DNA of 64,000 nt. Origin: a candidate division WOR-3 bacterium. GTDB lineage: Bacteria; Hydrothermota; Tepidihabitantia; SM23-42; JAOAFX01. A model generated the notes under the pieces. It was given only the letters and a program-made list of their open reading frames with translations. It made no database searches and had not been told where the DNA came from. A program made the translations under genes and the position numbers. Positions within the stretch are counted from its first letter, which is position 1. Each line of letters opens with the position of its first letter. Where the stretch lies: positions 31,227 through 95,226 of the forward strand of contig JBDRVV010000004.1 of the NCBI GenBank assembly GCA_039802005.1, given 5' to 3'. Positions 1 to 64,000 of the stretch are shown here, in pieces.

Positions 1-289
1 GCCTTCTTTCACTAAGTCAAAAAAGAAAAAATTTGAGGCACTTCGTGGTTATAAAGAAATAAATTTAATGGCAATGAAGTTACTGAATGAAGGTGGGATA
101 TTATTTACTTCGTCTTGTTCCTATCATATCTCCAACGAGGAATTTTTAAATATGCTCCGCGATGCAGCAAAAGATGCAAAAAAGCATTTTATAATAATTC
201 ATCAGGGTAAACAGGCGAAAGACCACCCGGTATTATTAAATTTTCCTGAAAGCAATTATTTAAAGGCTTATTTTTTAAGAGTTATTTAA
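1..289 (+). CDS. Class I SAM-dependent rRNA methyltransferase (RlmI-like), C-terminal fragment; 5' end lies outside the window
   Basis: The frame is open from position 2 with no upstream stop. The C-terminus reads GGILFTSSCSYHIS...HPVLLNFPESNYLKAYFLRVI, which matches the RlmI-family C-terminal signature. The gene is convergent with the next one. Confidence 0.6.
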   Translation, partial: PSFTKSKKKKFEALRGYKEINLMAMKLLNEGGILFTSSCSYHISNEEFLNMLRDAAKDAKKHFIIIHQGKQAKDHPVLLNFPESNYLKAYFLRVI

Positions 290-295
290 ATACTT

Positions 296-1426
296 CTATT
301 TCATTACTTCTTTTCTTGAAAAATCTCTCTTCAAAGCAAATTCACTGATGTCGTAAGGGGGTTTTCCGGTTGTGATCAATTCCGCTGTTATGTATCCTAT
401 TTCCGGGCCCAACATAAATCCATGGCCACAAAAACCACCAACTACCCATAATCCTTCAATGTCTGTCTTATCAACGATTGGGTTTCCATCCGGTGTCATC
501 TCATAACTACCTGCCCACTGCCTGATTATCTTCAAATTCTCAAGTTTTGGTATCAACCGCGCCATCCTCCGTCCCATTTCACTTATAAATTCAAAAGATG
601 AACGGACATCCGTTCCTGGCACATTCGGAATCGGTGTATAACATCCAATGATACTGCCCTGTTTTGCTTTTTGATGGAAATAACATCCGTCAGGGCGATA
701 ATCAACAATCATTGGTTTGAAAAAAACTTCTATTGGTTCGGTAATCAAGGATTCATGCCGTTCCGGAAATACCGGAATATCAAGCCCAAGGTGTTTAGAG
801 AATTCCCTTATGAATGGACCTGTTGCATTTACTACAATTGGTGCGTAATATTTTGCATTATCAATTGCAGTAACTGAAACAACCTTATTCCCTTCAACAT
901 TTATTGTCTTAATCTCGCAATGGGTAAATATCTTCCCTTTTTCCTTTATCTTTCTTGCATATCCATCAACTACTAAAAATGGATTTGCCTGACCGTCAGA
1001 TGGGCAGTATGCACCACCAAGTAGACCTTCGGTATTTATGCCCGGAACAATTTCTTTTATTGCTGGCACATCCACATACTCTACATCCAGCCCCATACTT
1101 TTCTGCAATTTTATCAATTGTTTATAGGTCTTTTCTTTCTCTTCGCTGTGCGCCAGAAACAGATACCCATCCTGTTCAAATTCCACATCTACGCCCAGTT
1201 CATATTCCATTACTTTAAATTTCTTTACCGACTCCATCGCCACTTTAATACTCAATTCGGTTGAATACTGCTGTCTTATTCCACCAATACACCTGCCTGT
1301 AGAACCCGCGGTAAGATATTCTTTTTCAAAAAGATAGACCTTTAAACCCTTTTTTGTGAGATAATAACCTGTAGCACAACCGATTATACCACCACCGATT
1401 ATTATGGCATCTGCAGTGTTATTCAT
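296..1426 (-). CDS. FAD-dependent oxidoreductase of the DAO family (sarcosine oxidase beta, glycine oxidase or D-amino acid dehydrogenase-like)
   Basis: 376 aa. It has an N-terminal GxGxxG dinucleotide fold (AIIIGGGIIGCATGYYL) and a C-terminal GHGFMLGP motif typical of SoxB, ThiO or DadA-type flavoenzymes. It is the last gene of the tdh-kbl operon. Confidence 0.75.
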   Translation of the reverse strand: MNNTADAIIIGGGIIGCATGYYLTKKGLKVYLFEKEYLTAGSTGRCIGGIRQQYSTELSIKVAMESVKKFKVMEYELGVDVEFEQDGYLFLAHSEEKEKTYKQLIKLQKSMGLDVEYVDVPAIKEIVPGINTEGLLGGAYCPSDGQANPFLVVDGYARKIKEKGKIFTHCEIKTINVEGNKVVSVTAIDNAKYYAPIVVNATGPFIREFSKHLGLDIPVFPERHESLITEPIEVFFKPMIVDYRPDGCYFHQKAKQGSIIGCYTPIPNVPGTDVRSSFEFISEMGRRMARLIPKLENLKIIRQWAGSYEMTPDGNPIVDKTDIEGLWVVGGFCGHGFMLGPEIGYITAELITTGKPPYDISEFALKRDFSRKEVMK

Positions 1427-1503
1427 TAAAATTTTAAATTTTTAGGTATTTTGGTATTTCCCAAACTTTAGGCATTTTGGACTTTTAGGTATTTAGGCAT
1501 TTT

Positions 1504-2751
1504 TTATAAACCGTACATTGCGACTATTTCGTCTTTCTTCTTTCCGAGAATTTTGTATTTTTCTCCGACCTTTTTAAATGCCTCAATTGCCTTATCAAGA
1601 TGTTCTTTTTCATGGACTGCAGAAATCTGAACCCTTATCCTTGCCTGTCCCTGGGGAACAACCGGGAAGAAAAATCCAACAACATATATACCTTCATCGT
1701 AAAGGTCTCTTGCCATATCCTGCGCAAGTTTTGCATTGTAGAGCATCACCGGTACTATTGGATGGACTCCTTCTTTAATGTCAAATCCTGCCTCTTTCAT
1801 TTTCTGCCTGAAATATTTTGTGTTCTCTTCAAGTTTATCTCTCAATGTGGTTGTGCTGCCAATGATATCCATCACTTTATTTGCCGCAGCAACTACAACC
1901 GGTGGAATTGTATTGGAAAATAAATAAGGACGGGCACGCTGTCTGCACATTTCAACTATCTCTTTGCGTCCACTCACACAACCACCACTTGCACCACCCA
2001 TTGCCTTTCCCAGTGTCGTGGTTATTATATCAATCTTCCCTACAACACCACAGTGCTCATGCGTTCCTCTACCATTCTTACCAAGAAAACCAGTGGCATG
2101 TGAATCGTCCACCATTACCATTGCATCATATTTTTCAGCAAGCTCGCAAATTTTATCAAGTGGTGCAATATCGCCGTCCATAGAAAATACACCATCGGTG
2201 ATAATCATACGGAACCGACAATTTTGTGTTTCCTGAAGTTTTTCTTCAAGATGTGCCATATTCAAATGTTTGTAGTTATATAATTGGGCCTTACAGAGTT
2301 TCATGCCATCAACGATTGAAGCATGAACAAGACGGTCTGCAATCATTGCATCTTCTTTATCAAGAACAACATCAAAAACACCAGCATTGGCATCCATACA
2401 GGATGGGAATAAAACCGTATCTTCAGTTCCTAAAAATTCTGTAAGTTTTTTCTCCAGTTGTCGGTGTATATCCTGGGTTCCGCAAATAAATCGCACCGAA
2501 GACATGCCATAACCACGATTTTCAAGCCCTTCGTGCGCTGCCTTTATAACTTCAGGATGGCTTGAAAGACCAAGATAATTATTCGCGCAGAAATTTAAGA
2601 CTTCCTTGGGTGGTGAACCAGTAGGATATTCAACTTTAATTACTGCCGACTGTGGAGATGCGATATACCTTTCTTCCTTAAATAAACCCTTTTCCCTTAT
2701 TCCCTTCAGTTCATTCGCAAAAAATTCTCTTACTTTATCGCTGAAGGCCAT
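1504..2751 (-). CDS. kbl: Glycine C-acetyltransferase / 2-amino-3-ketobutyrate CoA ligase (Kbl); PLP-dependent alpha-oxoamine synthase
   Basis: 415 aa. It matches Kbl at ortholog level, as recalled from memory: FCANNYLGL, VRFICGTQDIHRQLE, DGVFSMDGD, DDSHATGFLG and the PLP-lysine motif TLGKAMGGASGG. Confidence 0.85.
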   Translation of the reverse strand: MAFSDKVREFFANELKGIREKGLFKEERYIASPQSAVIKVEYPTGSPPKEVLNFCANNYLGLSSHPEVIKAAHEGLENRGYGMSSVRFICGTQDIHRQLEKKLTEFLGTEDTVLFPSCMDANAGVFDVVLDKEDAMIADRLVHASIVDGMKLCKAQLYNYKHLNMAHLEEKLQETQNCRFRMIITDGVFSMDGDIAPLDKICELAEKYDAMVMVDDSHATGFLGKNGRGTHEHCGVVGKIDIITTTLGKAMGGASGGCVSGRKEIVEMCRQRARPYLFSNTIPPVVVAAANKVMDIIGSTTTLRDKLEENTKYFRQKMKEAGFDIKEGVHPIVPVMLYNAKLAQDMARDLYDEGIYVVGFFFPVVPQGQARIRVQISAVHEKEHLDKAIEAFKKVGEKYKILGKKKDEIVAMYGL

Positions 2752-2764
2752 TTAATCCTCCCCA

Positions 2765-3040
2765 TTAACCATCAAGTTTTACAAATTCACCAAGGAGTTT
2801 AATAATGTTATTAACCGTATCAAATGCCTCGGTTGTCGCCTTTTCATCAGGTATCTTTATATTAAATTTTTTCTCAAGGAATGTTTTTAGCGAAACCATT
2901 GAAAAGGAATCAACAATCCCGCTTGATATAAGGGGGGTGTTTTCCGTTATCTCCTGGTCTGAATCCTCATCCAGATACTCTTTTTTCACATAATCTATTA
3001 TTAATTTTTTCAAATCTTCTGCCATTTTTTCCTCCTTCAA
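2765..3040 (-). CDS. Acyl carrier protein (stand-alone, dedicated)
   Basis: 91 aa and acidic. The phosphopantetheine-attachment serine sits in GIVDSFSMVSL. It lies 6 nt downstream of the acyl ligase and 13 nt upstream of kbl. Confidence 0.7.
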   Translation of the reverse strand: MKEEKMAEDLKKLIIDYVKKEYLDEDSDQEITENTPLISSGIVDSFSMVSLKTFLEKKFNIKIPDEKATTEAFDTVNNIIKLLGEFVKLDG

Positions 3041-3046
3041 AAATTT

Positions 3047-4747
3047 TTAATCATTCTCTAATGTTGATATATCACCTATCTCTTCACCCCATTCTTTTGC
3101 CCTTAATAATCTGCGCATTATTTTGCCACTCCTTGTTTTGGGGAGTGAATCCACAAATTCAATCTCTTGTGGCATTGCCAGGGGTGAAAGTTTCTTCCTG
3201 ATAAAGTTCATTATATCAAGTTCAAGTTCATTACTGGGTTTGTATCCGGGTTTTAATGCAACAAATGCTTTTACCACTTCCATATTGACCGGGTCGGGCT
3301 TACCCACCGCTGCTGACTCAGCAACCGCCGGATGTTCAAGTAGTGCAGATTCAATCTCAAATGGTCCGACAAGATGTCCAGCGGTATTTATTACATCATC
3401 ATCCCTTCCCACAAACCAGAAATATCCTTCATTATCAAGGTATGCACGGTCACCACATATATACCAGTTATTTTTAAATTTTTTATCATAAGTCTCTTTA
3501 TTATTCCAGTAAGCCCTCATCATTGATGGCCAGCCAGGTTTTAATGCAATCAATCCGATTGAACCCGGCGTATTTATCGGCTCGTAATTTTTGGGGTCCA
3601 CTACCGTCGCAACAATCCCGGGAAATGCCTTACCCATAGAACCCGGCTTAATCTTCATACCCGGATAATTTGATATAACAATCGCTCCGGTTTCGGTTTG
3701 CCAGTATGAATCATGGAAAGGTAAACCAAATACCTTCTCTGACCAAATGACTGCCTCTGCATTCAATGGTTCACCAACACTTATTAAATGGCGTAAAGAT
3801 TTCAAATTGTATTTCTTCACAATCTCTTCGCCCTCTTTCATTAAAAGTCTGATTGCGGTTGGTGCGGTGTACCATACCGTGACTTTATGTTTCTCAATGA
3901 ATGCATACCATTTTTCGGTGTTGAAACCAATATCATAGACAACCTGGGTGACACCATTTGACCAGGGACCGATTATGCCATAAGAAGTACCTGTTACCCA
4001 TCCGGGGTCTGCGGTACACCAGTATATATCATTCGGTTGAAGGTCCAGGACCCATTTTGCGGTAATGTATTGAGCAATGATAGAAGAATGAACATGCAAT
4101 GCGCCCTTGGGCTTTCCTGTCGTCCCGGAAGTATAATGTAATACCGAGGGGGTCTCTCTATCCGCAGGATAGATATCAAATTTATCCACACGCTGATAAT
4201 CGTCCATACTGAATGCTATTTCTCTCTCTTCAAGGGGCTTTCCTTCATTGTGCAAGACAATAATGTATTTCAATTCCGGAAGTTGTGTTTTAATCTTACG
4301 AACCTTTGACAAATGCTTACGTGTGGTTAAAATTGCGGTTGTCTTAGCATCATCAAGCCTGGTAAACAATGCCTCTTCACCAAATGCCGAAAACAACGGT
4401 TGAACAATAAATCCTGCCTTGAGTATGCCAATAAATGATATGTACAATTCTGGTATGCGATCCATAAAAATACAAACCCGTTCACCTTTTTTTATCCCCA
4501 AGGAAGTCAGGAAATGGGCAAATTTATTGCTGTTTAATCTTATATCTTCGTATGTGAAATGCCTGATTTCGCCGCTAAAACCCTGCCAGATCAATCCTAA
4601 TTTATTGCCCAAACCGAGTTCGCATATCCTATCGCTACAATAATAACCGATGTTATACATTCCGTTTTTGCCAAAATCAAGTTCCTGCTCACTTAATTTC
4701 CAATCAAAATTTTTATATCGTTCATCGTATGAACCAATATTGGACAT
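3047..4747 (-). CDS. AMP-forming acyl-CoA/acyl-ACP synthetase (ANL superfamily)
   Basis: 566 aa. It carries the P-loop-like motif YTSGTTGKPKG, the YGxTE-like motif WQTETGA and the C-terminal GDRAY...GRDDDVINTAG...PKTRSGKIMRR motifs of adenylate-forming ligases. Confidence 0.85.
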   Translation of the reverse strand: MSNIGSYDERYKNFDWKLSEQELDFGKNGMYNIGYYCSDRICELGLGNKLGLIWQGFSGEIRHFTYEDIRLNSNKFAHFLTSLGIKKGERVCIFMDRIPELYISFIGILKAGFIVQPLFSAFGEEALFTRLDDAKTTAILTTRKHLSKVRKIKTQLPELKYIIVLHNEGKPLEEREIAFSMDDYQRVDKFDIYPADRETPSVLHYTSGTTGKPKGALHVHSSIIAQYITAKWVLDLQPNDIYWCTADPGWVTGTSYGIIGPWSNGVTQVVYDIGFNTEKWYAFIEKHKVTVWYTAPTAIRLLMKEGEEIVKKYNLKSLRHLISVGEPLNAEAVIWSEKVFGLPFHDSYWQTETGAIVISNYPGMKIKPGSMGKAFPGIVATVVDPKNYEPINTPGSIGLIALKPGWPSMMRAYWNNKETYDKKFKNNWYICGDRAYLDNEGYFWFVGRDDDVINTAGHLVGPFEIESALLEHPAVAESAAVGKPDPVNMEVVKAFVALKPGYKPSNELELDIMNFIRKKLSPLAMPQEIEFVDSLPKTRSGKIMRRLLRAKEWGEEIGDISTLEND

Positions 4748-4751
4748 TTAA

Positions 4752-5102
4752 TCAACCTCCTGTTTTTTCTTCAATTATTGCAATTCCACAGGCATATTTT
4801 TTTGAATTGCCTGTTCCAATATGTATATAGTTTTTACTATCAGAAATAAATTTTTTAAGTGGCTCGGTCACATTTACTTGTTTGTTCTTCAATTCTATAT
4901 TTTTAAAAAAGAATCCAAAATATAGCCCGATGCCAAGTGCTTTCAAAATCGCTTCTTTGATGCAAAACTTTAAGCCTGCAAATATACGATTTTTTTGAAT
5001 TGATTCCAATTCGCTGGTTGTAAAAATTTGATTAAAAAAATCTTCAGAAACCTTTGAAAACCGGGTCAATTCAATCAGATCAATGCCAATACCCTTTATC
5101 AT
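4752..5102 (-). CDS. acpS: Holo-[acyl-carrier-protein] synthase (4'-phosphopantetheinyl transferase)
   Basis: 116 aa. It has GIGIDLIEL at the N-terminus and the FCIKEAILKALG core typical of AcpS. Spacing to both neighbours is 4 nt. Confidence 0.8.
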   Translation of the reverse strand: MIKGIGIDLIELTRFSKVSEDFFNQIFTTSELESIQKNRIFAGLKFCIKEAILKALGIGLYFGFFFKNIELKNKQVNVTEPLKKFISDSKNYIHIGTGNSKKYACGIAIIEEKTGG

Positions 5103-5106
5103 TATC

Positions 5107-6144
5107 TCAGGGATATAGTAGTATTTTACCGCAATTCCCGCTTTCCATCAATTCCATTCCTTTCTGAAACTCTTCAAGCCGAAAGCGATGGGTAATTATT
5201 GGTTCAAGATCAATTCTTCCTGAGGCAAGAAATCTCGTTGTTTTATACCAGGTTGAGAACATCAATCTTCCATTTATACCTTGTATCGTGAAGTATTTAA
5301 ATACAATCTCCGCAAGATCTATTTTCAAAGGTTTGTCCGGTATCCCCAAGATTGAAAACTGTCCTCCAGGTCTCAAAGCCTTAAGTCCTTCAGCAATTGC
5401 ACTTTGATTGCCCGACATCTCCAGCACAACATCAACACCTTTGCCATTCGTATTTTGCATAATTGTTTCTATGATCTTGTTCTTCTTTGGGTTCAATACA
5501 AGATCCGCCCCGAGTTTTTTAGCAAGATGCAATCTGTATTCATTTACTTCGGTCGCAATGATTTTAGTGGCACCACAGCTTTTACAAACTGCGATAGACA
5601 TCAACCCAATCGGACCACAACCGGTTATCAAAACAGTATTTCCAGCAATCTCACCGGCAAGAACCGTGTGGATTGCGTTACCTAAAGGTTCCATAACCGA
5701 TATATAATCTTTTGGAATTTTATCCTCAATGACCCAGGCATTGTTTGCAGGAACAACAGCATATTCAGCGAATACCCCGTCTATGTCAACACCAAATATC
5801 TTTACATTCTCACAGATATGGGCAAGACCATTGCGGCATAAAAAACAATATCCACAGGCGATATGGGTTTCGGCAGAAATAATGTCGTCTTTCTTTATAT
5901 TCTGAACATTCGCACCAACCTCAACCACCTGACCGCATAATTCGTGACCCATTATTTGAGGTATCTTCCTTATGCGCTTCTGTGCCCAATCATTCCACTG
6001 GAAAATATGAAGGTCTGTCCCGCAGATTGAAGTTGCTAAAACTTTTACCAGGACCTCGTTGGGTCCTGGTGTTGGGACTGGAACATCTAATAATTCTGCA
6101 CCCGGCTCAGATTTTGTCTTAACGACTGCCTTCATTGTTGTCAT
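5107..6144 (-). CDS. tdh: L-threonine 3-dehydrogenase (zinc-dependent MDR family)
   Basis: It matches Tdh at ortholog level: GHE...G catalytic-zinc motif, the CxxCxxC structural-zinc motif CGYCFLCRNG, and a C-terminus FSTWYKTTRFL...PIITHRF...FQKG...GKILL. The ORF track starts at an upstream TTG at 6150. A sigma-70-like promoter (TTGACT-16-TATAAT) in the 29-nt gap after rny places the transcription start near the first ATG, so the mRNA may be leaderless. The exact start is uncertain. Confidence 0.85.
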   Translation of the reverse strand: MTTMKAVVKTKSEPGAELLDVPVPTPGPNEVLVKVLATSICGTDLHIFQWNDWAQKRIRKIPQIMGHELCGQVVEVGANVQNIKKDDIISAETHIACGYCFLCRNGLAHICENVKIFGVDIDGVFAEYAVVPANNAWVIEDKIPKDYISVMEPLGNAIHTVLAGEIAGNTVLITGCGPIGLMSIAVCKSCGATKIIATEVNEYRLHLAKKLGADLVLNPKKNKIIETIMQNTNGKGVDVVLEMSGNQSAIAEGLKALRPGGQFSILGIPDKPLKIDLAEIVFKYFTIQGINGRLMFSTWYKTTRFLASGRIDLEPIITHRFRLEEFQKGMELMESGNCGKILLYP

Positions 6145-6149
6145 AGACA

Positions 6150-6177
6150 ATTATAATAAAAAAATACCCAAAGTCAA
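6150..6177 (-). promoter_or_regulatory. Sigma-70-type promoter (TTGACT-N16-TATAAT) for the tdh-acpS-ligase-acp-kbl operon
   Basis: Read on the minus strand, the rny-tdh gap is aatcTTGACTttgggtatttttttatTATAATtgtctATG. Confidence 0.5.
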
Positions 6178-6179
6178 GA

Positions 6180-7733
6180 TTACTTTGCTACCTCGGTTGC
6201 GCGTGTCTCCCTTACCACTGTAACCTTTATTTGACCTGGATATTGAATCTCTTTTTCAATCCTGCGGGCGATATCGTTTGCAATATTTGTTACCTCTGTA
6301 TCAGAAATAACACCTGGGTTTACCATTACCCTAACTTCTCTACCCGCCTGAATTGCATAAACCCTTTCCACACCATTGAAAGAAGAGACGAGATCTTCAA
6401 GCGCCTTCAGTCTTTTTATATAAGCCTCTATCGTTTCCCTTCTGGCTCCAGGTCTTGCACCTGAAATTGAATCCGCTATCTCAACGATAAAGGCATAAGG
6501 GCTATTTGGTTCGACTTCCTCATGATGAGCGGCAATTGCATTGACAATCACTTCACTTTCATTAAATTTCGCAGCAAGCTCGGCTCCGATCTGGGCATGG
6601 GGACCTTCCATTGTTATATCTGCAACCTTCCCCAGATCATGCAGTAACCCTGCCCGCTTGGCAATTATCGGGTCAAGTCCTAACTCCTGGGCAATAAGTG
6701 AAGAAAGGTATGCAACTTCTTTTGAGTGTTGCATGAGATTCTGTCCGTAACTTGTACGGAAACGCATTTTACCGAGGTGGCGGGCAAGTTCTGGGGCAAG
6801 ACCGATTATCCCCAATTCAAGACAGATTTCCTCTCCGGTATTTTTTATTATAGTTTCTATCTCTTTTTGGGCACTTTTTACAACTTCCTCAATCCGTGCG
6901 GGATGAATTCTTCCATCCGAAATTAATTTTGACATTGCAATTCGTGCGACTTCTCTTCTAATTGGATCAAAACAGGAGAGCGATATCGTTTCTGGTGAGT
7001 CATCAATTATTACTTCAACCCCGGTTAAATTCTCAAATGATCGGATATTTCTACCTTCTCTACCGATGATTCTTCCTTTCATTTCTTCCGAAGGGATTGA
7101 AACTACTGATATAGTTGTTTCCATTGTATGACTTGTCGCACACTTCTGTATTGCCTGAAGAATGATCTCCCGGGCAGTCTCTTCAGCCTTTTGACGTGCC
7201 TCTTCTTTTATGCGATTAAGTAGTGCCGCTGCCTCATGTCTTGCCTCTGCCTCTAAATTTTTCATTAACGAAGATTTGGCTTCTTCTTTTGAAAGATTGG
7301 CAATTTTTTGTAATGCTTCGGTTTCTTCTTTTATTAACTGATCAAGTCTTTCTGATTTTACCTGTATTATCTTTTCCCGATTCTGGAGATTATGCTCTTT
7401 ATTCATAAGCTCTTTCTCTTTGTCAATTATCAATCGTTCCCTTCTCTCCAGACTATTTTCTTTCTCTAATAACCGTCGCTCGGCTTTTTCAATTTCCCTT
7501 CGGCGGTTCAAAGTTTCTTTTTCAAAATTTAATTTTTCTTGATACCAGTGTTCTTTAGCGGCGATTTCGGCAGATTTACGATAATTTTCTGCCTCTTTTC
7601 TGGCATCCTCAATTATTTTTCTTGCTTCTTCCTGGGCACCTAAAATTTTTGCCCGATTGTATTTAAGGTAAAAGAAAACAACAAAAATTGCTTCTAAAGC
7701 CAATATAACTATGGCAATTATTAGCACTAACAT
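6180..7733 (-). CDS. rny: Ribonuclease Y
   Basis: 517 aa. The order is an N-terminal TM helix, a long charged coiled-coil, a KH domain (IIGREGRNIRSFENLTGVEVIIDD) and an HD domain (HSKEVA...LLHDLGK). A GGAGGAGG Shine-Dalgarno sits upstream. Confidence 0.9.
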   Translation of the reverse strand: MLVLIIAIVILALEAIFVVFFYLKYNRAKILGAQEEARKIIEDARKEAENYRKSAEIAAKEHWYQEKLNFEKETLNRRREIEKAERRLLEKENSLERRERLIIDKEKELMNKEHNLQNREKIIQVKSERLDQLIKEETEALQKIANLSKEEAKSSLMKNLEAEARHEAAALLNRIKEEARQKAEETAREIILQAIQKCATSHTMETTISVVSIPSEEMKGRIIGREGRNIRSFENLTGVEVIIDDSPETISLSCFDPIRREVARIAMSKLISDGRIHPARIEEVVKSAQKEIETIIKNTGEEICLELGIIGLAPELARHLGKMRFRTSYGQNLMQHSKEVAYLSSLIAQELGLDPIIAKRAGLLHDLGKVADITMEGPHAQIGAELAAKFNESEVIVNAIAAHHEEVEPNSPYAFIVEIADSISGARPGARRETIEAYIKRLKALEDLVSSFNGVERVYAIQAGREVRVMVNPGVISDTEVTNIANDIARRIEKEIQYPGQIKVTVVRETRATEVAK

Positions 7734-7769
7734 GACAACCTCCTCCCCGGGACTGAGCTAATCAGCCCT

Positions 7770-7940
7770 GGGTAATTTCTTTAAAGTCCCCGCGATTGCC
7801 GTGTGGGAAAAAGTCTCTGAACCCAAGGTTAAAGTGGGCGCCTGTCAACTACAGACAAGTCTGTAGCCAAACTTGGCTCCCTAACGATGGGTGTTGGCTC
7901 AAGACTTAATGCCCATCACGAGCATCGCAGGGAACGAATT
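7770..7940 (-). ncRNA. ssrS: Putative 6S RNA (SsrS)
   Basis: The 205-nt gap downstream of zapA is locally GC-rich and non-coding. On the minus strand the 5' segment ttccctgcgatgctcgtgatggg pairs with the 3' segment cccacacggcaatcgcgggga. A second inner pairing (ttaagtcttgagcc with ggttcagagacttttt) surrounds a central bubble and an apical hairpin (ctacagac-aa-gtctgtag). This matches the 6S closing stem, bubble and terminal stem architecture. The zapA-ssrS order is a widely conserved synteny. Ends are approximate. Confidence 0.5.
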
Positions 7941-8241
7941 AAGTAACAGCCTCGTCAATTTTGAGGATTAATGAATTAATCCTCTGTTCTAATTCTGAAA
8001 TTTTTTTATTTAAATGTTCTTCTTTTTGCAAAAATTCATCCACCAGATTCAAACAGGCAAGAACTGCGATCTTGGTGGTTGACGGTAAGGGAAATTCACG
8101 ATGAATATCCCTCATTTTTTTATCAACTATTTCGGCAATCTTCTTAATCCGTTCCTCATCAATATCCTCGGATGTTATTCTGTAGTCATTTCCGAAGATA
8201 TTGACCAACACCTCATTTGTATGACCCTTCTTCAAGTTCAC
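7939..8241 (-). CDS. zapA: Cell division protein ZapA
   Basis: 100 aa. It has the ZapA pattern: an N-terminal beta domain (VNIFGNDYRITSEDIDE) followed by a C-terminal coiled-coil. Confidence 0.7.
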   Translation of the reverse strand: MNLKKGHTNEVLVNIFGNDYRITSEDIDEERIKKIAEIVDKKMRDIHREFPLPSTTKIAVLACLNLVDEFLQKEEHLNKKISELEQRINSLILKIDEAVT

Positions 8242-8273
8242 TCCTAAATATTATTAATAAAAATAACCATATA

Positions 8274-8450
8274 TTACAGGGTCATCGTGTCTATCTTCTC
8301 AATCAAACCATCAACCTTTCTCTTAACTTCTTCTTCTTTCTCTTTCAATTGCCTGTTCTCTTCTTCAAGTTCAGTTATTCTTTGCTTAAGTTCATTGATT
8401 AAGTTAATCATTCTATCTATCTTTTCTTCAAGTCTTGCTATCCCGTTCAA
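8274..8450 (-). CDS. Small coiled-coil protein, possibly ZapB-like (58 codons, TTG start)
   Basis: Absent from the ORF track because it is under 60 aa. Its translation is (M)NGIARLEEKIDRMINLINELKQRITELEEENRQLKEKEEEVKRKVDGLIEKIDTMTL. A strong AAGGAGA Shine-Dalgarno lies 6 nt upstream. The TTG overlaps the pheT TGA stop (TTGA). The sequence is heptad-rich leucine-zipper-like. It fills the otherwise empty 205-nt gap between pheT and zapA. Confidence 0.45.
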   Translation of the reverse strand: MNGIARLEEKIDRMINLINELKQRITELEEENRQLKEKEEEVKRKVDGLIEKIDTMTL

Positions 8451-10768
8451 TTTGTCTCCTTTGTTCTTAAAATTGCTTTGAAGTTAATAGTTACTTCATT
8501 TATTATTTTGTTTATAAATCTATCAACCTCTTCATCTGTAAGTGTTCTATCCGGTGCCTTAAAATAAAGTCGGAAACCAAGATTCTTTTTACCTTCAGGT
8601 AGATTTTTCCCCTTATAGTAGTCAAAAAGTATGACCTTTTCCAATACCGGTCCTGCAACACGAACAATAAAATTCTTTACCACCGGCACTTCTACGTTCT
8701 CATCAAAAAGGAATGCGAGGTCTCGGATATTCGCGGGGAACTTTGGAGGTGGATTATAGAATGGTTCACTAACAAGAGAGAGTATCCTGTCGATTGATAT
8801 CTCAAAATAATAAAATTCGCGCTCACAGATTTCTGAATCAATGGCACCCAAATAACCAAGTTCCCGATCAGAATGTACAATCTTGACCGACTGGTTGAAC
8901 CCTTTTATTTGATGGTGTTGAAATTCTATTTCTTTTATCCGCATTGCTTCAAAGATCGTCTCCACCACACCCTTGGCATCATAGTAATTCAGTTTCTGAT
9001 TGGTATTTTCCCAGAAATTAGGGTAGCGTTCACCACCCATTATCGCACCGAGCTTCCTTTCCTCAAATGGCTCGGCATTTAAAAGCACATTACCAACCTC
9101 AAAGAGTTTAAGTGAATAATTACCCTTTGAAAGATTGTAATGGACTGTATCAAGAAGACCCAGAAATAGAGTGGGTCTTAATGCATTGAACCGTTCATTC
9201 AACGGGTTCTTTAATTTCACAAACCCACTGTATCCAAGATTTTCAAGTCTTTCGCTGGATACAAGTGAGAGATTATAGGTTTCACTGAAACCCAGCCCTA
9301 TCATATAGGACTTCAGAAATTTTATAAAATTTCTACCCTTATCATATATTTTTGTAACTCCCCAACGTGCTGGTGGGACATCAGGTATATTCATATAACC
9401 ATAGATTCTTGCTACCTCTTCATAGATATCTTCTTCAATCTGGAGGTCATATCTATAATGGGGAATCTTTGCCCTCAACTGATTTTTGCCCGATACCTTT
9501 ATCTCACATTTATCAAGAAGGTTTTTTACCTCCTCGGATTTAAGATTTAAAGAAAGTATTGTATTAAGTCTACCAAGAGAAAATGAAACAATCTTTTGTC
9601 CTGCCTTCTTTCCTACGCTTACAAAATTTGTCTCTTTTGCCCCAGCAGAACTTTTGAACCCTTCACCGGTTATTCTTGAGACTTCATCAACCATTGATAA
9701 ATCCGCACCCCTTTCAAATCTGATTGAAGCTTCAGTCTGTATTCCAAGTTTTCTTCTTGTATGCGCTATTCTTCTCGGATTGAAATATGCACTCTCAAGC
9801 AAAATCCGTTTGGTTGCATTTGTAATTTGGGAAGACCTCGCCCCGATTATTCCAGCAAGGGCAATCGGTCCATTTTTATCAGCAATAACAAGGTCATTTT
9901 CATCAAGTTTAAAAATCGTCCCTTCAAGGGTCACAAATTGTTCATTTTTTTGTGCCTTCCTAATTATCACCGGCAATTTAAGCAAATCAAGATCAAAAGG
10001 ATGGAGTGGCTGACCATATAACAACATATTGATGTTCGTGATATCAACCACATTATTTATCGCATTCATACCCATACAATAAAGGCGCCATTTAATTGAG
10101 AATGGTGAATCTGAAACACGAACATCCTCAAAAATCCTTGCTGTATACCTTGGGCAACCATCAGTGTCAAGTATCTTTATCAGCGAATGGTCAGTATGGT
10201 TTATTTGCTCAAGATTTTTGTCTTTGAAACTAAATTTTATCCCGAGACCAATACTGAATTCCCTTGCCAGTCCAATCACCGATAAAAGGTCAGGACGATT
10301 TGTGCCCACCTTTATATCAAGCACAAGGTCATCAAAATATTCACTGAAATGTGCCCCTTCCTTCCCCTTATCCAAAACAATAACCCCTGTTGATTTTTCA
10401 GCGATACCAAGTTCTTCCTCACTGACCAGCATCCCATTTGATTTTACGCCATCAAAATCTCTTTCACCAACGACCTGGTCTTTGAACTTCTTTCCTGCCG
10501 CCACAACAAAAATGTAGTCATTTAATCTAACATTCGTTGCGGAAGTGACTATTTGCTGATGGGTTGTTGTTTTTATATCAAGAATATTCAAATTTTTAAG
10601 GGTGGGGTGGGGTATAATCTTCAAGATTTTGCCTATGACAATATCACCGGGACACAAATTCTGTTGTTCGCTTATTTCCAAACCAAGATTATTCGCCACT
10701 TTATTTAGCGATTTCAATTCTAATTTTGTATTGAGAATTTCCTCAAGCCATTTAACTGACACTAACAT
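8447..10768 (-). CDS. pheT: Phenylalanine--tRNA ligase beta subunit
   Basis: 773 aa, immediately downstream of pheS. It shows the tRNA-binding, B3/B4, B5 and FDX-ACB domain pattern. Confidence 0.9.
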   Translation of the reverse strand: MLVSVKWLEEILNTKLELKSLNKVANNLGLEISEQQNLCPGDIVIGKILKIIPHPTLKNLNILDIKTTTHQQIVTSATNVRLNDYIFVVAAGKKFKDQVVGERDFDGVKSNGMLVSEEELGIAEKSTGVIVLDKGKEGAHFSEYFDDLVLDIKVGTNRPDLLSVIGLAREFSIGLGIKFSFKDKNLEQINHTDHSLIKILDTDGCPRYTARIFEDVRVSDSPFSIKWRLYCMGMNAINNVVDITNINMLLYGQPLHPFDLDLLKLPVIIRKAQKNEQFVTLEGTIFKLDENDLVIADKNGPIALAGIIGARSSQITNATKRILLESAYFNPRRIAHTRRKLGIQTEASIRFERGADLSMVDEVSRITGEGFKSSAGAKETNFVSVGKKAGQKIVSFSLGRLNTILSLNLKSEEVKNLLDKCEIKVSGKNQLRAKIPHYRYDLQIEEDIYEEVARIYGYMNIPDVPPARWGVTKIYDKGRNFIKFLKSYMIGLGFSETYNLSLVSSERLENLGYSGFVKLKNPLNERFNALRPTLFLGLLDTVHYNLSKGNYSLKLFEVGNVLLNAEPFEERKLGAIMGGERYPNFWENTNQKLNYYDAKGVVETIFEAMRIKEIEFQHHQIKGFNQSVKIVHSDRELGYLGAIDSEICEREFYYFEISIDRILSLVSEPFYNPPPKFPANIRDLAFLFDENVEVPVVKNFIVRVAGPVLEKVILFDYYKGKNLPEGKKNLGFRLYFKAPDRTLTDEEVDRFINKIINEVTINFKAILRTKETN

Positions 10769-10779
10769 TACTACTCCTG

Positions 10780-11781
10780 TTAAAATTGTTCAAGAAATCT
10801 CATATCATTATTATAAAAAACCCTGATGTCATCAATTAGATATTTGATGATCGCCACGCGCTCAACACCCATACCCAGTGCATAACCGGAATATTCTTTC
10901 GGTGAGATTTTGACATTCTTTAAGACCTGAGGATGAACCATTCCGCATCCCAAGAGTTCAAGCCAGCCCGTATTCCCGCAGACCGGACAGCCTTCCCCCT
11001 GGCATACTGAGCAGCTTATCGCAAGTTCACCCGAAGGCTCGGTAAATGGAAAAAAGCTCGGCCGGAGCTCATATTTTGTCTTTGGACCAAAGATATGTTT
11101 CACAAATTCACCGAGCAACCATTTCAACTCACCAAATGAAACTCCTTTATCAACATAAAGCACCTCAACTTGATGAAATACCGGTGAGTGACTCGGGTCA
11201 AAAGGATCAAATCTGTAGCATCTTCCCGGACATATTATTTTTATTGGTGGTTTTATCTTCTCCATGACTCGGATTTGAACCGGCGATGTATGACTCCTTA
11301 AAAGTAATTCATCAGAAATATATAAACTTGAAAAATTATCCCGTGCCGGATGGTCTTGTGGTATATTCAACGCCTCAAAATTATACCAATCGTATTCAAT
11401 CTCAGGTCCTGATGCCACAACAAAACCGAGGTTTTCAAAGAAAGATTCAATTTCGTCCTGGATCAATGAAAGAGGATGTCTATGTCCTACATATCCCATT
11501 CTACCCGGCAACAATGGGTCAAACTTTGGTGTTTGAACCTTAGTAAATTGATTTTGTTTCTGATTTAAAACTTCTGTAAGTTGGGATTTTAAAAGATTTA
11601 TCTCGTTACCAAATCTTTTTCTCTCTTCCATTGGAAGATTCACGAGCTCTTTTATGAGTTCATTAAGAATGCCTTTTCTACCCAGAAAACGAATCCTGAA
11701 TGACTCAAGGGTCTTTGCATCTTTAATATTATTCAACTCGTTTTCAATCGTTGTTTTAACTTCACTAAGCTTCTTTTCCAT
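10780..11781 (-). CDS. pheS: Phenylalanine--tRNA ligase alpha subunit
   Basis: 333 aa with class II aaRS motifs (FRxE-like, GLGxERxxM: GMGVERVAII). Confidence 0.9.
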   Translation of the reverse strand: MEKKLSEVKTTIENELNNIKDAKTLESFRIRFLGRKGILNELIKELVNLPMEERKRFGNEINLLKSQLTEVLNQKQNQFTKVQTPKFDPLLPGRMGYVGHRHPLSLIQDEIESFFENLGFVVASGPEIEYDWYNFEALNIPQDHPARDNFSSLYISDELLLRSHTSPVQIRVMEKIKPPIKIICPGRCYRFDPFDPSHSPVFHQVEVLYVDKGVSFGELKWLLGEFVKHIFGPKTKYELRPSFFPFTEPSGELAISCSVCQGEGCPVCGNTGWLELLGCGMVHPQVLKNVKISPKEYSGYALGMGVERVAIIKYLIDDIRVFYNNDMRFLEQF

Positions 11782-11805
11782 ATTATAAATCTATGCCTTC
11801 ACCTG

Positions 11806-12159
11806 TTATTTCATTTTTTTACAAACTTCAATTAAAGAATTAAATTCTTCAGGATGTTCGTAGGCAAGCATTGCCAAAGTCTTGCGGTCAATATCTATAT
11901 TATTCTTCTTTAACGAGTTAATAAACTCGGAATACTTCAACCCCTGTTGTCTTAAAGCTGCATTTATCCTCGTTATCCATAATGCCCTGAAGACCCTTTT
12001 CTTTTTCTTTCTTTCTCTATAAGCAGAGAGCCACGCCTTCATCACCTGCAACCTTGCAGTTTTGTAAAGGCGGTGTTTTCCACCCCAATAACCACGGGCT
12101 GCCTTCAACCATTTCTTTCTGCGCTTTCGCGTATAAGGTCCGGTTTTTACTCTTGGCAT
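11806..12159 (-). CDS. rplT: 50S ribosomal protein L20
   Basis: 117 aa, basic, starting MPRVKTG...RKRRKK...A. It sits in the infC-rpmI-rplT cluster. Confidence 0.9.
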   Translation of the reverse strand: MPRVKTGPYTRKRRKKWLKAARGYWGGKHRLYKTARLQVMKAWLSAYRERKKKKRVFRALWITRINAALRQQGLKYSEFINSLKKNNIDIDRKTLAMLAYEHPEEFNSLIEVCKKMK

Positions 12160-12284
12160 TTCGTCTTCTCCTTTCTTTTAATATTAAAATGGAGAGCCTG
12201 AAATCTTTAGAATTCAGACTTTACCAGATATTATAACCAAATTAAAATTTCTGTCAAGTGCCGAGTGATTAAAAACGGCACTAA

Positions 12285-12473
12285 TTATTTAAAATCTTTA
12301 AATTTCTTTAAATCTGCCTTAGATACAGGGGTCAATTTTGAAAGCCTTCTTTTCCTTTTCCGCGTTTTTCCGGTAAGAAGGTGCCTTTTCCCTGATTTCC
12401 AACGTAAAATTTTACCGCTTTTTTTAATCTTTACCCTTTTTAACCAACCCCTTTTTGATTTAAGTTTACTCAT
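12285..12473 (-). CDS. rpmI: 50S ribosomal protein L35
   Basis: 62 aa, very basic, with the MSKLKSKRG..KRVK signature. Confidence 0.85.
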   Translation of the reverse strand: MSKLKSKRGWLKRVKIKKSGKILRWKSGKRHLLTGKTRKRKRRLSKLTPVSKADLKKFKDFK

Positions 12474-12993
12474 TACCTGTTCTCCTTTTTTGAGGAATCA
12501 GCGTCACAATTATCACCTGTTCTTCTTGTTTGGGTGGTGATTCTTCACGGGCTATGTCCTTCAAATCATTTACCACCCTTTCAACAAGATTCATACCCAG
12601 GTGCGAATGGAGCAATTCCCTTCCCCTTAATCTCAATTTTACCTTTACCCTATCACCTTTTTCCAGAAATTCTTTGATTTTATTCAACTTCACCTGATAG
12701 TCATGTTCGGATATCTTCATTGATAATCTCATCTCACGAACCTGGGTCTGGTGTTGATGTTTTTTTGATTCTCTTTCCTGCCTTTTCTTTTCATAGACAT
12801 ATTTACCAAAATCCATCAGACGGCAAACCGGTGGTTGGGCATCTGGAGAAACCTCAACCAGGTCAAAGCCCCTTTCTCGGGCAATGCGCAGGGCAATTGC
12901 AATATCAAAAATGCCCATATATTGGCGGTTCTCATCCACCAGTTTTACCTTTTCTGCCTTTATTTCATTATTAACCTTTGGTAGATTTTTAAT
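12466..12993 (-). CDS. infC: Translation initiation factor IF-3; probable AUU start codon
   Basis: The IF-3 core is present (NNEIKAEKVKLVDENRQYMGI...VCRLMDFGKYVYEKKR). The ORF track extends to a GTG at 13017 that overlaps thrS by 29 nt. However a perfect AAGGAGGAG Shine-Dalgarno followed 5 nt later by ATT (12991-12993) overlaps the thrS stop by one nt and gives the canonical IF-3 N-terminus (M)KNLPKVNNEIKAEKV. Confidence 0.85.
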   Translation of the reverse strand: MKNLPKVNNEIKAEKVKLVDENRQYMGIFDIAIALRIARERGFDLVEVSPDAQPPVCRLMDFGKYVYEKKRQERESKKHQHQTQVREMRLSMKISEHDYQVKLNKIKEFLEKGDRVKVKLRLRGRELLHSHLGMNLVERVVNDLKDIAREESPPKQEEQVIIVTLIPQKRRTGNE

Positions 12994-14887
12994 CTTCTCC
13001 TCCTTGTTCTGAATCACATAAATTAAAAAAATCTTTTAATTTCATTTCACCAAGGTCTCCGCGACCTCTTTTTCTAACTGAAATGGTCTTCTTCTCAGCT
13101 TCTCTTTGACCGATGACAAGAATATATGGAATCTTTTTGACCTCTGCCTCTCTTATACGATAATTTATCTTCATAGACTTGCTGTTAAATTCGGTTCTAA
13201 GCCCGTGTTTCAAACACCGCTGATACACATCTTTTGCGTAAGTTGATTCTTTATCCGTTATCGGCATCACAACGACCTGGACCGGTGCAAGCCATAGCGG
13301 GAATGCACCGGCATAATGTTCAATCAATGTTCCAATAAATCTTTCAAGAGAACCATATAATGCCCTGTGTATCACAACAACTTCTTTATGCTGACCTTTT
13401 GCATCCATATATTCAATGTTAAACCTTTTCGGTAGGTTGAAATCAAACTGAACCGTGGTAGCCTGCCAGGCACGCCCAATTGCATCAAGGATGTTGATAT
13501 CAATCTTTGGGCCATAGAACACCGCCTCACCAATCTGGACCTTATATTGAAGATTTACCTTCTTCAACGCTGAGATAAGTCCATTCTCTGCCCTCTCCCA
13601 TTCTTCATCTGAACCCATAAATTTCTCTTTATTCTTAGGGTCGCGCACCGAAAGATTCACCTGGAAATCCTCAAAACCAAATTTTTTGAATATCGTAAGG
13701 GTCAATTGCAGAATTTTTACAACTTCCTCTTCAATCTGGTCGGGGCGGCAAAAAATATGAGCATCATCTTGAGTAAATCCTCTTACCCTTAAAAGTCCAT
13801 GTAGTGTCCCTGACAGTTCATTTCTATAAACCGTAGCAAGTTCCGCATATTTTATTGGTAATTCCTTATAACTCCTGACCTTTGATTTATAAATTAATAT
13901 ATGGCCGGGGCAGTTCATAGGTTTAAGCACATATTCCTCATTCTCAACCGGTAAAGTGAACATTTTATCACGGTAATATTCATAGTGTCCTGATATATGC
14001 CAGAGATTGCTCCGGGCAATATGCGGGGTCATTATCAATTCATAACCGTTCTTTAAATGCTGTTTTATCCAGTATTCTTCAATCAATTTTCTTATAATAG
14101 TCCCTTTGGGATGCCAGAACACAAGCCCTGCACCTGCCTCTTCAAATATTGAAAAGAGTTCAAGTTCAGTTCCTAATTTTCTGTGGTCTCTTTTCTGTGC
14201 CTCTTCAAGTTTTCTCAGATAACTCTTCAACTGTTCCTGGGAAGTGAATGAAATACCGTATATTCTTGAAAGCATTGGCAAACGAGAATCACCCCGCCAG
14301 TATGCACCGGCAACGCTCAGGAGTTTAAAAGCCTTTACCAATCCGGTTCTCGGAATATGCGGACCCCGGCAGAGATCAACAAACTCTCCATTACGATACA
14401 AGCTTATTTCTTTATCAGGAATTTCTCTAACAAGTTCAACCTTATAATTTTCGTTGCGCCTCGTGAAAAATTCAATCACTGCTTCCTTAGTCATCACAAT
14501 CCGTTCAAATGGAATATTTTCTTTTATGATTTCTGTCATTTTATCTTCAATCTTTGCAAGCTCTTCATTCGTGAAAGGAGTCGCGCGGTCAAAATCATAA
14601 TAAAACCCCTGGTCAATTGCAGGACCTATCGCAAGTTTCGTATCTGGCCACAATGATTTAACTGCCATTGCCATTATGTGAGAAGTTGAATGCCAGAATA
14701 TCTGCTGACCATCGGGTTCACTAAAACTGACTGGCTCAATTTCACAGTTTTGGTCAATTACAGTACTTAAATCCTTCAATTCACCATTAATGCGTACCGC
14801 AATACAATCATCATCCTTTATCAATTCCGACGCCTTAATACCTGGCTCAACTTCCATTATACTATTATTCAATTTGACTTTTAACAT
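12989..14887 (-). CDS. thrS: Threonine--tRNA ligase
   Basis: 632 aa with a TGS N-terminal domain, class II motifs and HRALYGSLERF near the C-terminus. It sits in the classic thrS-infC-rpmI-rplT context. Confidence 0.9.
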   Translation of the reverse strand: MLKVKLNNSIMEVEPGIKASELIKDDDCIAVRINGELKDLSTVIDQNCEIEPVSFSEPDGQQIFWHSTSHIMAMAVKSLWPDTKLAIGPAIDQGFYYDFDRATPFTNEELAKIEDKMTEIIKENIPFERIVMTKEAVIEFFTRRNENYKVELVREIPDKEISLYRNGEFVDLCRGPHIPRTGLVKAFKLLSVAGAYWRGDSRLPMLSRIYGISFTSQEQLKSYLRKLEEAQKRDHRKLGTELELFSIFEEAGAGLVFWHPKGTIIRKLIEEYWIKQHLKNGYELIMTPHIARSNLWHISGHYEYYRDKMFTLPVENEEYVLKPMNCPGHILIYKSKVRSYKELPIKYAELATVYRNELSGTLHGLLRVRGFTQDDAHIFCRPDQIEEEVVKILQLTLTIFKKFGFEDFQVNLSVRDPKNKEKFMGSDEEWERAENGLISALKKVNLQYKVQIGEAVFYGPKIDINILDAIGRAWQATTVQFDFNLPKRFNIEYMDAKGQHKEVVVIHRALYGSLERFIGTLIEHYAGAFPLWLAPVQVVVMPITDKESTYAKDVYQRCLKHGLRTEFNSKSMKINYRIREAEVKKIPYILVIGQREAEKKTISVRKRGRGDLGEMKLKDFFNLCDSEQGGED

Positions 14888-15017
14888 CGCTCAATTATAA
14901 AGCATTTTTTAATTTTGTCAATGGGCTCAAACACTATTTCTTATTGAATCTTCTAAAAATGGACAATTATTCAACATTTTTCAGCCCGTATTTTAAATGT
15001 TGATTTTTAAAAATATT

Positions 15018-16088
15018 TTATGAGGTAAATAGTCTTTTATGCCCCTCAACTATGCGTTGTTCAAAGGGTGACTCACGAATGACCCTTAATTCTTTTTTTG
15101 CATTATAAACAATCTCCTCCGCCCTATTATTCTTACCATATATATATTCATACGCACGGGCACCAGCAATCTTCCCTTCAAGCATCGCAGTTGAAGCCTC
15201 TTCTATTGAGGCGAGGTCACCAGCGACAAAAATATGCGGCCTTGATGTCTGGAGGTCCTCATTATAATATGGAACATTACCCCCCAGATCAGGTACATAT
15301 CTTATATCACAGCCTGCTTGATATAATAGTTCACATAGAGGAGATAAACCAACCGCAATCAAAATCATATCACAATCAATGATTTGCTCTTTCCCCCCAA
15401 TACATTCAAATTTATCATTGACTTCGGTAATAACTGCCGATTCTACACAATCCTTTCCCCTTGCCTCAATAATCGTATGTTTCAGTAATATAGGCACACC
15501 TGCCCTTTTTATCTTCGCAGCATGAACATAGTAACCACCGATTTTAGGCAAAATTTCAATTATCGCAGCCACCTCAACACCTGCCTGCAGGAGTTGGTAA
15601 GGAACAATCAAACCGATATTACCCGAGCCAACGACCAATGCCCTTTTGCCGGGAACAACACCGTAAACATTCATCATGGTCTGAACTGCTCCGGCACCAT
15701 ATACTCCAGGCAGGTCGGCATTTTCAAAGGCAAGCATATTCTCACTCGCACCAGTTGCAAAAACATAGCTCTTTGCCTTCACCTGAAGCAATTCATCATT
15801 TTTCAAAACTCCCAATGAATCATCGTCATAATATCCAATCACAGTAGCATTTAACATTACATCAATACCTAATTGATAAACATGTTCACTAAGAATTTTT
15901 GCAATATCAATTCCCCTGACGCCGCAATAATGTTCTTTTGAACCGAAGAACTTATGGGTTTGTTTTATTAACTGACCCCCGAGGACGGGATTGTCATCTA
16001 TTATTAATACTGATGCACCAAGTTCTTTTGCAATAATCCCTGCATTCAGACCAGCAGGACCACCGCCTATTACGCAAATATCAACCAT
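15018..16088 (-). CDS. FAD/NAD(P)-binding oxidoreductase, pyridine nucleotide-disulfide family (HcnB/SoxA/OoxA-like subunit)
   Basis: 356 aa with two GxGxxG folds (VIGGGPAGLNAG and LVVGSGNIGL). It overlaps by 8 nt the upstream 2Fe-2S protein gene. Confidence 0.65.
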   Translation of the reverse strand: MVDICVIGGGPAGLNAGIIAKELGASVLIIDDNPVLGGQLIKQTHKFFGSKEHYCGVRGIDIAKILSEHVYQLGIDVMLNATVIGYYDDDSLGVLKNDELLQVKAKSYVFATGASENMLAFENADLPGVYGAGAVQTMMNVYGVVPGKRALVVGSGNIGLIVPYQLLQAGVEVAAIIEILPKIGGYYVHAAKIKRAGVPILLKHTIIEARGKDCVESAVITEVNDKFECIGGKEQIIDCDMILIAVGLSPLCELLYQAGCDIRYVPDLGGNVPYYNEDLQTSRPHIFVAGDLASIEEASTAMLEGKIAGARAYEYIYGKNNRAEEIVYNAKKELRVIRESPFEQRIVEGHKRLFTS

Positions 16089-16395
16089 CCAGCCGTCCCT
16101 TTCCTTTTTGCCTTCTCACCCGCATTCCTTCTTTTAAAGGTTCCATACACACCATTACATTTGCTCTGCCATCAACTTCCATAAGACAAGAAGAACATTT
16201 GCCGACTGCACAGAAGAATCCCCTGGGTCTGTTGTATTTCTCTGAGTATCTCAAAATTCTTATTCCTGCAGCGTGGAGCGCAGCTGCAATCGGGAGTCCC
16301 TCATATCCTTCAAGTTCTTTGTCTTCAAAATAAAATTTTACTCTTCTACCCCTTTTGAATTGTAATATCGGATGTTCAGTTATATATCCTTCCAT
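16081..16395 (-). CDS. (2Fe-2S)-binding protein (HcnA / SoxA N-terminal-domain-like)
   Basis: 104 aa with a cysteine cluster CAVGKCSSC...C as in the small subunits of HcnABC, opine oxidase and sarcosine oxidase-like complexes. Confidence 0.6.
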   Translation of the reverse strand: MEGYITEHPILQFKRGRRVKFYFEDKELEGYEGLPIAAALHAAGIRILRYSEKYNRPRGFFCAVGKCSSCLMEVDGRANVMVCMEPLKEGMRVRRQKGKGRLDG

Positions 16396-16397
16396 TA

Positions 16398-17162
16398 TTA
16401 TTTAAAATAATTCACTGCATTTTCAAAAATTTTAAACCCATCGCCCTTTTCGTTGAGTTTCTTTCTTGTATGGAGTGGGTGTTGTAAATAAGAAATATGA
16501 CGCTCAGGATGGGGCATTAATCCAAGTATCCTACCGGTCTTATCAGCAATGCCTGCAATATTCATAACTGAACCATTGGGATTATATGGATAGCCACCGA
16601 GTCTTCCTTTTTCATCTACATATTGGAATACAATCTGTTCTTCGATTTTCTTTAGAATTTGCCTGTTTTTTACAACAAATTTACCTTCGGCATGGGCAAC
16701 AGGTAATGAAATTATCTTATTTATGCCTCGTGTGAATACCGAACGCTCCGGGTAAACTTTCAAGTCTACCCAACGGTCCTCAAACCTTTCAGAATCATTG
16801 GTAATCAAACTAACTGTCTGTTCAATGAAATAACCATCAAAACCGGGTAGTATACCTGCCTTTACAAGCACCTGGAAGCCGTTACATATACCTAAAATTA
16901 GATTGCCTTTTTCAATAAACTTTAAGATTTTGTCTTTGAGTTTATATTTTATCTCATTTGCCAGAATCTTTCCAGCACTTATATCATCCCCATAGGTAAA
17001 GCCGCCAGGGAATACAAGGATTTTGTAATTCAAAAGATTTTTGTTTTTTATCTCATCTATATAAACGCGTTCTGCATGCGCACCCGCAAGTTCAAATGCA
17101 TAGACCGTCTCAAGGTCGCAATTTGTTCCTGCTGCGCGAACAACAAGGGTTCTAATCTTCAT
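16398..17162 (-). CDS. purQ: Phosphoribosylformylglycinamidine synthase subunit PurQ (class I glutamine amidotransferase)
   Basis: 254 aa with GTNCD, PGGFTYGDD, the catalytic cysteine in GICNGFQVL and the C-terminal NPNGS..NIAGI...MPHPER motif. Confidence 0.8.
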   Translation of the reverse strand: MKIRTLVVRAAGTNCDLETVYAFELAGAHAERVYIDEIKNKNLLNYKILVFPGGFTYGDDISAGKILANEIKYKLKDKILKFIEKGNLILGICNGFQVLVKAGILPGFDGYFIEQTVSLITNDSERFEDRWVDLKVYPERSVFTRGINKIISLPVAHAEGKFVVKNRQILKKIEEQIVFQYVDEKGRLGGYPYNPNGSVMNIAGIADKTGRILGLMPHPERHISYLQHPLHTRKKLNEKGDGFKIFENAVNYFK

Positions 17163-17359
17163 TCTTTTAAAGAAACATAAATAGTTCTTCTTTCCCGTCT
17201 GAATTTTATTTTGTCTTCACGCGCCAGCCATCCGAGCCCCATATAAAACATATTTATCGGCAAACCCGACTTTCTCATCAATCTTGTTATTACCATTTCT
17301 CCTTCTTCTTTGAGTTTCTTCCATATATTGCCCGCAGCAAAACCGATATCAGAAATCAT
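17159..17359 (-). CDS. Small winged-helix-like protein of unknown function
   Basis: 66 aa. It overlaps purQ by 4 nt (ATGA). It is not PurS. The motif MGLGWLAREDKI looks like a wHTH recognition region. Confidence 0.3.
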   Translation of the reverse strand: MISDIGFAAGNIWKKLKEEGEMVITRLMRKSGLPINMFYMGLGWLAREDKIKFRRERRTIYVSLKE

Positions 17360-17413
17360 AGTTCCTCCTGTTTTATAAAATTATTGGAAATTTTTAAATC
17401 TTTGTTTTGAATA

Positions 17414-18235
17414 TTAAAGATTAATTTCAGTGCCGGTGCATGCCGCATCAATATCATATCCCGGGAATTTTTTTCTTGTCTGTTCCAGTACATTATTGAT
17501 AAAATCATCACTGCTTGATGGGTCATGATGGGTAAATAATACTCTTTTAACTCTACAATCCTTTGCTAATTGCATCACCTGATTGAATGTAGAATGTCCC
17601 CAACCAATCTTGGTATGATAGTTTTCATCAACATACTGGGCGTCGTGTATTAATACATCAGCACCTTTTACAAATTTTATAAATTTTTTATAAGGAGTGC
17701 GCGGATTTGGTGAATTTAATTCATTATCAGTAAGAAATACTACACTCTTATTATTTTCAGTAAGTTTTAAACCGAATGTATAATTAGGATGATTGTTCTG
17801 GATTACCTGTATCGTCATTTTTCCAATTCTAAACTTAGGCTTCGTTTTCTTAAACGTAAATTTTGCAGGTAAATCTGTCAGTTTTATAGTTGGAAAGAAT
17901 GGAATATGCATTTGATAAGAAAGTGCTTTCTTTGCTGCAACCTCATTCTCTGGTCCATATATACTTATAGTCGTATTCTTTGAATATGCCGGTGCAAAGA
18001 ATGGGAACCCCTGGATATGGTCCCAGTGATAATGGGTAAAAATCAAATGCAGGTCGCTTTTTTTATTCTGTATTAAATATACACCAAGTTCTCTGATTCC
18101 GCTACCCGCATCTATAATTACTGACTCGCCGTTGTTCGTCTCTACATAAACGCAGGTCGTATTGCCCCCGTATTTTATTGTATTCTTACCCGAGACCGGG
18201 ATTGAACCCCGGGTTCCATAAAATTTTATAAACAT
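17414..18235 (-). CDS. MBL-fold metallo-hydrolase
   Basis: 273 aa with the HxHxDH motif (THYHWDHIQG). Confidence 0.75.
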   Translation of the reverse strand: MFIKFYGTRGSIPVSGKNTIKYGGNTTCVYVETNNGESVIIDAGSGIRELGVYLIQNKKSDLHLIFTHYHWDHIQGFPFFAPAYSKNTTISIYGPENEVAAKKALSYQMHIPFFPTIKLTDLPAKFTFKKTKPKFRIGKMTIQVIQNNHPNYTFGLKLTENNKSVVFLTDNELNSPNPRTPYKKFIKFVKGADVLIHDAQYVDENYHTKIGWGHSTFNQVMQLAKDCRVKRVLFTHHDPSSSDDFINNVLEQTRKKFPGYDIDAACTGTEINL

Positions 18236-18583
18236 TTAATCTTTTTCCTTTGTCTTTTGTCCCATCCGGCAATTTCCGTCAAAGAATACGCCGGATTGAA
18301 TTATCAAACCCTTACAGATAATATCGCCATACATCTGGGCACCGCTCTGGAATTCAAGCAATTCTTCTGATTGTATGTTGCCCTCAATCTTACCACCGAT
18401 CACCCCAGATTTACAAGTTACATTACCTTTGATAAATCCAGTATTGCCGCAAAATAAATTATCTTTCACTACAATATTGCCTTCGACCGTTCCATCTATT
18501 TTTATAGAACCTGTAATCTTCAAATCACCATTCACCACGGTATTCCTGCCAATTATGGTATCAATCTTGCCTTCCTTTTCCAT
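18236..18583 (-). CDS. Bactofilin (polymer-forming cytoskeletal protein, DUF583/CcmA family)
   Basis: 115 aa of repetitive beta-helix-like G-x-I/V repeats (GDLKITGSIKIDGTVEGNIVV...GNVTCKSGVIGGKIEGNI). Confidence 0.75.
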   Translation of the reverse strand: MEKEGKIDTIIGRNTVVNGDLKITGSIKIDGTVEGNIVVKDNLFCGNTGFIKGNVTCKSGVIGGKIEGNIQSEELLEFQSGAQMYGDIICKGLIIQSGVFFDGNCRMGQKTKEKD

Positions 18584-18651
18584 AATCTCCTTTCTTAAAA
18601 ATAGATTATATTTAAAAACAAAAAGAAGTCAACAACCAAATTTAAAAAATT

Positions 18652-19836
18652 TTATTTATTTGCAACCTCTGGACTAACATAAAGTCCCTTTTTTAATTTG
18701 CTTGCACCCGGGATCCAGCACCTTGGATCAGTTGGTGTTTTATTAACCATAATCTGAAAATGCAAGTTTGATCCTGTGCACATACCGGTCTTACCCATTT
18801 CACCTATCTCCTGCCCCTTGATGACCGTGTCCCCTTCAGCAACACTGATTTTATTTAGATGGATATAAACTGTATGAATCCCCTGCCCGTGGGCAATCAC
18901 AATACTCTTACCATGTCCCTCAAGTTCTTGAGCCATCACTACAACACCAGTATTCGCAGCCAATATTTTTGTGCCAACCGCATTGGAGATATCAATTGCC
19001 CGATGCGACCATTTATCAAGGCCATTATTATATTTACGGGCAATCCCAAACATTGATGTTATTGAACCAGCACAGGGCCAGATAAAATCGCCATTACATA
19101 AAAGGGTATCAAAAGTTTTAGTATATGCCTTAGCAAAATATTTACCACTTTCAAACTTCATCATTTCAAGGGTTTCCTGGGTAAGGACATGGATATCAAG
19201 TTGTGCGGTGTCTTCTTCAGCAAAATCACCAGGGATAACTTTAAATGGTATTTTATAACTTTTCTTCTCTTCATTTTCTTCATATCGTAGAGTCATAAAA
19301 TATCTTCCTGTGTCTACGTCCATAGGCACAGCAAGAACCGTCCGATAAATATTTCTTCCTGCAGGATAGAGTTTATAATTTCGGTTTAAAAATTTTATTT
19401 CTGGTTTTATTAAGGGCAAAACTGCCGTAACATTTAGTGTTGCAATCTCGCCCTGTTTGTAAATCTTCTTGTCCAAGGATATGCTTTGAAATATACCATT
19501 AATAAGTGTATCCTTAGAAACATGTGCGCTTGTAATTTTGTTATCAATTCTATCAATCTTTTCTCCAAGATTACCGCCCGGTACATATTCTTTTGTCTGA
19601 AGGGGCGGATTAAATATATTCAGCCGGATTACCGTTGGTTCAGCGAGTTGTGGGTAAAAATTTGGAATAAATTCTATAATTTTATCTGTAGGTGTCAATC
19701 TTTTATCAAGATTGATTTCTTTTTCTAAATTAGCATTTTTCGTAGTATCGTTCTGCACATTATTTTGCTGGTCATTTGCATAAATACTATAACAAAACCA
19801 CAAAGATAAAATAATTTTTACACATATCTTCTTCAT
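18652..19836 (-). CDS. M23 family metallopeptidase (LytM domain) with signal peptide
   Basis: 394 aa. A signal peptide is followed by a C-terminal LytM domain carrying the HxxxD and HxH motifs (HRAIDIS...GSNLHFQI). Confidence 0.8.
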   Translation of the reverse strand: MKKICVKIILSLWFCYSIYANDQQNNVQNDTTKNANLEKEINLDKRLTPTDKIIEFIPNFYPQLAEPTVIRLNIFNPPLQTKEYVPGGNLGEKIDRIDNKITSAHVSKDTLINGIFQSISLDKKIYKQGEIATLNVTAVLPLIKPEIKFLNRNYKLYPAGRNIYRTVLAVPMDVDTGRYFMTLRYEENEEKKSYKIPFKVIPGDFAEEDTAQLDIHVLTQETLEMMKFESGKYFAKAYTKTFDTLLCNGDFIWPCAGSITSMFGIARKYNNGLDKWSHRAIDISNAVGTKILAANTGVVVMAQELEGHGKSIVIAHGQGIHTVYIHLNKISVAEGDTVIKGQEIGEMGKTGMCTGSNLHFQIMVNKTPTDPRCWIPGASKLKKGLYVSPEVANK

Positions 19837-19942
19837 TTGTCAATTTTAACCAATATTCAATTGATGTCAAGTAGGATAAAAATGAGCCTCCTCACCTTGG
19901 TTTAAAATTCTTTATGTTATTTTTATCAAATGCCATTGTTTT

Positions 19943-20230
19943 TCACCATTTACCGTATTTAATATCAAAACTTCTAAATTCGCTTGTTGGCTCCTCATAA
20001 ACTATCTCAACATCATCAACCCTTGCACCCGGTGGTCCCTGCCAGCACCAGTCAATAAGTTTTTGCAGGTCAGTTTCTTTACCTTCGGCGATGATTTCTA
20101 CCCTGCCATCATCAAGATTCTTCACCCAACCAGTAATACCCAGTCTTTGCGCAAGTTCTTGTGTATGCACCCTGAAAAAGACGCCTTGAACGCGACCCGA
20201 TATATATAAATGAACGCGTGAATAGCTCAT
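19943..20230 (-). CDS. acyP: Acylphosphatase
   Basis: 95 aa with the VxGxVQGVFFR and GWVxN signatures. Confidence 0.85.
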   Translation of the reverse strand: MSYSRVHLYISGRVQGVFFRVHTQELAQRLGITGWVKNLDDGRVEIIAEGKETDLQKLIDWCWQGPPGARVDDVEIVYEEPTSEFRSFDIKYGKW

Positions 20231-20335
20231 ATAGTATTATACTAATTTAAGATAATCGGTCAATGGATAACAATAAGTTGGCATCAATACTGCAAAATAA
20301 CTACTTCTGTTGCATATAATTTACAAAATTAATTT

Positions 20336-20367
20336 CTAAAAAAAGAGCCCCGCTTTAAGCGGGGCTC
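20336..20367 (-). terminator. Rho-independent terminator of the 916-aa T9SS cargo gene
   Basis: A 9-bp GC-rich stem (GAGCCCCGC / GCGGGGCTC) with a 5-nt loop is followed on the minus strand by a run of 7 U. Confidence 0.75.
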
Positions 20368-20386
20368 ATTATCTCTGGATCAGAAA

Positions 20387-23137
20387 CTATTTTACAAGAA
20401 TAAGTTTGTGGGTCGCGACCTTACCTTCTGCTTCAAGTTTCAAGAAGTAAATCCCGTTTGCAAGATTTTTGGTATCCCAAGAGATTTTTCTGGTACCTGC
20501 TAATTCCATGCCATTGACAAGTGTAGTAACAAGTTTGCCGGTTACATCAAAAACTTTAAGAGAAACATTGGTTGTTCTCGTAAGGGTATAAACAATTACT
20601 GCATCCTTTGTTGGATTGGACATATTGGATGCAAAACCAAAGGTTGAATTAATCTTATGTGCATCAGGTTTTTCTGAAATTCCATATACACCCAGATTAA
20701 TTAAACCTTCTGTAGCATTAGTTGCTGTACCACTTGCGGTATTGTAACCACCCGGGCAGAAGAATGTACCACCATTCAAGGTTGGAACATAGACTGCATT
20801 CTGAGCATTAGAAATTGGAGTCGGTTTATTAAGACTCTGATGCCACTGGTTATCTGCTGGGTCATAATACCAGGTATCGTAGGCAGGTACACCGTGGTCA
20901 TCACCACCCGTGAAGTAGAACTTGCCAAGGACACAAGCACCCTGAACCCTTGAGCGGCCAGGTGTGCCTGATGGTCCGGTCGGAATATTAGGACCCTGGG
21001 ACCAGGTGATAGATTGGGGATTGGTTGGGTTAATCACGCCAATGTATAAATTTGTAACATAATCGCCATTATAACCACCCGCAACAAATATAGTATCACC
21101 AGAAATCCCAATTGCGAATGAGCGATTTGTGGTTGGCAGGTTGGTTCCAGTTGTCCAGGTATTATTTGCGGGGTTATAGATATCAACGCTGTTGTAGTAA
21201 GTTGAACCAGATTGACCACCGATTACATATATCAGGGTATCACGCCAGGCAACTGCACCGAGGAAATGTCTACCAACAGGGAGATTTGCTCGGTCAATAA
21301 CAGTTCCAGCAACCGGGTCAAATTCCTGATTGTAGTTCAAGGCATTAAAGCTATCATCACCGCCACCTATGACATAGATCTTACCATCCACAACAGCAGC
21401 TACACATCTCTGGGTTGCGTGATTTAGAACTGTTGATAGTGTTGTCCAGGTTTCATTGGTACAGTTAAACGCATAAATTGCATTGGTTGCAGATCCAGTA
21501 TTCCCACCAAGTGAATAGACTGTTGGTGTACCAGTAACATCAGTATAGACACAGGCATGGTAATAATTAGGTGCAGGCATTGGATTAGAATATATCTTCC
21601 AGAAAGAAGATTGAGTAACTGTGGTTTTTGAAATTGTATCATTGGATGGATTTGCATCACCACCGAGAGCTGTAAAGGCATATACATTATAGGTGATGCC
21701 ATTGTTTGGTCCGGTTGTCCAGGTAGGAAAGGTCAATGTTGTATCTTCACCAGCAGGAAGTGTAACATTTATAAATTGATTATAAATGGTTGTTCCTGAA
21801 GAGTCTATTTTGAAGTAGCAATTAAAGGTTTCATTATTTTGACCAAAATTCTTGTAGGTAGCAACTGGATTGATTGCAGTATTCGGAAATACGGTGGTGC
21901 CAGGTGCAGCGATTGCTATTGTTCCTACATCATGTGGTAAGCTCCCTCTAAGTTCTACATTATCAAATGCCGCATACCACTCCCAATAAGCATTGGTATA
22001 GGCAAAATAAACCCTTATTGATTCAGCACTTGCATATGCCGAGACATCTACTGAGTCCCAGGCTGGCCCTGAACTTGCATTCTGCCAGCTCCGAAGTTCA
22101 ACAGGTGCCTGCCAGGCACCGCCAGTAAATACCCGCACACCAACCGCCAATTTCTCACTATAACCGCCACTATACCAGTAAAAGGAGTAGCCAAACTTCA
22201 ATAAAAACATATTCATTGGAGGTCTAACCGCAGGGGAATAGGCAGTGTCATTGATGGTAACCGTTCCAGCCGCATCACTATCAATCCAGTAAGATGAATC
22301 ACCGGGTGAAGGACAAGCCCAGGATGCGTGGAGTTGTGACCATTGAACATCCCAACCAGCCGGAAATGCTTGACCATTAGTATGAGTCCAGCCTTGATGA
22401 CCGGTCTCAAAATCCCAGATATAACTGACTGGTGCAGAAGTAGTTCCATAAATCTGGAATGAGGATTCGTGCGGATTGCCAAAGACTGTGGTCGCAGGAA
22501 CCCACTGGGGAAAACCAAAGACTGCGCTCTTGAAATACATCTGCTGGCCATCACCCCAGCCAGGATTATTAGCGGGCCAGGAACAATTATTCCCCCATTG
22601 TGGAGGAAAGAGTAGCGTCGGTTCAAATTCAATCCAGTAACGAGTTCCGGGAAAAGCGTGGAATGGTGGAATTTTTGCAGTGTATTGATAATACAGACCT
22701 AAATTCTGCTCGGTGAATGATACGCGCGCAACATAAATAGGGGCCTGCTTTGGTTGGGGACCACTTGCACCCGTGCTATCTTCATATATCTTTATCCAGA
22801 AATCTACAGGGAGAGTAGGTGTACCGTTCCAGTAGCCACCCCACCAGACAAGGGAATCAACATCTGTTTCAAAAGGTACACTGAAATTATCCGCAATCTC
22901 AGCTTCAAAAGGATAGACACTATCCCACTGGCAAGCATCAAAGGTATAATAACCAGTTGCTGCCTGGTCAAACAGTAACTCACTACGGTCACCGAGAATC
23001 GGTTCCTGACTTATACCTACATTGATTGGACTTTTTAATGTAGGCATAGTATTCTGATTTTGTGCATCAGTGTTGTTATCAGCAAAGACAACCAATGCAA
23101 AAATCAGAATCAATGATAAGCCTAATAATTTCTTCAT
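20387..23137 (-). CDS. Large secreted Kelch/beta-propeller repeat protein with a T9SS C-terminal sorting domain
   Basis: 916 aa with a signal peptide. Kelch-like repeats recur (KIYVIGGGDD, LIYVIGGQSG, IFVAGGYNGD). The last ~70 aa, ending ...NGIYFLKLEAEGKVATHKLILVK, form a Por_Secre_tail-type domain. Confidence 0.6.
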   Translation of the reverse strand: MKKLLGLSLILIFALVVFADNNTDAQNQNTMPTLKSPINVGISQEPILGDRSELLFDQAATGYYTFDACQWDSVYPFEAEIADNFSVPFETDVDSLVWWGGYWNGTPTLPVDFWIKIYEDSTGASGPQPKQAPIYVARVSFTEQNLGLYYQYTAKIPPFHAFPGTRYWIEFEPTLLFPPQWGNNCSWPANNPGWGDGQQMYFKSAVFGFPQWVPATTVFGNPHESSFQIYGTTSAPVSYIWDFETGHQGWTHTNGQAFPAGWDVQWSQLHASWACPSPGDSSYWIDSDAAGTVTINDTAYSPAVRPPMNMFLLKFGYSFYWYSGGYSEKLAVGVRVFTGGAWQAPVELRSWQNASSGPAWDSVDVSAYASAESIRVYFAYTNAYWEWYAAFDNVELRGSLPHDVGTIAIAAPGTTVFPNTAINPVATYKNFGQNNETFNCYFKIDSSGTTIYNQFINVTLPAGEDTTLTFPTWTTGPNNGITYNVYAFTALGGDANPSNDTISKTTVTQSSFWKIYSNPMPAPNYYHACVYTDVTGTPTVYSLGGNTGSATNAIYAFNCTNETWTTLSTVLNHATQRCVAAVVDGKIYVIGGGDDSFNALNYNQEFDPVAGTVIDRANLPVGRHFLGAVAWRDTLIYVIGGQSGSTYYNSVDIYNPANNTWTTGTNLPTTNRSFAIGISGDTIFVAGGYNGDYVTNLYIGVINPTNPQSITWSQGPNIPTGPSGTPGRSRVQGACVLGKFYFTGGDDHGVPAYDTWYYDPADNQWHQSLNKPTPISNAQNAVYVPTLNGGTFFCPGGYNTASGTATNATEGLINLGVYGISEKPDAHKINSTFGFASNMSNPTKDAVIVYTLTRTTNVSLKVFDVTGKLVTTLVNGMELAGTRKISWDTKNLANGIYFLKLEAEGKVATHKLILVK

Positions 23138-23554
23138 TTCTTCTCCTTTTTTATTAAGATAATCATTACAAATAAACCAACCTATTTGTAAAAGGTTGGA
23201 TTGACACGGATATGTACTTTAAATAAGTTTTTTTCGTGCAAAATCCGTGTCTACTTGTTTCTGTTTATCACCCCCTTTCTTTGACAAAGGTATTAGAGAT
23301 AGTAGGAATACTATTCAGCAATAGGGATAAACTTTTCTATTGCCCATGTAGTAACCTATCAACTTTTCCCTTTTAATTTCTTAGAATTACCTAATAATCG
23401 TTTGATTGCAATTATTAGCGGTGATATATTATATTCCTTTTTGGCAAAATGTCAATACCCCGATTTGTTATAGTTCAGAACCCCAAATATCTTTCCCAAG
23501 TTATTAAATAAATATGGAAAATTTTTACAATAAATAGTTAAAACTTATTCTGAT

Positions 23555-24277
23555 TTAAGGTGTTATTGCGCCCACGAGTGAATAAACTTCTTTTGCCCCA
23601 TTATCTTTCAACACCCTTGCGCATTCTTTAATCGTTGCACCGGTAGTCATCACATCATCAATAATTATAATTTTTTTATCTTTAACTGAAAATTCCTTTT
23701 TTAATCTAAACGCATTCCTGACATTATCCTGCCTTTTTTTATGATCAAGGCGTGTCTGGGTTCTGGTATTTTTGATTCTAATCAAGCAGTCTAAAACAGA
23801 TATAGTAGTTTCCTGACTGATTATTTTTGAAAGCAGTTCAGCCTGATTATAAGTCCTGCGAAGTTTTTTCCACCAGAAAAGTGGTACCGGGACTAAATGG
23901 TTTGCATCCCGCAGATAAAAGTCGTTTTTCAAAACCCCTGACATACCCATACCAAAAAAATTAGCAAGTTGTGTTTTACCACGATATTTTAAATGGTGTA
24001 TGATTGTATCAACCGGGGACACATATAATGCAAACGCCCTGCCATAATCAAGGGTTTTCTCATATCTGCAGAATCTACAGGTTTTCGTATCATTGATTGG
24101 TCTACCACAATTCGGACACAAAGGAGATTTTGGATAGAGAATGAGGTCAAGGCAATTATCACATACCAGATATCGTTCAATCTCCTTTCCACAGATAATA
24201 CAGAAATTGGGGAGTATAAAATCAATAAAGCAATTTAAATTTCCTGTTATATAATTTAAAATTTTTTTTAATTCCAT
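23555..24277 (-). CDS. ComF-family protein (double zinc ribbon plus phosphoribosyltransferase domain)
   Basis: 240 aa with CxxC...CxxC pairs and the PRTase motif IIIIDDVMTTGAT. Confidence 0.7.
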   Translation of the reverse strand: MELKKILNYITGNLNCFIDFILPNFCIICGKEIERYLVCDNCLDLILYPKSPLCPNCGRPINDTKTCRFCRYEKTLDYGRAFALYVSPVDTIIHHLKYRGKTQLANFFGMGMSGVLKNDFYLRDANHLVPVPLFWWKKLRRTYNQAELLSKIISQETTISVLDCLIRIKNTRTQTRLDHKKRQDNVRNAFRLKKEFSVKDKKIIIIDDVMTTGATIKECARVLKDNGAKEVYSLVGAITP

Positions 24278-24449
24278 TCTTATGTACTACAAATGATATT
24301 ACACAAAATTTCGGCGATGTCAAGGAAAGTAATTTACCACACCGTCTTTTATTATCCAATTAATTTCGGAAAACAATCCATATTCAATGCAATTAGAAAA
24401 TTTAGTTAGAAACTACTTGAAATTTGGCAAAATTTTCCTATAATCTTAT

Positions 24450-25670
24450 ATGGTGCGGGTATTGAACTCCGGTGATTCAAGAATTCCGAGAGATGCACGA
24501 TTATTAACGATTGATAAAAATCCCCTCAATGATATATTTGATTACTTTTTCTATAATGATTCTACGAAGAAAAGAAATCTCGTATTCACAATGAACGGAA
24601 GTAAAAAGGTAATATCTTTAAACCCTGGAGAAGATATAAATATTATCCTTGAAGAACCCCGCTATAAAAAATGTGAGAACGACTGTGATTATTGCTTTAT
24701 TAAAGGATTGCCTGCAGGTTTGCGAAAAGAATTATATTTCCGCGATGATGACTATCGTCTTTCTTTCATTTTTGGGAATTTCTTGAGTCTTACTAACCTA
24801 ACCGATGAAGATATAGCACGTATAATAAAGATGAGACTCTCACCCCTGTATGTTTCGGTTCATACTACAAATCCCATTTTACGTTCAAGGTTGTTCAAAA
24901 ACAAAAGAGCCGAACTTATAGTTGAACAATTAAGAAAACTTATTGAGGGGGATATCAAAATTCATTGTCAGGTTGTTGTGATTCCCGGATTAACAGATGG
25001 AATAAATATAGAAAAAACCGTCAATGACCTTTTCAGATTATTCCCGGGTGTATCTTCAGTTGGTATCGTGCCCGTAGGCAAAACAAAATTTTTAAAAAAA
25101 TTCTCAGGTGTAAATAAAAAACTTGCTTTAAAAATCGTTAAAGATACAAATCTAATGCACTTAAATTTTAGAAAGAAAGTAAACCGGGGATTTGTTTATA
25201 TCGCGGATGAATTTTTTATTAAGGCAGGAATCCCTATTCCTGAAAGGGATTACTACGACGAATTTTATCAATATGAAAATGGGATAGGTATGGTAAGGCA
25301 GTTGCTTGATGAGATTGATTCAATTAAATGTCTGAATAAAATTTCGGGGAAATTTCTCTTTGTTACTGGTGAACTTGCCTACCCTTTTATCAATTATCTA
25401 AAGAAAAAATTAGCTAGTAAAAAACTTTTCATTGATGTCCTTCCGGTAAAAAATAGATTCTTTGGTGATATGGTCACAGTCTCCGGGTTGCTTACTGGCA
25501 ATGATATATATAACGCATTGAGATTGACCGCGAAAAAATATGACCGAATTATCCTTCCACCAAATTGTGTGAATGACAATGGAAAATTTTTAGATGATTT
25601 TAACCTTAATGGAATAAATTATATTGTTTCACCATATTCAATAAAGGAATTGCTCTTATGGCTACAGTAG
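24450..25670 (+). CDS. DUF512-family protein (radical-SAM-like), conserved upstream of der
   Basis: 406 aa with a CxxxCxxC-like motif (CENDCDYCF). Its position directly upstream of, and overlapping, der matches the conserved DUF512-der synteny. Confidence 0.5.
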   Translation: MVRVLNSGDSRIPRDARLLTIDKNPLNDIFDYFFYNDSTKKRNLVFTMNGSKKVISLNPGEDINIILEEPRYKKCENDCDYCFIKGLPAGLRKELYFRDDDYRLSFIFGNFLSLTNLTDEDIARIIKMRLSPLYVSVHTTNPILRSRLFKNKRAELIVEQLRKLIEGDIKIHCQVVVIPGLTDGINIEKTVNDLFRLFPGVSSVGIVPVGKTKFLKKFSGVNKKLALKIVKDTNLMHLNFRKKVNRGFVYIADEFFIKAGIPIPERDYYDEFYQYENGIGMVRQLLDEIDSIKCLNKISGKFLFVTGELAYPFINYLKKKLASKKLFIDVLPVKNRFFGDMVTVSGLLTGNDIYNALRLTAKKYDRIILPPNCVNDNGKFLDDFNLNGINYIVSPYSIKELLLWLQ

Positions 25671-26935
25671 CAATCGTCGGCAGAAAGAATGTCGGTAAAT
25701 CATCAATATTCAATCGTCTTGTCGGCAGAAGGCTGAGCATAGTCCACGAGACCCCTGGTGTCACAAGAGACAGAATTTATGGAGAAGTCTTCTGGCGGGG
25801 AAGGATATTTAATTTGATTGATACCGGTGGTTTCTTTCCTGAGGAAGAAAATATTCTTGCCAGAAAAATTATGTATCAAATTGAACTCGCCTTGAAGCAG
25901 GCAGATTTGATATACTTTGTTGTTGATGGCAGGGCGGGATTAATGCCTGCGGAACAGGAAATTGCCGAACTGCTCCGTAGATTAAATAAACCCGTTTATT
26001 TGCTTATCAATAAAATTGATAATAAATCGCTCTTGCCTGTAATAAATGAATTTTACAAATTGGGATTTAATAAAGTATTTGCAGTTTCGGCTGAAGGTGG
26101 AATTGGTTTTGGTGAGGTGCTTGATGAGACGATAAAATTGTTGCCCGTTATAAAAATTAAAAAAGATACGCGTTTAATAAAAATTGCAATTTTAGGACGA
26201 CCAAATGCGGGTAAATCTACACTCCTTAATACAATCATCAAGGAAGAGAGGGCAGTGGTTGACGAAAAGCCAGGAACAACAAGGGATCTCGTCAATGCCC
26301 AGTTTATATTCAAAGACAAAAAGATTGAAATCATAGATACATACGGGTTAAAAAAACGCTCCCGCATAAAAGAGCCGATAGAATTCTATTCAATGATGCG
26401 GGTGATGCATATCATTGATGATATTGACATTGGAATAGTACTATTTGATGTCACCCAGGGTGTGGTTCACGAAGATTGTCACATTGCATCATTATTATTA
26501 TCAAAGGCAAAAGGTATAATAATTGCGCCGAACAAAATTGATTTATTGAATAAACAGGAATACAGAAAAATCTTACATTCTACGATTGGATCATTTAGGT
26601 TCGTTGATTTCGCACCCGTTGTTCTTATTTCAGCAAAACAAAATATTGGCATTGATAGATTACTTCAGGTAATAATTGATGTTTATTCAGAACTCAACAA
26701 AAAGGCAAGTACAAAAACCCTTAAGGATTTACCAGATTCACTCAAACCTCCACCGAACGGCCGAATTTTAAAGATAACCCAAACTGACACAAATCCACCA
26801 AGATTCAGGGTTCAAACAACAGTCCAATTAAAAGAAAATTATATTCAATATTTGCGCAACACAATAAGAAATTATTTCGGGTTCTCTGGTGTTCCTATAA
26901 TTATCAAAACTGAACAGACAAGGAAAAATAAATGA
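25658..26935 (+). CDS. der: Ribosome biogenesis GTPase Der (EngA)
   Basis: 425 aa with two tandem GTPase domains (GRKNVGKSS and GRPNAGKST) and a KH-like C-terminus. Confidence 0.9.
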   Translation: MATVAIVGRKNVGKSSIFNRLVGRRLSIVHETPGVTRDRIYGEVFWRGRIFNLIDTGGFFPEEENILARKIMYQIELALKQADLIYFVVDGRAGLMPAEQEIAELLRRLNKPVYLLINKIDNKSLLPVINEFYKLGFNKVFAVSAEGGIGFGEVLDETIKLLPVIKIKKDTRLIKIAILGRPNAGKSTLLNTIIKEERAVVDEKPGTTRDLVNAQFIFKDKKIEIIDTYGLKKRSRIKEPIEFYSMMRVMHIIDDIDIGIVLFDVTQGVVHEDCHIASLLLSKAKGIIIAPNKIDLLNKQEYRKILHSTIGSFRFVDFAPVVLISAKQNIGIDRLLQVIIDVYSELNKKASTKTLKDLPDSLKPPPNGRILKITQTDTNPPRFRVQTTVQLKENYIQYLRNTIRNYFGFSGVPIIIKTEQTRKNK

Positions 26936-27531
26936 TGAATATAACAAATATTCTGATTTCTTTTCTTATTGGAATGCTATTCGGGATAATACCATTTTCT
27001 TATTTGTTGGGACTTATAAAAGGTGTTGATTTGAAGAAAACCGGAAGCGGCAATATCGGCGCAACAAATCTTGGCAGATCTCTTGGTTTAACATTTTTCA
27101 TCATTGGATTTTTACTTGATGCGTTAAAGGGTTTTTTACCAGTACTCATTACCCGTTCTTTCAATCTCTATCCCGCCTTTGCAGGTGCCGGAGCAATCCT
27201 GGGGCATATCTTTAATCCTATTTTTCATTTTAAAGGTGGAAAGGGGGTATCAACAACGATTGGCGTTGCTCTAAGTATTGTGCCCCAACCATTTTTGATA
27301 GCAATTGGCGTATGGTTGATTATTTATCTAAGTACCTATATAGTTTCAATCGCCTCAATAAGTATGGCAATAATTCTTTCCATTGCTACATTTTTGATTG
27401 GAAAATCAGAACCGAGTGAAAAGATTTTGATTGTAATTATCAGTATACTCGTGCTCTATGCCCATCGTTCAAATATAAAAAGATTAATAAACAAAACAGA
27501 ATCAAAAACAATCCTGTGGAGGAAGAAATGA
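26932..27531 (+). CDS. plsY: Glycerol-3-phosphate acyltransferase PlsY
   Basis: 199 aa, polytopic, with GSGNIGATN and HIFNP motifs. Confidence 0.85.
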   Translation: MMNITNILISFLIGMLFGIIPFSYLLGLIKGVDLKKTGSGNIGATNLGRSLGLTFFIIGFLLDALKGFLPVLITRSFNLYPAFAGAGAILGHIFNPIFHFKGGKGVSTTIGVALSIVPQPFLIAIGVWLIIYLSTYIVSIASISMAIILSIATFLIGKSEPSEKILIVIISILVLYAHRSNIKRLINKTESKTILWRKK

Positions 27532-28514
27532 ATATAGCAATTCTCGGATGTGGTAACTGGGGTTCGGTGTTCGGCATTATGCAGTATAAAAATGGTCATA
27601 GTGTAAAAATATGGGAATTTGATAAAAAACGTGCTGAGAAGGTTCAGAAAACAAGAGATAACAGTCCATTTCTTTTAAAATATAGAATCCCTGATTCAAT
27701 CTTGATTGATTGGCGTTTGGAAAATATAGTAAAAAATTGTGACCTAATAGTATTTGCAGTACCCTGCCAGACATTGAGAAATGTTTTAATCGAAATGGAA
27801 AAAATAAAAATAAAAACAAAAGAATTTTTGAGTTTAATAAAAGGGATTGATATAAAAACCCTCCAGTTACCATCAGGAATTATCAAAAACAGATTTCCTG
27901 AAAGTAAATGTTTTGTGTTATCAGGTCCCTCAATTGCAAATGAGATAATAAGAAATGAACCGACCGCTGTCGTCCTTGCCAGTTATGATTTAGATAGGGC
28001 AAAAAAATTACAACCCGAGATTGCTGCGGAAAATTTTAGAATTTACATATCTGACGATGTAATCGGAGTTGAACTTGGTGGTGCGGTTAAGAATGTACTG
28101 GCGCTCGCCTGCGGAATAAGTGATGGATTAGGGTTTGGTTCTAATGCCAAAGGTGCATTAATATCACGGGGTATCTTAGAAATTCAAAGGCTTGGCTCAA
28201 AAATGGGCGCAAATCCTAAAACATTTTATGGGTTATCAGGTCTTGGCGATTTGATAACCACATCTTTCAGTGAAGAATCGAGAAATCATTTATTTGGCAA
28301 GATGCTCGGCAGGGGTAAATCTGTAAAAGAAATAAAAAAAGATTTTGTAATGGTTGCCGAAGGGGTACCGACTGCAAGGGCGGTAATGGAACTTGCAAAA
28401 AAATATAATGTTGAAATGCCAATATCAAAGGTTGTTTATGAAATCATTTACAAAAGAAAATCCCCTTTACAGGGTTTAAAGAGTTTAATGTTAAGACCAT
28501 TAAAAAATGAATAG
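27516..28514 (+). CDS. gpsA: NAD(P)H-dependent glycerol-3-phosphate dehydrogenase
   Basis: 332 aa with an N-terminal GxGxWG Rossmann fold (ILGCGNWGS) and a GpsA-type C-terminal domain. It sits in the der-plsY-gpsA synteny. Confidence 0.9.
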   Translation: MEEEMNIAILGCGNWGSVFGIMQYKNGHSVKIWEFDKKRAEKVQKTRDNSPFLLKYRIPDSILIDWRLENIVKNCDLIVFAVPCQTLRNVLIEMEKIKIKTKEFLSLIKGIDIKTLQLPSGIIKNRFPESKCFVLSGPSIANEIIRNEPTAVVLASYDLDRAKKLQPEIAAENFRIYISDDVIGVELGGAVKNVLALACGISDGLGFGSNAKGALISRGILEIQRLGSKMGANPKTFYGLSGLGDLITTSFSEESRNHLFGKMLGRGKSVKEIKKDFVMVAEGVPTARAVMELAKKYNVEMPISKVVYEIIYKRKSPLQGLKSLMLRPLKNE

Positions 28515-28525
28515 AGGAGGTAAGG

Positions 28526-28858
28526 ATGGCTGAGAAAGAGTTTTATTCTATAAAAGAAGTAGCAAAAATGCTTGAAATTCCTGCTTATGTATTGAGATAC
28601 TGGGAAAAAGAATTTCCTATGCTTAGACCACACAGAAATAGACTGGGCAGGAGATTTTATTCTCAGAAAGATATAGAAATAGCACGTATGATAAAAGTAA
28701 TTTTGTATGAACAGGGATTTACAATAGCGGGTGCGCGAAAAAAGTTGGCATCTATAACCCAAGGTCCGGAACAATTAACATTGCCGTTAAGTGATGCAGT
28801 AAAGATTATAAAAGAAGTGAAAGAGGAGTTAAAAGAAATCCGCTCTCTGTTAGATTAA
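28526..28858 (+). CDS. MerR-family transcriptional regulator
   Basis: 110 aa with an N-terminal HTH (YSIKEVAKMLEIPAYVLRYWEKEF). Confidence 0.7.
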   Translation: MAEKEFYSIKEVAKMLEIPAYVLRYWEKEFPMLRPHRNRLGRRFYSQKDIEIARMIKVILYEQGFTIAGARKKLASITQGPEQLTLPLSDAVKIIKEVKEELKEIRSLLD

Positions 28859-28883
28859 AAATCTTTAAATTTTAGAATCCTGA

Positions 28884-28911
28884 TTGACAAGGTTTTTATG
28901 TTGAATATAAT
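28884..28911 (+). promoter_or_regulatory. Consensus sigma-70 promoter (TTGACA-N16-TATAAT) driving the tRNA-like element and tRNA-Leu
   Basis: TTGACA at 28884-28889 and TATAAT at 28906-28911. The predicted transcription start is about 4 nt before the tRNA-like 5' end at 28922. Confidence 0.6.
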
Positions 28912-28921
28912 AATTATGTTT

Positions 28922-29037
28922 GCCGGGATGATGGAATTGGTAGACGTAGCGGACTTTTGAGAATTCCGCTTCCGTTTAGCGGAATTCGAAATCCCGCATG
29001 CTGTTTGCGGGAAAAATCCTATCGCCGTGAGGCGATA
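28922..29037 (+). pseudogene. Degenerate tRNA-Leu-like element. Its first 35 nt are identical to the downstream tRNA-Leu 5' half. Three stable hairpins follow and there is no acceptor 3' strand
   Basis: 28922-28956 equals 29070-29104 exactly, covering the acceptor 5' strand, D-arm and anticodon stem 5' side. Downstream are hairpins of 10 bp (28961-28987), 6 bp (28993-29011) and 7 bp (29020-29037). A variable-arm-like and a TTCGAAA T-loop-like segment are recognisable. No 3' acceptor complement (TCCCGGC) is present. Confidence 0.35.
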
Positions 29038-29069
29038 AAAAGATTTTAGTATTGATTTATATTATCGTT

Positions 29070-29155
29070 GCCGGGATGATGGAATTGGTAGACGTAGCGG
29101 ACTTAAAATCCGCTTCCCCGCAAGGGGAGTGCCGGTTCAAGTCCGGCTCCCGGCA
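29070..29155 (+). tRNA. tRNA-Leu (anticodon UAA), type II with long variable arm
   Basis: A canonical cloverleaf: 7-bp acceptor stem GCCGGGA/TCCCGGC, D-loop AATTGGTAGA, anticodon loop CTTAAAA, variable arm CCCCGCAAGGGGAG and T-arm GCCGGTTCAAGTCCGGC. CCA is not encoded. Confidence 0.85.
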
Positions 29156-29232
29156 TTGTCGTAGTATAAATGCCAACCCCGCCACTTTGTGCGTCGGATT
29201 AAACTTTGGATTTTGACATTTGAAATTTTGAA

Positions 29233-30585
29233 TTACAATAGACCTTTCTGCCTATATCTTGCAATTCTATTCAGGAGTGTCTTATATGATACCCTCAGTC
29301 TCCTTGCCGTCTCTGCTTTATTCCACTCTGTTTGCTCAAGAGTCTTTTTGATAAGTTCTGCCTCAGCCATTTCTCTGCCATAATTTGCTGCGGTCTTTAA
29401 ATCCATATTTCCCACTAAAACTTCCGCTCTCTTTTTTGTCTGTAATGGCAACAGGATGTGTTCAGAATTTATAGTTTCTCCAGCCAGTATATTTGCCCGC
29501 TCAATGGTATTCTCCAGTTCACGCACATTTCCGGGCCAATCATAATTAATTAATTTTTGAAGGGCAGATTCCGAAATCTTCTTATTTGATTTTATTTTTT
29601 TTAAAAAATGTTCAACAAGCAAAGGAATGTCTTCTTTTCTGTCTCTCAATGGTGGAATTATTATTGGGAAAACACTTAATCTGTAATAAAGGTCTTCCCG
29701 AAATCTTCTTTCATTAACGAGGGTATGTAAATCCTTATTGCTTGCCGCAATTATGCGGACATCAACTTTTATTGAAGCAGTTCCACCCAGACGTTCAAAT
29801 GTTTTTTCCTGAATGACCCTCAATATTTTTGCCTGCAGATCAATACCCAGATCTCCAATCTCATCAAGAAATATTGTGCCTTTATGAGCAAGTTCAAATT
29901 TTCCAATCTTCCGTGCCACCGCACCGGTAAACGCGCCTTTTTCTGAGCCGAATAATTCATTTTCCAACAATTCACTTGGTATCGCTGCACAATTTATGGT
30001 TACAAACGGAGCCTCCTTTCGGGGCGATAGACTATGACAGGCCCTTGCAAATAGTTCTTTTCCAGTCCCTGATTCACCAAGAAAAAGCACAGTTGCTTCA
30101 GTTGGTGCAACTTTTTTGAGTAACTCAATTGATTTTTTTATCACTTCACTCACACCTACAATTTCAGGGAAACCATGGATATTTTGGACCATCTCTTTGA
30201 GCAGAATGTTTTCATATTGGGCTCTTTGCTCCCCAATGATCTTTTTGACTAAAATAATAAGTTGCTCTGTATCAAATGGTTTGGTAAGAAAATCACAGGC
30301 ACCCATTTTCATTGCTTCAACCGCTCTCTCCACTGTACCAAATGCCGTCATTATAATAAATTTTGCCTCTGAATCAATGTTTTTCAATTCACGGAGGACA
30401 TCAATACCATCAATGTCGGGAAGACGTAAATCCAACAATACAAGATTTATCTTTTCTCTCTTAAAAATCTGAATAGCCTCACGCCCATTTCGGGCAATTA
30501 AGGTTGAGAAACCTGCATCATCAAGTGCCACCTTCAATATCTCAGCAAAACTTGTTTTATCCTCAACGATTAGTATATCTGCCAT
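29233..30585 (-). CDS. Sigma-54-dependent response regulator (NtrC family: REC, AAA+ and Fis-type HTH domains)
   Basis: 450 aa with receiver aspartate context LVLLDLRLPD, Walker A GESGTGKE, the GAFTGA motif as written in the sequence, and a C-terminal HTH. Confidence 0.9.
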   Translation of the reverse strand: MADILIVEDKTSFAEILKVALDDAGFSTLIARNGREAIQIFKREKINLVLLDLRLPDIDGIDVLRELKNIDSEAKFIIMTAFGTVERAVEAMKMGACDFLTKPFDTEQLIILVKKIIGEQRAQYENILLKEMVQNIHGFPEIVGVSEVIKKSIELLKKVAPTEATVLFLGESGTGKELFARACHSLSPRKEAPFVTINCAAIPSELLENELFGSEKGAFTGAVARKIGKFELAHKGTIFLDEIGDLGIDLQAKILRVIQEKTFERLGGTASIKVDVRIIAASNKDLHTLVNERRFREDLYYRLSVFPIIIPPLRDRKEDIPLLVEHFLKKIKSNKKISESALQKLINYDWPGNVRELENTIERANILAGETINSEHILLPLQTKKRAEVLVGNMDLKTAANYGREMAEAELIKKTLEQTEWNKAETARRLRVSYKTLLNRIARYRQKGLL

Positions 30586-32180
30586 TAGATTTTAAAATTC
30601 TGTATTACCTTTGCGAGCCTTTCAGTAATATTTAGCAATTCCTGGCTTGTGGCAGCAAATTCCTCAGTTGCTGCTGATTGTTCCTCAAGCGAAGCAAGGA
30701 TTTGCTCTGCCGCAGTAGAATTATCCTTTGAAATATTAAATGAGTCCTCTATTTGTTTCAACATTGCAGTAATTTCTTCTTCTTCTTTGGAAATAACATT
30801 TTTGATATTTTTTATTGCCCCATTCAATTCAATAACCGCATTTGATATTGTGCGTAATGATTCGGTTGTGGATTTAACAACCTGATTTCCATCATATATT
30901 GCCTTTCTTACTTCTTCGGAGCTTTCCGCTACACTTTTTATTGAATCAATCATTTCTTTTACTATTTCCCCGATCTCCATCGCTGAGTTCTGGGTATTAT
31001 CTGCAAGTTTCTTTATTTCATCAGCAACAATGGCAAAACCCTTTCCGAACTCACCCGCACGAGCAGCCTCAATGGAGGCATTGAGGGAGAGAATATTTAT
31101 CTTTTCTGATATTTTATTGATAGTCTCTATTATTTTCGTAATTGTATTTGATACATCATGTAATTTTGCCATCAATCCAATAAGATATTCATACCTGGTT
31201 CCTATAATCTCTATATTTTTTAATGCCATATCACTCATCTGTAATCCATTATTTGCACTTGCTGAAAAATTCTCAGCGTGAGTCTCAACTTTTTTTATGT
31301 TATCAACAACTGAAAAACTTATTTCACTTAAAGACTTACCCATAGAAATTGATTTATCAAGTTCCTGAAACTGGCGGTCAACGCCTTCGGTCATCTTCTG
31401 GGTTGTAGATACAATCTCTGAAATTGCCGTTGACAACTCATTTGATGTTGATGCAATCTGTGCGCTGATTTCGCTCAATTGTTTAGATGTATCAACGACC
31501 AGTTTTATTATATTTGCCTCGGTCTCAACGAGAGTCTTAATAGTTCTGCCTAAAAAATAAATTTCGTCCGGTGCTCCCTTTTCTTCAATATGTACATGCA
31601 AATCTCCCTTCTCCACTTTTTTCAAAACTTCTTGCAGTTCTTTAAGGCGCACAAGGTCACGGTCAAAGTCTACAATGAGTAAGAAAGAAACAAATGTTAA
31701 GAAAATTAGTTTAACTAATTCCATCCCCAAATTTATTTCCGGGTATAAGTTCTGAGTCAAAACCAACATTAAAACATAAGCAAAGTCTACAAGGGCAATG
31801 GCGTAAATTCCATTTTTTATCCCGAGCAGGTAGCCCGGATGCAAGATGATATAGAAATATATCAAAAAGAACGGAATTCTTAATTGAGGTTGAATAAATG
31901 ATAGACAAAATGTTAAAATTGTTGCAGTCACGGTAGTTATGATATAAGGAATTACAGGCGAATAGATATTTTTGGTTGACAGTATGTAAATGACCAGCCC
32001 GAAAATAAAGACAATTGCGGTAAGAACAGGTATAAAGATTGGAACTGGAAAGAACTTTAAAATTGCACCGAATAAAAATACCACCTCAAACAACAGGCAG
32101 AATAGCATAGTTGCCATACTGCCTTTTTTGGCAAAATTTAAACCTTTCAACCTCATATCTTCGTTGGTATTCATTATCAC
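30585..32180 (-). CDS. Methyl-accepting chemotaxis protein with a polytopic (about 6-7 TM) N-terminal sensor region
   Basis: 531 aa. The highly conserved MCP signalling-domain core [33 protein letters not shown] is present. The N-terminal 200 aa are hydrophobic multi-TM. The stop overlaps the response-regulator start. Confidence 0.8.
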
Positions 32181-33424
32181 CTCCTGAAAATTTCCTGGGT
32201 TTTCTTCATCGCACAGAACTCACCACACATAGTGCAGGTGAGTGCGGAATGAGAACGTTTACGTAAAAATATTTTCTTCGCCCTTACGGGATCAATCAAA
32301 AGGTTGATCATTTTTTTCCAGTCAAGAGAGAATCTTGCTTTAGACAAATTAAGGTCACGCATCTTTGCCCCAACCAAGCCTTTACCAATATCTGCAGCGT
32401 GGGCAGCAATTTTTAAGGCAATAACACCTTCACGCACATCTTCCACGCTTGGCAAACCGAGGTGTTCAGCAGGAGTAACATAGCATAAAAAATCCGCCCC
32501 ATAATAAGCAGCAAGGGCACCTCCGATTGCAGCAACGATATGGTCATAGCCTGCTCCAATATCTGTCACCAACGGACCAAGCACATAAAATGGTGCACCA
32601 TCACATATTGTTTTTTGTAATTTGATATTTGCCTCTATCTCATTTATTGGAATATGTCCCGGCCCTTCCACAATTACCGAAACATCATTCATTCTTGCTT
32701 CTTTTACTAAATCACCAATTATCACAAGTTCTCTTATCTGATATTCATCTGTAGCATCACTAATCGCACCAGGTCTCAAACCATCGCCAAGACTAAGTGT
32801 TGCTGTGTATTTCTTTGCTAACTTGAGCAGACGATCGTAATATTCATAGAGAGGATTTTCTTTATTATTTGCCTTCATCCATTCAATCATCATTGAACCA
32901 CCACGACTCACCACACCACAGACTCTTCTCTTTTTTTCCATTCCCCTTATTGCTTCCCTGGTGATACCACAATGGACCGTAATAAAATCAACGCCATCTT
33001 CAAGATGTCTTTCTATTGTTTCAAATATTTCATCAACACTCGCCTTTGTAAAAGGCTTTTTCTTCTTGCGCATATCAATCGCCACTTGATATATCGGTAC
33101 CGTCCCCACTGCCACACTTGATGCATTCAAAATCTCTCTTCTGATTCTATTAATATCTCCACCCGTTGACAAATCCATCACCGCGTCAGCACCACTCTCA
33201 ATAGCAACCTTTAATTTTTTCAACTCATATTTTAAGTTTGCAAAATCAGGCGATGTTCCTATATTGGCATTTATCTTCGTCCGACATCCCTTTCCTAATA
33301 TGAGGGGTTTTATTTTATGAAGGCGACTTTTTATTAAAACCGCGGTTCCGTTTTTTAAATTTTTTTTCAATGTCTCGGTGCTTATCCCTTCTTCTTTTGC
33401 CAGTTTACCAATCAAATCATTCAT
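32177..33424 (-). CDS. thiC: ThiC-family radical SAM enzyme (phosphomethylpyrimidine synthase, or a BzaA/BzaB-like paralog)
   Basis: 415 aa with [17 protein letters not shown] and VGTVPIYQ motifs and a C-terminal [11 protein letters not shown] cluster. This is the short anaerobe-type form. Confidence 0.75.
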
Positions 33425-33666
33425 TTTGCATACTCCACATTAACACCAAGGGAGGTCTTAGGAACTGCATATGCAACAAATTTTAATATAAAATTCATTG
33501 CCTTTTCTTCATTTGGTGCTTCAAATATTAAAACATAATCCGGTTTGCCAAAAAGTGATAAAAATTCTCTAATCTTTATTTCTTCGGGAACTTTTAAAGT
33601 CTTGACTGCATTGAGCAATTCATCAGCACGACCTGGAATAACATCAAGCGTAGTGATAAAAGTCAT
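33421..33666 (-). CDS. GYD-domain protein
   Basis: 81 aa with a GYD-family-like core (GKPDYVLIFEAPNEE). It overlaps the ThiC-family gene start by 4 nt. Confidence 0.4.
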   Translation of the reverse strand: MTFITTLDVIPGRADELLNAVKTLKVPEEIKIREFLSLFGKPDYVLIFEAPNEEKAMNFILKFVAYAVPKTSLGVNVEYAK

Positions 33667-33686
33667 TCTGCCTCCTCATAAATTAT

Positions 33687-33714
33687 ATTATATGCTAAAA
33701 TGTAAAGCTGTCAA
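33687..33714 (-). promoter_or_regulatory. Consensus sigma-70 promoter (TTGACA-N16-TATAAT) for GYD-thiC-MCP-RR, lying inside the 3' end/gap of the upstream GNAT gene
   Basis: The minus-strand read is TTGACAgctttacattttagcaTATAATataatttatgaGGAGGcagaATG. The leader is under about 20 nt. Confidence 0.55.
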
Positions 33715-33728
33715 GAAATAGGTGGATT

Positions 33729-34844
33729 CTATAAAGTGCCTTGATATATTCTATATTTTTTATATAACCTACCACCCATTTTTAAAATTGTATTATTTAC
33801 TGGGTAATTATCCTCAAGGGTCCAGCTCAATTCTCCACTATTGTATCCGAGTTTCATTCCGGCCTTCAAAGTTTCAAGGACCATCAATCCTTCAAGGCCC
33901 AATTTTTGATAATCTTTTTTAACCCCCATTATCATCAATCGAGCCTCCTTAATTTTATTTTTGTAATAGAGAAATTTTATCATTCCAAGGAGGTCTAATT
34001 TACCATTTAGTTTTTTTAGAATAAAGTTATAATTTGGTACAGTTAGAGAAACACCGACCGGAACATTATCAATTTCAACAATTATAACCAATTCGGGGAC
34101 AATGAGATCTTTAAGAGTCTTGGCAATATGAGAGAATTCGGAATCAGTCATTGGTACAAAACCCCAGTTTCTGCTCCAGGCGTCGTTATAGATTTCTTTA
34201 ATCTTTTTCACTTCGTTTGAGAAGTCATCAATATCAACCGGTCTTACCTTTAAATCTCTCACCCTTTTACGAATAAGCGAGCACATTTTTTCTAATCTCT
34301 CAAATGGTGCATTTTTTGCTTCAATATAAAAAGCATATAAATCCTTTGCCTTTGTTAGTCCTGCGGCTTGGGCGAGTTCATGGTAATATTCAAATGTATA
34401 TGTCATCATAATCATCGGCTCTAAGAAATAGCCTTCAAGGAGAAATCCCACCTCTTCATTGGTCGAAGGATTGAATGGACCAACAAATTTAGTCATTCCT
34501 TTTTCTTTATGAAATTCGCGCACGGCATTGAATAATGCCACCGCCGACTCTACATCATCTTCGCACTCAAAGAATCCAAAATATCCAGTCTTCTCATTCC
34601 AGAATTCAATAAAATTGTAATCAACTATTGCACAAACCCTACCAACAACTTCCTTATCGCGATAAACAAGAAACATCTCTCTTTCTGCATGCTCCCAGAA
34701 TGGATAATTTTTCTTATCAAACATATTGTAGACATCTTTTTTTAAAGGTGGAACCCAGTAACGGTTATTTTTGTATAAACGATACGGCAACTCTACAAAA
34801 GACTTTAATTCCTTTTCATCTTTGACCGGAACTACTTTTATCAC
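33729..34844 (-). CDS. Long (371 aa) GNAT-superfamily N-acyltransferase-like protein; candidate bacterial ceramide synthase or N-acyl amino acid synthase
   Basis: 371 aa with no signal peptide. The GNAT assignment rests on length and context; no motif was checked. It overlaps by 4 nt the upstream Spt-like gene. Confidence 0.4.
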   Translation of the reverse strand: MIKVVPVKDEKELKSFVELPYRLYKNNRYWVPPLKKDVYNMFDKKNYPFWEHAEREMFLVYRDKEVVGRVCAIVDYNFIEFWNEKTGYFGFFECEDDVESAVALFNAVREFHKEKGMTKFVGPFNPSTNEEVGFLLEGYFLEPMIMMTYTFEYYHELAQAAGLTKAKDLYAFYIEAKNAPFERLEKMCSLIRKRVRDLKVRPVDIDDFSNEVKKIKEIYNDAWSRNWGFVPMTDSEFSHIAKTLKDLIVPELVIIVEIDNVPVGVSLTVPNYNFILKKLNGKLDLLGMIKFLYYKNKIKEARLMIMGVKKDYQKLGLEGLMVLETLKAGMKLGYNSGELSWTLEDNYPVNNTILKMGGRLYKKYRIYQGTL

Positions 34845-36028
34845 TTTACCAGACCAAATTCTTTAGCGCACCGTCTAAATACATCAAGCACGATATTTAT
34901 ATCTTCGTCTGTATGCGTAGCCATATAACTTGTTCTGATAAGTGCCCTGCCCGGTGGTGTGGCAGGAGAAATAACTGGATTGGCAAATACACCATTTTCA
35001 AAAAGGCTTTTCCAGAAGGCAAAACATTTTTCATCTTCACCGATAATCACGGGGATAACCGGGGTTATGCTCTCACCTGTATCAAGCCCGATATCTTTAA
35101 ATCCCTTTCTCACTCTTTCTGTTACTTCCCAGAGTCTTTTCCGGCGTTCTGGTTCAGTCTTTATTATCTCCAGAGATTTTAACGCACTGGCAACTGATGC
35201 CGGGGTCATACTTGCCGAAAATATGAGTGCGCGGGCAGTATGTCTAATGTGGGTTATCACATCCTTTTCCGCTACGACGAAACCACCAAGTGATGCGAAT
35301 GATTTACTGAATGTACCCATGATTATATCAACTTCATTTAATAAATTGAAGTGTTCACATACACCACGCCCGTGCTCTCCCATCACACCAATGCCATGAG
35401 CATCATCTACAAGCAGCCTCGTGTTAAATTTTTTCTTCAGTTTTACAATCTCCGGTAGATTTATTACATCGCCCTCCATACTGAAAACTCCATCTACCAC
35501 AATCAATTTTCCTTTATTATGGGGTATTGATTTCAATATTCTTTCCAGGTCATTCATATCATTATGTTTAAATTTTTTGACCTCAGCGAATGAAAGTCTA
35601 CAACCATCTATGATGGATGCGTGGTCCTGCCTATCTATGATAATAACATCGTCTTTACCCGCAATCGCAGATATTATTCCGAGGTTAGTTTGAAATCCGG
35701 TTGAAAATACAATTCCATCATCTTTTTCAAAAAAATCGGCGAGCTCTTTTTCAAGTCTGATATGAATATCAAGTGTCCCGTTTAAAAATCTTGAACCAGA
35801 ACAGGTCGAACCATATTTTTGAACCGCTTCAATTGCAGCTCTTTTCAATCTTTCATCTGCAGCAAGTCCAAGATATCCATTGGAACCTATCATAATATAT
35901 TCCCTGCCGTTAATCATTACTCTATGGTCCTGTGCTGATTCAATTGGTGTAAAATAAGGATAAATATTTATACTCTTGGCACGATTTACTGCTTCAACGG
36001 TGGCTTTGCATTTTTTAAATATATCCAT
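34841..36028 (-). CDS. Serine palmitoyltransferase-like alpha-oxoamine synthase (PLP-dependent)
   Basis: 395 aa. The motifs are IGSNGYLGL, GSRFLNGTLD, DGVFSMEGD, DDAHGIG and the PLP-lysine motif GTFSKSFASLGG. The TFSKS form is characteristic of Spt rather than BioF or Kbl. Confidence 0.6.
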   Translation of the reverse strand: MDIFKKCKATVEAVNRAKSINIYPYFTPIESAQDHRVMINGREYIMIGSNGYLGLAADERLKRAAIEAVQKYGSTCSGSRFLNGTLDIHIRLEKELADFFEKDDGIVFSTGFQTNLGIISAIAGKDDVIIIDRQDHASIIDGCRLSFAEVKKFKHNDMNDLERILKSIPHNKGKLIVVDGVFSMEGDVINLPEIVKLKKKFNTRLLVDDAHGIGVMGEHGRGVCEHFNLLNEVDIIMGTFSKSFASLGGFVVAEKDVITHIRHTARALIFSASMTPASVASALKSLEIIKTEPERRKRLWEVTERVRKGFKDIGLDTGESITPVIPVIIGEDEKCFAFWKSLFENGVFANPVISPATPPGRALIRTSYMATHTDEDINIVLDVFRRCAKEFGLVK

Positions 36029-36064
36029 TTTTTTATTATAATGAATTTCTCACTAAAGTCAATA

Positions 36065-37333
36065 TCATAAAATGTTTCGCAAAAACCACTTCAGTTCAAA
36101 GATTTTTTCAATGTCCTTTGCATTCAGGAATTTTCTTGTCTCACAATCTTCCTCAACAATCTTCTTTAAATGCCTTTTTTCTTCCATTGACCTGAACGAA
36201 AGTTTCTGAACCAGATCATACGCTGTCTTTCTATTCATCCCTTTCTCAATCAATCTATTCATCAAATTCTGTGATGCATAAAGCCCAAGACTGTTATTGA
36301 TATTCTCCATCATCCGTTCAGGATAGACCCTTAAATTTTCTAAGACCCATATAATTTTTTTGGTTATATAATGAACAATATGAAATGCATCAGGAATGAT
36401 AACCCTTTCTACCGAAGAATTGGTCAAATCCCTTTCATGCCAGAGATTGATGTTTTCAAACGCTGGTATCAAATAACCCCTGAGGACCTTTACAAGACCA
36501 CATACCCTCTCACAGGTAATTGGATTTTGTTTATGAGGCATTGCTGATGAACCCTTTTGACCTTTCGTAAATGGCTCAGCCACTTCACCAATTTCAGAGC
36601 GTGAAAGATTTCTTATCTCGGTGGCTATTCTCTCAATGGCACAACCATATAGCACAAGGGCGGTTAGCAGAAAGGCATGCCGGTCTCGTGGTATTACCTG
36701 AGTTGAGACCGGTTCCGGCACCAAGTCTAATTTTTTCATAACCTTCTTTTCAATGTCCGGTGGAATAATTGTATAACTACCAACAGCACCTGATAATTTA
36801 CCGAATGCGATTTCTTTTTTTGCCTGACATAACCGCTCTCTTGCCCTCAATACTTCCTGATACCAGGAATTTATTTTATAACCAAATGTGATAGGTTGAG
36901 CGTATATCCCATGGGTTCTCCCAATTTGCGGTGTCTTATGATATTTAACTTCAAGCCTTTTCAAATTTTTTAATAGTTTATCTATATCCTTCAGTACAAT
37001 GTTAAGCCCATCTTTCAATATCAAACCCCAGGCGGTATCAACGAGGTCATAAGAAGTCATACCAAAATGGAGCCATCTTCCCTCTTCTTTACCAATCTTT
37101 TCTCTCACTGCCTCAAGGAATGCAATAACATCGTGGTTTGTTATCTTCTCTATCTCTTCTACCCGCTCAGGGTCAATCTTTATCCTCTCTAATTTTTTAC
37201 CCAATCCCCTTGGAATTATTCTGAGTTCTTCCTGGACCTCTGCGACTGCCTTCTCAACAAGTACCCATACTTCCATTTTATGTTCTTCACTGAATATCTT
37301 TCTTATCTCTTCTGTTTCATATCTTTTTATCAT
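36065..37333 (-). CDS. purB: Adenylosuccinate lyase
   Basis: 422 aa of the fumarase/aspartase family with PurB-like termini. Confidence 0.85.
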   Translation of the reverse strand: MIKRYETEEIRKIFSEEHKMEVWVLVEKAVAEVQEELRIIPRGLGKKLERIKIDPERVEEIEKITNHDVIAFLEAVREKIGKEEGRWLHFGMTSYDLVDTAWGLILKDGLNIVLKDIDKLLKNLKRLEVKYHKTPQIGRTHGIYAQPITFGYKINSWYQEVLRARERLCQAKKEIAFGKLSGAVGSYTIIPPDIEKKVMKKLDLVPEPVSTQVIPRDRHAFLLTALVLYGCAIERIATEIRNLSRSEIGEVAEPFTKGQKGSSAMPHKQNPITCERVCGLVKVLRGYLIPAFENINLWHERDLTNSSVERVIIPDAFHIVHYITKKIIWVLENLRVYPERMMENINNSLGLYASQNLMNRLIEKGMNRKTAYDLVQKLSFRSMEEKRHLKKIVEEDCETRKFLNAKDIEKIFELKWFLRNIL

Positions 37334-37394
37334 AGACTAATTATACCCAGAAAATTTTTGTTTTCAACAAAAATTTTTGATATCTTGCGGAAGT

Positions 37395-38603
37395 CTAATT
37401 GACAAAAATTATCTTTAAATTCTTTAGTTCATTTTCATTCTGTATATGACAGAAATAAATCCCATTTGGCAGGAGAGTATTCGCTTCATCCCTGCCATCC
37501 CAGGCTACAACATATTCTCCAGAGATTTTGAATTCATGCATCAGCCTCCTCACCAGTCTGCCCGATTCATCGTAGATATTTATCTTTACTATTCCGGGTT
37601 TAGATACATAGTAATTGATATTGACTGATTTGTTGAACGGATTCGGCTGAAGGATAAAATTTTTTGTCGCATCCTTGCCTGCTCGGTCAAATTTTTGGTA
37701 TATTGGAATTAAATGGACAGGTTCACCGGGTTTTAAACAGGCAATTGTGCGATTCGGAATTTCAACCCATCTCTGGCTTGATGTATCAAGTGGTTGGGAA
37801 GCAACGACCCAGAAATTGGAAACCAGGGAATCAGGATAATAGTAAACGGTTATTGCCCTTGGTTCTGATTTTGTAAAATTTAATGCCCATAACTTATTAC
37901 CGTCAGACATCACAAAGTTCAATTGCGCATTACTCGTTCCAAGCGCAGAATCGAGTTTAATAACTGCCATCTTAATACATTCCTCAATTGAAAGATCAGG
38001 GTTCATATCTAAAACTTCAATCATTAGTATGGCGAACAAATCAGAATCAAGATAGTTTGGAGCATAATCAGGAGGATTTTGCTCAAGATATAGAGGATTG
38101 ATTGAAGAAATCAATCTTAGTAAAATGTCCGTATTAATTGTACCATTATGGGCAAAGAGTATATCAAAATTTCTTTTAATACATTGTCTCCGAAAAGGAT
38201 GAGGATCAGGAATGCCACCCGTTGGTCCGCTGGAACTCTTACGCACATGGGCAACTGCAGAATTTTTAACATTTCTGAGTAATTCCTTGGTCATTTCTGA
38301 ATATCTGGGGTCAAGTGGTGCAGATGGCTCTCCACGACGGATAACTGGTAAGATTGTATCGCTTTGGGATTCAATAAAATAAGCAATACCCCAACCATCA
38401 GGATTTTTTGCTCCGAGTTTGCGTAAAGAATCAAGGTGGGTTGTGATAATATCACTAATTGCTGGCGTGTTTTCAGACAATATAATACCCCAGAACCTGC
38501 ACTCATGATTTTGTTCCAAATTTTTCCGGCAGGAAATAGTAAAGGATAAAATGATAAATAGAAAAGTAAAATATGGAATATCCTTATTTTTGCATTGGCC
38601 CAT
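37395..38603 (-). CDS. Secreted class-II (Ntn) glutamine amidotransferase-like protein with lipoprotein-type signal and T9SS C-terminal sorting domain
   Basis: 402 aa. A signal peptide and a lipobox-like FTISC precede an Ntn nucleophile context CRFWGII...DGWGIAYF (GATase_6/EgtC-like). The C-terminus ...PNGIYFCHIQNENELKNLKIIFVN is a T9SS sorting domain. Confidence 0.5.
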   Translation of the reverse strand: MGQCKNKDIPYFTFLFIILSFTISCRKNLEQNHECRFWGIILSENTPAISDIITTHLDSLRKLGAKNPDGWGIAYFIESQSDTILPVIRRGEPSAPLDPRYSEMTKELLRNVKNSAVAHVRKSSSGPTGGIPDPHPFRRQCIKRNFDILFAHNGTINTDILLRLISSINPLYLEQNPPDYAPNYLDSDLFAILMIEVLDMNPDLSIEECIKMAVIKLDSALGTSNAQLNFVMSDGNKLWALNFTKSEPRAITVYYYPDSLVSNFWVVASQPLDTSSQRWVEIPNRTIACLKPGEPVHLIPIYQKFDRAGKDATKNFILQPNPFNKSVNINYYVSKPGIVKINIYDESGRLVRRLMHEFKISGEYVVAWDGRDEANTLLPNGIYFCHIQNENELKNLKIIFVN

Positions 38604-38802
38604 ATTTGAATTATATTGATAGAAGATTTGATGTCAACAAAGTAAAATTTCTAAACAAAAATTTGCTATTGGTTAATGGGCATGACTGCCGGTATGGTCT
38701 TTGGACATTGTCATCTGCGTTAAAATTAAAATTTGGCTATTGTTTGGAGTTTGGTGCTTGGGGTTTGGAATTTAACAATTTTTTGGGGCTTGGTTGATTT
38801 GC

Positions 38803-40218
38803 TCATAGTTTTATCACTGATATTATTATCTTTTCTTTAAGATTGTCAGCACAAATAAAATAAATCCCTGGAGGAACTTCATTTGCGTTTTCATCGTTAC
38901 CATCCCAGATAAAATCCACAATTCCTGATTTTTTTGGTGCTAATTTTTTTAATAATCTTCCGTTAATATCATAAATTTTTATATCAGACAGATCCAAATG
39001 TTCTGAAGGAGCAAATTTGATATATAGTTTTTCCCTGAATGGCGAGGGGAATGTTCTTATCTTGATGGGAGATATAGCTTTTTTGCACAATTCCTTAACT
39101 CCCACCGGGTCAGTATATGTCTTAACGAGATAAGCATTATTATCACCAGCACCATAGGAATTGGTTATGCCAGCAATTATGTATCCATTGTCCGATGTTT
39201 TTTTTACTGAATAAGCACAATCTGTGCCTGTACCACCGTAAAGAAACATCCAGAGATTCAACCCAGAAGTATCTGTTCTTACCACATACATTTCATAACT
39301 GAAGTTACCGCCAATTACATAATTATTTTGACCCACTTCCTGAACTGAGAATGCAGTATCGTTATTCAAACTTCCCTGAAACCTACTCCAAATTAATGTT
39401 CCACGCTGGTTATATCTCAAAAGACACCATTCATATCCAAGCAGTGTAAAATATCCAGTTCCACAAACAATATATCCAGAATCTTGAGTCTGTTGAACAC
39501 AGAATCCCTTTTCATCAAGGTAAGAACCATAGAGCCCTGTCCATTCAATGTCTCCCAGCGAATCTATTTTTACAGTGTAAACATCGCTACCACCATTACC
39601 ATAAGAGTATGTTTCGCCCGTTATAATACAGCCATCATCAAATGTGCTGTTCACACAATATGCGTAATCATCCAAATTCCCGCCATAGGTCTTAAACCAG
39701 ATAATATTACCGGTCGAGTCTATTTTTATCAAAAAGACATCGTTATTGCCTGCGCCTGATGAATTTGTTGTTCCACAAATGAGGTATTTATTGTCATAAG
39801 TTTTAACAATTGAATAACCAGATTCTTCAAGTGAGTCTCCATAGGTTTCTGTCCAGATTGAGTCACCATATTCATTTATTTTGATTAAGAATATATCGCC
39901 CATGCCCTGAGTGAATGAATATGTAGTCCCAAGAATCAAATAATTATTATTATCGGTCGGACAGATTGCATAACCATAATCGTCCTGTGAACCACCGAAA
40001 GTTTTTGTCCAAATCGGATAACCCAATGAATCAACTTTAAAAACATAAACATCATATCCACCATTGCCAAAAGAATTTGTTGAGCCCACTGCAATAAATC
40101 CTTTATCTGAACATTCTATAACGGCACGGGCATAATCATCATTGTCACCCCCGTAAATCCTGCCCCATTTAATCTCAGGACTTTGCATTATGAAGATGTT
40201 AAGAAAAATAAAAAACAT
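38803..40218 (-). CDS. Secreted beta-propeller repeat protein with T9SS C-terminal sorting domain
   Basis: 471 aa. Repeats of about 50 aa have the form TNSFGNGGxDVYxxKxDSxGxxxWTKTxGGxxDDYxY. The C-terminus ...PPGIYFICADNLKEKIIISVIKL is a T9SS sorting domain. Confidence 0.5.
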   Translation of the reverse strand: MFFIFLNIFIMQSPEIKWGRIYGGDNDDYARAVIECSDKGFIAVGSTNSFGNGGYDVYVFKVDSLGYPIWTKTFGGSQDDYGYAICPTDNNNYLILGTTYSFTQGMGDIFLIKINEYGDSIWTETYGDSLEESGYSIVKTYDNKYLICGTTNSSGAGNNDVFLIKIDSTGNIIWFKTYGGNLDDYAYCVNSTFDDGCIITGETYSYGNGGSDVYTVKIDSLGDIEWTGLYGSYLDEKGFCVQQTQDSGYIVCGTGYFTLLGYEWCLLRYNQRGTLIWSRFQGSLNNDTAFSVQEVGQNNYVIGGNFSYEMYVVRTDTSGLNLWMFLYGGTGTDCAYSVKKTSDNGYIIAGITNSYGAGDNNAYLVKTYTDPVGVKELCKKAISPIKIRTFPSPFREKLYIKFAPSEHLDLSDIKIYDINGRLLKKLAPKKSGIVDFIWDGNDENANEVPPGIYFICADNLKEKIIISVIKL

Positions 40219-40296
40219 ACCATTTATATTTTATTAATTGCCAATTGTTTGTCAATTTCCCCCTTGACAGGTTTCAGTTTTTGATTATAATAGGTT

Positions 40297-40932
40297 ATGC
40301 TTTCGAATAGAAGACCATTTTGGTCGAAAAATCTAAAGGTGGATTCAATGGCGGTTTCTAAGAAGGCAATGCGGGATGCAATAGTGGATGCTGCCCGCTA
40401 TATCTTTGCAAGATTTGGATATCGCAAGGCAACGATTGATTCAATTGCCCGTGCTGCACGCAAGGGCAAAAGTTCGGTTTATTATTATTTCAAAAATAAA
40501 GAAGAAATTTTTCTGGCGGTTATTGAAAAAGAAGCAAATGCAGTTAAATCCGAGATAAAAAATGCCCTTGCCTCAGCAACCGACCCGCGTGAGAAACTTA
40601 CAATCTATGTCCTTACAAGAATGCGGGTATTCCATCGCATTGCGCGTTTTTATAGTTCATTCCGCGAGGAATATTTAAAAGAGTATGATTTTATCCAGCG
40701 TTTTCGTGAAAATTATGACCGATACGAAACAAAACTCATTCTTGATATTCTGCGGGAAGGAATCAAAAAAAATATCTTTTCAATTCCGGACCCAGCACTG
40801 GCAGCCGGATATTTTGTAACCGCTCTTAAAGGATTTGAATATCTCTGGGGAACCGAAGAAGATATTGACAAACTTGAGAAAAAGACCGAGGCAATGCTGG
40901 AAATGCTTTATCGGGGCATTCTGAAAAGATGA
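40297..40932 (+). CDS. TetR/AcrR-family transcriptional regulator
   Basis: The protein is about 195 aa from the internal Met at about 40348. An N-terminal HTH (ATIDSIARAARKGKSSVYYYFKNKEEIF) is typical of TetR. Confidence 0.75.
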   Translation: MLSNRRPFWSKNLKVDSMAVSKKAMRDAIVDAARYIFARFGYRKATIDSIARAARKGKSSVYYYFKNKEEIFLAVIEKEANAVKSEIKNALASATDPREKLTIYVLTRMRVFHRIARFYSSFREEYLKEYDFIQRFRENYDRYETKLILDILREGIKKNIFSIPDPALAAGYFVTALKGFEYLWGTEEDIDKLEKKTEAMLEMLYRGILKR

Positions 40933-41001
40933 CAAAAATTTTTTTAGTAATTTTCGACCAAAAAACTAAAATGGTCAAAAATTCTGTAAAGGAGAACATA
41001 A

Positions 41002-43230
41002 ATGAAAAGAATTGCATCATTCATTGTTAATAAACAAGCAATTATTCTTTTTGTAATCACTGTATTGAGTTTTCTGTTCGCATTCTTTTTAAGGAAAATT
41101 GTAATAAATTCGGATTTGAGCAGTTATTTACCGAAGACTGACCCGGCGGTTAAACTTCTTGATTATATCGGTGAAAAGTACCGCGGAAATAGTCTCGCTA
41201 TTGTTATAATAAAATCGGATGATGTTTTTAAACTTGAAACCATAAAAGCCATTGACTATCTCACCCGTCAATTCCGTCAGATTGATGGTGTCACTTATGT
41301 AACGAGTTTAACCAATATCCTTGATATTAAAAAAACCGAAGAAGGATTGGAGATTGGTAAATTGATTGATGAAGATAATATTCCTAATCAGGAGGTCTTA
41401 TACAAAATTAAAGAATATGCACTACGTAAAGAAATTTATCGCAATAAATTGATTTCTGAAGATAGCAAGACGACTCTTATCATCTGTCGTATTGATGGGG
41501 ACAAATCAAAGGTGGCAAAGACGATTGAAAGGGTCACGAAAAATGCAGACTTGCAAAATATTAAAACCTATTTTGCCGGTTTGCCTTTCCAGTTGAATGC
41601 GGTAAACGATATGATAATAAAAGATATAAAAATTCTTTTGCCATTTGTGGCACTGGTGATTTTGTTAATTCTCTATTTGAGTTTTGGTTCATTGCTTCAT
41701 GTTGTATTGCCTTTGATCTCGGTTGGTCTGAGTGCCCTGTGGACTATAGGACTTATGGCATTATTAAAAATCCCTCTCACCATTATCACCAATATCATAC
41801 CTGCGATCCTTATGGCAGTTGGTAGCGCCTACGCGATCCATATAATTTGTAAATTTATGGAAGAAAAAGACGAAAATGTTCAAATACGAGCGAAAAATTC
41901 TTTATCCAAGGTAATTATTCCAGTGTTTCTTGCAGCCCTCACGACCATTATAGGTTTCACATCTTTTATCTTTGGGTCTTATCTTATTATGATACAACAG
42001 TTTGGAGTTTTCACATCTTTAGGCATTATTTTTGCATTTTTGCTCAGTATAACTATAATACCAATAATCCTTGGGAATAGCAAGAATTTGAAATTGAATC
42101 AGCGGCAAAATTTGAATTTTTTAAATCGGATAATGGAACACACTGGATATTGGATTCTTCGCCATAAAGACATTGTCTGGATAGTGGGAGCAGTTATTGG
42201 AATAGGATTTTTGTTCGGTACTTCTTTAATAAAAACAAAGGTGGATTTTCTTGATTATTTTAAAGAGAAAAGTTCCATTCGGATCACCGAAAAGATAATG
42301 GAAGAAAGTTTCGGCGGTTCAGTCCCCATACAGATTCTAATAAAAGGAGATTTACAGGACCCCGAAGTCCTCCTGGCAATGAAAGATTTTCACAATTTTC
42401 TTGATACACTCAAAGGCGTATATCACCCACAATCCATAATTGATTTGATTGAAGAAATGAATGATGCAATGGGCGAAGGGAAAAAAATCCCTGATACAAA
42501 AGAAAAAATCAACAATCTCTACTTTCTTCTTGAAGGTGAAGAAACGATTGAACAACTCATTAACGATGATAAGACTGAAGGCATTATCCAGGCAATGACC
42601 GCGGGTGCATATAATGAAGAAAGCGAATTAATAATTAAAAAAATTCGGGACTACATTAAATCCAAGAATAACGGTCTCTATAACTTTGAATTCACTGGCT
42701 CTGCAGTCGTTTACCAGCATCTGAACCAGAGTCTATTAAAAAGTCAGTTAATCAGTCTTATCATTGCAATTGTTGCGATATTTATCTGTTTGCTCTTTCT
42801 CACCCACTCGCTCTCTGCAAGTCTTTTAGGACTAGTGCCGATCTTTTTCGGATTATCTATTCTCTTTGGAACAATGGGATTTTTAAAGATTCCGCTTGAT
42901 GTTGCAACTGTGCTTTTAGGAAGTATCTGCGTGGGAATAGGTATTGATTACTCAATACATTTTCTCAACCGTTATTCTTACGAGCGTAAGCAAAATAATC
43001 CTGAAAAGGCATTGCTTACTTCAATAAAATATACTGGTAGCGCAATTGTAGTAAATGTATTCACGGTAATGTTAGGCTTTTTAGTTTTAATCTTTTCTAA
43101 TCTTGTACCGGTGATAAGATTCGGTATCTTGCTGGGAATAACAATGCTAAGCACTGGTTTGGGCGCAACCGTTCTTTTGCCCGCAGTTATTTTAAAAACA
43201 AAAGAAAACAAAACAAGGAGAACAAAATGA
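41002..43230 (+). CDS. MMPL/RND-superfamily transporter (12 TM helices, two large periplasmic loops)
   Basis: 742 aa. There are two 6-TM bundles (about 200-360 and 560-735), each preceded by a large hydrophilic loop. The SSD/MMPL-like motif GIGIDYSIHF is present. Confidence 0.75.
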   Translation: MKRIASFIVNKQAIILFVITVLSFLFAFFLRKIVINSDLSSYLPKTDPAVKLLDYIGEKYRGNSLAIVIIKSDDVFKLETIKAIDYLTRQFRQIDGVTYVTSLTNILDIKKTEEGLEIGKLIDEDNIPNQEVLYKIKEYALRKEIYRNKLISEDSKTTLIICRIDGDKSKVAKTIERVTKNADLQNIKTYFAGLPFQLNAVNDMIIKDIKILLPFVALVILLILYLSFGSLLHVVLPLISVGLSALWTIGLMALLKIPLTIITNIIPAILMAVGSAYAIHIICKFMEEKDENVQIRAKNSLSKVIIPVFLAALTTIIGFTSFIFGSYLIMIQQFGVFTSLGIIFAFLLSITIIPIILGNSKNLKLNQRQNLNFLNRIMEHTGYWILRHKDIVWIVGAVIGIGFLFGTSLIKTKVDFLDYFKEKSSIRITEKIMEESFGGSVPIQILIKGDLQDPEVLLAMKDFHNFLDTLKGVYHPQSIIDLIEEMNDAMGEGKKIPDTKEKINNLYFLLEGEETIEQLINDDKTEGIIQAMTAGAYNEESELIIKKIRDYIKSKNNGLYNFEFTGSAVVYQHLNQSLLKSQLISLIIAIVAIFICLLFLTHSLSASLLGLVPIFFGLSILFGTMGFLKIPLDVATVLLGSICVGIGIDYSIHFLNRYSYERKQNNPEKALLTSIKYTGSAIVVNVFTVMLGFLVLIFSNLVPVIRFGILLGITMLSTGLGATVLLPAVILKTKENKTRRTK

Positions 43231-43976
43231 AAAAATACATAAAAATAACCAGCATATTCTTTGTTCTGCTGGCTGCAACTCAAACAATAGCGGCTGAGGA
43301 ATCTTTGAATGCCAATGGGGTTTTAAAGAAAGTTGATGAAGTCCTCATGGCACCCAAAGACCTTTCAGCACTGATGAAAATAAATATCATAAATAAAAAT
43401 GGTGATGTGAAAAATCGGGAAGTCCAGATGTACCAGAAAGGTGATAATAAAAGGTTGGTAAAGGTCTTGGCACCTGCAGATCAGAAAGGAATTGGATTTC
43501 TTTCTTTACCCGATGATGTGATCTATGTCTATCTTCCTGCCTATAAAAAGACCAGACGCATCGCCGCCCATGTGAAAAATCAGAAATTTGTGGGCACAGA
43601 TTTCACCTACGAAGACCTTGAGGCTAAGAAATATTCTGAGAAGTGGCAACCAGAAGGTTTAAAGAATGATGGGGTATTTTACTTACTTGAGCTCAGTCCC
43701 AAACCTGGTCATATCTCCGAATATGCGCGGGTAAATCTGTATGTGCGAAAGGATGATTACTTTCCAGTGAAATCCGAATTTTTCAACAAAAAAGGCGAGA
43801 TGATAAAAAAAATGGAAATCCTGAAAACAGAAATAATAAAAGGATATATCATACCCAAGAACTATCTTATGCAGGACATACGCAGTGGCAATAGAACCGA
43901 AATGGTAATGGAAGAGATAAAGGTTGATACCGGCTTAAAAGATGATATCTTCACGGAGCGAAATCTTGCCCAGTAA
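43227..43976 (+). CDS. Outer-membrane lipoprotein-sorting (LolA-like, DUF1329-type) periplasmic protein
   Basis: 249 aa with a signal peptide. Its start overlaps the MMPL gene stop by 4 nt. The assignment is the family typically paired with MMPL/RND exporters. Confidence 0.5.
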   Translation: MKKYIKITSIFFVLLAATQTIAAEESLNANGVLKKVDEVLMAPKDLSALMKINIINKNGDVKNREVQMYQKGDNKRLVKVLAPADQKGIGFLSLPDDVIYVYLPAYKKTRRIAAHVKNQKFVGTDFTYEDLEAKKYSEKWQPEGLKNDGVFYLLELSPKPGHISEYARVNLYVRKDDYFPVKSEFFNKKGEMIKKMEILKTEIIKGYIIPKNYLMQDIRSGNRTEMVMEEIKVDTGLKDDIFTERNLAQ

Positions 43977-44093
43977 AAAAATTATCCTCTCCTTTACCCC
44001 CCGAAACAAGCCTATCCTGGCGCCACGCCAGGATTCGGGACAGGTTCTCTCCCACAGGCGGAGAGATTAACTGAGAAATCCAAGGAGGTCAAA

Positions 44094-45422
44094 ATGAAAT
44101 TACAAAAAATAAATAAAATAATTATAATATTTTTTGCATTAAACCTTGTCTTCGGTCTTGATTGGTCTGGATATTTTTCCACAGACCATAGATTTCTGAT
44201 AAAAGAATACGCACCACTGTCTTTTGAAGAATACAGACTAACTCTAAATCCCCAGCAGAGCATCTATGATAATATCAAATTCTCCAGCGAAATCTGGCTT
44301 CGTTCATCCGGTCTGCCCGAAATAGAAAATCTTGATGACCTTTTTACAAAGGACAGGATTACACCATTTGAAATTGATATTCGCGAGGCATACATTGATA
44401 TTCTAAAATTTCCTGTGGAAAATATTGATATGCGGATTGGACGACAGCGGATTGCCTGGGGAACTGCAGACAAGATAAATCCCACCGATAACCTGAATCC
44501 CCTTGACCTTGAAGATATCTGGGATTTTGGCAGACATCTTGGGTCAAACGGAATTAAGATTGAAGGCTATATTAAAGATTTTAACCTCTCTTATATCTTT
44601 ATTCCGCGATTCACACCGGCATTATTACCGCAGAATGCATTATACACAAATTATTCTAATATCACACTTCCACCGGGTATCAATCCTGCACAAATTACTA
44701 ACTCAATTTCTATGCCCGATTACAATATAAAGAATTCAATACAAGGATTGCGGGTAAAAAAGAATCTCTTTAACTTTGACTTCTCAATGAGTTATGTCTA
44801 TGGAAGAGATGGCATTCCAATCTTAAAAAATACCACAATTATCCCAGTGGATATGCTCGGTAATGTTAATATCTACAACGAACTTGCCTTTCCTAAAATG
44901 CAGATATTTGGCATGGATTTTGCCGGTGCAATTGGTGATATTGGAATATGGGCAGAAGGCGCATTATTCTTGCCCGAGAGTATTCATTACGAGATTGATT
45001 TATCACAACTGGGAATGGGTGTGCTGGATTCTTTGATTCTTGATAAAAAACCATATGCGAAATTCGTGCTCGGTAGTGATTATACATTCAAAAATGGCAT
45101 TTATATTAACCTGCAGTATGTTCATGGATTTTTCCAAGAGCGTGGCAAAGAAATTGAAGATTACATATTACTCGGTTTGGAATGGAAATTATTTGAAGAT
45201 AAATTGAAACTGATGCCGCTGGCTGGTGGCTTTGAAATTAAGGATTTTTCTGATTTCAAGAACAATTATGCATTTGTTTATGCCCCTGAAATTTCTTATA
45301 AACCAGTTGAAAACTGTGAGCTAATTCTTGGGGCGCGGGTGATTGATGGAAAAGAGATAACAAACTTTGGCAGATTGAAACAGAATGACGAGTTTGTATT
45401 GAAGGCAAGATACAGCTTCTAA
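44094..45422 (+). CDS. Outer-membrane beta-barrel protein (DUF1302-like)
   Basis: 442 aa with a signal peptide, alternating amphipathic strands and a C-terminal aromatic residue (...KARYSF) typical of OMP barrels. Confidence 0.5.
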   Translation: MKLQKINKIIIIFFALNLVFGLDWSGYFSTDHRFLIKEYAPLSFEEYRLTLNPQQSIYDNIKFSSEIWLRSSGLPEIENLDDLFTKDRITPFEIDIREAYIDILKFPVENIDMRIGRQRIAWGTADKINPTDNLNPLDLEDIWDFGRHLGSNGIKIEGYIKDFNLSYIFIPRFTPALLPQNALYTNYSNITLPPGINPAQITNSISMPDYNIKNSIQGLRVKKNLFNFDFSMSYVYGRDGIPILKNTTIIPVDMLGNVNIYNELAFPKMQIFGMDFAGAIGDIGIWAEGALFLPESIHYEIDLSQLGMGVLDSLILDKKPYAKFVLGSDYTFKNGIYINLQYVHGFFQERGKEIEDYILLGLEWKLFEDKLKLMPLAGGFEIKDFSDFKNNYAFVYAPEISYKPVENCELILGARVIDGKEITNFGRLKQNDEFVLKARYSF

Positions 45423-45512
45423 TTAGCTAGACAGTTAAGGGTAAATATTTATCTTATTTACGGAAATGTAGGGCAAGCCTGTAAAGGTTCGCCCTTGCTT
45501 TAATGTAGTAAA

Positions 45513-46943
45513 TTATTCAATTTTTACCAGTTTCTTGGTAATTATGTGACTATCCTTTTTCAATTGAACAAAATAGACACCGGGGACTGTTAGCGATGAG
45601 ACTTTCTGCCCATCTATGCGGTAGATTGACAATTGTGCATCCGCAGGATGATAAATTATTTTTGACTGTTTAGTAAATGGATTTGAAAATAATAATTGCA
45701 AATCAGATTGGACTGGTTTGTTTTTCGCAAATTCTTCGACTCCGATTTGATTCAGACACCGTGAGAAATAGATATCGGGATTAGTTTGCCCATTGCGACA
45801 ATCACACCAGAGTGCAGCAATATACTGACTTCCTGCAGTACAAGCAGTGTAGTCACCAATAAATGTATTGGCGTATGCCACGGTATCCGACACCCTTTGA
45901 TTGACACTCCAGGTAGTTCCATAATTTGTTGAGTATGCATAGTACTGACCAATCCAGTATCTACTCCGGCCTCTGGTATCATGCCAGACAACATGGAGAT
46001 TGTCATTCGGGTCAACTGCAATCCAAGGATAGAATTGCAAGGTAGTATCACCCGCAGGTGTATCATTTATCTTGACCGGTGTTGACCAGTTAACACCCTG
46101 GTCTGTTGAACGCGAAAAACTAACATCCAGTTGATTACTACCCCAGCGTGAATCAGCAAAGACAACATATAAACGTGTTCTATCCCTGCTCGTCGCAAAT
46201 GAAGGTATATTGTTTAGACGATAAGGTGTAGTAGGAGGACTCCAAGGGCAGGTTATAATCGTTTGCTGTCCGAGCCAGGTAGCACCTAAATTAGTTGATC
46301 TGTTCAAACGGATGTCCTGCATTCCCCAGCCAACGAATAAATTCTGCCCGGTCCCACGGAAAGCCATAGTTCCGTTACCTCCAGAGCCAATTGAAACCGC
46401 GGTAGACCAGGTCTGTCCGTAATCAGTAGAATATTTGAATCTCAATGCCCCGGTTCCACCATAATCATACCAAGTCAAAAACATATAATTCCCATCAACT
46501 GTTGCCCAGGGTTTATCATCAAGGGTATTGGGTGTGTTTGGTGTTAAACAAAGCGATGTTCCCCAAGTCTTACCCCAATCACGGGATTTAGTCAGAAAAA
46601 TATCACCGGTATAGTTTGATGCATTGTAGGATAGCCAGACATAACAGATATGCCCTGAATCATTTACCACAATGCAAGGATCGCAATCCCCAGGATAGGT
46701 TGGTTCATACATTAAAGTCTCAGCCCAAGTTGTGCCGCTATTGGTAGAACGGGCAAAACCCACATGATATGTACCCGTGCGATTATCATTCCAACCCCCG
46801 CAGAATAATGTATCCTGATAGTTTGCCATGGTCGTTTCATTTTGATTGCCTGTGCCCGGGTCCTGGCTTACCTTTATATTCGGTATCCATGGTGGATTTG
46901 CAAAGGCCGCTCCGCATAATAAAAGCAAAATAATGGATCTCAT
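45513..46943 (-). CDS. BNR/Asp-box repeat glycosidase (sialidase-like) with T9SS C-terminal sorting domain
   Basis: 476 aa with a signal peptide. There are at least five Asp-box repeats (SxDxGxTW: STNSGTTW, STDYGQTW, STNLGATW, STDQGVNW, STNYGTTW). The C-terminus ...PGVYFVQLKKDSHIITKKLVKIE is a T9SS sorting domain. Confidence 0.65.
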   Translation of the reverse strand: MRSIILLLLCGAAFANPPWIPNIKVSQDPGTGNQNETTMANYQDTLFCGGWNDNRTGTYHVGFARSTNSGTTWAETLMYEPTYPGDCDPCIVVNDSGHICYVWLSYNASNYTGDIFLTKSRDWGKTWGTSLCLTPNTPNTLDDKPWATVDGNYMFLTWYDYGGTGALRFKYSTDYGQTWSTAVSIGSGGNGTMAFRGTGQNLFVGWGMQDIRLNRSTNLGATWLGQQTIITCPWSPPTTPYRLNNIPSFATSRDRTRLYVVFADSRWGSNQLDVSFSRSTDQGVNWSTPVKINDTPAGDTTLQFYPWIAVDPNDNLHVVWHDTRGRSRYWIGQYYAYSTNYGTTWSVNQRVSDTVAYANTFIGDYTACTAGSQYIAALWCDCRNGQTNPDIYFSRCLNQIGVEEFAKNKPVQSDLQLLFSNPFTKQSKIIYHPADAQLSIYRIDGQKVSSLTVPGVYFVQLKKDSHIITKKLVKIE

Positions 46944-47368
46944 TTTTCCTCCCGGGTTGATAAGATTGCATTGATTTTATCAATTAATTCTTTTTCCAGG
47001 TTTCCATTTGATTGTGCACTACGCCAGTGGGGCGGAATTAATAGTAATGCTGAGGGTGTTCCAAATCGTTCAAACCCTGCATTAATTTCAATTTTGGTAT
47101 TTTCAGCATCAATTGAATTTAGTCTTATGAATATCTGTACTCTTGCTTGGGTCCAGCCGGGATTATCGTCTGGGAATTCTTCGACGATATACTGCGAAAG
47201 AGATTTGATATTAAATTCGGTAATTGCGGTAACAATATTGTTCTCATCTTTATAATCTATTTCATATCCCGACTCAGTGATAACTTTTTGCAAAGTATTG
47301 GTTACTTCTGGTAGCGGGCAGTTTAATATTGTATCATACGAGAAAAGACAAAGCAAGAAAAATGACAT
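46940..47368 (-). CDS. Hypothetical lipoprotein
   Basis: 142 aa with a signal peptide and cysteine (LLCLFSYDTILNC). It overlaps the downstream BNR gene by 4 nt. Confidence 0.4.
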   Translation of the reverse strand: MSFFLLCLFSYDTILNCPLPEVTNTLQKVITESGYEIDYKDENNIVTAITEFNIKSLSQYIVEEFPDDNPGWTQARVQIFIRLNSIDAENTKIEINAGFERFGTPSALLLIPPHWRSAQSNGNLEKELIDKINAILSTREEK

Positions 47369-47476
47369 AACACCTCCTTACTCATAAATTGTAGTTAAAT
47401 ATCAAAAAAAGTCAATAATTAATATTCATAAAAAATACCCTTGACCTTGCCATTTAGATAATTATAATTTTATACA

Positions 47477-47935
47477 ATGTCCAGAATTATTTATACACTT
47501 GGTACGGGCACTCGCGGTATAAAAAATTTTTTCAAGATAATTAAGAACAAAAATATTGACATAATAGTTGATGTGAGAAGATTCCCCACCAGTAAATTTG
47601 AAGAATTTAAAAAGAAACATCTTGAGCGGATTTGTAACGAAGAAGGCATTGTATATTTATACTTCGGCAACGAACTTGGCGGATTTCGTAAAGGTGGATA
47701 TGAGGGATATATGAAAACAGATGAATTTACAAGAGGCATTGATGAAATAGTTAAGATCTCATATGATAAAACCATCTGTATCATCTGCGCTGAAACGCTA
47801 CCCTGGAAATGCCATAGAAGATTTATTGCAAAAAAATTGATGGAGATAGGTTATGAGGTTATCCATATAATTGATGAGAAACATAGCTGGCAGCAAAAAT
47901 TCTTACATTCTTCCTTGAAAAGAGAGGGTGAATAA
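47477..47935 (+). CDS. DUF488-family protein
   Basis: 152 aa. The N-terminus IYTLGTGTRGIKNFFKII...DVRRFPTSK and a CHR cysteine-histidine motif are typical of DUF488 (YeaO-like). Confidence 0.6.
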   Translation: MSRIIYTLGTGTRGIKNFFKIIKNKNIDIIVDVRRFPTSKFEEFKKKHLERICNEEGIVYLYFGNELGGFRKGGYEGYMKTDEFTRGIDEIVKISYDKTICIICAETLPWKCHRRFIAKKLMEIGYEVIHIIDEKHSWQQKFLHSSLKREGE

Positions 47936-48641
47936 TTATATGATACGAATCGGTTGTTGTGGATTTCCTGTTGCAAGAGAAAGATACTACAAGAAATTTT
48001 CAGTTGTTGAAGTCCAATCAACATTCTATGATTTTGTCAACCCTAAGACCTTAGAAAAATGGCGTGCTGAAGCACCAAAAGATTTTGAATTCGTCTTGAA
48101 GGCATTTCAATTTATAACACATTCTGCAAATTCACCTACTTATAAGCGCGCGAGACACACAGAAAATCTGAAATTAGAAAACCTGGGCAATTTCAAGCCG
48201 ACAAAGGATGTCCTTGAATGTTTTAAGGTACTTACCGAATATGCCGAAATTCTTAAGACAAGGGTTATAATCTTTCAATCACCGCCCAGTTTTGAACCGA
48301 GAAAAGAGAATATAAAAAATATGGAAAAATTCTTTGATAAAATTGACCGAGGAAATTTGCTCTTTGGCTGGGAATCAAGGGGAAAATGGCAACCAAATGA
48401 AATCAAAAATATTTGTGAAAAACTTGATTTGGTTGATGTGGTTGATCCGTTCTTAAGAGAATCAACTTATGGCAAAATCTTTTATTATCGGCTACACGGT
48501 GGGAAGGACTACAAACACAAATTCACTGATGAAGAATTAAAAAATCTGGCAAAAAAAACAAAAAACAGGGATGGCTACGTGATGTTCAATAATATTTCAA
48601 TGTTTGAAGATGCACATAGATTTTTTGAGATAAGGAGGTGA
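47928..48641 (+). CDS. DUF72-family protein (YecE-like)
   Basis: 237 aa with an N-terminus MIRIGCCGFPVARERYYKKFSVVEVQSTFY characteristic of DUF72. It overlaps the DUF488 gene by 8 nt. Confidence 0.6.
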   Translation: MNNYMIRIGCCGFPVARERYYKKFSVVEVQSTFYDFVNPKTLEKWRAEAPKDFEFVLKAFQFITHSANSPTYKRARHTENLKLENLGNFKPTKDVLECFKVLTEYAEILKTRVIIFQSPPSFEPRKENIKNMEKFFDKIDRGNLLFGWESRGKWQPNEIKNICEKLDLVDVVDPFLRESTYGKIFYYRLHGGKDYKHKFTDEELKNLAKKTKNRDGYVMFNNISMFEDAHRFFEIRR

Positions 48642-48644
48642 TTT

Positions 48645-49001
48645 ATGTTCTGTCCAATATGTAAGGCAGAATACAGACCGGGCATAACCGGATGTGTAGA
48701 TTGTAATGTGGAACTTGTTGATAAATTACCCGAAGAAAAGGTCGATAAAAATAATAAACAAGATAAAGAAAAAATTAATTATGAGGAGGTCTGGATAAGT
48801 TTCAATCCTGCCGAAGTTATGTTTGTAAAATCCATTTTGGCAGAAACTGAAATGGAATACTATTTTATTGGTGAAAATTTTCAGGTCGTCCAACCACTCG
48901 TTGAACCAATAAGATTAATGGTGAGAAAAGACTATGTTGTAAAAGTAAAAGAAATTCTTAAGGAGATTGCTTTCACTCCTAAATCAGAAGAAACAGATTG
49001 A
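48645..49001 (+). CDS. Zinc-ribbon protein, DUF2007-like (putative signal-transducing protein)
   Basis: 118 aa with an N-terminal CPICK...CVDC ribbon and an alpha/beta C-terminal domain. It starts 3 nt after the DUF72 stop. Confidence 0.4.
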   Translation: MFCPICKAEYRPGITGCVDCNVELVDKLPEEKVDKNNKQDKEKINYEEVWISFNPAEVMFVKSILAETEMEYYFIGENFQVVQPLVEPIRLMVRKDYVVKVKEILKEIAFTPKSEETD

Positions 49002-49104
49002 TTTTTTAGAGATGGTTCTGATTACTATTGCATAATGTAGTGACAGAGTTTACTCTGCACAATTCTATTGACTTACTAATATTTTTTTTTACAATCTAAT
49101 CACT

Positions 49105-50235
49105 ATGCGGACCGGGATTGCAGATTTACCATTGCATTATGGCAGGGCACCGAGATGGCTTTTTGAAAAAATGGTCAAACTCTCAAGGGCAATCATAGAA
49201 GTAATTGTTGCCGAATACGGACCAGACGAATTTTTAAAACGCATTTCTGATCCTTACTGGTTTCAGGCATTCGGCTCGGTCTTGGGATTTGACTGGCATT
49301 CATCAGGTGTTACTACAACTGTCTGTGGTGCAATGAAAGAAGGAACAAAGGATATTGCCTTTGCACTCGGCTTATTCTTTTGTGGCGGTAAAGGTGGCAC
49401 ATCAAGAAAGACACCAAAGGAGATTGAGAAGATTGCTGAAAAAATTGGCAAAGACCCAAAGAATTTGATATACGCTTCAAAACTCTCCGCAAAGATTGAT
49501 AATACCTGTGTCCAGGATGGGTATAATTTGTATCATCATATGTTTATTTTCACGAAAGATTTAAATTGGGCAGTTATCCAGCAGGGGATGAATGTAGTTC
49601 CCCTAACCCTTACCCCCGCATCAAATACGGAGCAGGCCTTCTCCCGCTGGGGGCGAGGAAATATAAAAAAAGGAACTGCACGTCGGTACCACTGGCTTTC
49701 TTTAAAATTAAATTCCTTTGTCTGTGAACCGCATAATGCAGTATGCTGCGATATGACTCAACCCTGCCTTAATATGGTCGCAGAAGAGAGCGAAGAATCA
49801 AGAAGAATTGTGACTGAAATTTCAAAAGAGAAACCAGAAAAGATTCTAAAAGAGACTGAAACAATTTTGAAGATGCCCACCAGGCATCCGGTATTAAAAA
49901 TTGATATAAATCCCAAATATTTTTACAAAGTATTACTAAAGACATACGAATCTTCACCAAAAGATTTTGAAAACCTTCTCCAGGTTGAAGGCATAGGTCC
50001 TAAGACCTTGCGGGCACTTGCCCTAATCGGTGAATTGATATATGGTGCAAAACCCTCGTTTCGCGACCCGGCACGATATTCATTTGCCCATGGCGGGAAG
50101 GACGGATTTCCTTATCCGGTTGACCGCGAAACATATAACCAATCAATCAGTTTTCTTGAATCGGCGATAACACATGCAAAAATTGGTGAAACCGAACGGT
50201 TGAAAGCACTCCGAAAGTTAAAATTCATTTATTAG
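49105..50235 (+). CDS. DUF763-family protein
   Basis: 376 aa. The N-terminus MRTGIADLPLHYGRAPRWLFEKMVKL...FGSVLGFDWHSSGVTTTV matches the conserved DUF763 N-terminal region. Confidence 0.55.
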   Translation: MRTGIADLPLHYGRAPRWLFEKMVKLSRAIIEVIVAEYGPDEFLKRISDPYWFQAFGSVLGFDWHSSGVTTTVCGAMKEGTKDIAFALGLFFCGGKGGTSRKTPKEIEKIAEKIGKDPKNLIYASKLSAKIDNTCVQDGYNLYHHMFIFTKDLNWAVIQQGMNVVPLTLTPASNTEQAFSRWGRGNIKKGTARRYHWLSLKLNSFVCEPHNAVCCDMTQPCLNMVAEESEESRRIVTEISKEKPEKILKETETILKMPTRHPVLKIDINPKYFYKVLLKTYESSPKDFENLLQVEGIGPKTLRALALIGELIYGAKPSFRDPARYSFAHGGKDGFPYPVDRETYNQSISFLESAITHAKIGETERLKALRKLKFIY

Positions 50236-50506
50236 CTTAGACAAGTTAACCTGAATCCTTATTGCTTTCCCTTTTCTGGAAATTTTAAGTTCTCATACTA
50301 AATGTCAATATGCGCTTCTTTTTCCGCAATCTATTATAGCACGTATTAGCCCATATATAAGTTCCAATCCCCCTCTTTCCCCCTTTCGTAAAGGGGGATA
50401 ATGGGGGATTATTGAATGAGAAACCAAAACTTCTGATAGTTAAGAAAAAATTCAGGAACGATCTCTTCATATTGAAAAATGTGGAGAGGATAGTCAGCAA
50501 GTTAAC

Positions 50507-50535
50507 CTGTTGACTTTTTTAATTAAATTTATATA
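50507..50535 (+). promoter_or_regulatory. Sigma-70-type promoter (TTGACT-N17-TATAAT) for the 50540 gene
   Basis: TTGACTtttttaattaaatttatATAATTtg sits immediately upstream of the start codon region. Confidence 0.45.
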
Positions 50536-50539
50536 ATTT

Positions 50540-51520
50540 GTGGTGAAAGTTTCAACCAAATTAACTTTAATAATCATTCTTGCAACACTAATATTTTTTT
50601 ATTGTCGCAGATTTCCCGAAAGTGTAGGTAAGGCAAGAGATGTAGTAATTGTTGCCTCTGAATCAGATACCACACTGATTAATACAAATCTTCAAATTTA
50701 TCATTATGTCCCCCAGCGTGAACCATATTTTATTTTTGTCTATGCATCTGACACAATGCTAAAAAATGTAAAACAATTCCATTCGCTCTTCTTATATGGT
50801 TCGTTAAAAGAGCAATTCATATATGAATTGCTGAATGAAGAAGCCCGTGAGGCGACAAAAAAAGATACATTCAATCTTTTCAAAGTTAACAACCTCTGGG
50901 CAAAAAATCAAACCGTTTTGATACTTGCTGTATCTGAAAATCAATATATCAAGCAGGGGATCATTAAATATCAGAAAATGATTAAAAAAATTCTTGAAGA
51001 GGCGTATTACCAGAAAGTAAAGTCATCATTTTATGAAAAAAATATGGATAAGAATATTCAAAATCAGTTAATTAAATTTGGGTGGTCAATGGATGTGCCT
51101 GTTGGCTGGATGATTGATTCTACATATAAGAGCGAAAATTTTATCTATGTCCATACCCATTATCCTGACCGTAGCGTATTTCTGTATAAAGAGAAAAGCA
51201 CATTTTTAAGTGATTCATTTGCAATCGAGAAAAGAAATGAACTCACAAAAAAATTTTATAATGGGGATTATGTTTTCAAAGAGCTGACAACAGTTGAACC
51301 AATTGAATTTCAAGATATGAAAGGATTGAGGATAAAAGGCGTCTGGCAGAATGATTCGCTTGTAGCGGGTGGACCTTTTATTTCCTATTTTCTGACCAAA
51401 AATGATTCGTTATATGCTATTGATGGAATGCTATTTCTACCCGGTGAGCGGAAAACTGATTATATAATGGGACTCGAGGTAATGATGAATTCAGCAAAAA
51501 GAGTAGGGTATGCAAAATAA
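50540..51520 (+). CDS. Hypothetical membrane-anchored protein
   Basis: 326 aa with an N-terminal signal-anchor. I recognise no confident family. Confidence 0.4.
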   Translation: MVKVSTKLTLIIILATLIFFYCRRFPESVGKARDVVIVASESDTTLINTNLQIYHYVPQREPYFIFVYASDTMLKNVKQFHSLFLYGSLKEQFIYELLNEEAREATKKDTFNLFKVNNLWAKNQTVLILAVSENQYIKQGIIKYQKMIKKILEEAYYQKVKSSFYEKNMDKNIQNQLIKFGWSMDVPVGWMIDSTYKSENFIYVHTHYPDRSVFLYKEKSTFLSDSFAIEKRNELTKKFYNGDYVFKELTTVEPIEFQDMKGLRIKGVWQNDSLVAGGPFISYFLTKNDSLYAIDGMLFLPGERKTDYIMGLEVMMNSAKRVGYAK

Positions 51521-51571
51521 TTCACTTGACAATCTTTATTATTTGATTAAAATATAGTGTTGGAGGCATAA

Positions 51572-52894
51572 ATGGCCGAACAAGATTTTACTGAAATTGC
51601 CCGATTGGCAGAACGATATAACAAGGACCCTAAATCACGGATTTTTGTGCAACTTGCTGATGCCTATAGGAAAAATAATATGGTTGATGAGGCTTTAGAG
51701 GTTCTGAAGCAAGGTCTTCAGCATCATCCGCAGTATCCGCTTGCCTATCTAATTTTAGGTAAGTGCTATTTTGATAAAAGGATGTATGGTCAGGCGAGGG
51801 AGGCATTGGAAAAAACTATTGAATTTGACCCAGTTAATATAGTGGCGCTGCGGATGCTCGCCCAGGTATGCGAAAATTTAAAAGATGAAGCCTGCCAGAT
51901 AAAAGCCTATAAAGGAATTGTCTCAATTGACCCGAGCGATGAATTGGCAAAAAACAAACTTACTCAACTTGAGGCAGGGCAGAGAAAGGGAGAGATCTAC
52001 ACACTAACTCTTGCCCAGGAATACGAGAAACAAGGCAACCTGGAAGAGGCATTAAAAGTTTATGAACACTTAAGTTTTATGGACCCTACAGACCTCGCTA
52101 TTAAACATAAGGTAAACGAGTTGAAAAATAAAATTTCTGGGGTTGTTCAGGAAATAAAAAAGGACGAAGAAACAAAAGTTGCTGAAATGAAATTAGAGAG
52201 TTATTTTCAGCCCGAAGATATCGCTACTACACCCGAGGTAGAAATGCCACAAGTCCCTGAACCCCAATTAGGGGAACATATCATTGATCTTGATAAAACA
52301 CCTCCCCCGGTGATAGAAGAAATAAAACCAGTGATTACGCAAGAACAACCTGTCATAGAAGAAGCAAAACCTGAACCTGTTATTGAAAAGAAAGAAATGG
52401 AAAAAATAGAAGACACCGAAGAAGTCCTCTCACTTGAGGAATTCCTTGCTGAACCGGTTGAACAGGTGCCCGAAACAAAACCCGCACCGGTCATTGAAGA
52501 AGAAATCCACCCCGATATCTCAGTTAAAGAACCTGAAAAAACACCAGTTAGTGAAACGTTCGGTGAGCAATTTAAAATAGAAGAACCTGAGACGCCGTTA
52601 GTGGAAAAACCAAGTAAAGCTGAAACAGAAGAGACTCAATCAATCCAGGATTTACTTATAAGTCCGGTTGAACAGGAAATAAAACAAGAACCCGAACCAG
52701 TAAGAGAAATAGTAATTGAAAGGCCCCCGGAAAAAATTGAAGAACCGAAAGAACCTTTAAAAACGGCGGAAGAAAAACCCGTTGAATCACAACCAACCCA
52801 ATCCGAAGAAGAAAAGAAAAAAGAGGAACCCCCCAAACCAAAAGAAGAAGATTTCAAATCGTTCCAGGATTGGCTTTCAAGCCTTTTGAAATAA
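51572..52894 (+). CDS. TPR-repeat protein with a long acidic, Pro/Glu/Lys-rich C-terminal tail
   Basis: 440 aa. The N-terminal 200 aa are TPR-like helices. The C-terminal about 230 aa is low-complexity with EPxIE/KPEP repeats. Confidence 0.55.
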
Positions 52895-52898
52895 AATT

Positions 52899-53369
52899 AT
52901 GAATATCAAAAAGATAAAAGAACTCGTAAAAATATTAGAAGAAAGTCCCCTTACCGAGATTGAACTAACAGACTTTTGGGGTAGAAAACTTAAGTTATCA
53001 AAGGCTGATGGTACTCGGAAAGGGAAATTTATTGAAACAAGTGTAGTTGTTCCAGAAACAAAAGAACAACCTACTCCATTAGTATCTACAACAAAAGAAC
53101 CCGAGAAAAAAGAGATACAAAAAAAGAATCTTGTAGCAATCCGTTCACCGATTGTCGGAACATTTTATCGTGCACCCGCTCCTGATGCACCCCCTTATGT
53201 TGAGGTTGGCGATATAGTTAAACCCGGTCAGGTCGTCTGCATAGTTGAAGCGATGAAACTGATGAATGAGATTGAATCTGATGTTGCAGGAAAGATTGTG
53301 CAGATACTAGTCAAGAACGAAGAACCAGTTGAATATAATCAGGAATTATTTCTGGTTGAACCACTATGA
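52899..53369 (+). CDS. accB: Acetyl-CoA carboxylase biotin carboxyl carrier protein
   Basis: 156 aa with a biotinyl-lysine motif [10 protein letters not shown] and a Pro/Ala-rich linker. Confidence 0.85.
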
Positions 53370-53419
53370 ACTGGTTAAATGGTTATTGGTTGAAATTAAA
53401 TAATTAAAAAGAGAAAAAT

Positions 53420-54526
53420 ATGGAGCTTAAAACTTTACTTGAAAAAATGATGAAAGTAAATGCCTCAGACCTTCACCTTAAGGCTGGGGCACCCCCGGTT
53501 TTTAGAATTGATGGTAGACTTGTGATAGAAAAGTCTGAGTCTTTAACTCCGGAAGTTCTAAAGACAATGGCATATCAGATAATGACCCCTTCCCAGCAAC
53601 AGACCTTTGAAAGAATGAAAGAGATGGATTTTGCAATTGGGGTTCGTGGTGTAGGGCGCTTTCGTGTCAATATATTCTTACAGCGTGGTAGCATTGCGAT
53701 TGCAATGCGGGCGATACCGATGTCGGTAAAAAGGATCGATGAATTAAATCTACCACCAATCCTAAAAGAAATTTCTCTAAAACCCAGGGGGTTGATTCTT
53801 GTCACCGGGACAACCGGCAGTGGCAAATCAACAACCCTCGCGGCAATGATAGAACACATAAACGAAAATATATCAAAACACATCATAACAATTGAAGACC
53901 CGATTGAATATCTATTCCGCGATAATCTTTCAGTGATCAATCAGCGTGAAGTTTTGATGGATACCATATCATTTTCTATTGCACTTCGCCATATCTTGCG
54001 TCAGGATCCTGATGTTATATTAATCGGGGAAATCAGAGACCGAGAAACTATGGATGTGGCACTGAAGGCTGCGGATACCGGACATCTGGTTATGTCTACA
54101 CTCCACACATTGAATGCAACCGAAACAATCAACCGTATCATATCGTTTTATCCACCACACCAGCATCAGCACATAAGAGTTTTACTTGCTGCCACCCTTG
54201 TTGGAGTAGTATCTTTGAGGCTATTACCGAGGGCGGATGGTAAAGGGAGAATTCCTGCCGTTGAAATTCTTGTGGCGACACCAACCATTAAAGAATATCT
54301 ACTCGATCCAGTAAAAACATTATTGATACAGTCGGTGATTGAAGAAGGCTATGGACAATACGGTATGCAGACATTTGATCAATCTATATTCCGCCTCTAC
54401 AAGGATGGACTGATATCTTATGATGATGCAATTCAAGCAGTCTCCAACCCCGATGAATTCAAACTGAGGCTTGTTGGTATTGAAGCCACTGCAGAACGTG
54501 GCTGGGGTTCTTTTGAGAAAAAGTAG
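53420..54526 (+). CDS. pilT: Type IV pilus retraction ATPase PilT
   Basis: 368 aa with Walker [10 protein letters not shown], an Asp box, His box and the PilT-specific AIRNLIRE-like region ([17 protein letters not shown]). Confidence 0.85.
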
Positions 54527-55875
54527 TGGGATTTGAAAAACTCCTTGTCGCCAATCGTGGCGAAATCGCCATAAGGATAATTCGTGCGGCAAAAGAACTC
54601 AATTTAAAAACTGTAGCGATATATTCAGAAGCCGATGCTGATGCACTCCATACGCGTCTGGCAGATGAAGCTGTTTGTATAGGTCCGGCACCAGCGCGAG
54701 ACAGTTATCTCAATATAACAAGAATCATCAGTGCTGCAGAAATAACCGGGGCAAGGGCAATACATCCCGGCTACGGATTTCTCGCTGAAAATGCAGAATT
54801 CGCTGAAATATGTGAATCCTGCGGGATTACATTCATAGGTCCTAAACCCGAGCACATTAGGGCAATGGGTGATAAGATAAGGGCTAAAGAAACATTTGCG
54901 AAATTCGGCGCCTCGGGAATTCCAGGCAGCGACGGAGAGGTTGAAAATATTCGTGATGGGAAGAAGATTGCCTCAAGGATAGGATACCCCATAATTCTGA
55001 AGGCTGCGGCCGGTGGGGGCGGGAAGGGAATGAGAATAGTCAGAGATGAAAATGAAATGGAATCCGGATTTAGAATCGCCCAGGCCGAGGCAAAAGCAGC
55101 GTTTGGCGACCCAAGGCTATATATTGAAAAATACATTGAAAGACCAAGGCATATTGAAGTTCAAATTCTTGGAGATACCAAAGGCAATGTTGTCGCTTTG
55201 GGAGAAAGGGAATGTTCAATCCAGAGACGGCATCAGAAGTTAGTTGAAGAATCACCCTCAGCAGCGGTTGATGACAATTTGAGAAAAGCATTAATGGAAA
55301 CTGCGGTAAAGGCTGCCGTTGGAATTGGTTATCAATCAGCAGGCACGATTGAATTTCTTATGGACGAAAATAAAAATTTTTACTTTATGGAAATGAATAC
55401 GAGGATACAGGTTGAACATCCGGTTACAGAAATGGTTACTGGAATTGACATATTAAAAGAACAGATAAAGATTGCCCTTGGAGAAACAATTTCTTTCAGA
55501 CAAGATGATGTTAAATTAAGAGGAAGTGCCATTGAATGCAGGATAAATGCGGAAGACCCGAAAAGGAATTTTGCGCCCTCACCCGGAAAAATAACATTCT
55601 TCCATATCCCTCAGGGAATTGGCGTTCGTTTTGATACACATATTTTCGCTGGTTATACTATACCCCCACATTATGATTCATTGATTGGAAAGCTCATCTG
55701 CCATGGGAATTCAAGGAAAGAAGCGATTGCCCGGATGAAGCGGGCACTCGAAGAACTTGTAATAGAAGGAATTTCTACAACAATTCCATTTCATATTGAA
55801 GTTATGAATAACGAAAAATTTATTGAGGGTGATATTTCAACTAAATTCATTGAAGAAAATTTTGGGCTTAAGTAA
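54526..55875 (+). CDS. accC: Acetyl-CoA carboxylase biotin carboxylase subunit (GTG start)
   Basis: 449 aa. The N-terminus [21 protein letters not shown], an ATP-grasp domain and the C-terminal biotin carboxylase domain are present. Confidence 0.9.
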
Positions 55876-55888
55876 TAGTAAATTTAAA

Positions 55889-58735
55889 TTAAAGAATTTT
55901 ACGCAGGAATTGACCAGTATATGAATCTTCTTTTTTTGATACATCTTCCGGGGTTCCTGTACAAACAACTTTTCCTCCCTCTTCCCCACCTTCGGGACCC
56001 AAATCAATAATCCAGTCGGCACATTTAATTACTTCAAGATTATGTTCAATCACAATTACTGTATTACCACGGTCAACAAGTTTGTTTAAAACATCCAGAA
56101 GTAACTTTACATCTTCAAAATGAAGTCCTGTGGTTGGTTCATCAAGGATATATAATGTCTTTCCGGTAGCAATCTTTGAGAGTTCTTTAGCAAGTTTTAT
56201 ACGTTGTGCCTCTCCACCCGATAGAGTAGTCGCTGGTTGACCCAATTTTATATAACCAAGTCCAACATCATATAATAACTGAAGTTTTCTTTTTATCGGT
56301 GGAATATGCTGAAAGAATTCAAGTGCCTCTGATACTGACATATTCAATACCTCGCTGATATTTTTACCTTTATATTTAACTTCAAGGGTTTCACGATTGA
56401 ATCTCTTACCTTGACAGGCATCACAGGTTATATATACATCAGGAAGAAAATGCATCTCAATCCACAAAATTCCACCCCCCTCACACTGCTCACACCTACC
56501 GCCCGGTACATTGAATGAAAACCTGCCCGGTTTATAACCGCGCACCTTTGATTCGGGCAGAGATGCAAAAAGATCCCTTATTGGTGTGAACGCACCGGTA
56601 TAGGTTGCTGGGTTTGAACGGGGTGTTCTACCAATTGGCGATTGGTCAATATTTATTACTTTGTCAATATGTTCAAGCCCAATTATCTCTTTATATTCAC
56701 CTGGCGGGTATTTTGAATGGTAATACTCCTGTGCCAGTGCGCGGTAGAGAGTATCAACAATGAGTGTAGATTTACCAGAACCACTAACACCTGTCACACA
56801 TACAAATACCCCAAGAGGAATTTCTACGTCTATTGATTTGAGATTGTTTGCCCTTGCCCCTCGAATTATCAAAGAACCCCTTTTTTGTCTGCGTGTTTTT
56901 GGAATTTCTATTCTTTTAATTCCCGATAAATATTGTCCCGTGATTGATTTAGGATTCTTTGCAATTTCATCAGGAGTGCCCACACATACCACATAACCAC
57001 CATTTTCACCGGCCCCGGGTCCCAAATCAATGATATAATCGGCAGAATGAATTGTCTCCGAATCATGCTCAACAACCAGAACTGTATTACCGAGGTCGCG
57101 TAAGGACTTTAAGGTGTCAAGCAATCTTTTGTTATCTCTTTGATGAAGCCCGATAGAAGGTTCATCAAGGATATATAACACGCCGACCAATCCCGAACCA
57201 ATCTGGGTGGCAAGTCTCACCCTTTGTTCCTCGCCGCCGGCAAGTGAATCAGTCGTCCTATCAAGTGTAAGATAATCAAGTCCGACCGAATTCAAAAATT
57301 CAAGCCTTCTCATGACCTCCTTTATTACATCCTTTGCAACAATCTTCTCTTTTTCAGAGAGATTCAAATGTTTAAAGAAATTAAGGGCATTTTTAACTGA
57401 AAGTTCTGTTATCTCAGCAATATTTTTCTCATTTATTTTAATTGATAAACTTTGAGGTTTCAATCTTTTCCCTTTGCAATCAGGACACGGTGTAATAACC
57501 ATATAGTCTTCAATTTCTTCACGCACAGATTCAGAACTTGTCTCATGAAATCTTCTCATCAATTCAGGGATAACTCCTTCAAACATTTCCTGGAAAACGC
57601 CCCTTCCCGAACCATCTCTTCTAATATATTCTACTTCTATCGGTATATTTTCACCGTGCAAGATAATCTCCCTGACTTCAGGGGGCAATCTATTGAATGG
57701 TTTATCAAGGTCAAATTTTAATTTCTTTGCAAGTCCTTTCAATACTGCAGTGCGCCAGGAACCCGGTAATCCATAAGGTTTTATTGCACCATCAAGGATT
57801 GAAAGATTAGGATTAAGAATAACCCTTTTAGGTTCAATCTCCATTTTTGTCCCCAACCCATCACAGGTTTCACAGGCGCCGTAAGGAGAATTAAATGAAA
57901 ACATTCTGGGAGAAATTTCAGGATAACTTATACCACAATTAACACAGGCAAGTTTCTGGCTAAAGATTACTTCTTTTTTTGAATCAATGATAACTATTAA
58001 AAGTCCTTCCCCTTCTCGCAACCCCATTTCAATTGAATCCGCAAGCCTTTTTCTTATTCCATCTTTTAAGATAATACGATCAATAACAATTTCAATATTG
58101 TGTTTTTTATAGCGTTCCAGTTCAGGTACATTTTCAATCTCATAGATTTTACCATCAATCCTCACCCGAACATAACCCCTTCTTTTTATCTTTTGCAGAT
58201 ACTCCTTATATTCACCTTTTCTTCCCCTTACTACCGGTCCGAGAATCTCAATCCTTGTTCCAGCAGGATAAGAAAGTATTGCATCAACTATTTGGTCCGT
58301 CGTCTGTGATTCAATATGCCTTCCACACTGATAGCAATATGGAATTCCGATACGGGCATATAATATTCTTAAATAATCATATATTTCTGTGACCGTACCC
58401 ACAGTTGAACGGGGATTTTTTGATGCAGTTCTCTGCTGAATTGCGATTGCCGGAGAAAGTCCATTTATTTCATCTACATCTGGTTTATCCATCATACCCA
58501 AAAATTGTCTTGCGTATGCTGACAAGGATTCTACATATCTCCGTTTACCTTCAGCATATAATGTATCAAATGCAAAAGAAGATTTGCCCGAACCAGAAAT
58601 GCCGGTGATTACAACAAATTTATTTCTTGGAATAAAAACATCGATATTTTTTAGATTATGAACCCTTGCACCCTTGACCCTTATGCCATCATTTTGATCC
58701 AACATATTCTTTAAAAAATAGTGTTTGATTAACAA
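55889..58735 (-). CDS. uvrA: Excinuclease ABC subunit A
   Basis: 948 aa with two ABC ATPase modules (GVSGSGKS twice), zinc fingers and the LSGGE signature repeated. Confidence 0.9.
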
Positions 58736-59007
58736 CCAAATATTTTTTCCCGTACGAATGAAATAATAAGAGATAAATTAACTTTTCAAAAAAATTTATC
58801 AATATTATCAATTGGTTATTCATTGTTTAATTTTAATCAAAAGGCACTGAAAGTCAAGGATAGTTCTTTTAATCTGATAATTCTATTTTAAACAAAAAAG
58901 CATATTCCCTATTGACAATGGTTCAAAATTATTTATAATATTATAGCTTTGACCGTAGAGGTTGCCCTTATGAATTTCAAGGGCGATGAAGGCTGAAAGG
59001 AGGAAAT

Positions 59008-59220
59008 TTGGTCTACGGAAAAGTTAAATGGTTCGACGGTAAGAAGGGTTACGGTTTTATAGAGAAAGAAGATGGTTCCGGTGATGTCTTTGTCCATTAT
59101 CAAGATATAGTGGGTGAAGGTTATCGGGTCCTTAGAGAAGGCGAACGAGTTAAGTTTGAGATAACCCAGACTCCGAAAGGAGATAAAGCAATTAAAGTCG
59201 AACGTGCAAAAAATGAATAA
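59008..59220 (+). CDS. cspA: Cold-shock protein (CspA family), TTG start
   Basis: 70 aa with GKVKWFDGKKGYGFI (RNP1) and VFVHY (RNP2). A strong AAAGGAGGA Shine-Dalgarno lies upstream. Confidence 0.9.
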   Translation: MVYGKVKWFDGKKGYGFIEKEDGSGDVFVHYQDIVGEGYRVLREGERVKFEITQTPKGDKAIKVERAKNE

Positions 59221-59237
59221 CGGATTCGTAGCAATCC

Positions 59238-59275
59238 AAAGCAGAGCCTGGATAAATCCAGGCTCTGCTTTTTAA
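59238..59275 (+). terminator. Rho-independent terminator downstream of csp
   Basis: A 14-bp perfect stem (AAAGCAGAGCCTGG / CCAGGCTCTGCTTT) with a 6-nt loop is followed by a T run. Confidence 0.7.
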
Positions 59276-59287
59276 AAACATCACGAA

Positions 59288-60568
59288 ATGGAAAAAAGAG
59301 CGGAAGAAATAAAAGAACTTCTAAAAAATAGCATAAATCTTGAAATCCAAGGCAAGTACAAAGATGCGGTTACTTTATTGGAAAAGGCAATAAAGTTAAA
59401 CCCCAAGGATGGCAATTTATATAACCGTCTCGGCGATTTATATCTGAAATTAAATAGAACAAAAGAGGCAATCACCGCATATCAGACAGGCATAGAGGCA
59501 TTTAGGGCAGACAATTTTTTAAGAAATGCCCTTGCCCTTTGCAAGAAAATTTTGCGTTATGATCCCGGTAACCCCGAAATCAATTTTACTATTGCCAAAA
59601 TACTCATTGACCTTGATGAAAAGGGTGATGCATCGATGTATCTATTCTCTTATATAGAAAGACAAATGGCATCGGGCAATAAAAAAGAAGTAATGCAGGC
59701 AATGGAACTCTTAAAAAGTCTTAAATTGAACGATAGCAATGTGGCGAGCAAGATGGCAACAATATATGATAAGGTAGGCGAAAAGAAAAAGGCTGAAGAA
59801 GTAAAAAAAGAAATACCTGAAATCACCCCGGAACAAATTCCCGAAACAAATATTACCGATCTTGAATTACAACCGATAATTGAGGAAAGTAGAACAGAAT
59901 CTCATTTACATAAAACAAACGTTGATTTTGAATCTTTAAACCGTCTGGAGAATATTTCCAATGAATTTGAAAGGGTGATTAGGGAATTACGTAAGACAAT
60001 GCGAATAGATGAAGTTATTGTTGCAATTGATAAGTCATTAAATATCTTCTCCCAACAACAAAAAGAAACAATCAATTTGTTACATAAATCATTAAATACT
60101 GACTTAGAAAATTTACGGCGAGTAATCAGTGGCTTGCAGGAAGGTTCAAAGAAAAATTTAGATGAAATTTCAAAAATTATTACAGCCCTGGATCGTTCAG
60201 TAAATGAAATTAATAAAAATCAAAAATTCATTGTTGAAGAAATTACCAGAAATCTAAATAATATCGGTGGACAATTTGAATCAGCAACCAAGAAAATGCT
60301 TGAAGACCTCCGAAATCTTACATCCTGTTATGAATCAACAAGCAAAGATGTCTGCACAAAGGTTGATGAAAACCGTCAGATTACATCATCTTTATTAAAG
60401 GTCGGCAGCGAAACAAAAATTGGTATTCAAACCATTAATGATAGTCTCTTAAAATTTTTTCTCAATCAGGATGCCCAGATTAAAAAATTAAATAAATTTA
60501 TTTTAATTGTATGTATAATACTCGGTGGCATAGCAGGTTTACTTTTGCTTATTTTATTTTTAAAATAA
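59288..60568 (+). CDS. TPR plus coiled-coil protein with C-terminal transmembrane anchor
   Basis: 426 aa. The N-terminus holds TPR-like helices, the middle is a long coiled-coil, and the last 25 aa are hydrophobic (ILIVCIILGGIAGLLLLILFL). Confidence 0.45.
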   Translation: MEKRAEEIKELLKNSINLEIQGKYKDAVTLLEKAIKLNPKDGNLYNRLGDLYLKLNRTKEAITAYQTGIEAFRADNFLRNALALCKKILRYDPGNPEINFTIAKILIDLDEKGDASMYLFSYIERQMASGNKKEVMQAMELLKSLKLNDSNVASKMATIYDKVGEKKKAEEVKKEIPEITPEQIPETNITDLELQPIIEESRTESHLHKTNVDFESLNRLENISNEFERVIRELRKTMRIDEVIVAIDKSLNIFSQQQKETINLLHKSLNTDLENLRRVISGLQEGSKKNLDEISKIITALDRSVNEINKNQKFIVEEITRNLNNIGGQFESATKKMLEDLRNLTSCYESTSKDVCTKVDENRQITSSLLKVGSETKIGIQTINDSLLKFFLNQDAQIKKLNKFILIVCIILGGIAGLLLLILFLK

Positions 60569-60643
60569 AAGACTAATGCAAAAACAATTTTTACTTTATC
60601 CCGATTCTTATTGACTTAGTTAGTCTAATATATATAATTATCT

Positions 60644-61576
60644 ATGAAAATACTTGTTACTGGCGGTGCAGGTTTTATTGGTTCACATATTGTAGATGCT
60701 TATATAAATGAAGGTCATAATGTAGTAATCATTGATGACCTCTCAACCGGTGATATTAAAAATGTAAATTCTAAGGCAATTTTTGTCAAACAGGATATCA
60801 TTAGTCATGAAATTGAAGAAATATTTAAAAGATATAACTTTGACATTGTAAACCATCATGCAGCCCAGATAAATGTGCGTCGTTCTCTTGACGATCCATT
60901 ATTCGATGCCAAGGTAAATGTAATGGGTTCGCTAAATTTACTCAGTCTTTCTGCAAAATATAATGTTAAAAGGTTTATTTTTGCTTCAAGTGGCGGTGCC
61001 ATCTATGGGGAACCCGAAAAATTCCCTATCACCGAAGATTTTAAACCCGAACCACTATCTCCTTATGGTGTTGCAAAACTCACGGTAGAAAATTATATAA
61101 AAGTTTTTGCAAGACTATATAATTTTGATTATGTAATTCTGCGGTACAGTAATGTATACGGTCCAAGACAGATCTCCAAGAGCGAGGCGGGTGTCATATC
61201 AATATTCATAAACCAGATCCTTGAAAATAAAGAATGTTTTGTAAATGGTGATGGTAACCAGGTACGAGACTATGTCTATGTTGGAGATGTAGTAAAAGCA
61301 AATCTCTATGCCCTTAATTCCTGCCCGGGATATTTTAATATTGGCACCGGAATCGAAACCAGTGTCAACGATTTGCTTGATATTTTTAGCACAATACTTA
61401 AAAAAGAGATAGCCCATAAACACCGGGAACCAATACCAGGAGAAGTATTCAAGAATGTCCTTGATTATTCTAAAGCGAGAAAAACTTTTAACTGGTCGCC
61501 CGAAGTTCCGTTGATAAAGGGAATTGAGCTAACCTATAGATATTTTTATAATGAAAGGCAAGGCAAGGTATCTTGA
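60644..61576 (+). CDS. NAD-dependent epimerase/dehydratase (UDP-sugar 4-epimerase-like SDR)
   Basis: 310 aa with an N-terminal GGAGFIGSH Rossmann motif and YxxxK catalytic dyad context (SPYGVAK). Confidence 0.75.
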   Translation: MKILVTGGAGFIGSHIVDAYINEGHNVVIIDDLSTGDIKNVNSKAIFVKQDIISHEIEEIFKRYNFDIVNHHAAQINVRRSLDDPLFDAKVNVMGSLNLLSLSAKYNVKRFIFASSGGAIYGEPEKFPITEDFKPEPLSPYGVAKLTVENYIKVFARLYNFDYVILRYSNVYGPRQISKSEAGVISIFINQILENKECFVNGDGNQVRDYVYVGDVVKANLYALNSCPGYFNIGTGIETSVNDLLDIFSTILKKEIAHKHREPIPGEVFKNVLDYSKARKTFNWSPEVPLIKGIELTYRYFYNERQGKVS

Positions 61577-62441
61577 CCCTGAAGTCTTAGCCCGATTATC
61601 AAATATTGGTATAAAGGCAAGGCTTGTAGTAGAAGGATTTCTGACTGGATTACACCATAGCCCCTACAAGGGTTTTTCTCAGGAATTCACAGATTACCGT
61701 CCTTATATTGCCGGTGATGAAGTAAAGTGGATTGATTGGAAGATATATGCAAGGCGGGACAGATTTTATGTAAAAGAATATCAAGAAGAAACCAATCTCC
61801 GCGGTTATATCTTACTTGATAAAAGTGGTTCAATGGGTTATGGTAAAAAGATAACAAAACTTGAGTATGCAAAATTTCTCAGTGCCTGTATCGCCTATCT
61901 ATTATTCAAACAGCGTGACGGGGTTGGGATAATCACATTTGATACTAAAATCAATGAGTTTATACCACCATCAGCGAGGAAGATTAATTTTACAAGGAGC
62001 ATTGAAGTAATTGATAAAGTAAATCCAGGAAATGAAACATCACTCGCTAATGTATTATTTGACCTTGGTCAGAGGATAAAAAGACGCGGACTCGTAATAC
62101 TCATCTCAGATTTATTTGATGATCCAATACGGGTTTTAAAATCACTAAAATCTTTTCGTGCGCGTAAACATGAAATAATAGTTTTCCAGATAATTGACCC
62201 GGATGAATTTATCTTTCCATTCTCAGAGACCGCACTGTTTCAGGACATGGAAACGAATGAGCATCTTGTTATTGAACCTAAGGCGATAAAACATTCTTAT
62301 CAGAAGAACTTCCGGGCATTCCTTGATTATTACCAGAAAGGTATGTTTGAATCACACATTGATTATGAGTTAATCAACACGACACAAAGTTATGACCGGG
62401 CGTTAATCTCTTATCTCCATAAACGCACAAAACTATTATGA
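61551..62441 (+). CDS. DUF58-domain protein (vWA-like, MoxR-system associated)
   Basis: 296 aa with a DUF58-type core (GFSQEFTDYRPYIAGDEVKWIDWKIYARRDRFYVKEY...LLDKSGSMGYG). It overlaps the epimerase gene by 26 nt. Confidence 0.65.
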   Translation: MKGKARYLDPEVLARLSNIGIKARLVVEGFLTGLHHSPYKGFSQEFTDYRPYIAGDEVKWIDWKIYARRDRFYVKEYQEETNLRGYILLDKSGSMGYGKKITKLEYAKFLSACIAYLLFKQRDGVGIITFDTKINEFIPPSARKINFTRSIEVIDKVNPGNETSLANVLFDLGQRIKRRGLVILISDLFDDPIRVLKSLKSFRARKHEIIVFQIIDPDEFIFPFSETALFQDMETNEHLVIEPKAIKHSYQKNFRAFLDYYQKGMFESHIDYELINTTQSYDRALISYLHKRTKLL

Positions 62442-62443
62442 AA

Positions 62444-64000
62444 TTCCTCAATCCAATTTATCTTTTTGGTTTGGTTCTAATCGCAGTTCCCATAATTATT
62501 CATTTAATGTTCAAAAAGAATTTGAAAAAAGTCCTTTTTTCATCTTTGTTATTTTTAAAAACTTCCGAATCACAGAGGTTGAGATGGCTGAAATTAAAAG
62601 AAATTTTAACATTAATAACCCGCTGTATAATGGTTGCCTCCATATTTTTAGCCCTTGCCAGACCTCAATATGAAGGAAATTTTTTTACGAAGAACAAACT
62701 TGCTGCAGTGTATTTAGTTATTGATAATTCCTTTAGTATGCATTATGGAAAAAATTTTGAAAATGCCTTAAATCAGGCAGAAAAAATTATTAATAATTAT
62801 TCTTCACGAAGCATTTTTTATGTGGTGCCGCTTTGTCTTCAAGACGGATATAACCCATTCTGGGCAGAAAAAAATACCGCACTCAGTCAATTGAAATCCA
62901 TAAAACTATCCTTTGCTACCGGCTCATTAAAAACATTATATGAAAAATTTTTACTGGAACATACGGATATCCCAAAAGAATTCGTGTACATAGGTGATGG
63001 CCAGATTATAAACTTCATAGGCCTTAAAGAGTTAACAAATTTCTACTGGTTTCAAATTCCTGGTGGTAGCAACATCGCTATTGAAAATGTATCACTGAAA
63101 GAACCTTATTTTATTCCCAAAGATAATTATGAATTAAGTGTAAATATCAAAAATTATGGTTCAAAACCATTTTCTACAAAAATTGAACTCACTGCGGGCA
63201 ATTTTTATAGAGACCAAAAATCAATAATTCCTGCTGGGCAGAATATAGATATATCTTTCTCAATACCTTCCTATATCCGCAATGGCATAATAAAGATTGA
63301 AGAAGATAGCCTATCTGATGATAATCAATATTATTTTTCTAAATCACTGCTTGAAAAGATAAGATTGTTAATAGTGGGTGATTCAAAATATATTAAAATA
63401 GCATTAGCCCCTTCCCCGGAAATAAAAACCCCATTTGAAATAGCGAAAGCAAATAGTATAAAAGAATTGGACATTAGACCATATCATATTATTTTAATTA
63501 ATGGAATAGAAGAAATCACTGAATTTGAACTTATAAAACTACAGAATTTTCTTTTCCAGCCAAAGAGCGGTCTGATACTATTTTTAGGACCAATAATCGG
63601 CTCCAATTTAAAAAATTGGATATACAATTATGCTAATCTTGAGGAATTTCTGAATCTTGAAGGTTATGTTACTATAAAATGGATTGATACTGATTATTCT
63701 TTCTTTTCTTTATTCAAAGAAGATGCTGGTTTAAGAGGAGTAAAAATTTTCAAAATGTGGAAAATGAAACCTAAGTCAAAGACTCTGATAAAACTTGATA
63801 ACGATCTGCCGCTTTTAATAAATCAAAATAATATTATGATTTTCCCGACTGTGTTCAGTGATACCTATACCGATATTGTCTATAATCCCAATTTTATCCC
63901 CCTTTTGCATTCCGTTATTTATGGTCTGTTGAACAAAAATGTTGATAATGAATATCACATAGACGAAATTGAACAAAAGGTTAAACTGAAAGAAAAATCA
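62444..64000 (+). CDS. BatA-like aerotolerance-type membrane protein with N-terminal double-TM domain (3' end outside window)
   Basis: The frame is open from ATG 62444 to the window end with no stop. The N-terminus MKFLNPIYLFGLVLIAVPIIIHLMFKK matches the conserved N-terminal double-transmembrane domain family encoded next to DUF58 genes. Confidence 0.5.

Follow-up and report, generated by a model that had tools for sequence, protein, structure and literature searches.

Related systems

The closest described systems are proteobacterial cassettes: AmeABCD (Castellaniella defragrans), Sama_1588-1591, and PP_0765/0766 with PP_2018/2019. Genes for DUF1302, DUF1329, BNR and HAE3-RND show cofitness, and export of an envelope component was proposed for them; a DUF1302-DUF1329 complex was predicted, and AmeABCD, which contains these four components, has an efflux phenotype.

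The window analysed here is the whole stretch of 64,000 nucleotides from a candidate division WOR-3 bacterium. It carries a previously unstudied variant of the DUF1302/DUF1329/HAE3 cassette, which is probably a lipid exporter (Table 1). In both the window module and the proteobacterial cassettes, an HAE3-type RND transporter, a LolA-superfamily protein and a DUF1302-type barrel are co-encoded, and movement of hydrophobic or envelope molecules is proposed. The window module differs in having no BNR/COG4447/Ycf48-like component, in its short PF17131 carrier (DUF1329 proteins have about 450 aa), in a barrel about 100-150 aa shorter and under the Pfam DUF1302 threshold, in its order (regulator-pump-carrier-barrel), in a TetR regulator with a conserved operator-like motif instead of a LuxR or AraC regulator, and in its hosts, which belong to the FCB group and other mostly uncultured phyla.

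Lipid exporters of the RND class include HpnN (hopanoid), MmpL3 and further MmpLs (mycolate, siderophore) and BstABC (sterol). Like the window pump, they are RND proteins of the MMPL/HAE3/Patched type; they carry lipids outward from the inner membrane to outer layers, BstABC with periplasmic and outer-membrane-associated partners as in the window module. Matches of the window pump to HpnN, BstA and MmpL3/4 are weak (all equivalog models far under cut-offs), it has one Asp-Tyr pair only, and its partners are of other families (LolA fold, DUF1302-like barrel).

In flexirubin (aryl-polyene type) clusters, the operon that makes a lipid or pigment also encodes LolA-fold proteins, LolA2/LolB2. Flexirubin clusters also encode an MMPL-type exporter. 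LolA2/LolB2 are thought to carry the cluster product to the outer membrane; they differ from the window module by belonging to another LolA subfamily, by a LolB-like lipoprotein in place of the barrel, and by a polyene pigment as cargo. In Caulobacter, LptC2/F2/G2 and a flippase adjoin spt, and outer-membrane sphingolipid transport by them was suggested and is unproven; theirs is an ABC-type Lpt-bridge paralogue, whereas the window has an RND transporter, a LolA-fold protein and a barrel. No bacterial sphingolipid transporter is known from the literature.

Gene organization and regulatory motifs

Several features proposed in an earlier sequence-only reading were recovered as such: four ORFs on the + strand, a 4-nt overlap (ATGA, MMPL stop and LolA-like start), a 117-nt leader with two hairpins before the barrel gene, and a distance of about 5 kb to an Spt/GNAT pair, which lies 4.3-5.4 kb upstream of the module and is separated from it by purB and two T9SS-tail genes. 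The pair has its own promoter. No gene of the window operon is biosynthetic.

Table 1. Coordinates of the module and of nearby features in the window
Feature	Positions	Strand	Details
GNAT gene	33729-34844	-	
Spt-like gene	34841-36028	-	
Divergent promoter	40255-40228	-	11/12 matches; back-to-back with TetR promoter
TetR-gene sigma-70-type promoter	40264..40291	+	TTGACA-16 nt-TATAAT; consensus scan, 12/12 matches
Operator-like site O1	40301..40329	.	TTTCGAATAGAAGACCATTTTGGTCGAAA; between -10 box and probable TetR start
TetR-family repressor, 194 aa	40348..40932	+	TetR_N 2.1e-13, 50.2 bits; longest ORF 40297-40932
Operator-like site O2	40952..40980	.	TTTCGACCAAAAAACTAAAATGGTCAAAA; 22 nt 5' of MMPL start codon
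Inner-membrane RND transporter, MMPL/HAE3 type, 742 aa	41002..43230	+	Pfam MMPL 1.5e-54
Stop/start overlap	43227-43230	+	ATGA
Periplasmic LolA-fold carrier (LolA_like / TP_0789-like), 249 aa	43227..43976	+	PF17131 8.6e-52
Spacer	43977-44093		117 nt
Hairpin 1, GC-rich	44014-44034	+	TCCTGGCG-cca-CGCCAGGA at 44015-44033, plus one extra pair
Hairpin 2, GC-rich	44046-44066	+	TCTCTCC-cacaggc-GGAGAGA
Outer-membrane beta-barrel, divergent short DUF1302-like, 442 aa	44094..45422	+	SD AAGGAGG at 44082-44088
Imperfect hairpin	45468..45498	.	followed by UGCUUUAAU; between convergent gene ends

The TetR gene had been read from 40297, the start of its longest ORF, and this start was revised by aligning the upstream regions of relatives. 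The real gene most likely encodes 194 aa from the ATG at 40348, because the first 17 codons are not conserved, the upstream ATG of relatives is out of frame, an operator-like motif occupies 40301-40329, and a Shine-Dalgarno sequence (AAAGGTGGA) stands just 5' of 40348. The -35/-10 pair of its promoter is conserved at related loci L008, L010-L012 and L026, with a similar pair at L049.

O1 and O2 share a 29-nt palindromic motif, TTTYGA-N17-TCRAAA, for which 34 matches were found in 1.24 Mb against 2.1 expected in shuffles. It is confined to two expected places, before TetR and before the pump, and is conserved across phyla: close relatives and loci of Spirochaetota, Bacteroidota and Kryptonia have O1 in the same place, and the stretch from TetR to MMPL keeps O2 in L007-L012. 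The motif was looked for near the window Spt gene and is absent there. Both sites are putative TetR binding sites. The region 40220-40300, proposed earlier as an EMSA probe for TetR, ends one base short of O1.

Protein families of the transport components

The domain calls of the sequence-only reading mostly hold, with the exception of DUF1329 and DUF1302, both sub-threshold. MMPL membership of the pump was confirmed by Pfam (Table 1); it reached 292 bits (9.5e-87) with TIGR00921 HAE3, below the 352 cut-off. About 12 hydrophobic segments and two large loops (31-210 and 410-582) were recognized. The C-terminal half carries an Asp-Tyr motif (GIDYSIH), whereas the corresponding GSAYAIH of the N-terminal half is without the Asp. 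Sequence relatives in the PDB are all distant (MmpL4 5e-10, Dispatched, HpnN). Clustering with drug or metal RND pumps, combined with a membrane-fusion protein as periplasmic partner, would have refuted the earlier reading and is not what was found: ACR_tran gave 16 bits only, and the fold of the periplasmic partner is that of LolA. An AcrB-like, drug or metal RND identity is ruled out for the pump by this score and its MMPL/HAE3-like profile, and a membrane-fusion identity is ruled out for the carrier by its fold.

The carrier had been called LolA-like and DUF1329; the fold was borne out by PF17131 and Foldseek, and DUF1329 was not (17 bits). Its AF2 model (pLDDT 89.7) matched LolA3 of P. gingivalis (PDB 9TP6) best (Foldseek 2e-20, TM 0.78; profile E 1.3e-36), followed by 4Z48, 3BK5 and 3BUU, and canonical LolA at TM of about 0.45. 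The carrier shares the enlarged sheet and the C-terminal helix of LolA3, from which it differs in sequence (identity about 25%; NCBIfam LolA3 24 bits vs 83). Its N-terminus is signal-peptide-like, without Cys; LolA3 (P. gingivalis; F. johnsoniae Fjoh_0605) is likewise periplasmic (SPI-type) and stands outside the canonical LolA-LolB route.

For the last gene, the barrel and a kinship with DUF1302 were retained from the sequence-only reading, and full DUF1302 membership was not (20.6 bits). The model is of OprD/AlgE type and matches 18-strand channels, among them the exporters AlgE and Wzi. Localization is supported by signal-peptide-like N-termini and by a C-terminal Phe in 41/41 barrels.

Conservation and neighbouring lipid genes

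Relatives of the barrel gene were found in at least 457 species genomes. Among 45 related loci with at least 6 kb upstream of the barrel gene, MMPL was found in the same order and strand in all 45, the LolA-like gene in 41, TetR in 36 and all three in 34, so that the association exceeds chance. Many uncultured diderm phyla share the four-gene operon, core synteny being found in WOR-3, TA06, Cloacimonadota, Aminicenantes, Zixibacteria, Latescibacterota, KSB1, Elusimicrobia, Spirochaetota, Bacteroidota, Kryptonia and Desulfuromonadota-like MAGs.

Of 81 related loci, 34 have lipid-metabolism genes in the module or at most two genes away from it, and the remaining ~47 have the core without an adjoining lipid gene. 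These accessory genes encode patatins (13 loci), GT2 (11), KASIII (10) and radical SAM proteins (7), as well as PlsC-type acyltransferases and MprF-like domains; the cluster at L082 combines a CDP-alcohol transferase, inositol-phosphate synthase, PgpA, Spt and GNAT. Within about 10 kb of the module, Spt relatives were found at 5 loci of 4 phyla (directly adjacent in 4) and GNAT relatives at about 9 loci of 7 phyla, and the purB control at 1 locus outside the synteny group of the window. In the reverse test, the 80 loci around GNAT relatives all lacked the module, and purB-Spt-GNAT of a complete WOR-3 genome has none within 10 kb. The Spt link is one-sided: relatives of Spt and GNAT recur near the module in several phyla, and the reverse test was negative. 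The connection to sphingolipids is no more than a lead. The earlier reading of a lipid-export module is supported in part, by the lipid genes at 34/81 loci and by the recurrence of the window's Spt and GNAT families near the module.

Proposed function and alternatives

The reading considered as somewhat better than an even bet is a relay across three compartments, under repressor control, that would carry a hydrophobic envelope lipid. TetR would bind O1, 3' of its own promoter, and O2, 5' of the pump gene, and hold the operon off until released by a lipid-like ligand. The RND transporter would use the proton gradient to draw an amphiphilic or hydrophobic molecule out of the inner membrane and hand it to the soluble LolA-fold protein, presumably made in a coupled fashion via the ATGA overlap, which would ferry it through the periplasm to the DUF1302-like barrel, where it would be put into the outer membrane or released. 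The cargo would most likely be an endogenous, lineage-specific membrane lipid, a candidate in the source genome being a ceramide-like product of the nearby Spt-GNAT pair. On this reading the operon is a testable candidate for a route by which special lipids would reach the outer membrane. Counting against it are the lack of a biosynthetic gene in the window operon, the position of the Spt-GNAT pair on the opposite strand with its own promoter and no operator motif, the negative reverse test, the ~47 loci whose core adjoins no lipid gene, the kind of regulator, which suits efflux equally well, the missing Asp in the N-terminal half of the pump, and the absence of a gliding or T9SS phenotype in F. 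johnsoniae LolA3 mutants.

Inducible efflux of, or tolerance to, exogenous hydrophobic toxins (terpenes, solvents, free fatty acids, bile-like compounds), with TetR sensing the toxin in an AmeABCD analogue, appears unlikely. AmeABCD (HAE3 RND, DUF1302, DUF1329, BNR) does give monoterpene tolerance and Nile Red efflux, operators at both the TetR and the pump gene are a classic drug-pump layout, and xenobiotic efflux pumps just as typically have a TetR repressor of their own. PDB relatives of TetR are both QacR-type and FadR-type, the nearest structures including QacR and MtrR, and the absence of biosynthetic genes from the window operon also fits efflux. Lipid-biosynthesis genes in or beside the module at other loci, however, are not a pattern that a xenobiotic pump would predict. 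The ACR_tran score places the window pump far from HAE1 drug pumps, and the carrier has a closed-cavity LolA fold.

RND transporters move their substrates outward, which argues against uptake of hydrophobic nutrients (fatty esters, lipids) through the barrel as entry channel, with the LolA-like protein as shuttle and the RND pump as indirect support; such import is judged quite improbable. The accessory genes serve biosynthesis (KASIII, acyltransferases, GT2, Spt), not catabolism, and the commonest, the patatin-like lipase that might suggest import, is probably cytoplasmic, since these proteins start right at the catalytic G-G-x-R-G motif, without signal peptide. In favour of uptake, growth of P. 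putida on Tween 20 and butyl stearate needs DUF1302 and DUF1329 genes, and the barrel model resembles OprD/Occ, chitoporin and maltoporin substrate channels.

A lipoprotein-sorting branch, in which the LolA-like protein would take acylated proteins to the outer membrane, is hardly credible: the fold, the automatic name in public records ('outer membrane lipoprotein-sorting protein') and an N-terminal Cys in 11/37 carrier relatives (which may themselves be lipoproteins) speak for it, but the partner is an RND pump and not LolCDE, a LolB-like gene is missing, the curated models for LolA1 and LolA3 give 20-24 bits vs cut-offs of 83-100, and LolA3-PG is unpaired with LolB and lacks LolA/LolB hallmark residues, while lolA3 deletion gives no lipoprotein-related phenotype (F. 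johnsoniae mutants have no gliding or T9SS phenotype).

Intergenic hairpins

The two spacer hairpins are exact and unique within the window, and the spacer folds better than shuffles (z = -2.9), with CCUCUCCUU (~43986-43994) paired to the Shine-Dalgarno of the barrel gene in the predicted fold. Sought in relatives, they are not conserved (the closest relative has an 8-nt spacer and others have unrelated hairpins), and the terminator scan found no U-tract after them; the attenuator or internal terminator suggested earlier is therefore unsupported, and a function of these hairpins is doubtful. Downstream of the barrel gene, the fold of 45423-45512 (z = -2.0) contains the last hairpin of Table 1, which is under the U-tract threshold of the terminator scan and is a possible weak bidirectional terminator.

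Gene organisation and distribution of the module

The four co-directional genes described in the sequence-only reading are borne out as four forward-strand ORFs, encoding a TetR regulator, an MMPL/HAE3-type RND pump, a LolA-like carrier and a DUF1302-like outer-membrane barrel (genes 1 to 4), and so is the 4-nt overlap between the pump and carrier genes, which have an ATGA at 43227-43230 in common. The barrel gene is preceded by a gap of 117 nt, and public records contain a WOR-3 protein with 100% identity to its product. The genes for the Spt-like protein and the GNAT, which that reading had placed about 5 kb away, are located on the opposite strand, 4.3-5.4 kb upstream of the module. The original observation is confirmed and its interpretation is partly supported.

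Features of the module and of its surroundings (window coordinates)
Feature	Position	Strand	Remarks
6S RNA	7783-7936	-	73 bits
tRNA-Leu(UAA)	29069-29156	+	
Spt-GNAT pair	33729-36028	-	4-nt overlap
GNAT gene (GNAT371)	33729-34844	-	371 aa
Spt-GNAT promoter	~36029-36057		TTGACT-17-TATAAT
Genes of two T9SS-tail proteins	37395-40218	-	between purB and module
T9SS-tail gene next to promoter pair	38803-40218	-	
Back-to-back sigma-70 promoters	40228-40291		
TetR promoter	40264-40291	+	TTGACA-16-TATAAT
TetR longest ORF	40297-40932	+	
TetR, most likely extent (194 aa)	40348-40932	+	
O1, 29-nt palindromic operator-like motif	40301-40329		TTTCGAATAGAAGACCATTTTGGTCGAAA; 3' of promoter
O2, second motif copy	40952-40980		TTTCGACCAAAAAACTAAAATGGTCAAAA; 22 nt ahead of pump ATG
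MMPL/HAE3 pump gene	41002-43230	+	
LolA-like gene	43227-43976	+	
Spacer hairpin 1	44015-44033		
Spacer hairpin 2	44046-44066		
Barrel gene	44094-45422	+	
Conserved barrel segment	44430-44540		residues 112-149
BNR-repeat gene	45513-46943	-	
CCCCCTTT...AAAGGGGG-type hairpin	50378-50398		
Sugar-nucleotide epimerase gene	60644-61576		

Relatives of gene 4 were found in at least 457 species genomes (scan with one genome per species), and the best 80 of the loci belong to WOR-3, TA06, Cloacimonadota, Aminicenantes, Elusimicrobia, Zixibacteria, Latescibacterota, KSB1, Stahlbacteria, Mcinerneyibacteriota, Kryptonia, Chlorobiota, Spirochaetota, Bacteroidota and Desulfuromonadota-like MAGs. Synteny was counted on the 45 loci that extend 6 kb or more beyond the barrel gene on its upstream side: the MMPL gene was present in 45/45, the LolA-like gene in 41/45 and TetR in 36/45, and the three occurred together, co-directional and in conserved order, in 34 loci. 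The operon is real and widespread.

Protein families of the pump, the carrier and the barrel

Gene 2 matched PF03176 (MMPL) over two stretches (185.7 bits, 1.5e-54), and a crude hydropathy scan gave about 12 hydrophobic segments and two large loops, one spanning 31-210 and the other 410-582. The best NCBIfam model was TIGR00921 (HAE3), with 291.7 bits, below its cut-off of 351.9; together these scores place the protein in the MMPL/HAE3 branch. The HAE1/HME class of drug or metal RND pumps (AcrB/CusA type), defined by an ACR_tran domain and by a membrane-fusion protein and a TolC-like partner, was rejected, as ACR_tran (AcrB type) reached 16.2 bits against a threshold of 28 and the pump is accompanied by a LolA-fold protein and an 18-strand-type barrel; the combination that the sequence-only reading had set against its own interpretation, a drug or metal pump with a membrane-fusion protein, was therefore not seen. 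Proteins of known structure are related to it distantly (MmpL4 with 5e-10, followed by Dispatched, HpnN, NPC1 and Patched). The Asp-Tyr motif is kept in the C-terminal half (GIDYSIH), and the N-terminal half has GSAYAIH in place of the GTDYGIF of MmpL4.

The carrier had been called a DUF1329 protein with a LolA fold, of which the fold stands and the family membership does not. Gene 3 matched PF17131 (LolA_like; TP_0789-like in precomputed tables) with 175.9 bits against a threshold of 30 (8.6e-52), as did all 37 of its 37 relatives, and its N-terminus resembles an SPI signal peptide and lacks Cys. Its AF2 model (pLDDT 89.7) was closest to LolA3 of P. gingivalis (9TP6; E 2e-20, TM 0.78), followed by 4Z48, 3BK5 and 3BUU, with TM values of 0.78-0.80 to 9TP6 and 4Z48 versus only about 0.45 to canonical LolA. 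DUF1329 (PF07044) gave 17 bits against 23.1, with the C-terminal part of the profile alone aligned, for a protein of 249 aa against about 450 aa in that family. Curated LolA models failed as well (LolA1_Flavo, 20 bits against 100; LolA3_fam, 24 against 83).

A sequence search of the PDB with gene 4 returned zero matches, so that a fold search was needed. DUF1302 has been reported as an 18-stranded barrel resembling OccAB and AlgE, and the predicted structure of gene 4 has this architecture. The DUF1302 profile (PF06980) scored 20.6 bits, under its curated threshold of 23.2, and aligned to residues 93-140 alone; 38 of 41 relatives matched it at E<=0.01 (best 5e-11), and Alginate_exp was matched by 6 of the 41 family members. 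Judging from these profile matches, gene 4 is a distant relative of DUF1302 outside the curated threshold, which retains the kinship proposed from sequence but not the formal assignment. The C-terminal residue is Phe in 41/41 aligned family members, and the subfamily comprises 360 clusters (50% identity) at E<=1e-30, with a typical length of 430-480 aa. The most conserved stretch of the family, residues 112-149 (RIGRQRIAWGTADKxNPTDNLNP, with many invariant residues), is the sole part matching the DUF1302 profile and also the worst-modelled region (pLDDT <50); it could serve as a plug loop or as a surface for docking.

Promoters, operator-like sites and spacer hairpins

Gene 1 matched TetR_N (PF00440) with 50.2 bits (Pfam cut-off 24). 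Its start had been set at 40297, but it most likely lies at 40348, because the ATG opening the longer ORF is out of frame with the TetR gene in relatives, O1 falls inside the 5' extension, and a Shine-Dalgarno sequence (SD) precedes the ATG at 40348. The TetR promoter is a perfect sigma-70 consensus (12/12), back to back with a reverse-strand promoter (11/12) that serves the neighbouring T9SS-tail gene; as two near-perfect consensus promoters adjoin here, canonical -35/-10 promoters are evidently in use in this organism.

The half-sites of O1 and O2 are TTTCGACCA. The pattern TTTYGA-N17-TCRAAA was found at both same positions in close relatives (numbered loci L007-L012 and L026 of the set holding relatives of the barrel gene) and also upstream of TetR in Spirochaetaceae, Bacteroidota and Kryptonia loci, with 34 matches on both strands over 1.24 Mb against 2.1 in shuffled sequences. 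The 64-kb window contains one further match (3 mismatches), within an unrelated gene, and no copy near Spt. TetR would thus repress its own gene and the pump operon through these putative operators. Its PDB relatives include both QacR and FadR types, leaving the ligand class ambiguous, and therefore do not separate the readings of the cargo discussed below. A first operator pattern, GACCA-N4-TGGTC, gave zero matches, the true spacing being N3, and the 29-nt motif was taken instead.

The two GC-rich hairpins announced in the leader of the barrel gene are present, exact and unique within the window. The spacer folds better than shuffled sequences (z = -2.9), and in the predicted fold, which is specific to this genome, an anti-SD pairs with the SD of the barrel gene. 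Their proposed role as an attenuator or terminator was rejected as a conserved feature because the forward-strand terminator scan found no U-tract after them and the spacer is hypervariable among close relatives: L006 has 8 nt, L008 has 22 nt and L010 has about 10 nt, and the spacers of L007, L009, L011 and L012 carry GC-rich palindromes unrelated to the window hairpins. The hairpins look like palindromic elements inserted at a permissive site. Hairpins of the type CCCCCTTT...AAAGGGGG occur in the LolA-OMP spacers of L011 and L012, with one of the same type in the window, and are repeated between genes in related WOR-3 genomes; such hairpins may represent REP-like palindromic elements.

Lipid genes around the module and the Spt-GNAT pair

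All ORFs of the related loci were clustered and the recurrent families were then annotated. The genes inserted in or adjoining the core were overwhelmingly lipid-related: a lipid gene lies inside the core span in 28 loci, and inside it or within two genes in 34/81. The common accessory families are patatin-like lipases, GT2 glycosyltransferases, KASIII/FabH, a radical-SAM/SPASM enzyme and PlsC-type acyltransferases; DUF3108, MprF-like LPG_synthase domains, a methyltransferase and a thioesterase turn up less often. Locus L082 (Bacteroidales) has, after the module, genes for a CDP-alcohol phosphatidyltransferase, myo-inositol-1-phosphate synthase, PgpA, GtrA, Spt and GNAT, a set that resembles the inositol-lipid and sphingolipid genes of Bacteroides. 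In L001/L016 (3364-9368), from a TA06-type genome, the genes run in the order KASIII, split GNAT, membrane protein, GT2, MMPL, LolA-like protein, radical SAM/SPASM and barrel, the radical-SAM gene being placed between those of carrier and barrel. Two module copies, or an extra divergent LolA-TetR pair, were seen in L058 and L074 (one KSB1 MAG) and in L025; the lipid genes next to the copies differ, which points to paralogues with distinct, specialised cargoes.

The Spt-like protein scored 560 bits with NF047600 (cut-off 640) and was closest to serine palmitoyltransferases (PDB 3A2B, 7.7e-129, against 2.1e-72 for KBL and 2.8e-62 for BioF). GNAT371, which belongs to an unnamed family, had zero NCBIfam or PDB matches and at most a weak match to PF00583; it could be a ceramide synthase of an alternative or divergent kind. 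The pairing is real, given that an Spt-like gene adjoins the GNAT relative in 45 of 80 metagenome loci. A partial Pfam scan of the window ORFs found no CerR-like reductase adjoining the pair, its one find being a sugar-nucleotide epimerase that is unrelated. A separate promoter serves the pair, and the operator motif is absent there.

Relatives of Spt, GNAT and purB in the module loci were located by tblastn. GNAT relatives lie between TetR and pump, or nearby, in TA06, WOR-3, Cloacimonadota, Zixibacteria, Mcinerneyibacteriota, Bacteroidota and KSB1; Spt relatives directly adjoin the module in Aminicenantes, a Pelobacter-labelled MAG and KSB1, and lie about 6.4 kb downstream of the barrel gene in L082. 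The control, purB, was near the module once outside the window's own synteny group. In the reverse test, pump, carrier or barrel genes were present in the retrieved flanks of 0/80 metagenome GNAT loci, and a complete WOR-3 genome keeps purB-Spt-GNAT with the module absent within 10 kb, so that the pair is far more widespread than the module and their association is limited to some lineages.

Proposed transport function and relation to known systems

The best-supported reading, to which we give slightly better than even chances, is a relay gated by TetR, with the cargo, an endogenous hydrophobic lipid, passing from the RND pump to the LolA-fold carrier, which would bring it to the barrel. Inducible efflux of exogenous hydrophobic toxins is rather unlikely; its parallel is AmeABCD, the DUF1302/DUF1329/BNR/HAE3 cassette of Castellaniella defragrans, and if the module served only to export hydrophobic compounds it would be an ordinary AmeABCD-type variant. 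A narrower form of the lipid relay, dedicated outer-membrane delivery of the ceramide or sphingolipid-type products of Spt-GNAT, with other acylated special lipids in other lineages, is unlikely, and was lowered because 0/80 GNAT loci hold the module. Uptake of hydrophobic nutrients, which P. putida phenotypes would favour, is quite improbable. Lipoprotein sorting is scarcely credible, as the partner is an RND pump, LolA models fail and LolA3 biochemistry speaks against it; no LolCDE or LolB was found in the module.

The proteobacterial DUF1302/DUF1329/BNR/HAE3 cassette is the closest known system and shares the three-compartment logic and the superfamilies. Unlike it, the module lacks a BNR/COG4447 (Ycf48-like) component, has a carrier of the short PF17131 form and a barrel of reduced length, both under the Pfam DUF1329/DUF1302 thresholds, differs in gene order and adds a TetR with a conserved operator-like motif. 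No BNR gene was found in the window operon or among the accessory families of the 81 related loci. The BNR-repeat gene next to the module was rejected as the missing member, being convergent, T9SS-tailed and kept only in L006 and L009; its product has a T9SS C-terminal sorting domain and is not the COG4447 partner of classical cassettes. A literature search found no paper on this module variant.

Transport to the outer membrane of diderms of lipids other than LPS and lipoproteins is largely unsolved, and DUF1302, DUF1329/PF17131 and LolA3 are widespread proteins without an assigned function. The module is compact, probably autoregulated and present in many phyla, with lipid-synthesis genes interleaved in a third of the loci, and the conserved operator-like motif offers a handle for an inducer search. 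According to two papers of 2024, no flippase or transporter for bacterial sphingolipids is known; if the sphingolipid reading were true, the module would be the first such transporter identified, would operate through RND pump, LolA3-type carrier and DUF1302-like barrel instead of an Lpt-like bridge, and would provide the orphan LolA3/PF17131 and DUF1302 superfamilies with a role.

Other features of the region

The two T9SS-tail proteins encoded between purB and the module differ in their domains, with SBBP/beta-propeller repeats in one and a class-II glutamine amidotransferase-like domain in its neighbour. The window also carries a 6S RNA and a tRNA-Leu(UAA).

Follow-up and report, generated by a model that had tools for sequence, protein, structure and literature searches.

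Four co-directional open reading frames lie at positions 47477-50235 of the window, the 64,000-nucleotide stretch of candidate division WOR-3 DNA analysed here, and they raise the question of whether genes for conserved domains of unknown function act together and, if so, on what. A sequence-only reading had placed all four in one operon and one shared pathway. Its gene coordinates agree with ours, and the first, second and fourth products match the Pfam families DUF488 (E 6.4e-20, 72.4 bits against a cutoff of 22.2, over profile positions 2-120 of 121), DUF72 (E 6.4e-32, 111.8 bits, cutoff 25.3) and DUF763 (E 2.3e-131, 438.2 bits, cutoff 35.5). The four are real genes and not chance reading frames (Table 1), and two WOR-3 MAGs have identical loci with the same annotation. 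As had been stated, no established function for any of the four was found in the literature searched, where DUF488, DUF72, DUF763, YecE, YeaO and the COG and Pfam numbers gave no experimental function; E. coli YeaO and YecE are members of DUF488 and DUF72, respectively. YecE appears in that literature almost solely as a Stx-phage integration site.

Table 1. Coordinates of genes, promoter-like elements and the downstream insertion at the locus (window positions).
Feature	Position	Strand	Details
Promoter-like P1, TTGACC-16-TATAAT	47441..47468	+	11/12 match; ends 8 nt before DUF488 ATG
DUF488 protein, 152 aa	47477..47935	+	Pfam PF04343
DUF72 protein, 233 aa, short 'GCCGFP' subfamily	47940..48641	+	Pfam PF01904; alternative GTG start 47928 (237 aa)
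Small protein, 118 aa, N-terminal zinc ribbon (CPxC...CxxC) and C-terminal DUF2007-like domain	48645..49001	+	
Promoter-like P2, TTGACT-16-TACAAT	49068..49095	+	10/12 match; 9 nt before DUF763 ATG, inside 103-nt spacer
DUF763 protein, 376 aa, candidate helix-hairpin-helix at residues 284-306	49105..50235	+	Pfam PF05559
Lineage-specific insertion, ~256 nt	50254..50509	.	Outside cluster

The claimed distances of 3 nt between the second and third genes (48642-48644) and 103 nt between the third and fourth (49002-49104) are confirmed. An 8-nt overlap reported for DUF488 and DUF72 arises only with the longest-ORF GTG codon; ATG 47940 is the better start, because a GAGGG Shine-Dalgarno-like motif stands upstream of it, the resulting N-terminus (MIRIGCCGFP) is the family consensus and public gene calls agree, and with this start the genes are 4 nt apart. 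The third gene has a perfect Shine-Dalgarno sequence (AAGGAGGTGA) that overlaps the DUF72 stop codon. The flanks had been described as secreted or T9SS cargo genes; T9SS cargo is not borne out by the adjacent BNR-repeat protein, which gives no T9SS match at Pfam E <= 0.01. A gene some 7 kb upstream gives a weak Por_Secre_tail match.

The non-coding, repeat-containing stretch noted after the cluster is indeed present, with a length of 304 nt (50236-50539). Most of it is taken up by an insertion (fold z-score -4.3) flanked by a 12-nt direct repeat (CAAGTTAACCTG, at 50242-50253 and 50498-50509). Inside the insertion lies a hairpin whose arms are 21 nt long (50366-50410), and a terminator-like hairpin follows the insertion at 50492-50515. 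The insertion is absent from loci L164, L168 and L084, in which the DUF4837 promoter lies closely behind DUF763. The spacer matched no Rfam family and occurs just once in the window. It is an insertion relative to L164 and unrelated to the cluster.

Sigma-70-like promoter elements abut the starts of both DUF488 and DUF763. The -35 and -10 boxes of P1 are invariant in five relatives while their flanks diverge, and the position of P1 so close to the ATG suggests a leaderless start. P2 is identical in L166 and L164 although the spacer around it has changed, and an equivalent element (TTGACA-17-TATTAT) is found in L170 and in L004, the latter having neither DUF488 nor DUF72 upstream. The same promoter geometry occurs at 13 of the 53 window genes, against 0.8% in the background. 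Hence two transcription units are likely, a DUF488-DUF72-zinc-ribbon unit and a separately promoted DUF763 unit, as predicted from these conserved elements. Neither the 103-nt spacer before DUF763 nor any other junction within the cluster shows a terminator-like site, so read-through from the first unit into DUF763 is possible, but a single obligatory four-gene transcript is unlikely because DUF763 carries a conserved promoter-like element of its own. The proposed single operon thus keeps its co-directional genes, short gaps and lack of internal terminators, and loses its single promoter.

To ask which of the genes are linked elsewhere, we compared 80 DUF72-centred and 80 DUF763-centred loci among the matches listed, a set that is phylogenetically non-independent. 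DUF488 and DUF72 occur together in 10 of the 80 listed DUF72-centred loci, in nine of them directly adjacent and in both gene orders. These loci range in GC content from 0.34 to 0.60, with DUF72 identities of 45-65% between groups, and represent at least six divergent lineages; under random gene order about 0.06 adjacencies would be expected in 80 loci, by our estimate of two positions among some 2500 genes. DUF763 lies near DUF72 in five of the 80 listed DUF72-centred loci (L084, L085, L087, L106 and L133), and it is also found with DUF72 in L048, L009 and the WOR-3 relatives L164-L170. Linkage of the DUF488-DUF72-DUF763 triad extends beyond this genome, with all three together in L087 and L133 as well as in the WOR-3 relatives and in L048/L106, but it is a minority pattern: 70 of the 80 listed DUF72-centred loci are without DUF488 and 75 without DUF763, and in 78 of the 80 listed DUF763-centred loci both DUF72 and DUF488 are missing. 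The low linkage on the DUF763 side (1/80) is not an artefact of search sensitivity, since HMMs built from 120 homologues each still found DUF72 in 2/80 and DUF488 in 1/80.

Inherited synteny alone, with unrelated, uncharacterised housekeeping genes sitting side by side by chance in a single WOR-3 clade, could account for the absence of partners from most DUF763 and DUF72 loci of other phyla, for the separate promoters, and for the DUF72/DUF763 junction, which in relatives tolerates unrelated insertions of 3-6 kb (in L085 the genes have a type III restriction-modification-like module inserted next to them). It does not readily explain the recurrence of the DUF488-DUF72 pair in both orders across divergent lineages, nor the DUF72-DUF763 proximity in L048/L106, L133 and L009, which is rearranged and involves DUF72 proteins just 45-55% identical. 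Furthermore, in L166 and L170 DUF763 remains joined with DUF488-DUF72 although the flanks differ, and L166 keeps the same four-gene cassette with different flanks on both sides. We therefore regard inherited synteny without a functional link as unlikely.

One rearranged example is the Syntrophobacterales-type cluster of L048/L106, which holds the same three DUF families in one co-directional cluster. In L048 the order is radical SAM, DUF763, EndoQ, DUF72, Clp1-type kinase, radical SAM, DUF488, and the EndoQ protein matches PfuEndoQ with E 5.7e-58. The window differs in having no EndoQ, Clp1-type kinase or radical-SAM genes, of which L048 has two, and DUF763 comes first in the EndoQ-centred cluster but last in the window. 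Taken together, the comparisons show that DUF488-DUF72 is an evolutionarily recurrent core and DUF763 a facultative third partner.

The third gene behaves differently. As to its label as a DUF2007-like zinc ribbon, the protein's own Pfam score of 14.5 bits (E 0.04) falls short of the PF09413 cutoff of 25.7, but among its relatives 47 of 50 match DUF2007 and 14 of 50 Zn_Ribbon_1. Residues C3, C6, C17 and C20 are invariant. The protein probably belongs with the DUF2007 small proteins (such as RPA1041, PDB 2HFV) that have an N-terminal zinc ribbon, a widespread family (1342 representative clusters) whose linkage to the other three genes is not conserved. The gene is conserved in the closest relatives only, L166 having a 74% identical protein and L164 retaining the C-terminal domain alone, and it occurs in none of the 160 comparison loci listed. 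In relatives its slot is empty or filled by a serine dehydratase, a YhcG nuclease or a restriction-modification module. The slot is variable, and the zinc-ribbon gene occupies it as a lineage-specific passenger.

These observations bear directly on the first proposal, in which one operon encodes one pathway with all four proteins as obligatory partners. The compact co-directional arrangement and the intact cassette of L166 speak for it; the interchangeable third slot, the loss of the zinc ribbon in L164, and the conserved promoter and mostly unlinked state of DUF763 speak against it, and we consider it very unlikely. Separate transcription and a lack of conserved linkage had been named in advance as results that would overturn the grouping, and this was encountered in part, DUF763 being probably separately promoted and mostly unlinked, while the DUF488-DUF72 linkage is conserved. 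The reading of one shared pathway thus has partial support. Taken by itself the window is a modest result: correctly annotated DUF genes in a lineage-specific arrangement.

What the core might do is suggested first by DUF72. A profile of its subfamily searched against the PDB found 1VPQ (1e-8) and 1VPY/1ZTV (3.4e-6), which are solved DUF72 TIM-barrel structures; since only DUF72 structures were returned, homology to Endonuclease IV or UvdE is not detected at the sequence level in this search. The DUF72 TIM barrel has been described as related to UvdE, and the family as enriched near damage-inducible polB2 operons (PMC11791011), and for Tm1631 the activity of an EndoIV-like lesion endonuclease has been predicted (PMC3828134). 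The likeness to EndoIV/UvdE lesion endonucleases thus consists of a related fold and DNA-damage contexts, and in relatives DUF72 also adjoins EndoQ and other nucleic-acid enzymes. It differs from them in that the subfamily carries its own N-terminal GCCGFP motif, and the fold relationship is literature-based. Neighbours of the subfamily include an HD/YfbR-like protein, RtcA, a Clp1 kinase, a Mut7-C RNase, GreA and HEPN.

DUF763, a family of many archaea and bacteria, is conserved to an unusual degree, the window protein being 50-71% identical to homologues of other phyla. With 50-70% identity across phyla it ranks among the most conserved prokaryotic proteins that still await characterisation. 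A helix-hairpin-helix match (PF00633, residues 284-306) has E 0.0013 but its 18.9 bits are under the cutoff of 24; the family keeps the GxGxK core without variation, and one homologue has a precomputed PF00633 call. The predicted structure is moderate to poor (pLDDT 63.7) and unreliable where conservation is highest, and structural searches turned up no reliable match. Among the matches listed, DUF763 neighbours PolX-PHP at seven loci (2 nt apart in L012), a PD-(D/E)XK nuclease at six Dehalococcoidia loci (directly downstream in five) and an HhH-GPD glycosylase at four, and on a Rhodopseudomonas plasmid an AlkB gene overlaps its start. In rhizobia and a haloarchaeon the gene stands alone, and the rhizobial and haloarchaeal plasmid neighbourhoods show no consistent partners. 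Its neighbours in other phyla suggest, as far as gene context can indicate, that DUF763 has to do with the repair of damaged DNA or RNA.

The DUF488 protein is in our reading a small alpha/beta enzyme whose invariant Cys/His/Arg cluster occupies a strand-loop-helix position resembling that of the cysteine phosphatases. The family-invariant residues are present and include D32, R34, C104, E106, C112, H113 and R114, among which are a C104-X9-R114 arrangement and a C112-H113-R114 triplet. Protein-tyrosine and dual-specificity phosphatases have a CX5R loop whereas that of DUF488 is CX9R; the HCX5R(S/T) P-loop signature of the Cys-based PTP/DSP enzymes is absent. Structural matches include the RNA 5'-phosphatases BVP and PIR1, Foldseek gave nothing significant, tetrapyrrole-methylase domains score as well as phosphatases, and no sequence-level relation to any solved structure was found.

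An anti-phage defence or mobile-element conflict system is a further alternative. The DUF488 protein matches the PADLOC candidate-system models PDC-M45B (3e-26), PDC-M45C (7e-11) and PDC-M19A, a preprint places DUF488 in prophage and defence-island neighbourhoods, and both the restriction-modification-like insertion of L085 and the HEPN neighbours would fit such a role. However, the PDC-M45 and PDC-M19 systems are unvalidated candidates that share with the cluster just the DUF488 domain, their other components being absent here. None of the other three proteins has a PADLOC match, and the cluster does not show M45A, M45B and M45C as separate neighbouring genes, as PDC-M45 would require. DUF763 found no match in 50,697 phage records, housekeeping genes flank the cluster in the window, and relatives preserve the synteny. 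A defence function is accordingly highly improbable.

An action on RNA, in end healing and repair or in stress processing as by RtcAB or Pnkp/Hen1, has more in its favour. Those systems follow a like logic, in that each brings end-modifying enzymes together in a small operon; RtcA and the Clp1-type polynucleotide kinase recur as neighbours of the DUF72 subfamily, as do GreA, HEPN and the Mut7-C RNase, and BVP and PIR1 are RNA phosphatases. Against this, the partners of DUF763 (PolX, HhH-GPD glycosylase, EndoQ, AlkB and PD-(D/E)XK nuclease) are DNA enzymes, the literature ties DUF72 to DNA endonucleases, and RtcA, RtcB, Pnkp and Hen1 are all absent from the window cluster. The DUF763 motifs DWHSSG and AHGGKDG, which we take to resemble HSGSRG and HGAGR, prompted the idea of a distant RtcB-like ligase, but an hhalign comparison with E. 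coli RtcB gave a probability of 1.8%, and the idea was dropped. We judge the RNA alternative to be quite unlikely.

Processing of damaged nucleic acid is the most likely function of the cluster, with DNA a more likely substrate than RNA, the biochemical activities being in every case ones that we infer. The full picture, in which two adjacent units comprise a DUF488-DUF72 core, a facultative DUF763 and a slot-occupying zinc ribbon and serve such processing, is a plausible one that we put tentatively, a little short of an even chance. In this model the conserved promoter at the DUF488 start would drive DUF488, DUF72 (4 nt on) and the zinc-ribbon gene (3 nt on), and DUF763 would be expressed from its own conserved promoter. 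The DUF72 TIM-barrel enzyme would incise at a lesion or distortion, and DUF488 would tidy an end left phosphorylated or blocked, or remove an adduct. DUF763, very highly conserved and with its candidate HhH motif, would bind DNA and may act in the same or a parallel route of base-damage repair.

A wider proposal is possible but doubtful, namely that DUF488, DUF72 and DUF763 constitute an unrecognised damage-repair route, widespread in anaerobic bacteria and archaea, made up of a lesion endonuclease, an end- or adduct-processing enzyme and an HhH-type repair enzyme. All three are large and ancient families, and the comparative-genomic evidence consistently points towards the processing of damaged DNA or RNA. 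It also sorts out which pairs are coupled, namely DUF488-DUF72, and DUF72-DUF763 in some lineages. The three families can thereby be taken to specific enzyme assays and mutant phenotypes, for which rhizobia, Xanthomonas, Thermococcus and Sulfolobus are tractable hosts. If the proposal is true, DUF763 would cooperate with whichever enzyme its lineage provides, be it DUF72, EndoQ, PolX, a PD-(D/E)XK nuclease or AlkB.

The best-supported picture of the locus, as read from sequence, is a recurrent DUF488-DUF72 core with DUF763 as a facultative partner, a zinc-ribbon gene that is probably a passenger, and two putative promoters. ORF calling confirmed four co-directional genes where the sequence-only reading had placed them, and Pfam confirmed the assignments of DUF488, DUF72 and DUF763. 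The 8-nt overlap claimed for DUF488 and DUF72 exists only with a GTG start at 47928 and not with the ATG at 47940, which lies 4 nt past the DUF488 TAA stop, has an upstream GAGGG motif, yields the consensus N-terminus of the family and is chosen by public gene calls. The zinc-ribbon ATG does lie 3 nt past the DUF72 stop, as had been claimed, with a perfect Shine-Dalgarno sequence, AAGGAGGTGA, overlapping that stop. The protein itself matches DUF2007 weakly (Pfam, E 0.04), and its family of small proteins comprises 1342 representative clusters. The label ‘DUF2007-like zinc ribbon’ is acceptable because of family membership, since, of 50 relatives, 47 hit DUF2007 and 14 hit zinc-ribbon models; the closest solved structure is the hypothetical protein 2HFV. 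DUF763 has a sub-threshold HhH motif (Pfam, residues 284-306). The window belongs to a candidate division WOR-3 bacterium, and identical loci occur in two other assemblies, GCA_965649275.1 and GCA_039802105.1. Some 5.7 kb downstream of the cluster, on the minus strand, is a UvrA gene (55889-58705; 16785-19601 in locus L001); acetyl-CoA carboxylase subunit genes and one for a PilT-like ATPase intervene, so that it has no evident link to the cluster.

Locations of the four genes, the promoter-like elements and the comparison loci (L numbers, loci from other genomes)
Feature	Location	Strand	Description
DUF488	47477-47935	+	ORF; Pfam E 6.4e-20
DUF72	47928/47940-48641	+	ORF, two possible starts; Pfam E 6.4e-32
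Zinc-ribbon/DUF2007-like gene	48645-49001	+	ORF; no Pfam match at default thresholds
DUF763	49105-50235	+	ORF; Pfam E 2.3e-131
P1, promoter-like	ends 8 nt before DUF488 ATG	+	TTGACC-16-TATAAT, sequence prediction
P2, promoter-like	ends 9 nt before DUF763 ATG	+	TTGACT-16-TACAAT, sequence prediction
Genes with this promoter geometry, examples	12989-14887(-), 37395-38603(-), 40297-40932(+), 47477, 49105, 50540		
Syntrophobacterales type	L048 299-7283, L106 4266-12474		radical SAM, DUF763, EndoQ, DUF72, Clp1-type P-loop kinase, radical SAM, DUF488, TetR; co-directional
DUF763 with PolX or HhH-GPD	L012, L014, L030, L034, L045, L053		
DUF763 with PD-(D/E)XK	L044, L046, L052, L058, L066, L078		
DUF72 architecture 1	L108, L109, L111, L113, L119, L126, L131, L144, L151, L152		
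Relatives	L164/L165		DUF488, DUF72, 85-aa remnant (DUF2007-like domain alone), DUF763; flanks as in window
Relative	L166		four genes complete; zinc-ribbon protein 74% identical; flanks differ on both sides
Relatives	L168/L169		serine dehydratase between DUF72 and DUF763; upstream DUF488 gene not called
DUF72/DUF763 junction	L084 8891-11460		serine dehydratase and YhcG PD-(D/E)XK protein
DUF72/DUF763 junction	L085 9156-14792		~6 kb type III restriction-modification-like module (ResIII, N6_N4 methylase), DUF6978, DUF1828/1829
DUF72/DUF763 junction	L087		genes separated by 4 nt
Relative, 2.85-Mb complete genome	L170		tandem DUF488, DUF72, DUF763; no zinc-ribbon gene; other context

Promoter-like elements abut DUF488 (P1) and DUF763 (P2), and a third site of the same kind precedes the next gene, DUF4837. 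P1 is unchanged in five relatives whose flanking sequences have diverged; P2 is kept exactly in L166 and L164, with an equivalent site in L170 and in L004, which lacks DUF488 and DUF72 upstream. Near-consensus sites (TTGACA-16-TATAAT, at least 10/12, ending 5-9 nt before the start codon) precede 13 of the 53 window genes, always with a 16-nt spacer, against a background of 0.8% of all start-like triplets. This promoter-abutting-start geometry is a property of this genome, in which leaderless mRNAs appear to be common. We infer two transcription units, one of DUF488, DUF72 and the zinc-ribbon gene and one of DUF763, with read-through possible; no terminator-like site was found in the 103-nt spacer between them. 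The rival here is an obligatory four-gene operon.

The non-coding stretch of some 300 bp with repeats noted after the cluster is indeed present. Compared with L164, about 256 nt of non-coding sequence have been inserted here, after the DUF763 stop and ahead of the conserved DUF4837 promoter (window 50242-50515); the 12-nt direct repeat on either side, CAAGTTAACCTG, resembles a target-site duplication. The insertion has a hairpin whose arms are 21 nt long (50366-50410) and a second, terminator-like hairpin (50492-50515), with a fold z-score of -4.3. The insertion has no Rfam family and no second copy within the window, and is unrelated to the four genes.

A metagenome scan with DUF72 found 80 loci with a DUF72 of the window's short subfamily (42-74% identity). 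Among these matches listed, DUF488 was near DUF72 in 10 (immediately upstream in 3, immediately downstream in 6, 2 kb off in 1), DUF763 in 5, in four different arrangements, and the zinc-ribbon gene in none. The pair-bearing loci range in GC from 0.34 to 0.60 and fall into at least six groups whose DUF72 proteins share 45-65% identity with one another. Two of three DUF488 homologues from other lineages have no DUF72 nearby. The adjacency could alternatively be neutral inherited synteny. In two lineages where DUF72 is not adjacent to DUF488, a 126-aa gene (L171 6560-6940, L172 6553-6933) lies about 130 nt downstream of DUF488; it has no Pfam match and could be an alternative conserved DUF488 partner.

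Species-representative genomes scanned with DUF763 gave 80 loci from many phyla (50-71% identity among the matches listed). Within this set, searching every ORF with iterated HMMs turned up DUF72 together with DUF488 at L048 only and the zinc-ribbon gene nowhere; broader HMMs gained only L009, with a canonical DUF72 in divergent orientation, and by de novo clustering the commonest neighbour family of DUF763 occurred in at most 11 of the 80. Conserved linkage beyond the window is thus borne out for DUF488-DUF72 but not for the zinc-ribbon gene (0/160 among the matches listed), and the coupling of DUF763, seen from the DUF72 side, shrinks from its own side to two loci.

L164 (4667-4924) and L165 (2083-2340) carry a homologue of the zinc-ribbon gene that is reduced to the highly conserved DUF2007-like C-terminal domain, its N-terminal zinc ribbon having been lost. 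Taken together, the arrangements in the WOR-3 loci (L084, L085, L087, L164-L166 and L168-L170) show that the DUF488-DUF72-DUF763 triad is old within the clade. The DUF72/DUF763 junction is an insertion hotspot in these relatives, and the zinc-ribbon gene is a recent occupant of it, a lineage-specific passenger. The single shared pathway proposed for all four genes is hence only partly supported: the recurrent pair and facultative DUF763 agree with it, but the putative passenger and the promoter-like site of DUF763 do not.

The Syntrophobacterales-type cluster resembles a compact island of nucleic-acid repair genes, mostly from uncharacterised families; its EndoQ is assigned by similarity to Pyrococcus EndoQ (E 5.7e-58), and its kinase gene seems degraded in L106. 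Among the DUF763 matches listed, PolX-PHP neighbours DUF763 at 7 loci (in Omnitrophota L012 it is 2 nt downstream), an HhH-GPD glycosylase does so at 4 loci of Actinomycetota, and a ~440-aa PD-(D/E)XK nuclease is near it in 6 Dehalococcoidia loci (0-230 nt downstream in 5, 2.5 kb in the sixth); such a DNA-repair gene lies within 8 kb in 14 of the 80. The partner repair gene differs between phyla. On a Rhodopseudomonas plasmid (L177 5384-7254) an annotated AlkB gene overlaps the DUF763 start by 1 nt. DUF72 recurs in three architectures: an HTH_3 regulator, DUF72, optional DUF488 and DUF2851, often divergent from groES-groEL; RtcA divergent from GreA, an HD/YfbR-like protein and DUF72; and DUF72, Clp1 kinase and a GTPase. 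DUF2851, tied here to DUF72, is also a family without known function. Further neighbours of the DUF72 subfamily are HEPN and Mut7-C RNase. Nucleic-acid metabolism is what these contexts share, with that of DUF763 leaning to DNA repair and that of DUF72 to both DNA and RNA enzymes; a module directed at RNA is the rival reading.

The DUF72 subfamily profile matches the solved structures TM1631 (1VPQ) and EF0366 (1VPY), and that search of solved structures gave no sequence-level match to EndoIV or UvdE. Computational work has related the DUF72 TIM barrel to UvdE and found it enriched near damage-inducible polB2 operons (PMC11791011), and has likened TM1631 to endonuclease IV (PMC3828134). The predicted model of DUF763 is moderate, with its most conserved segments unreliable, and we found no convincing structural or profile match. 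A suspected motif resemblance of DUF763 to RtcB failed a profile test. The literature searched held no experimental function for DUF488/YeaO, DUF72/YecE or DUF763; a 2024 preprint states that nothing is published on YeaO, and a 2025 preprint describes archaeal proteins in which a ParB-CTPase fold is fused to DUF488-HTH. A role in defence is a further rival reading: DUF488 matches PADLOC candidate models (PDC-M45B 3e-26, PDC-M19A 4.6e-16, PDC-M45C 7e-11), which belong to unvalidated candidate systems, but DUF72, the zinc-ribbon protein and DUF763 have no PADLOC match and DUF763 none in phage records.

Genomic context and weak structural similarity point to processing of damaged nucleic acid as the most likely role: DUF72 would act as an endonuclease at lesions, DUF488 would process ends or adducts, and DUF763 would be a repair enzyme that binds DNA. 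Each gene belongs to a known, uncharacterised family, and their arrangement here is one lineage's variant of a module that is only loosely conserved. The finding's value is a testable repair hypothesis for three large families without known function, DUF763 foremost.
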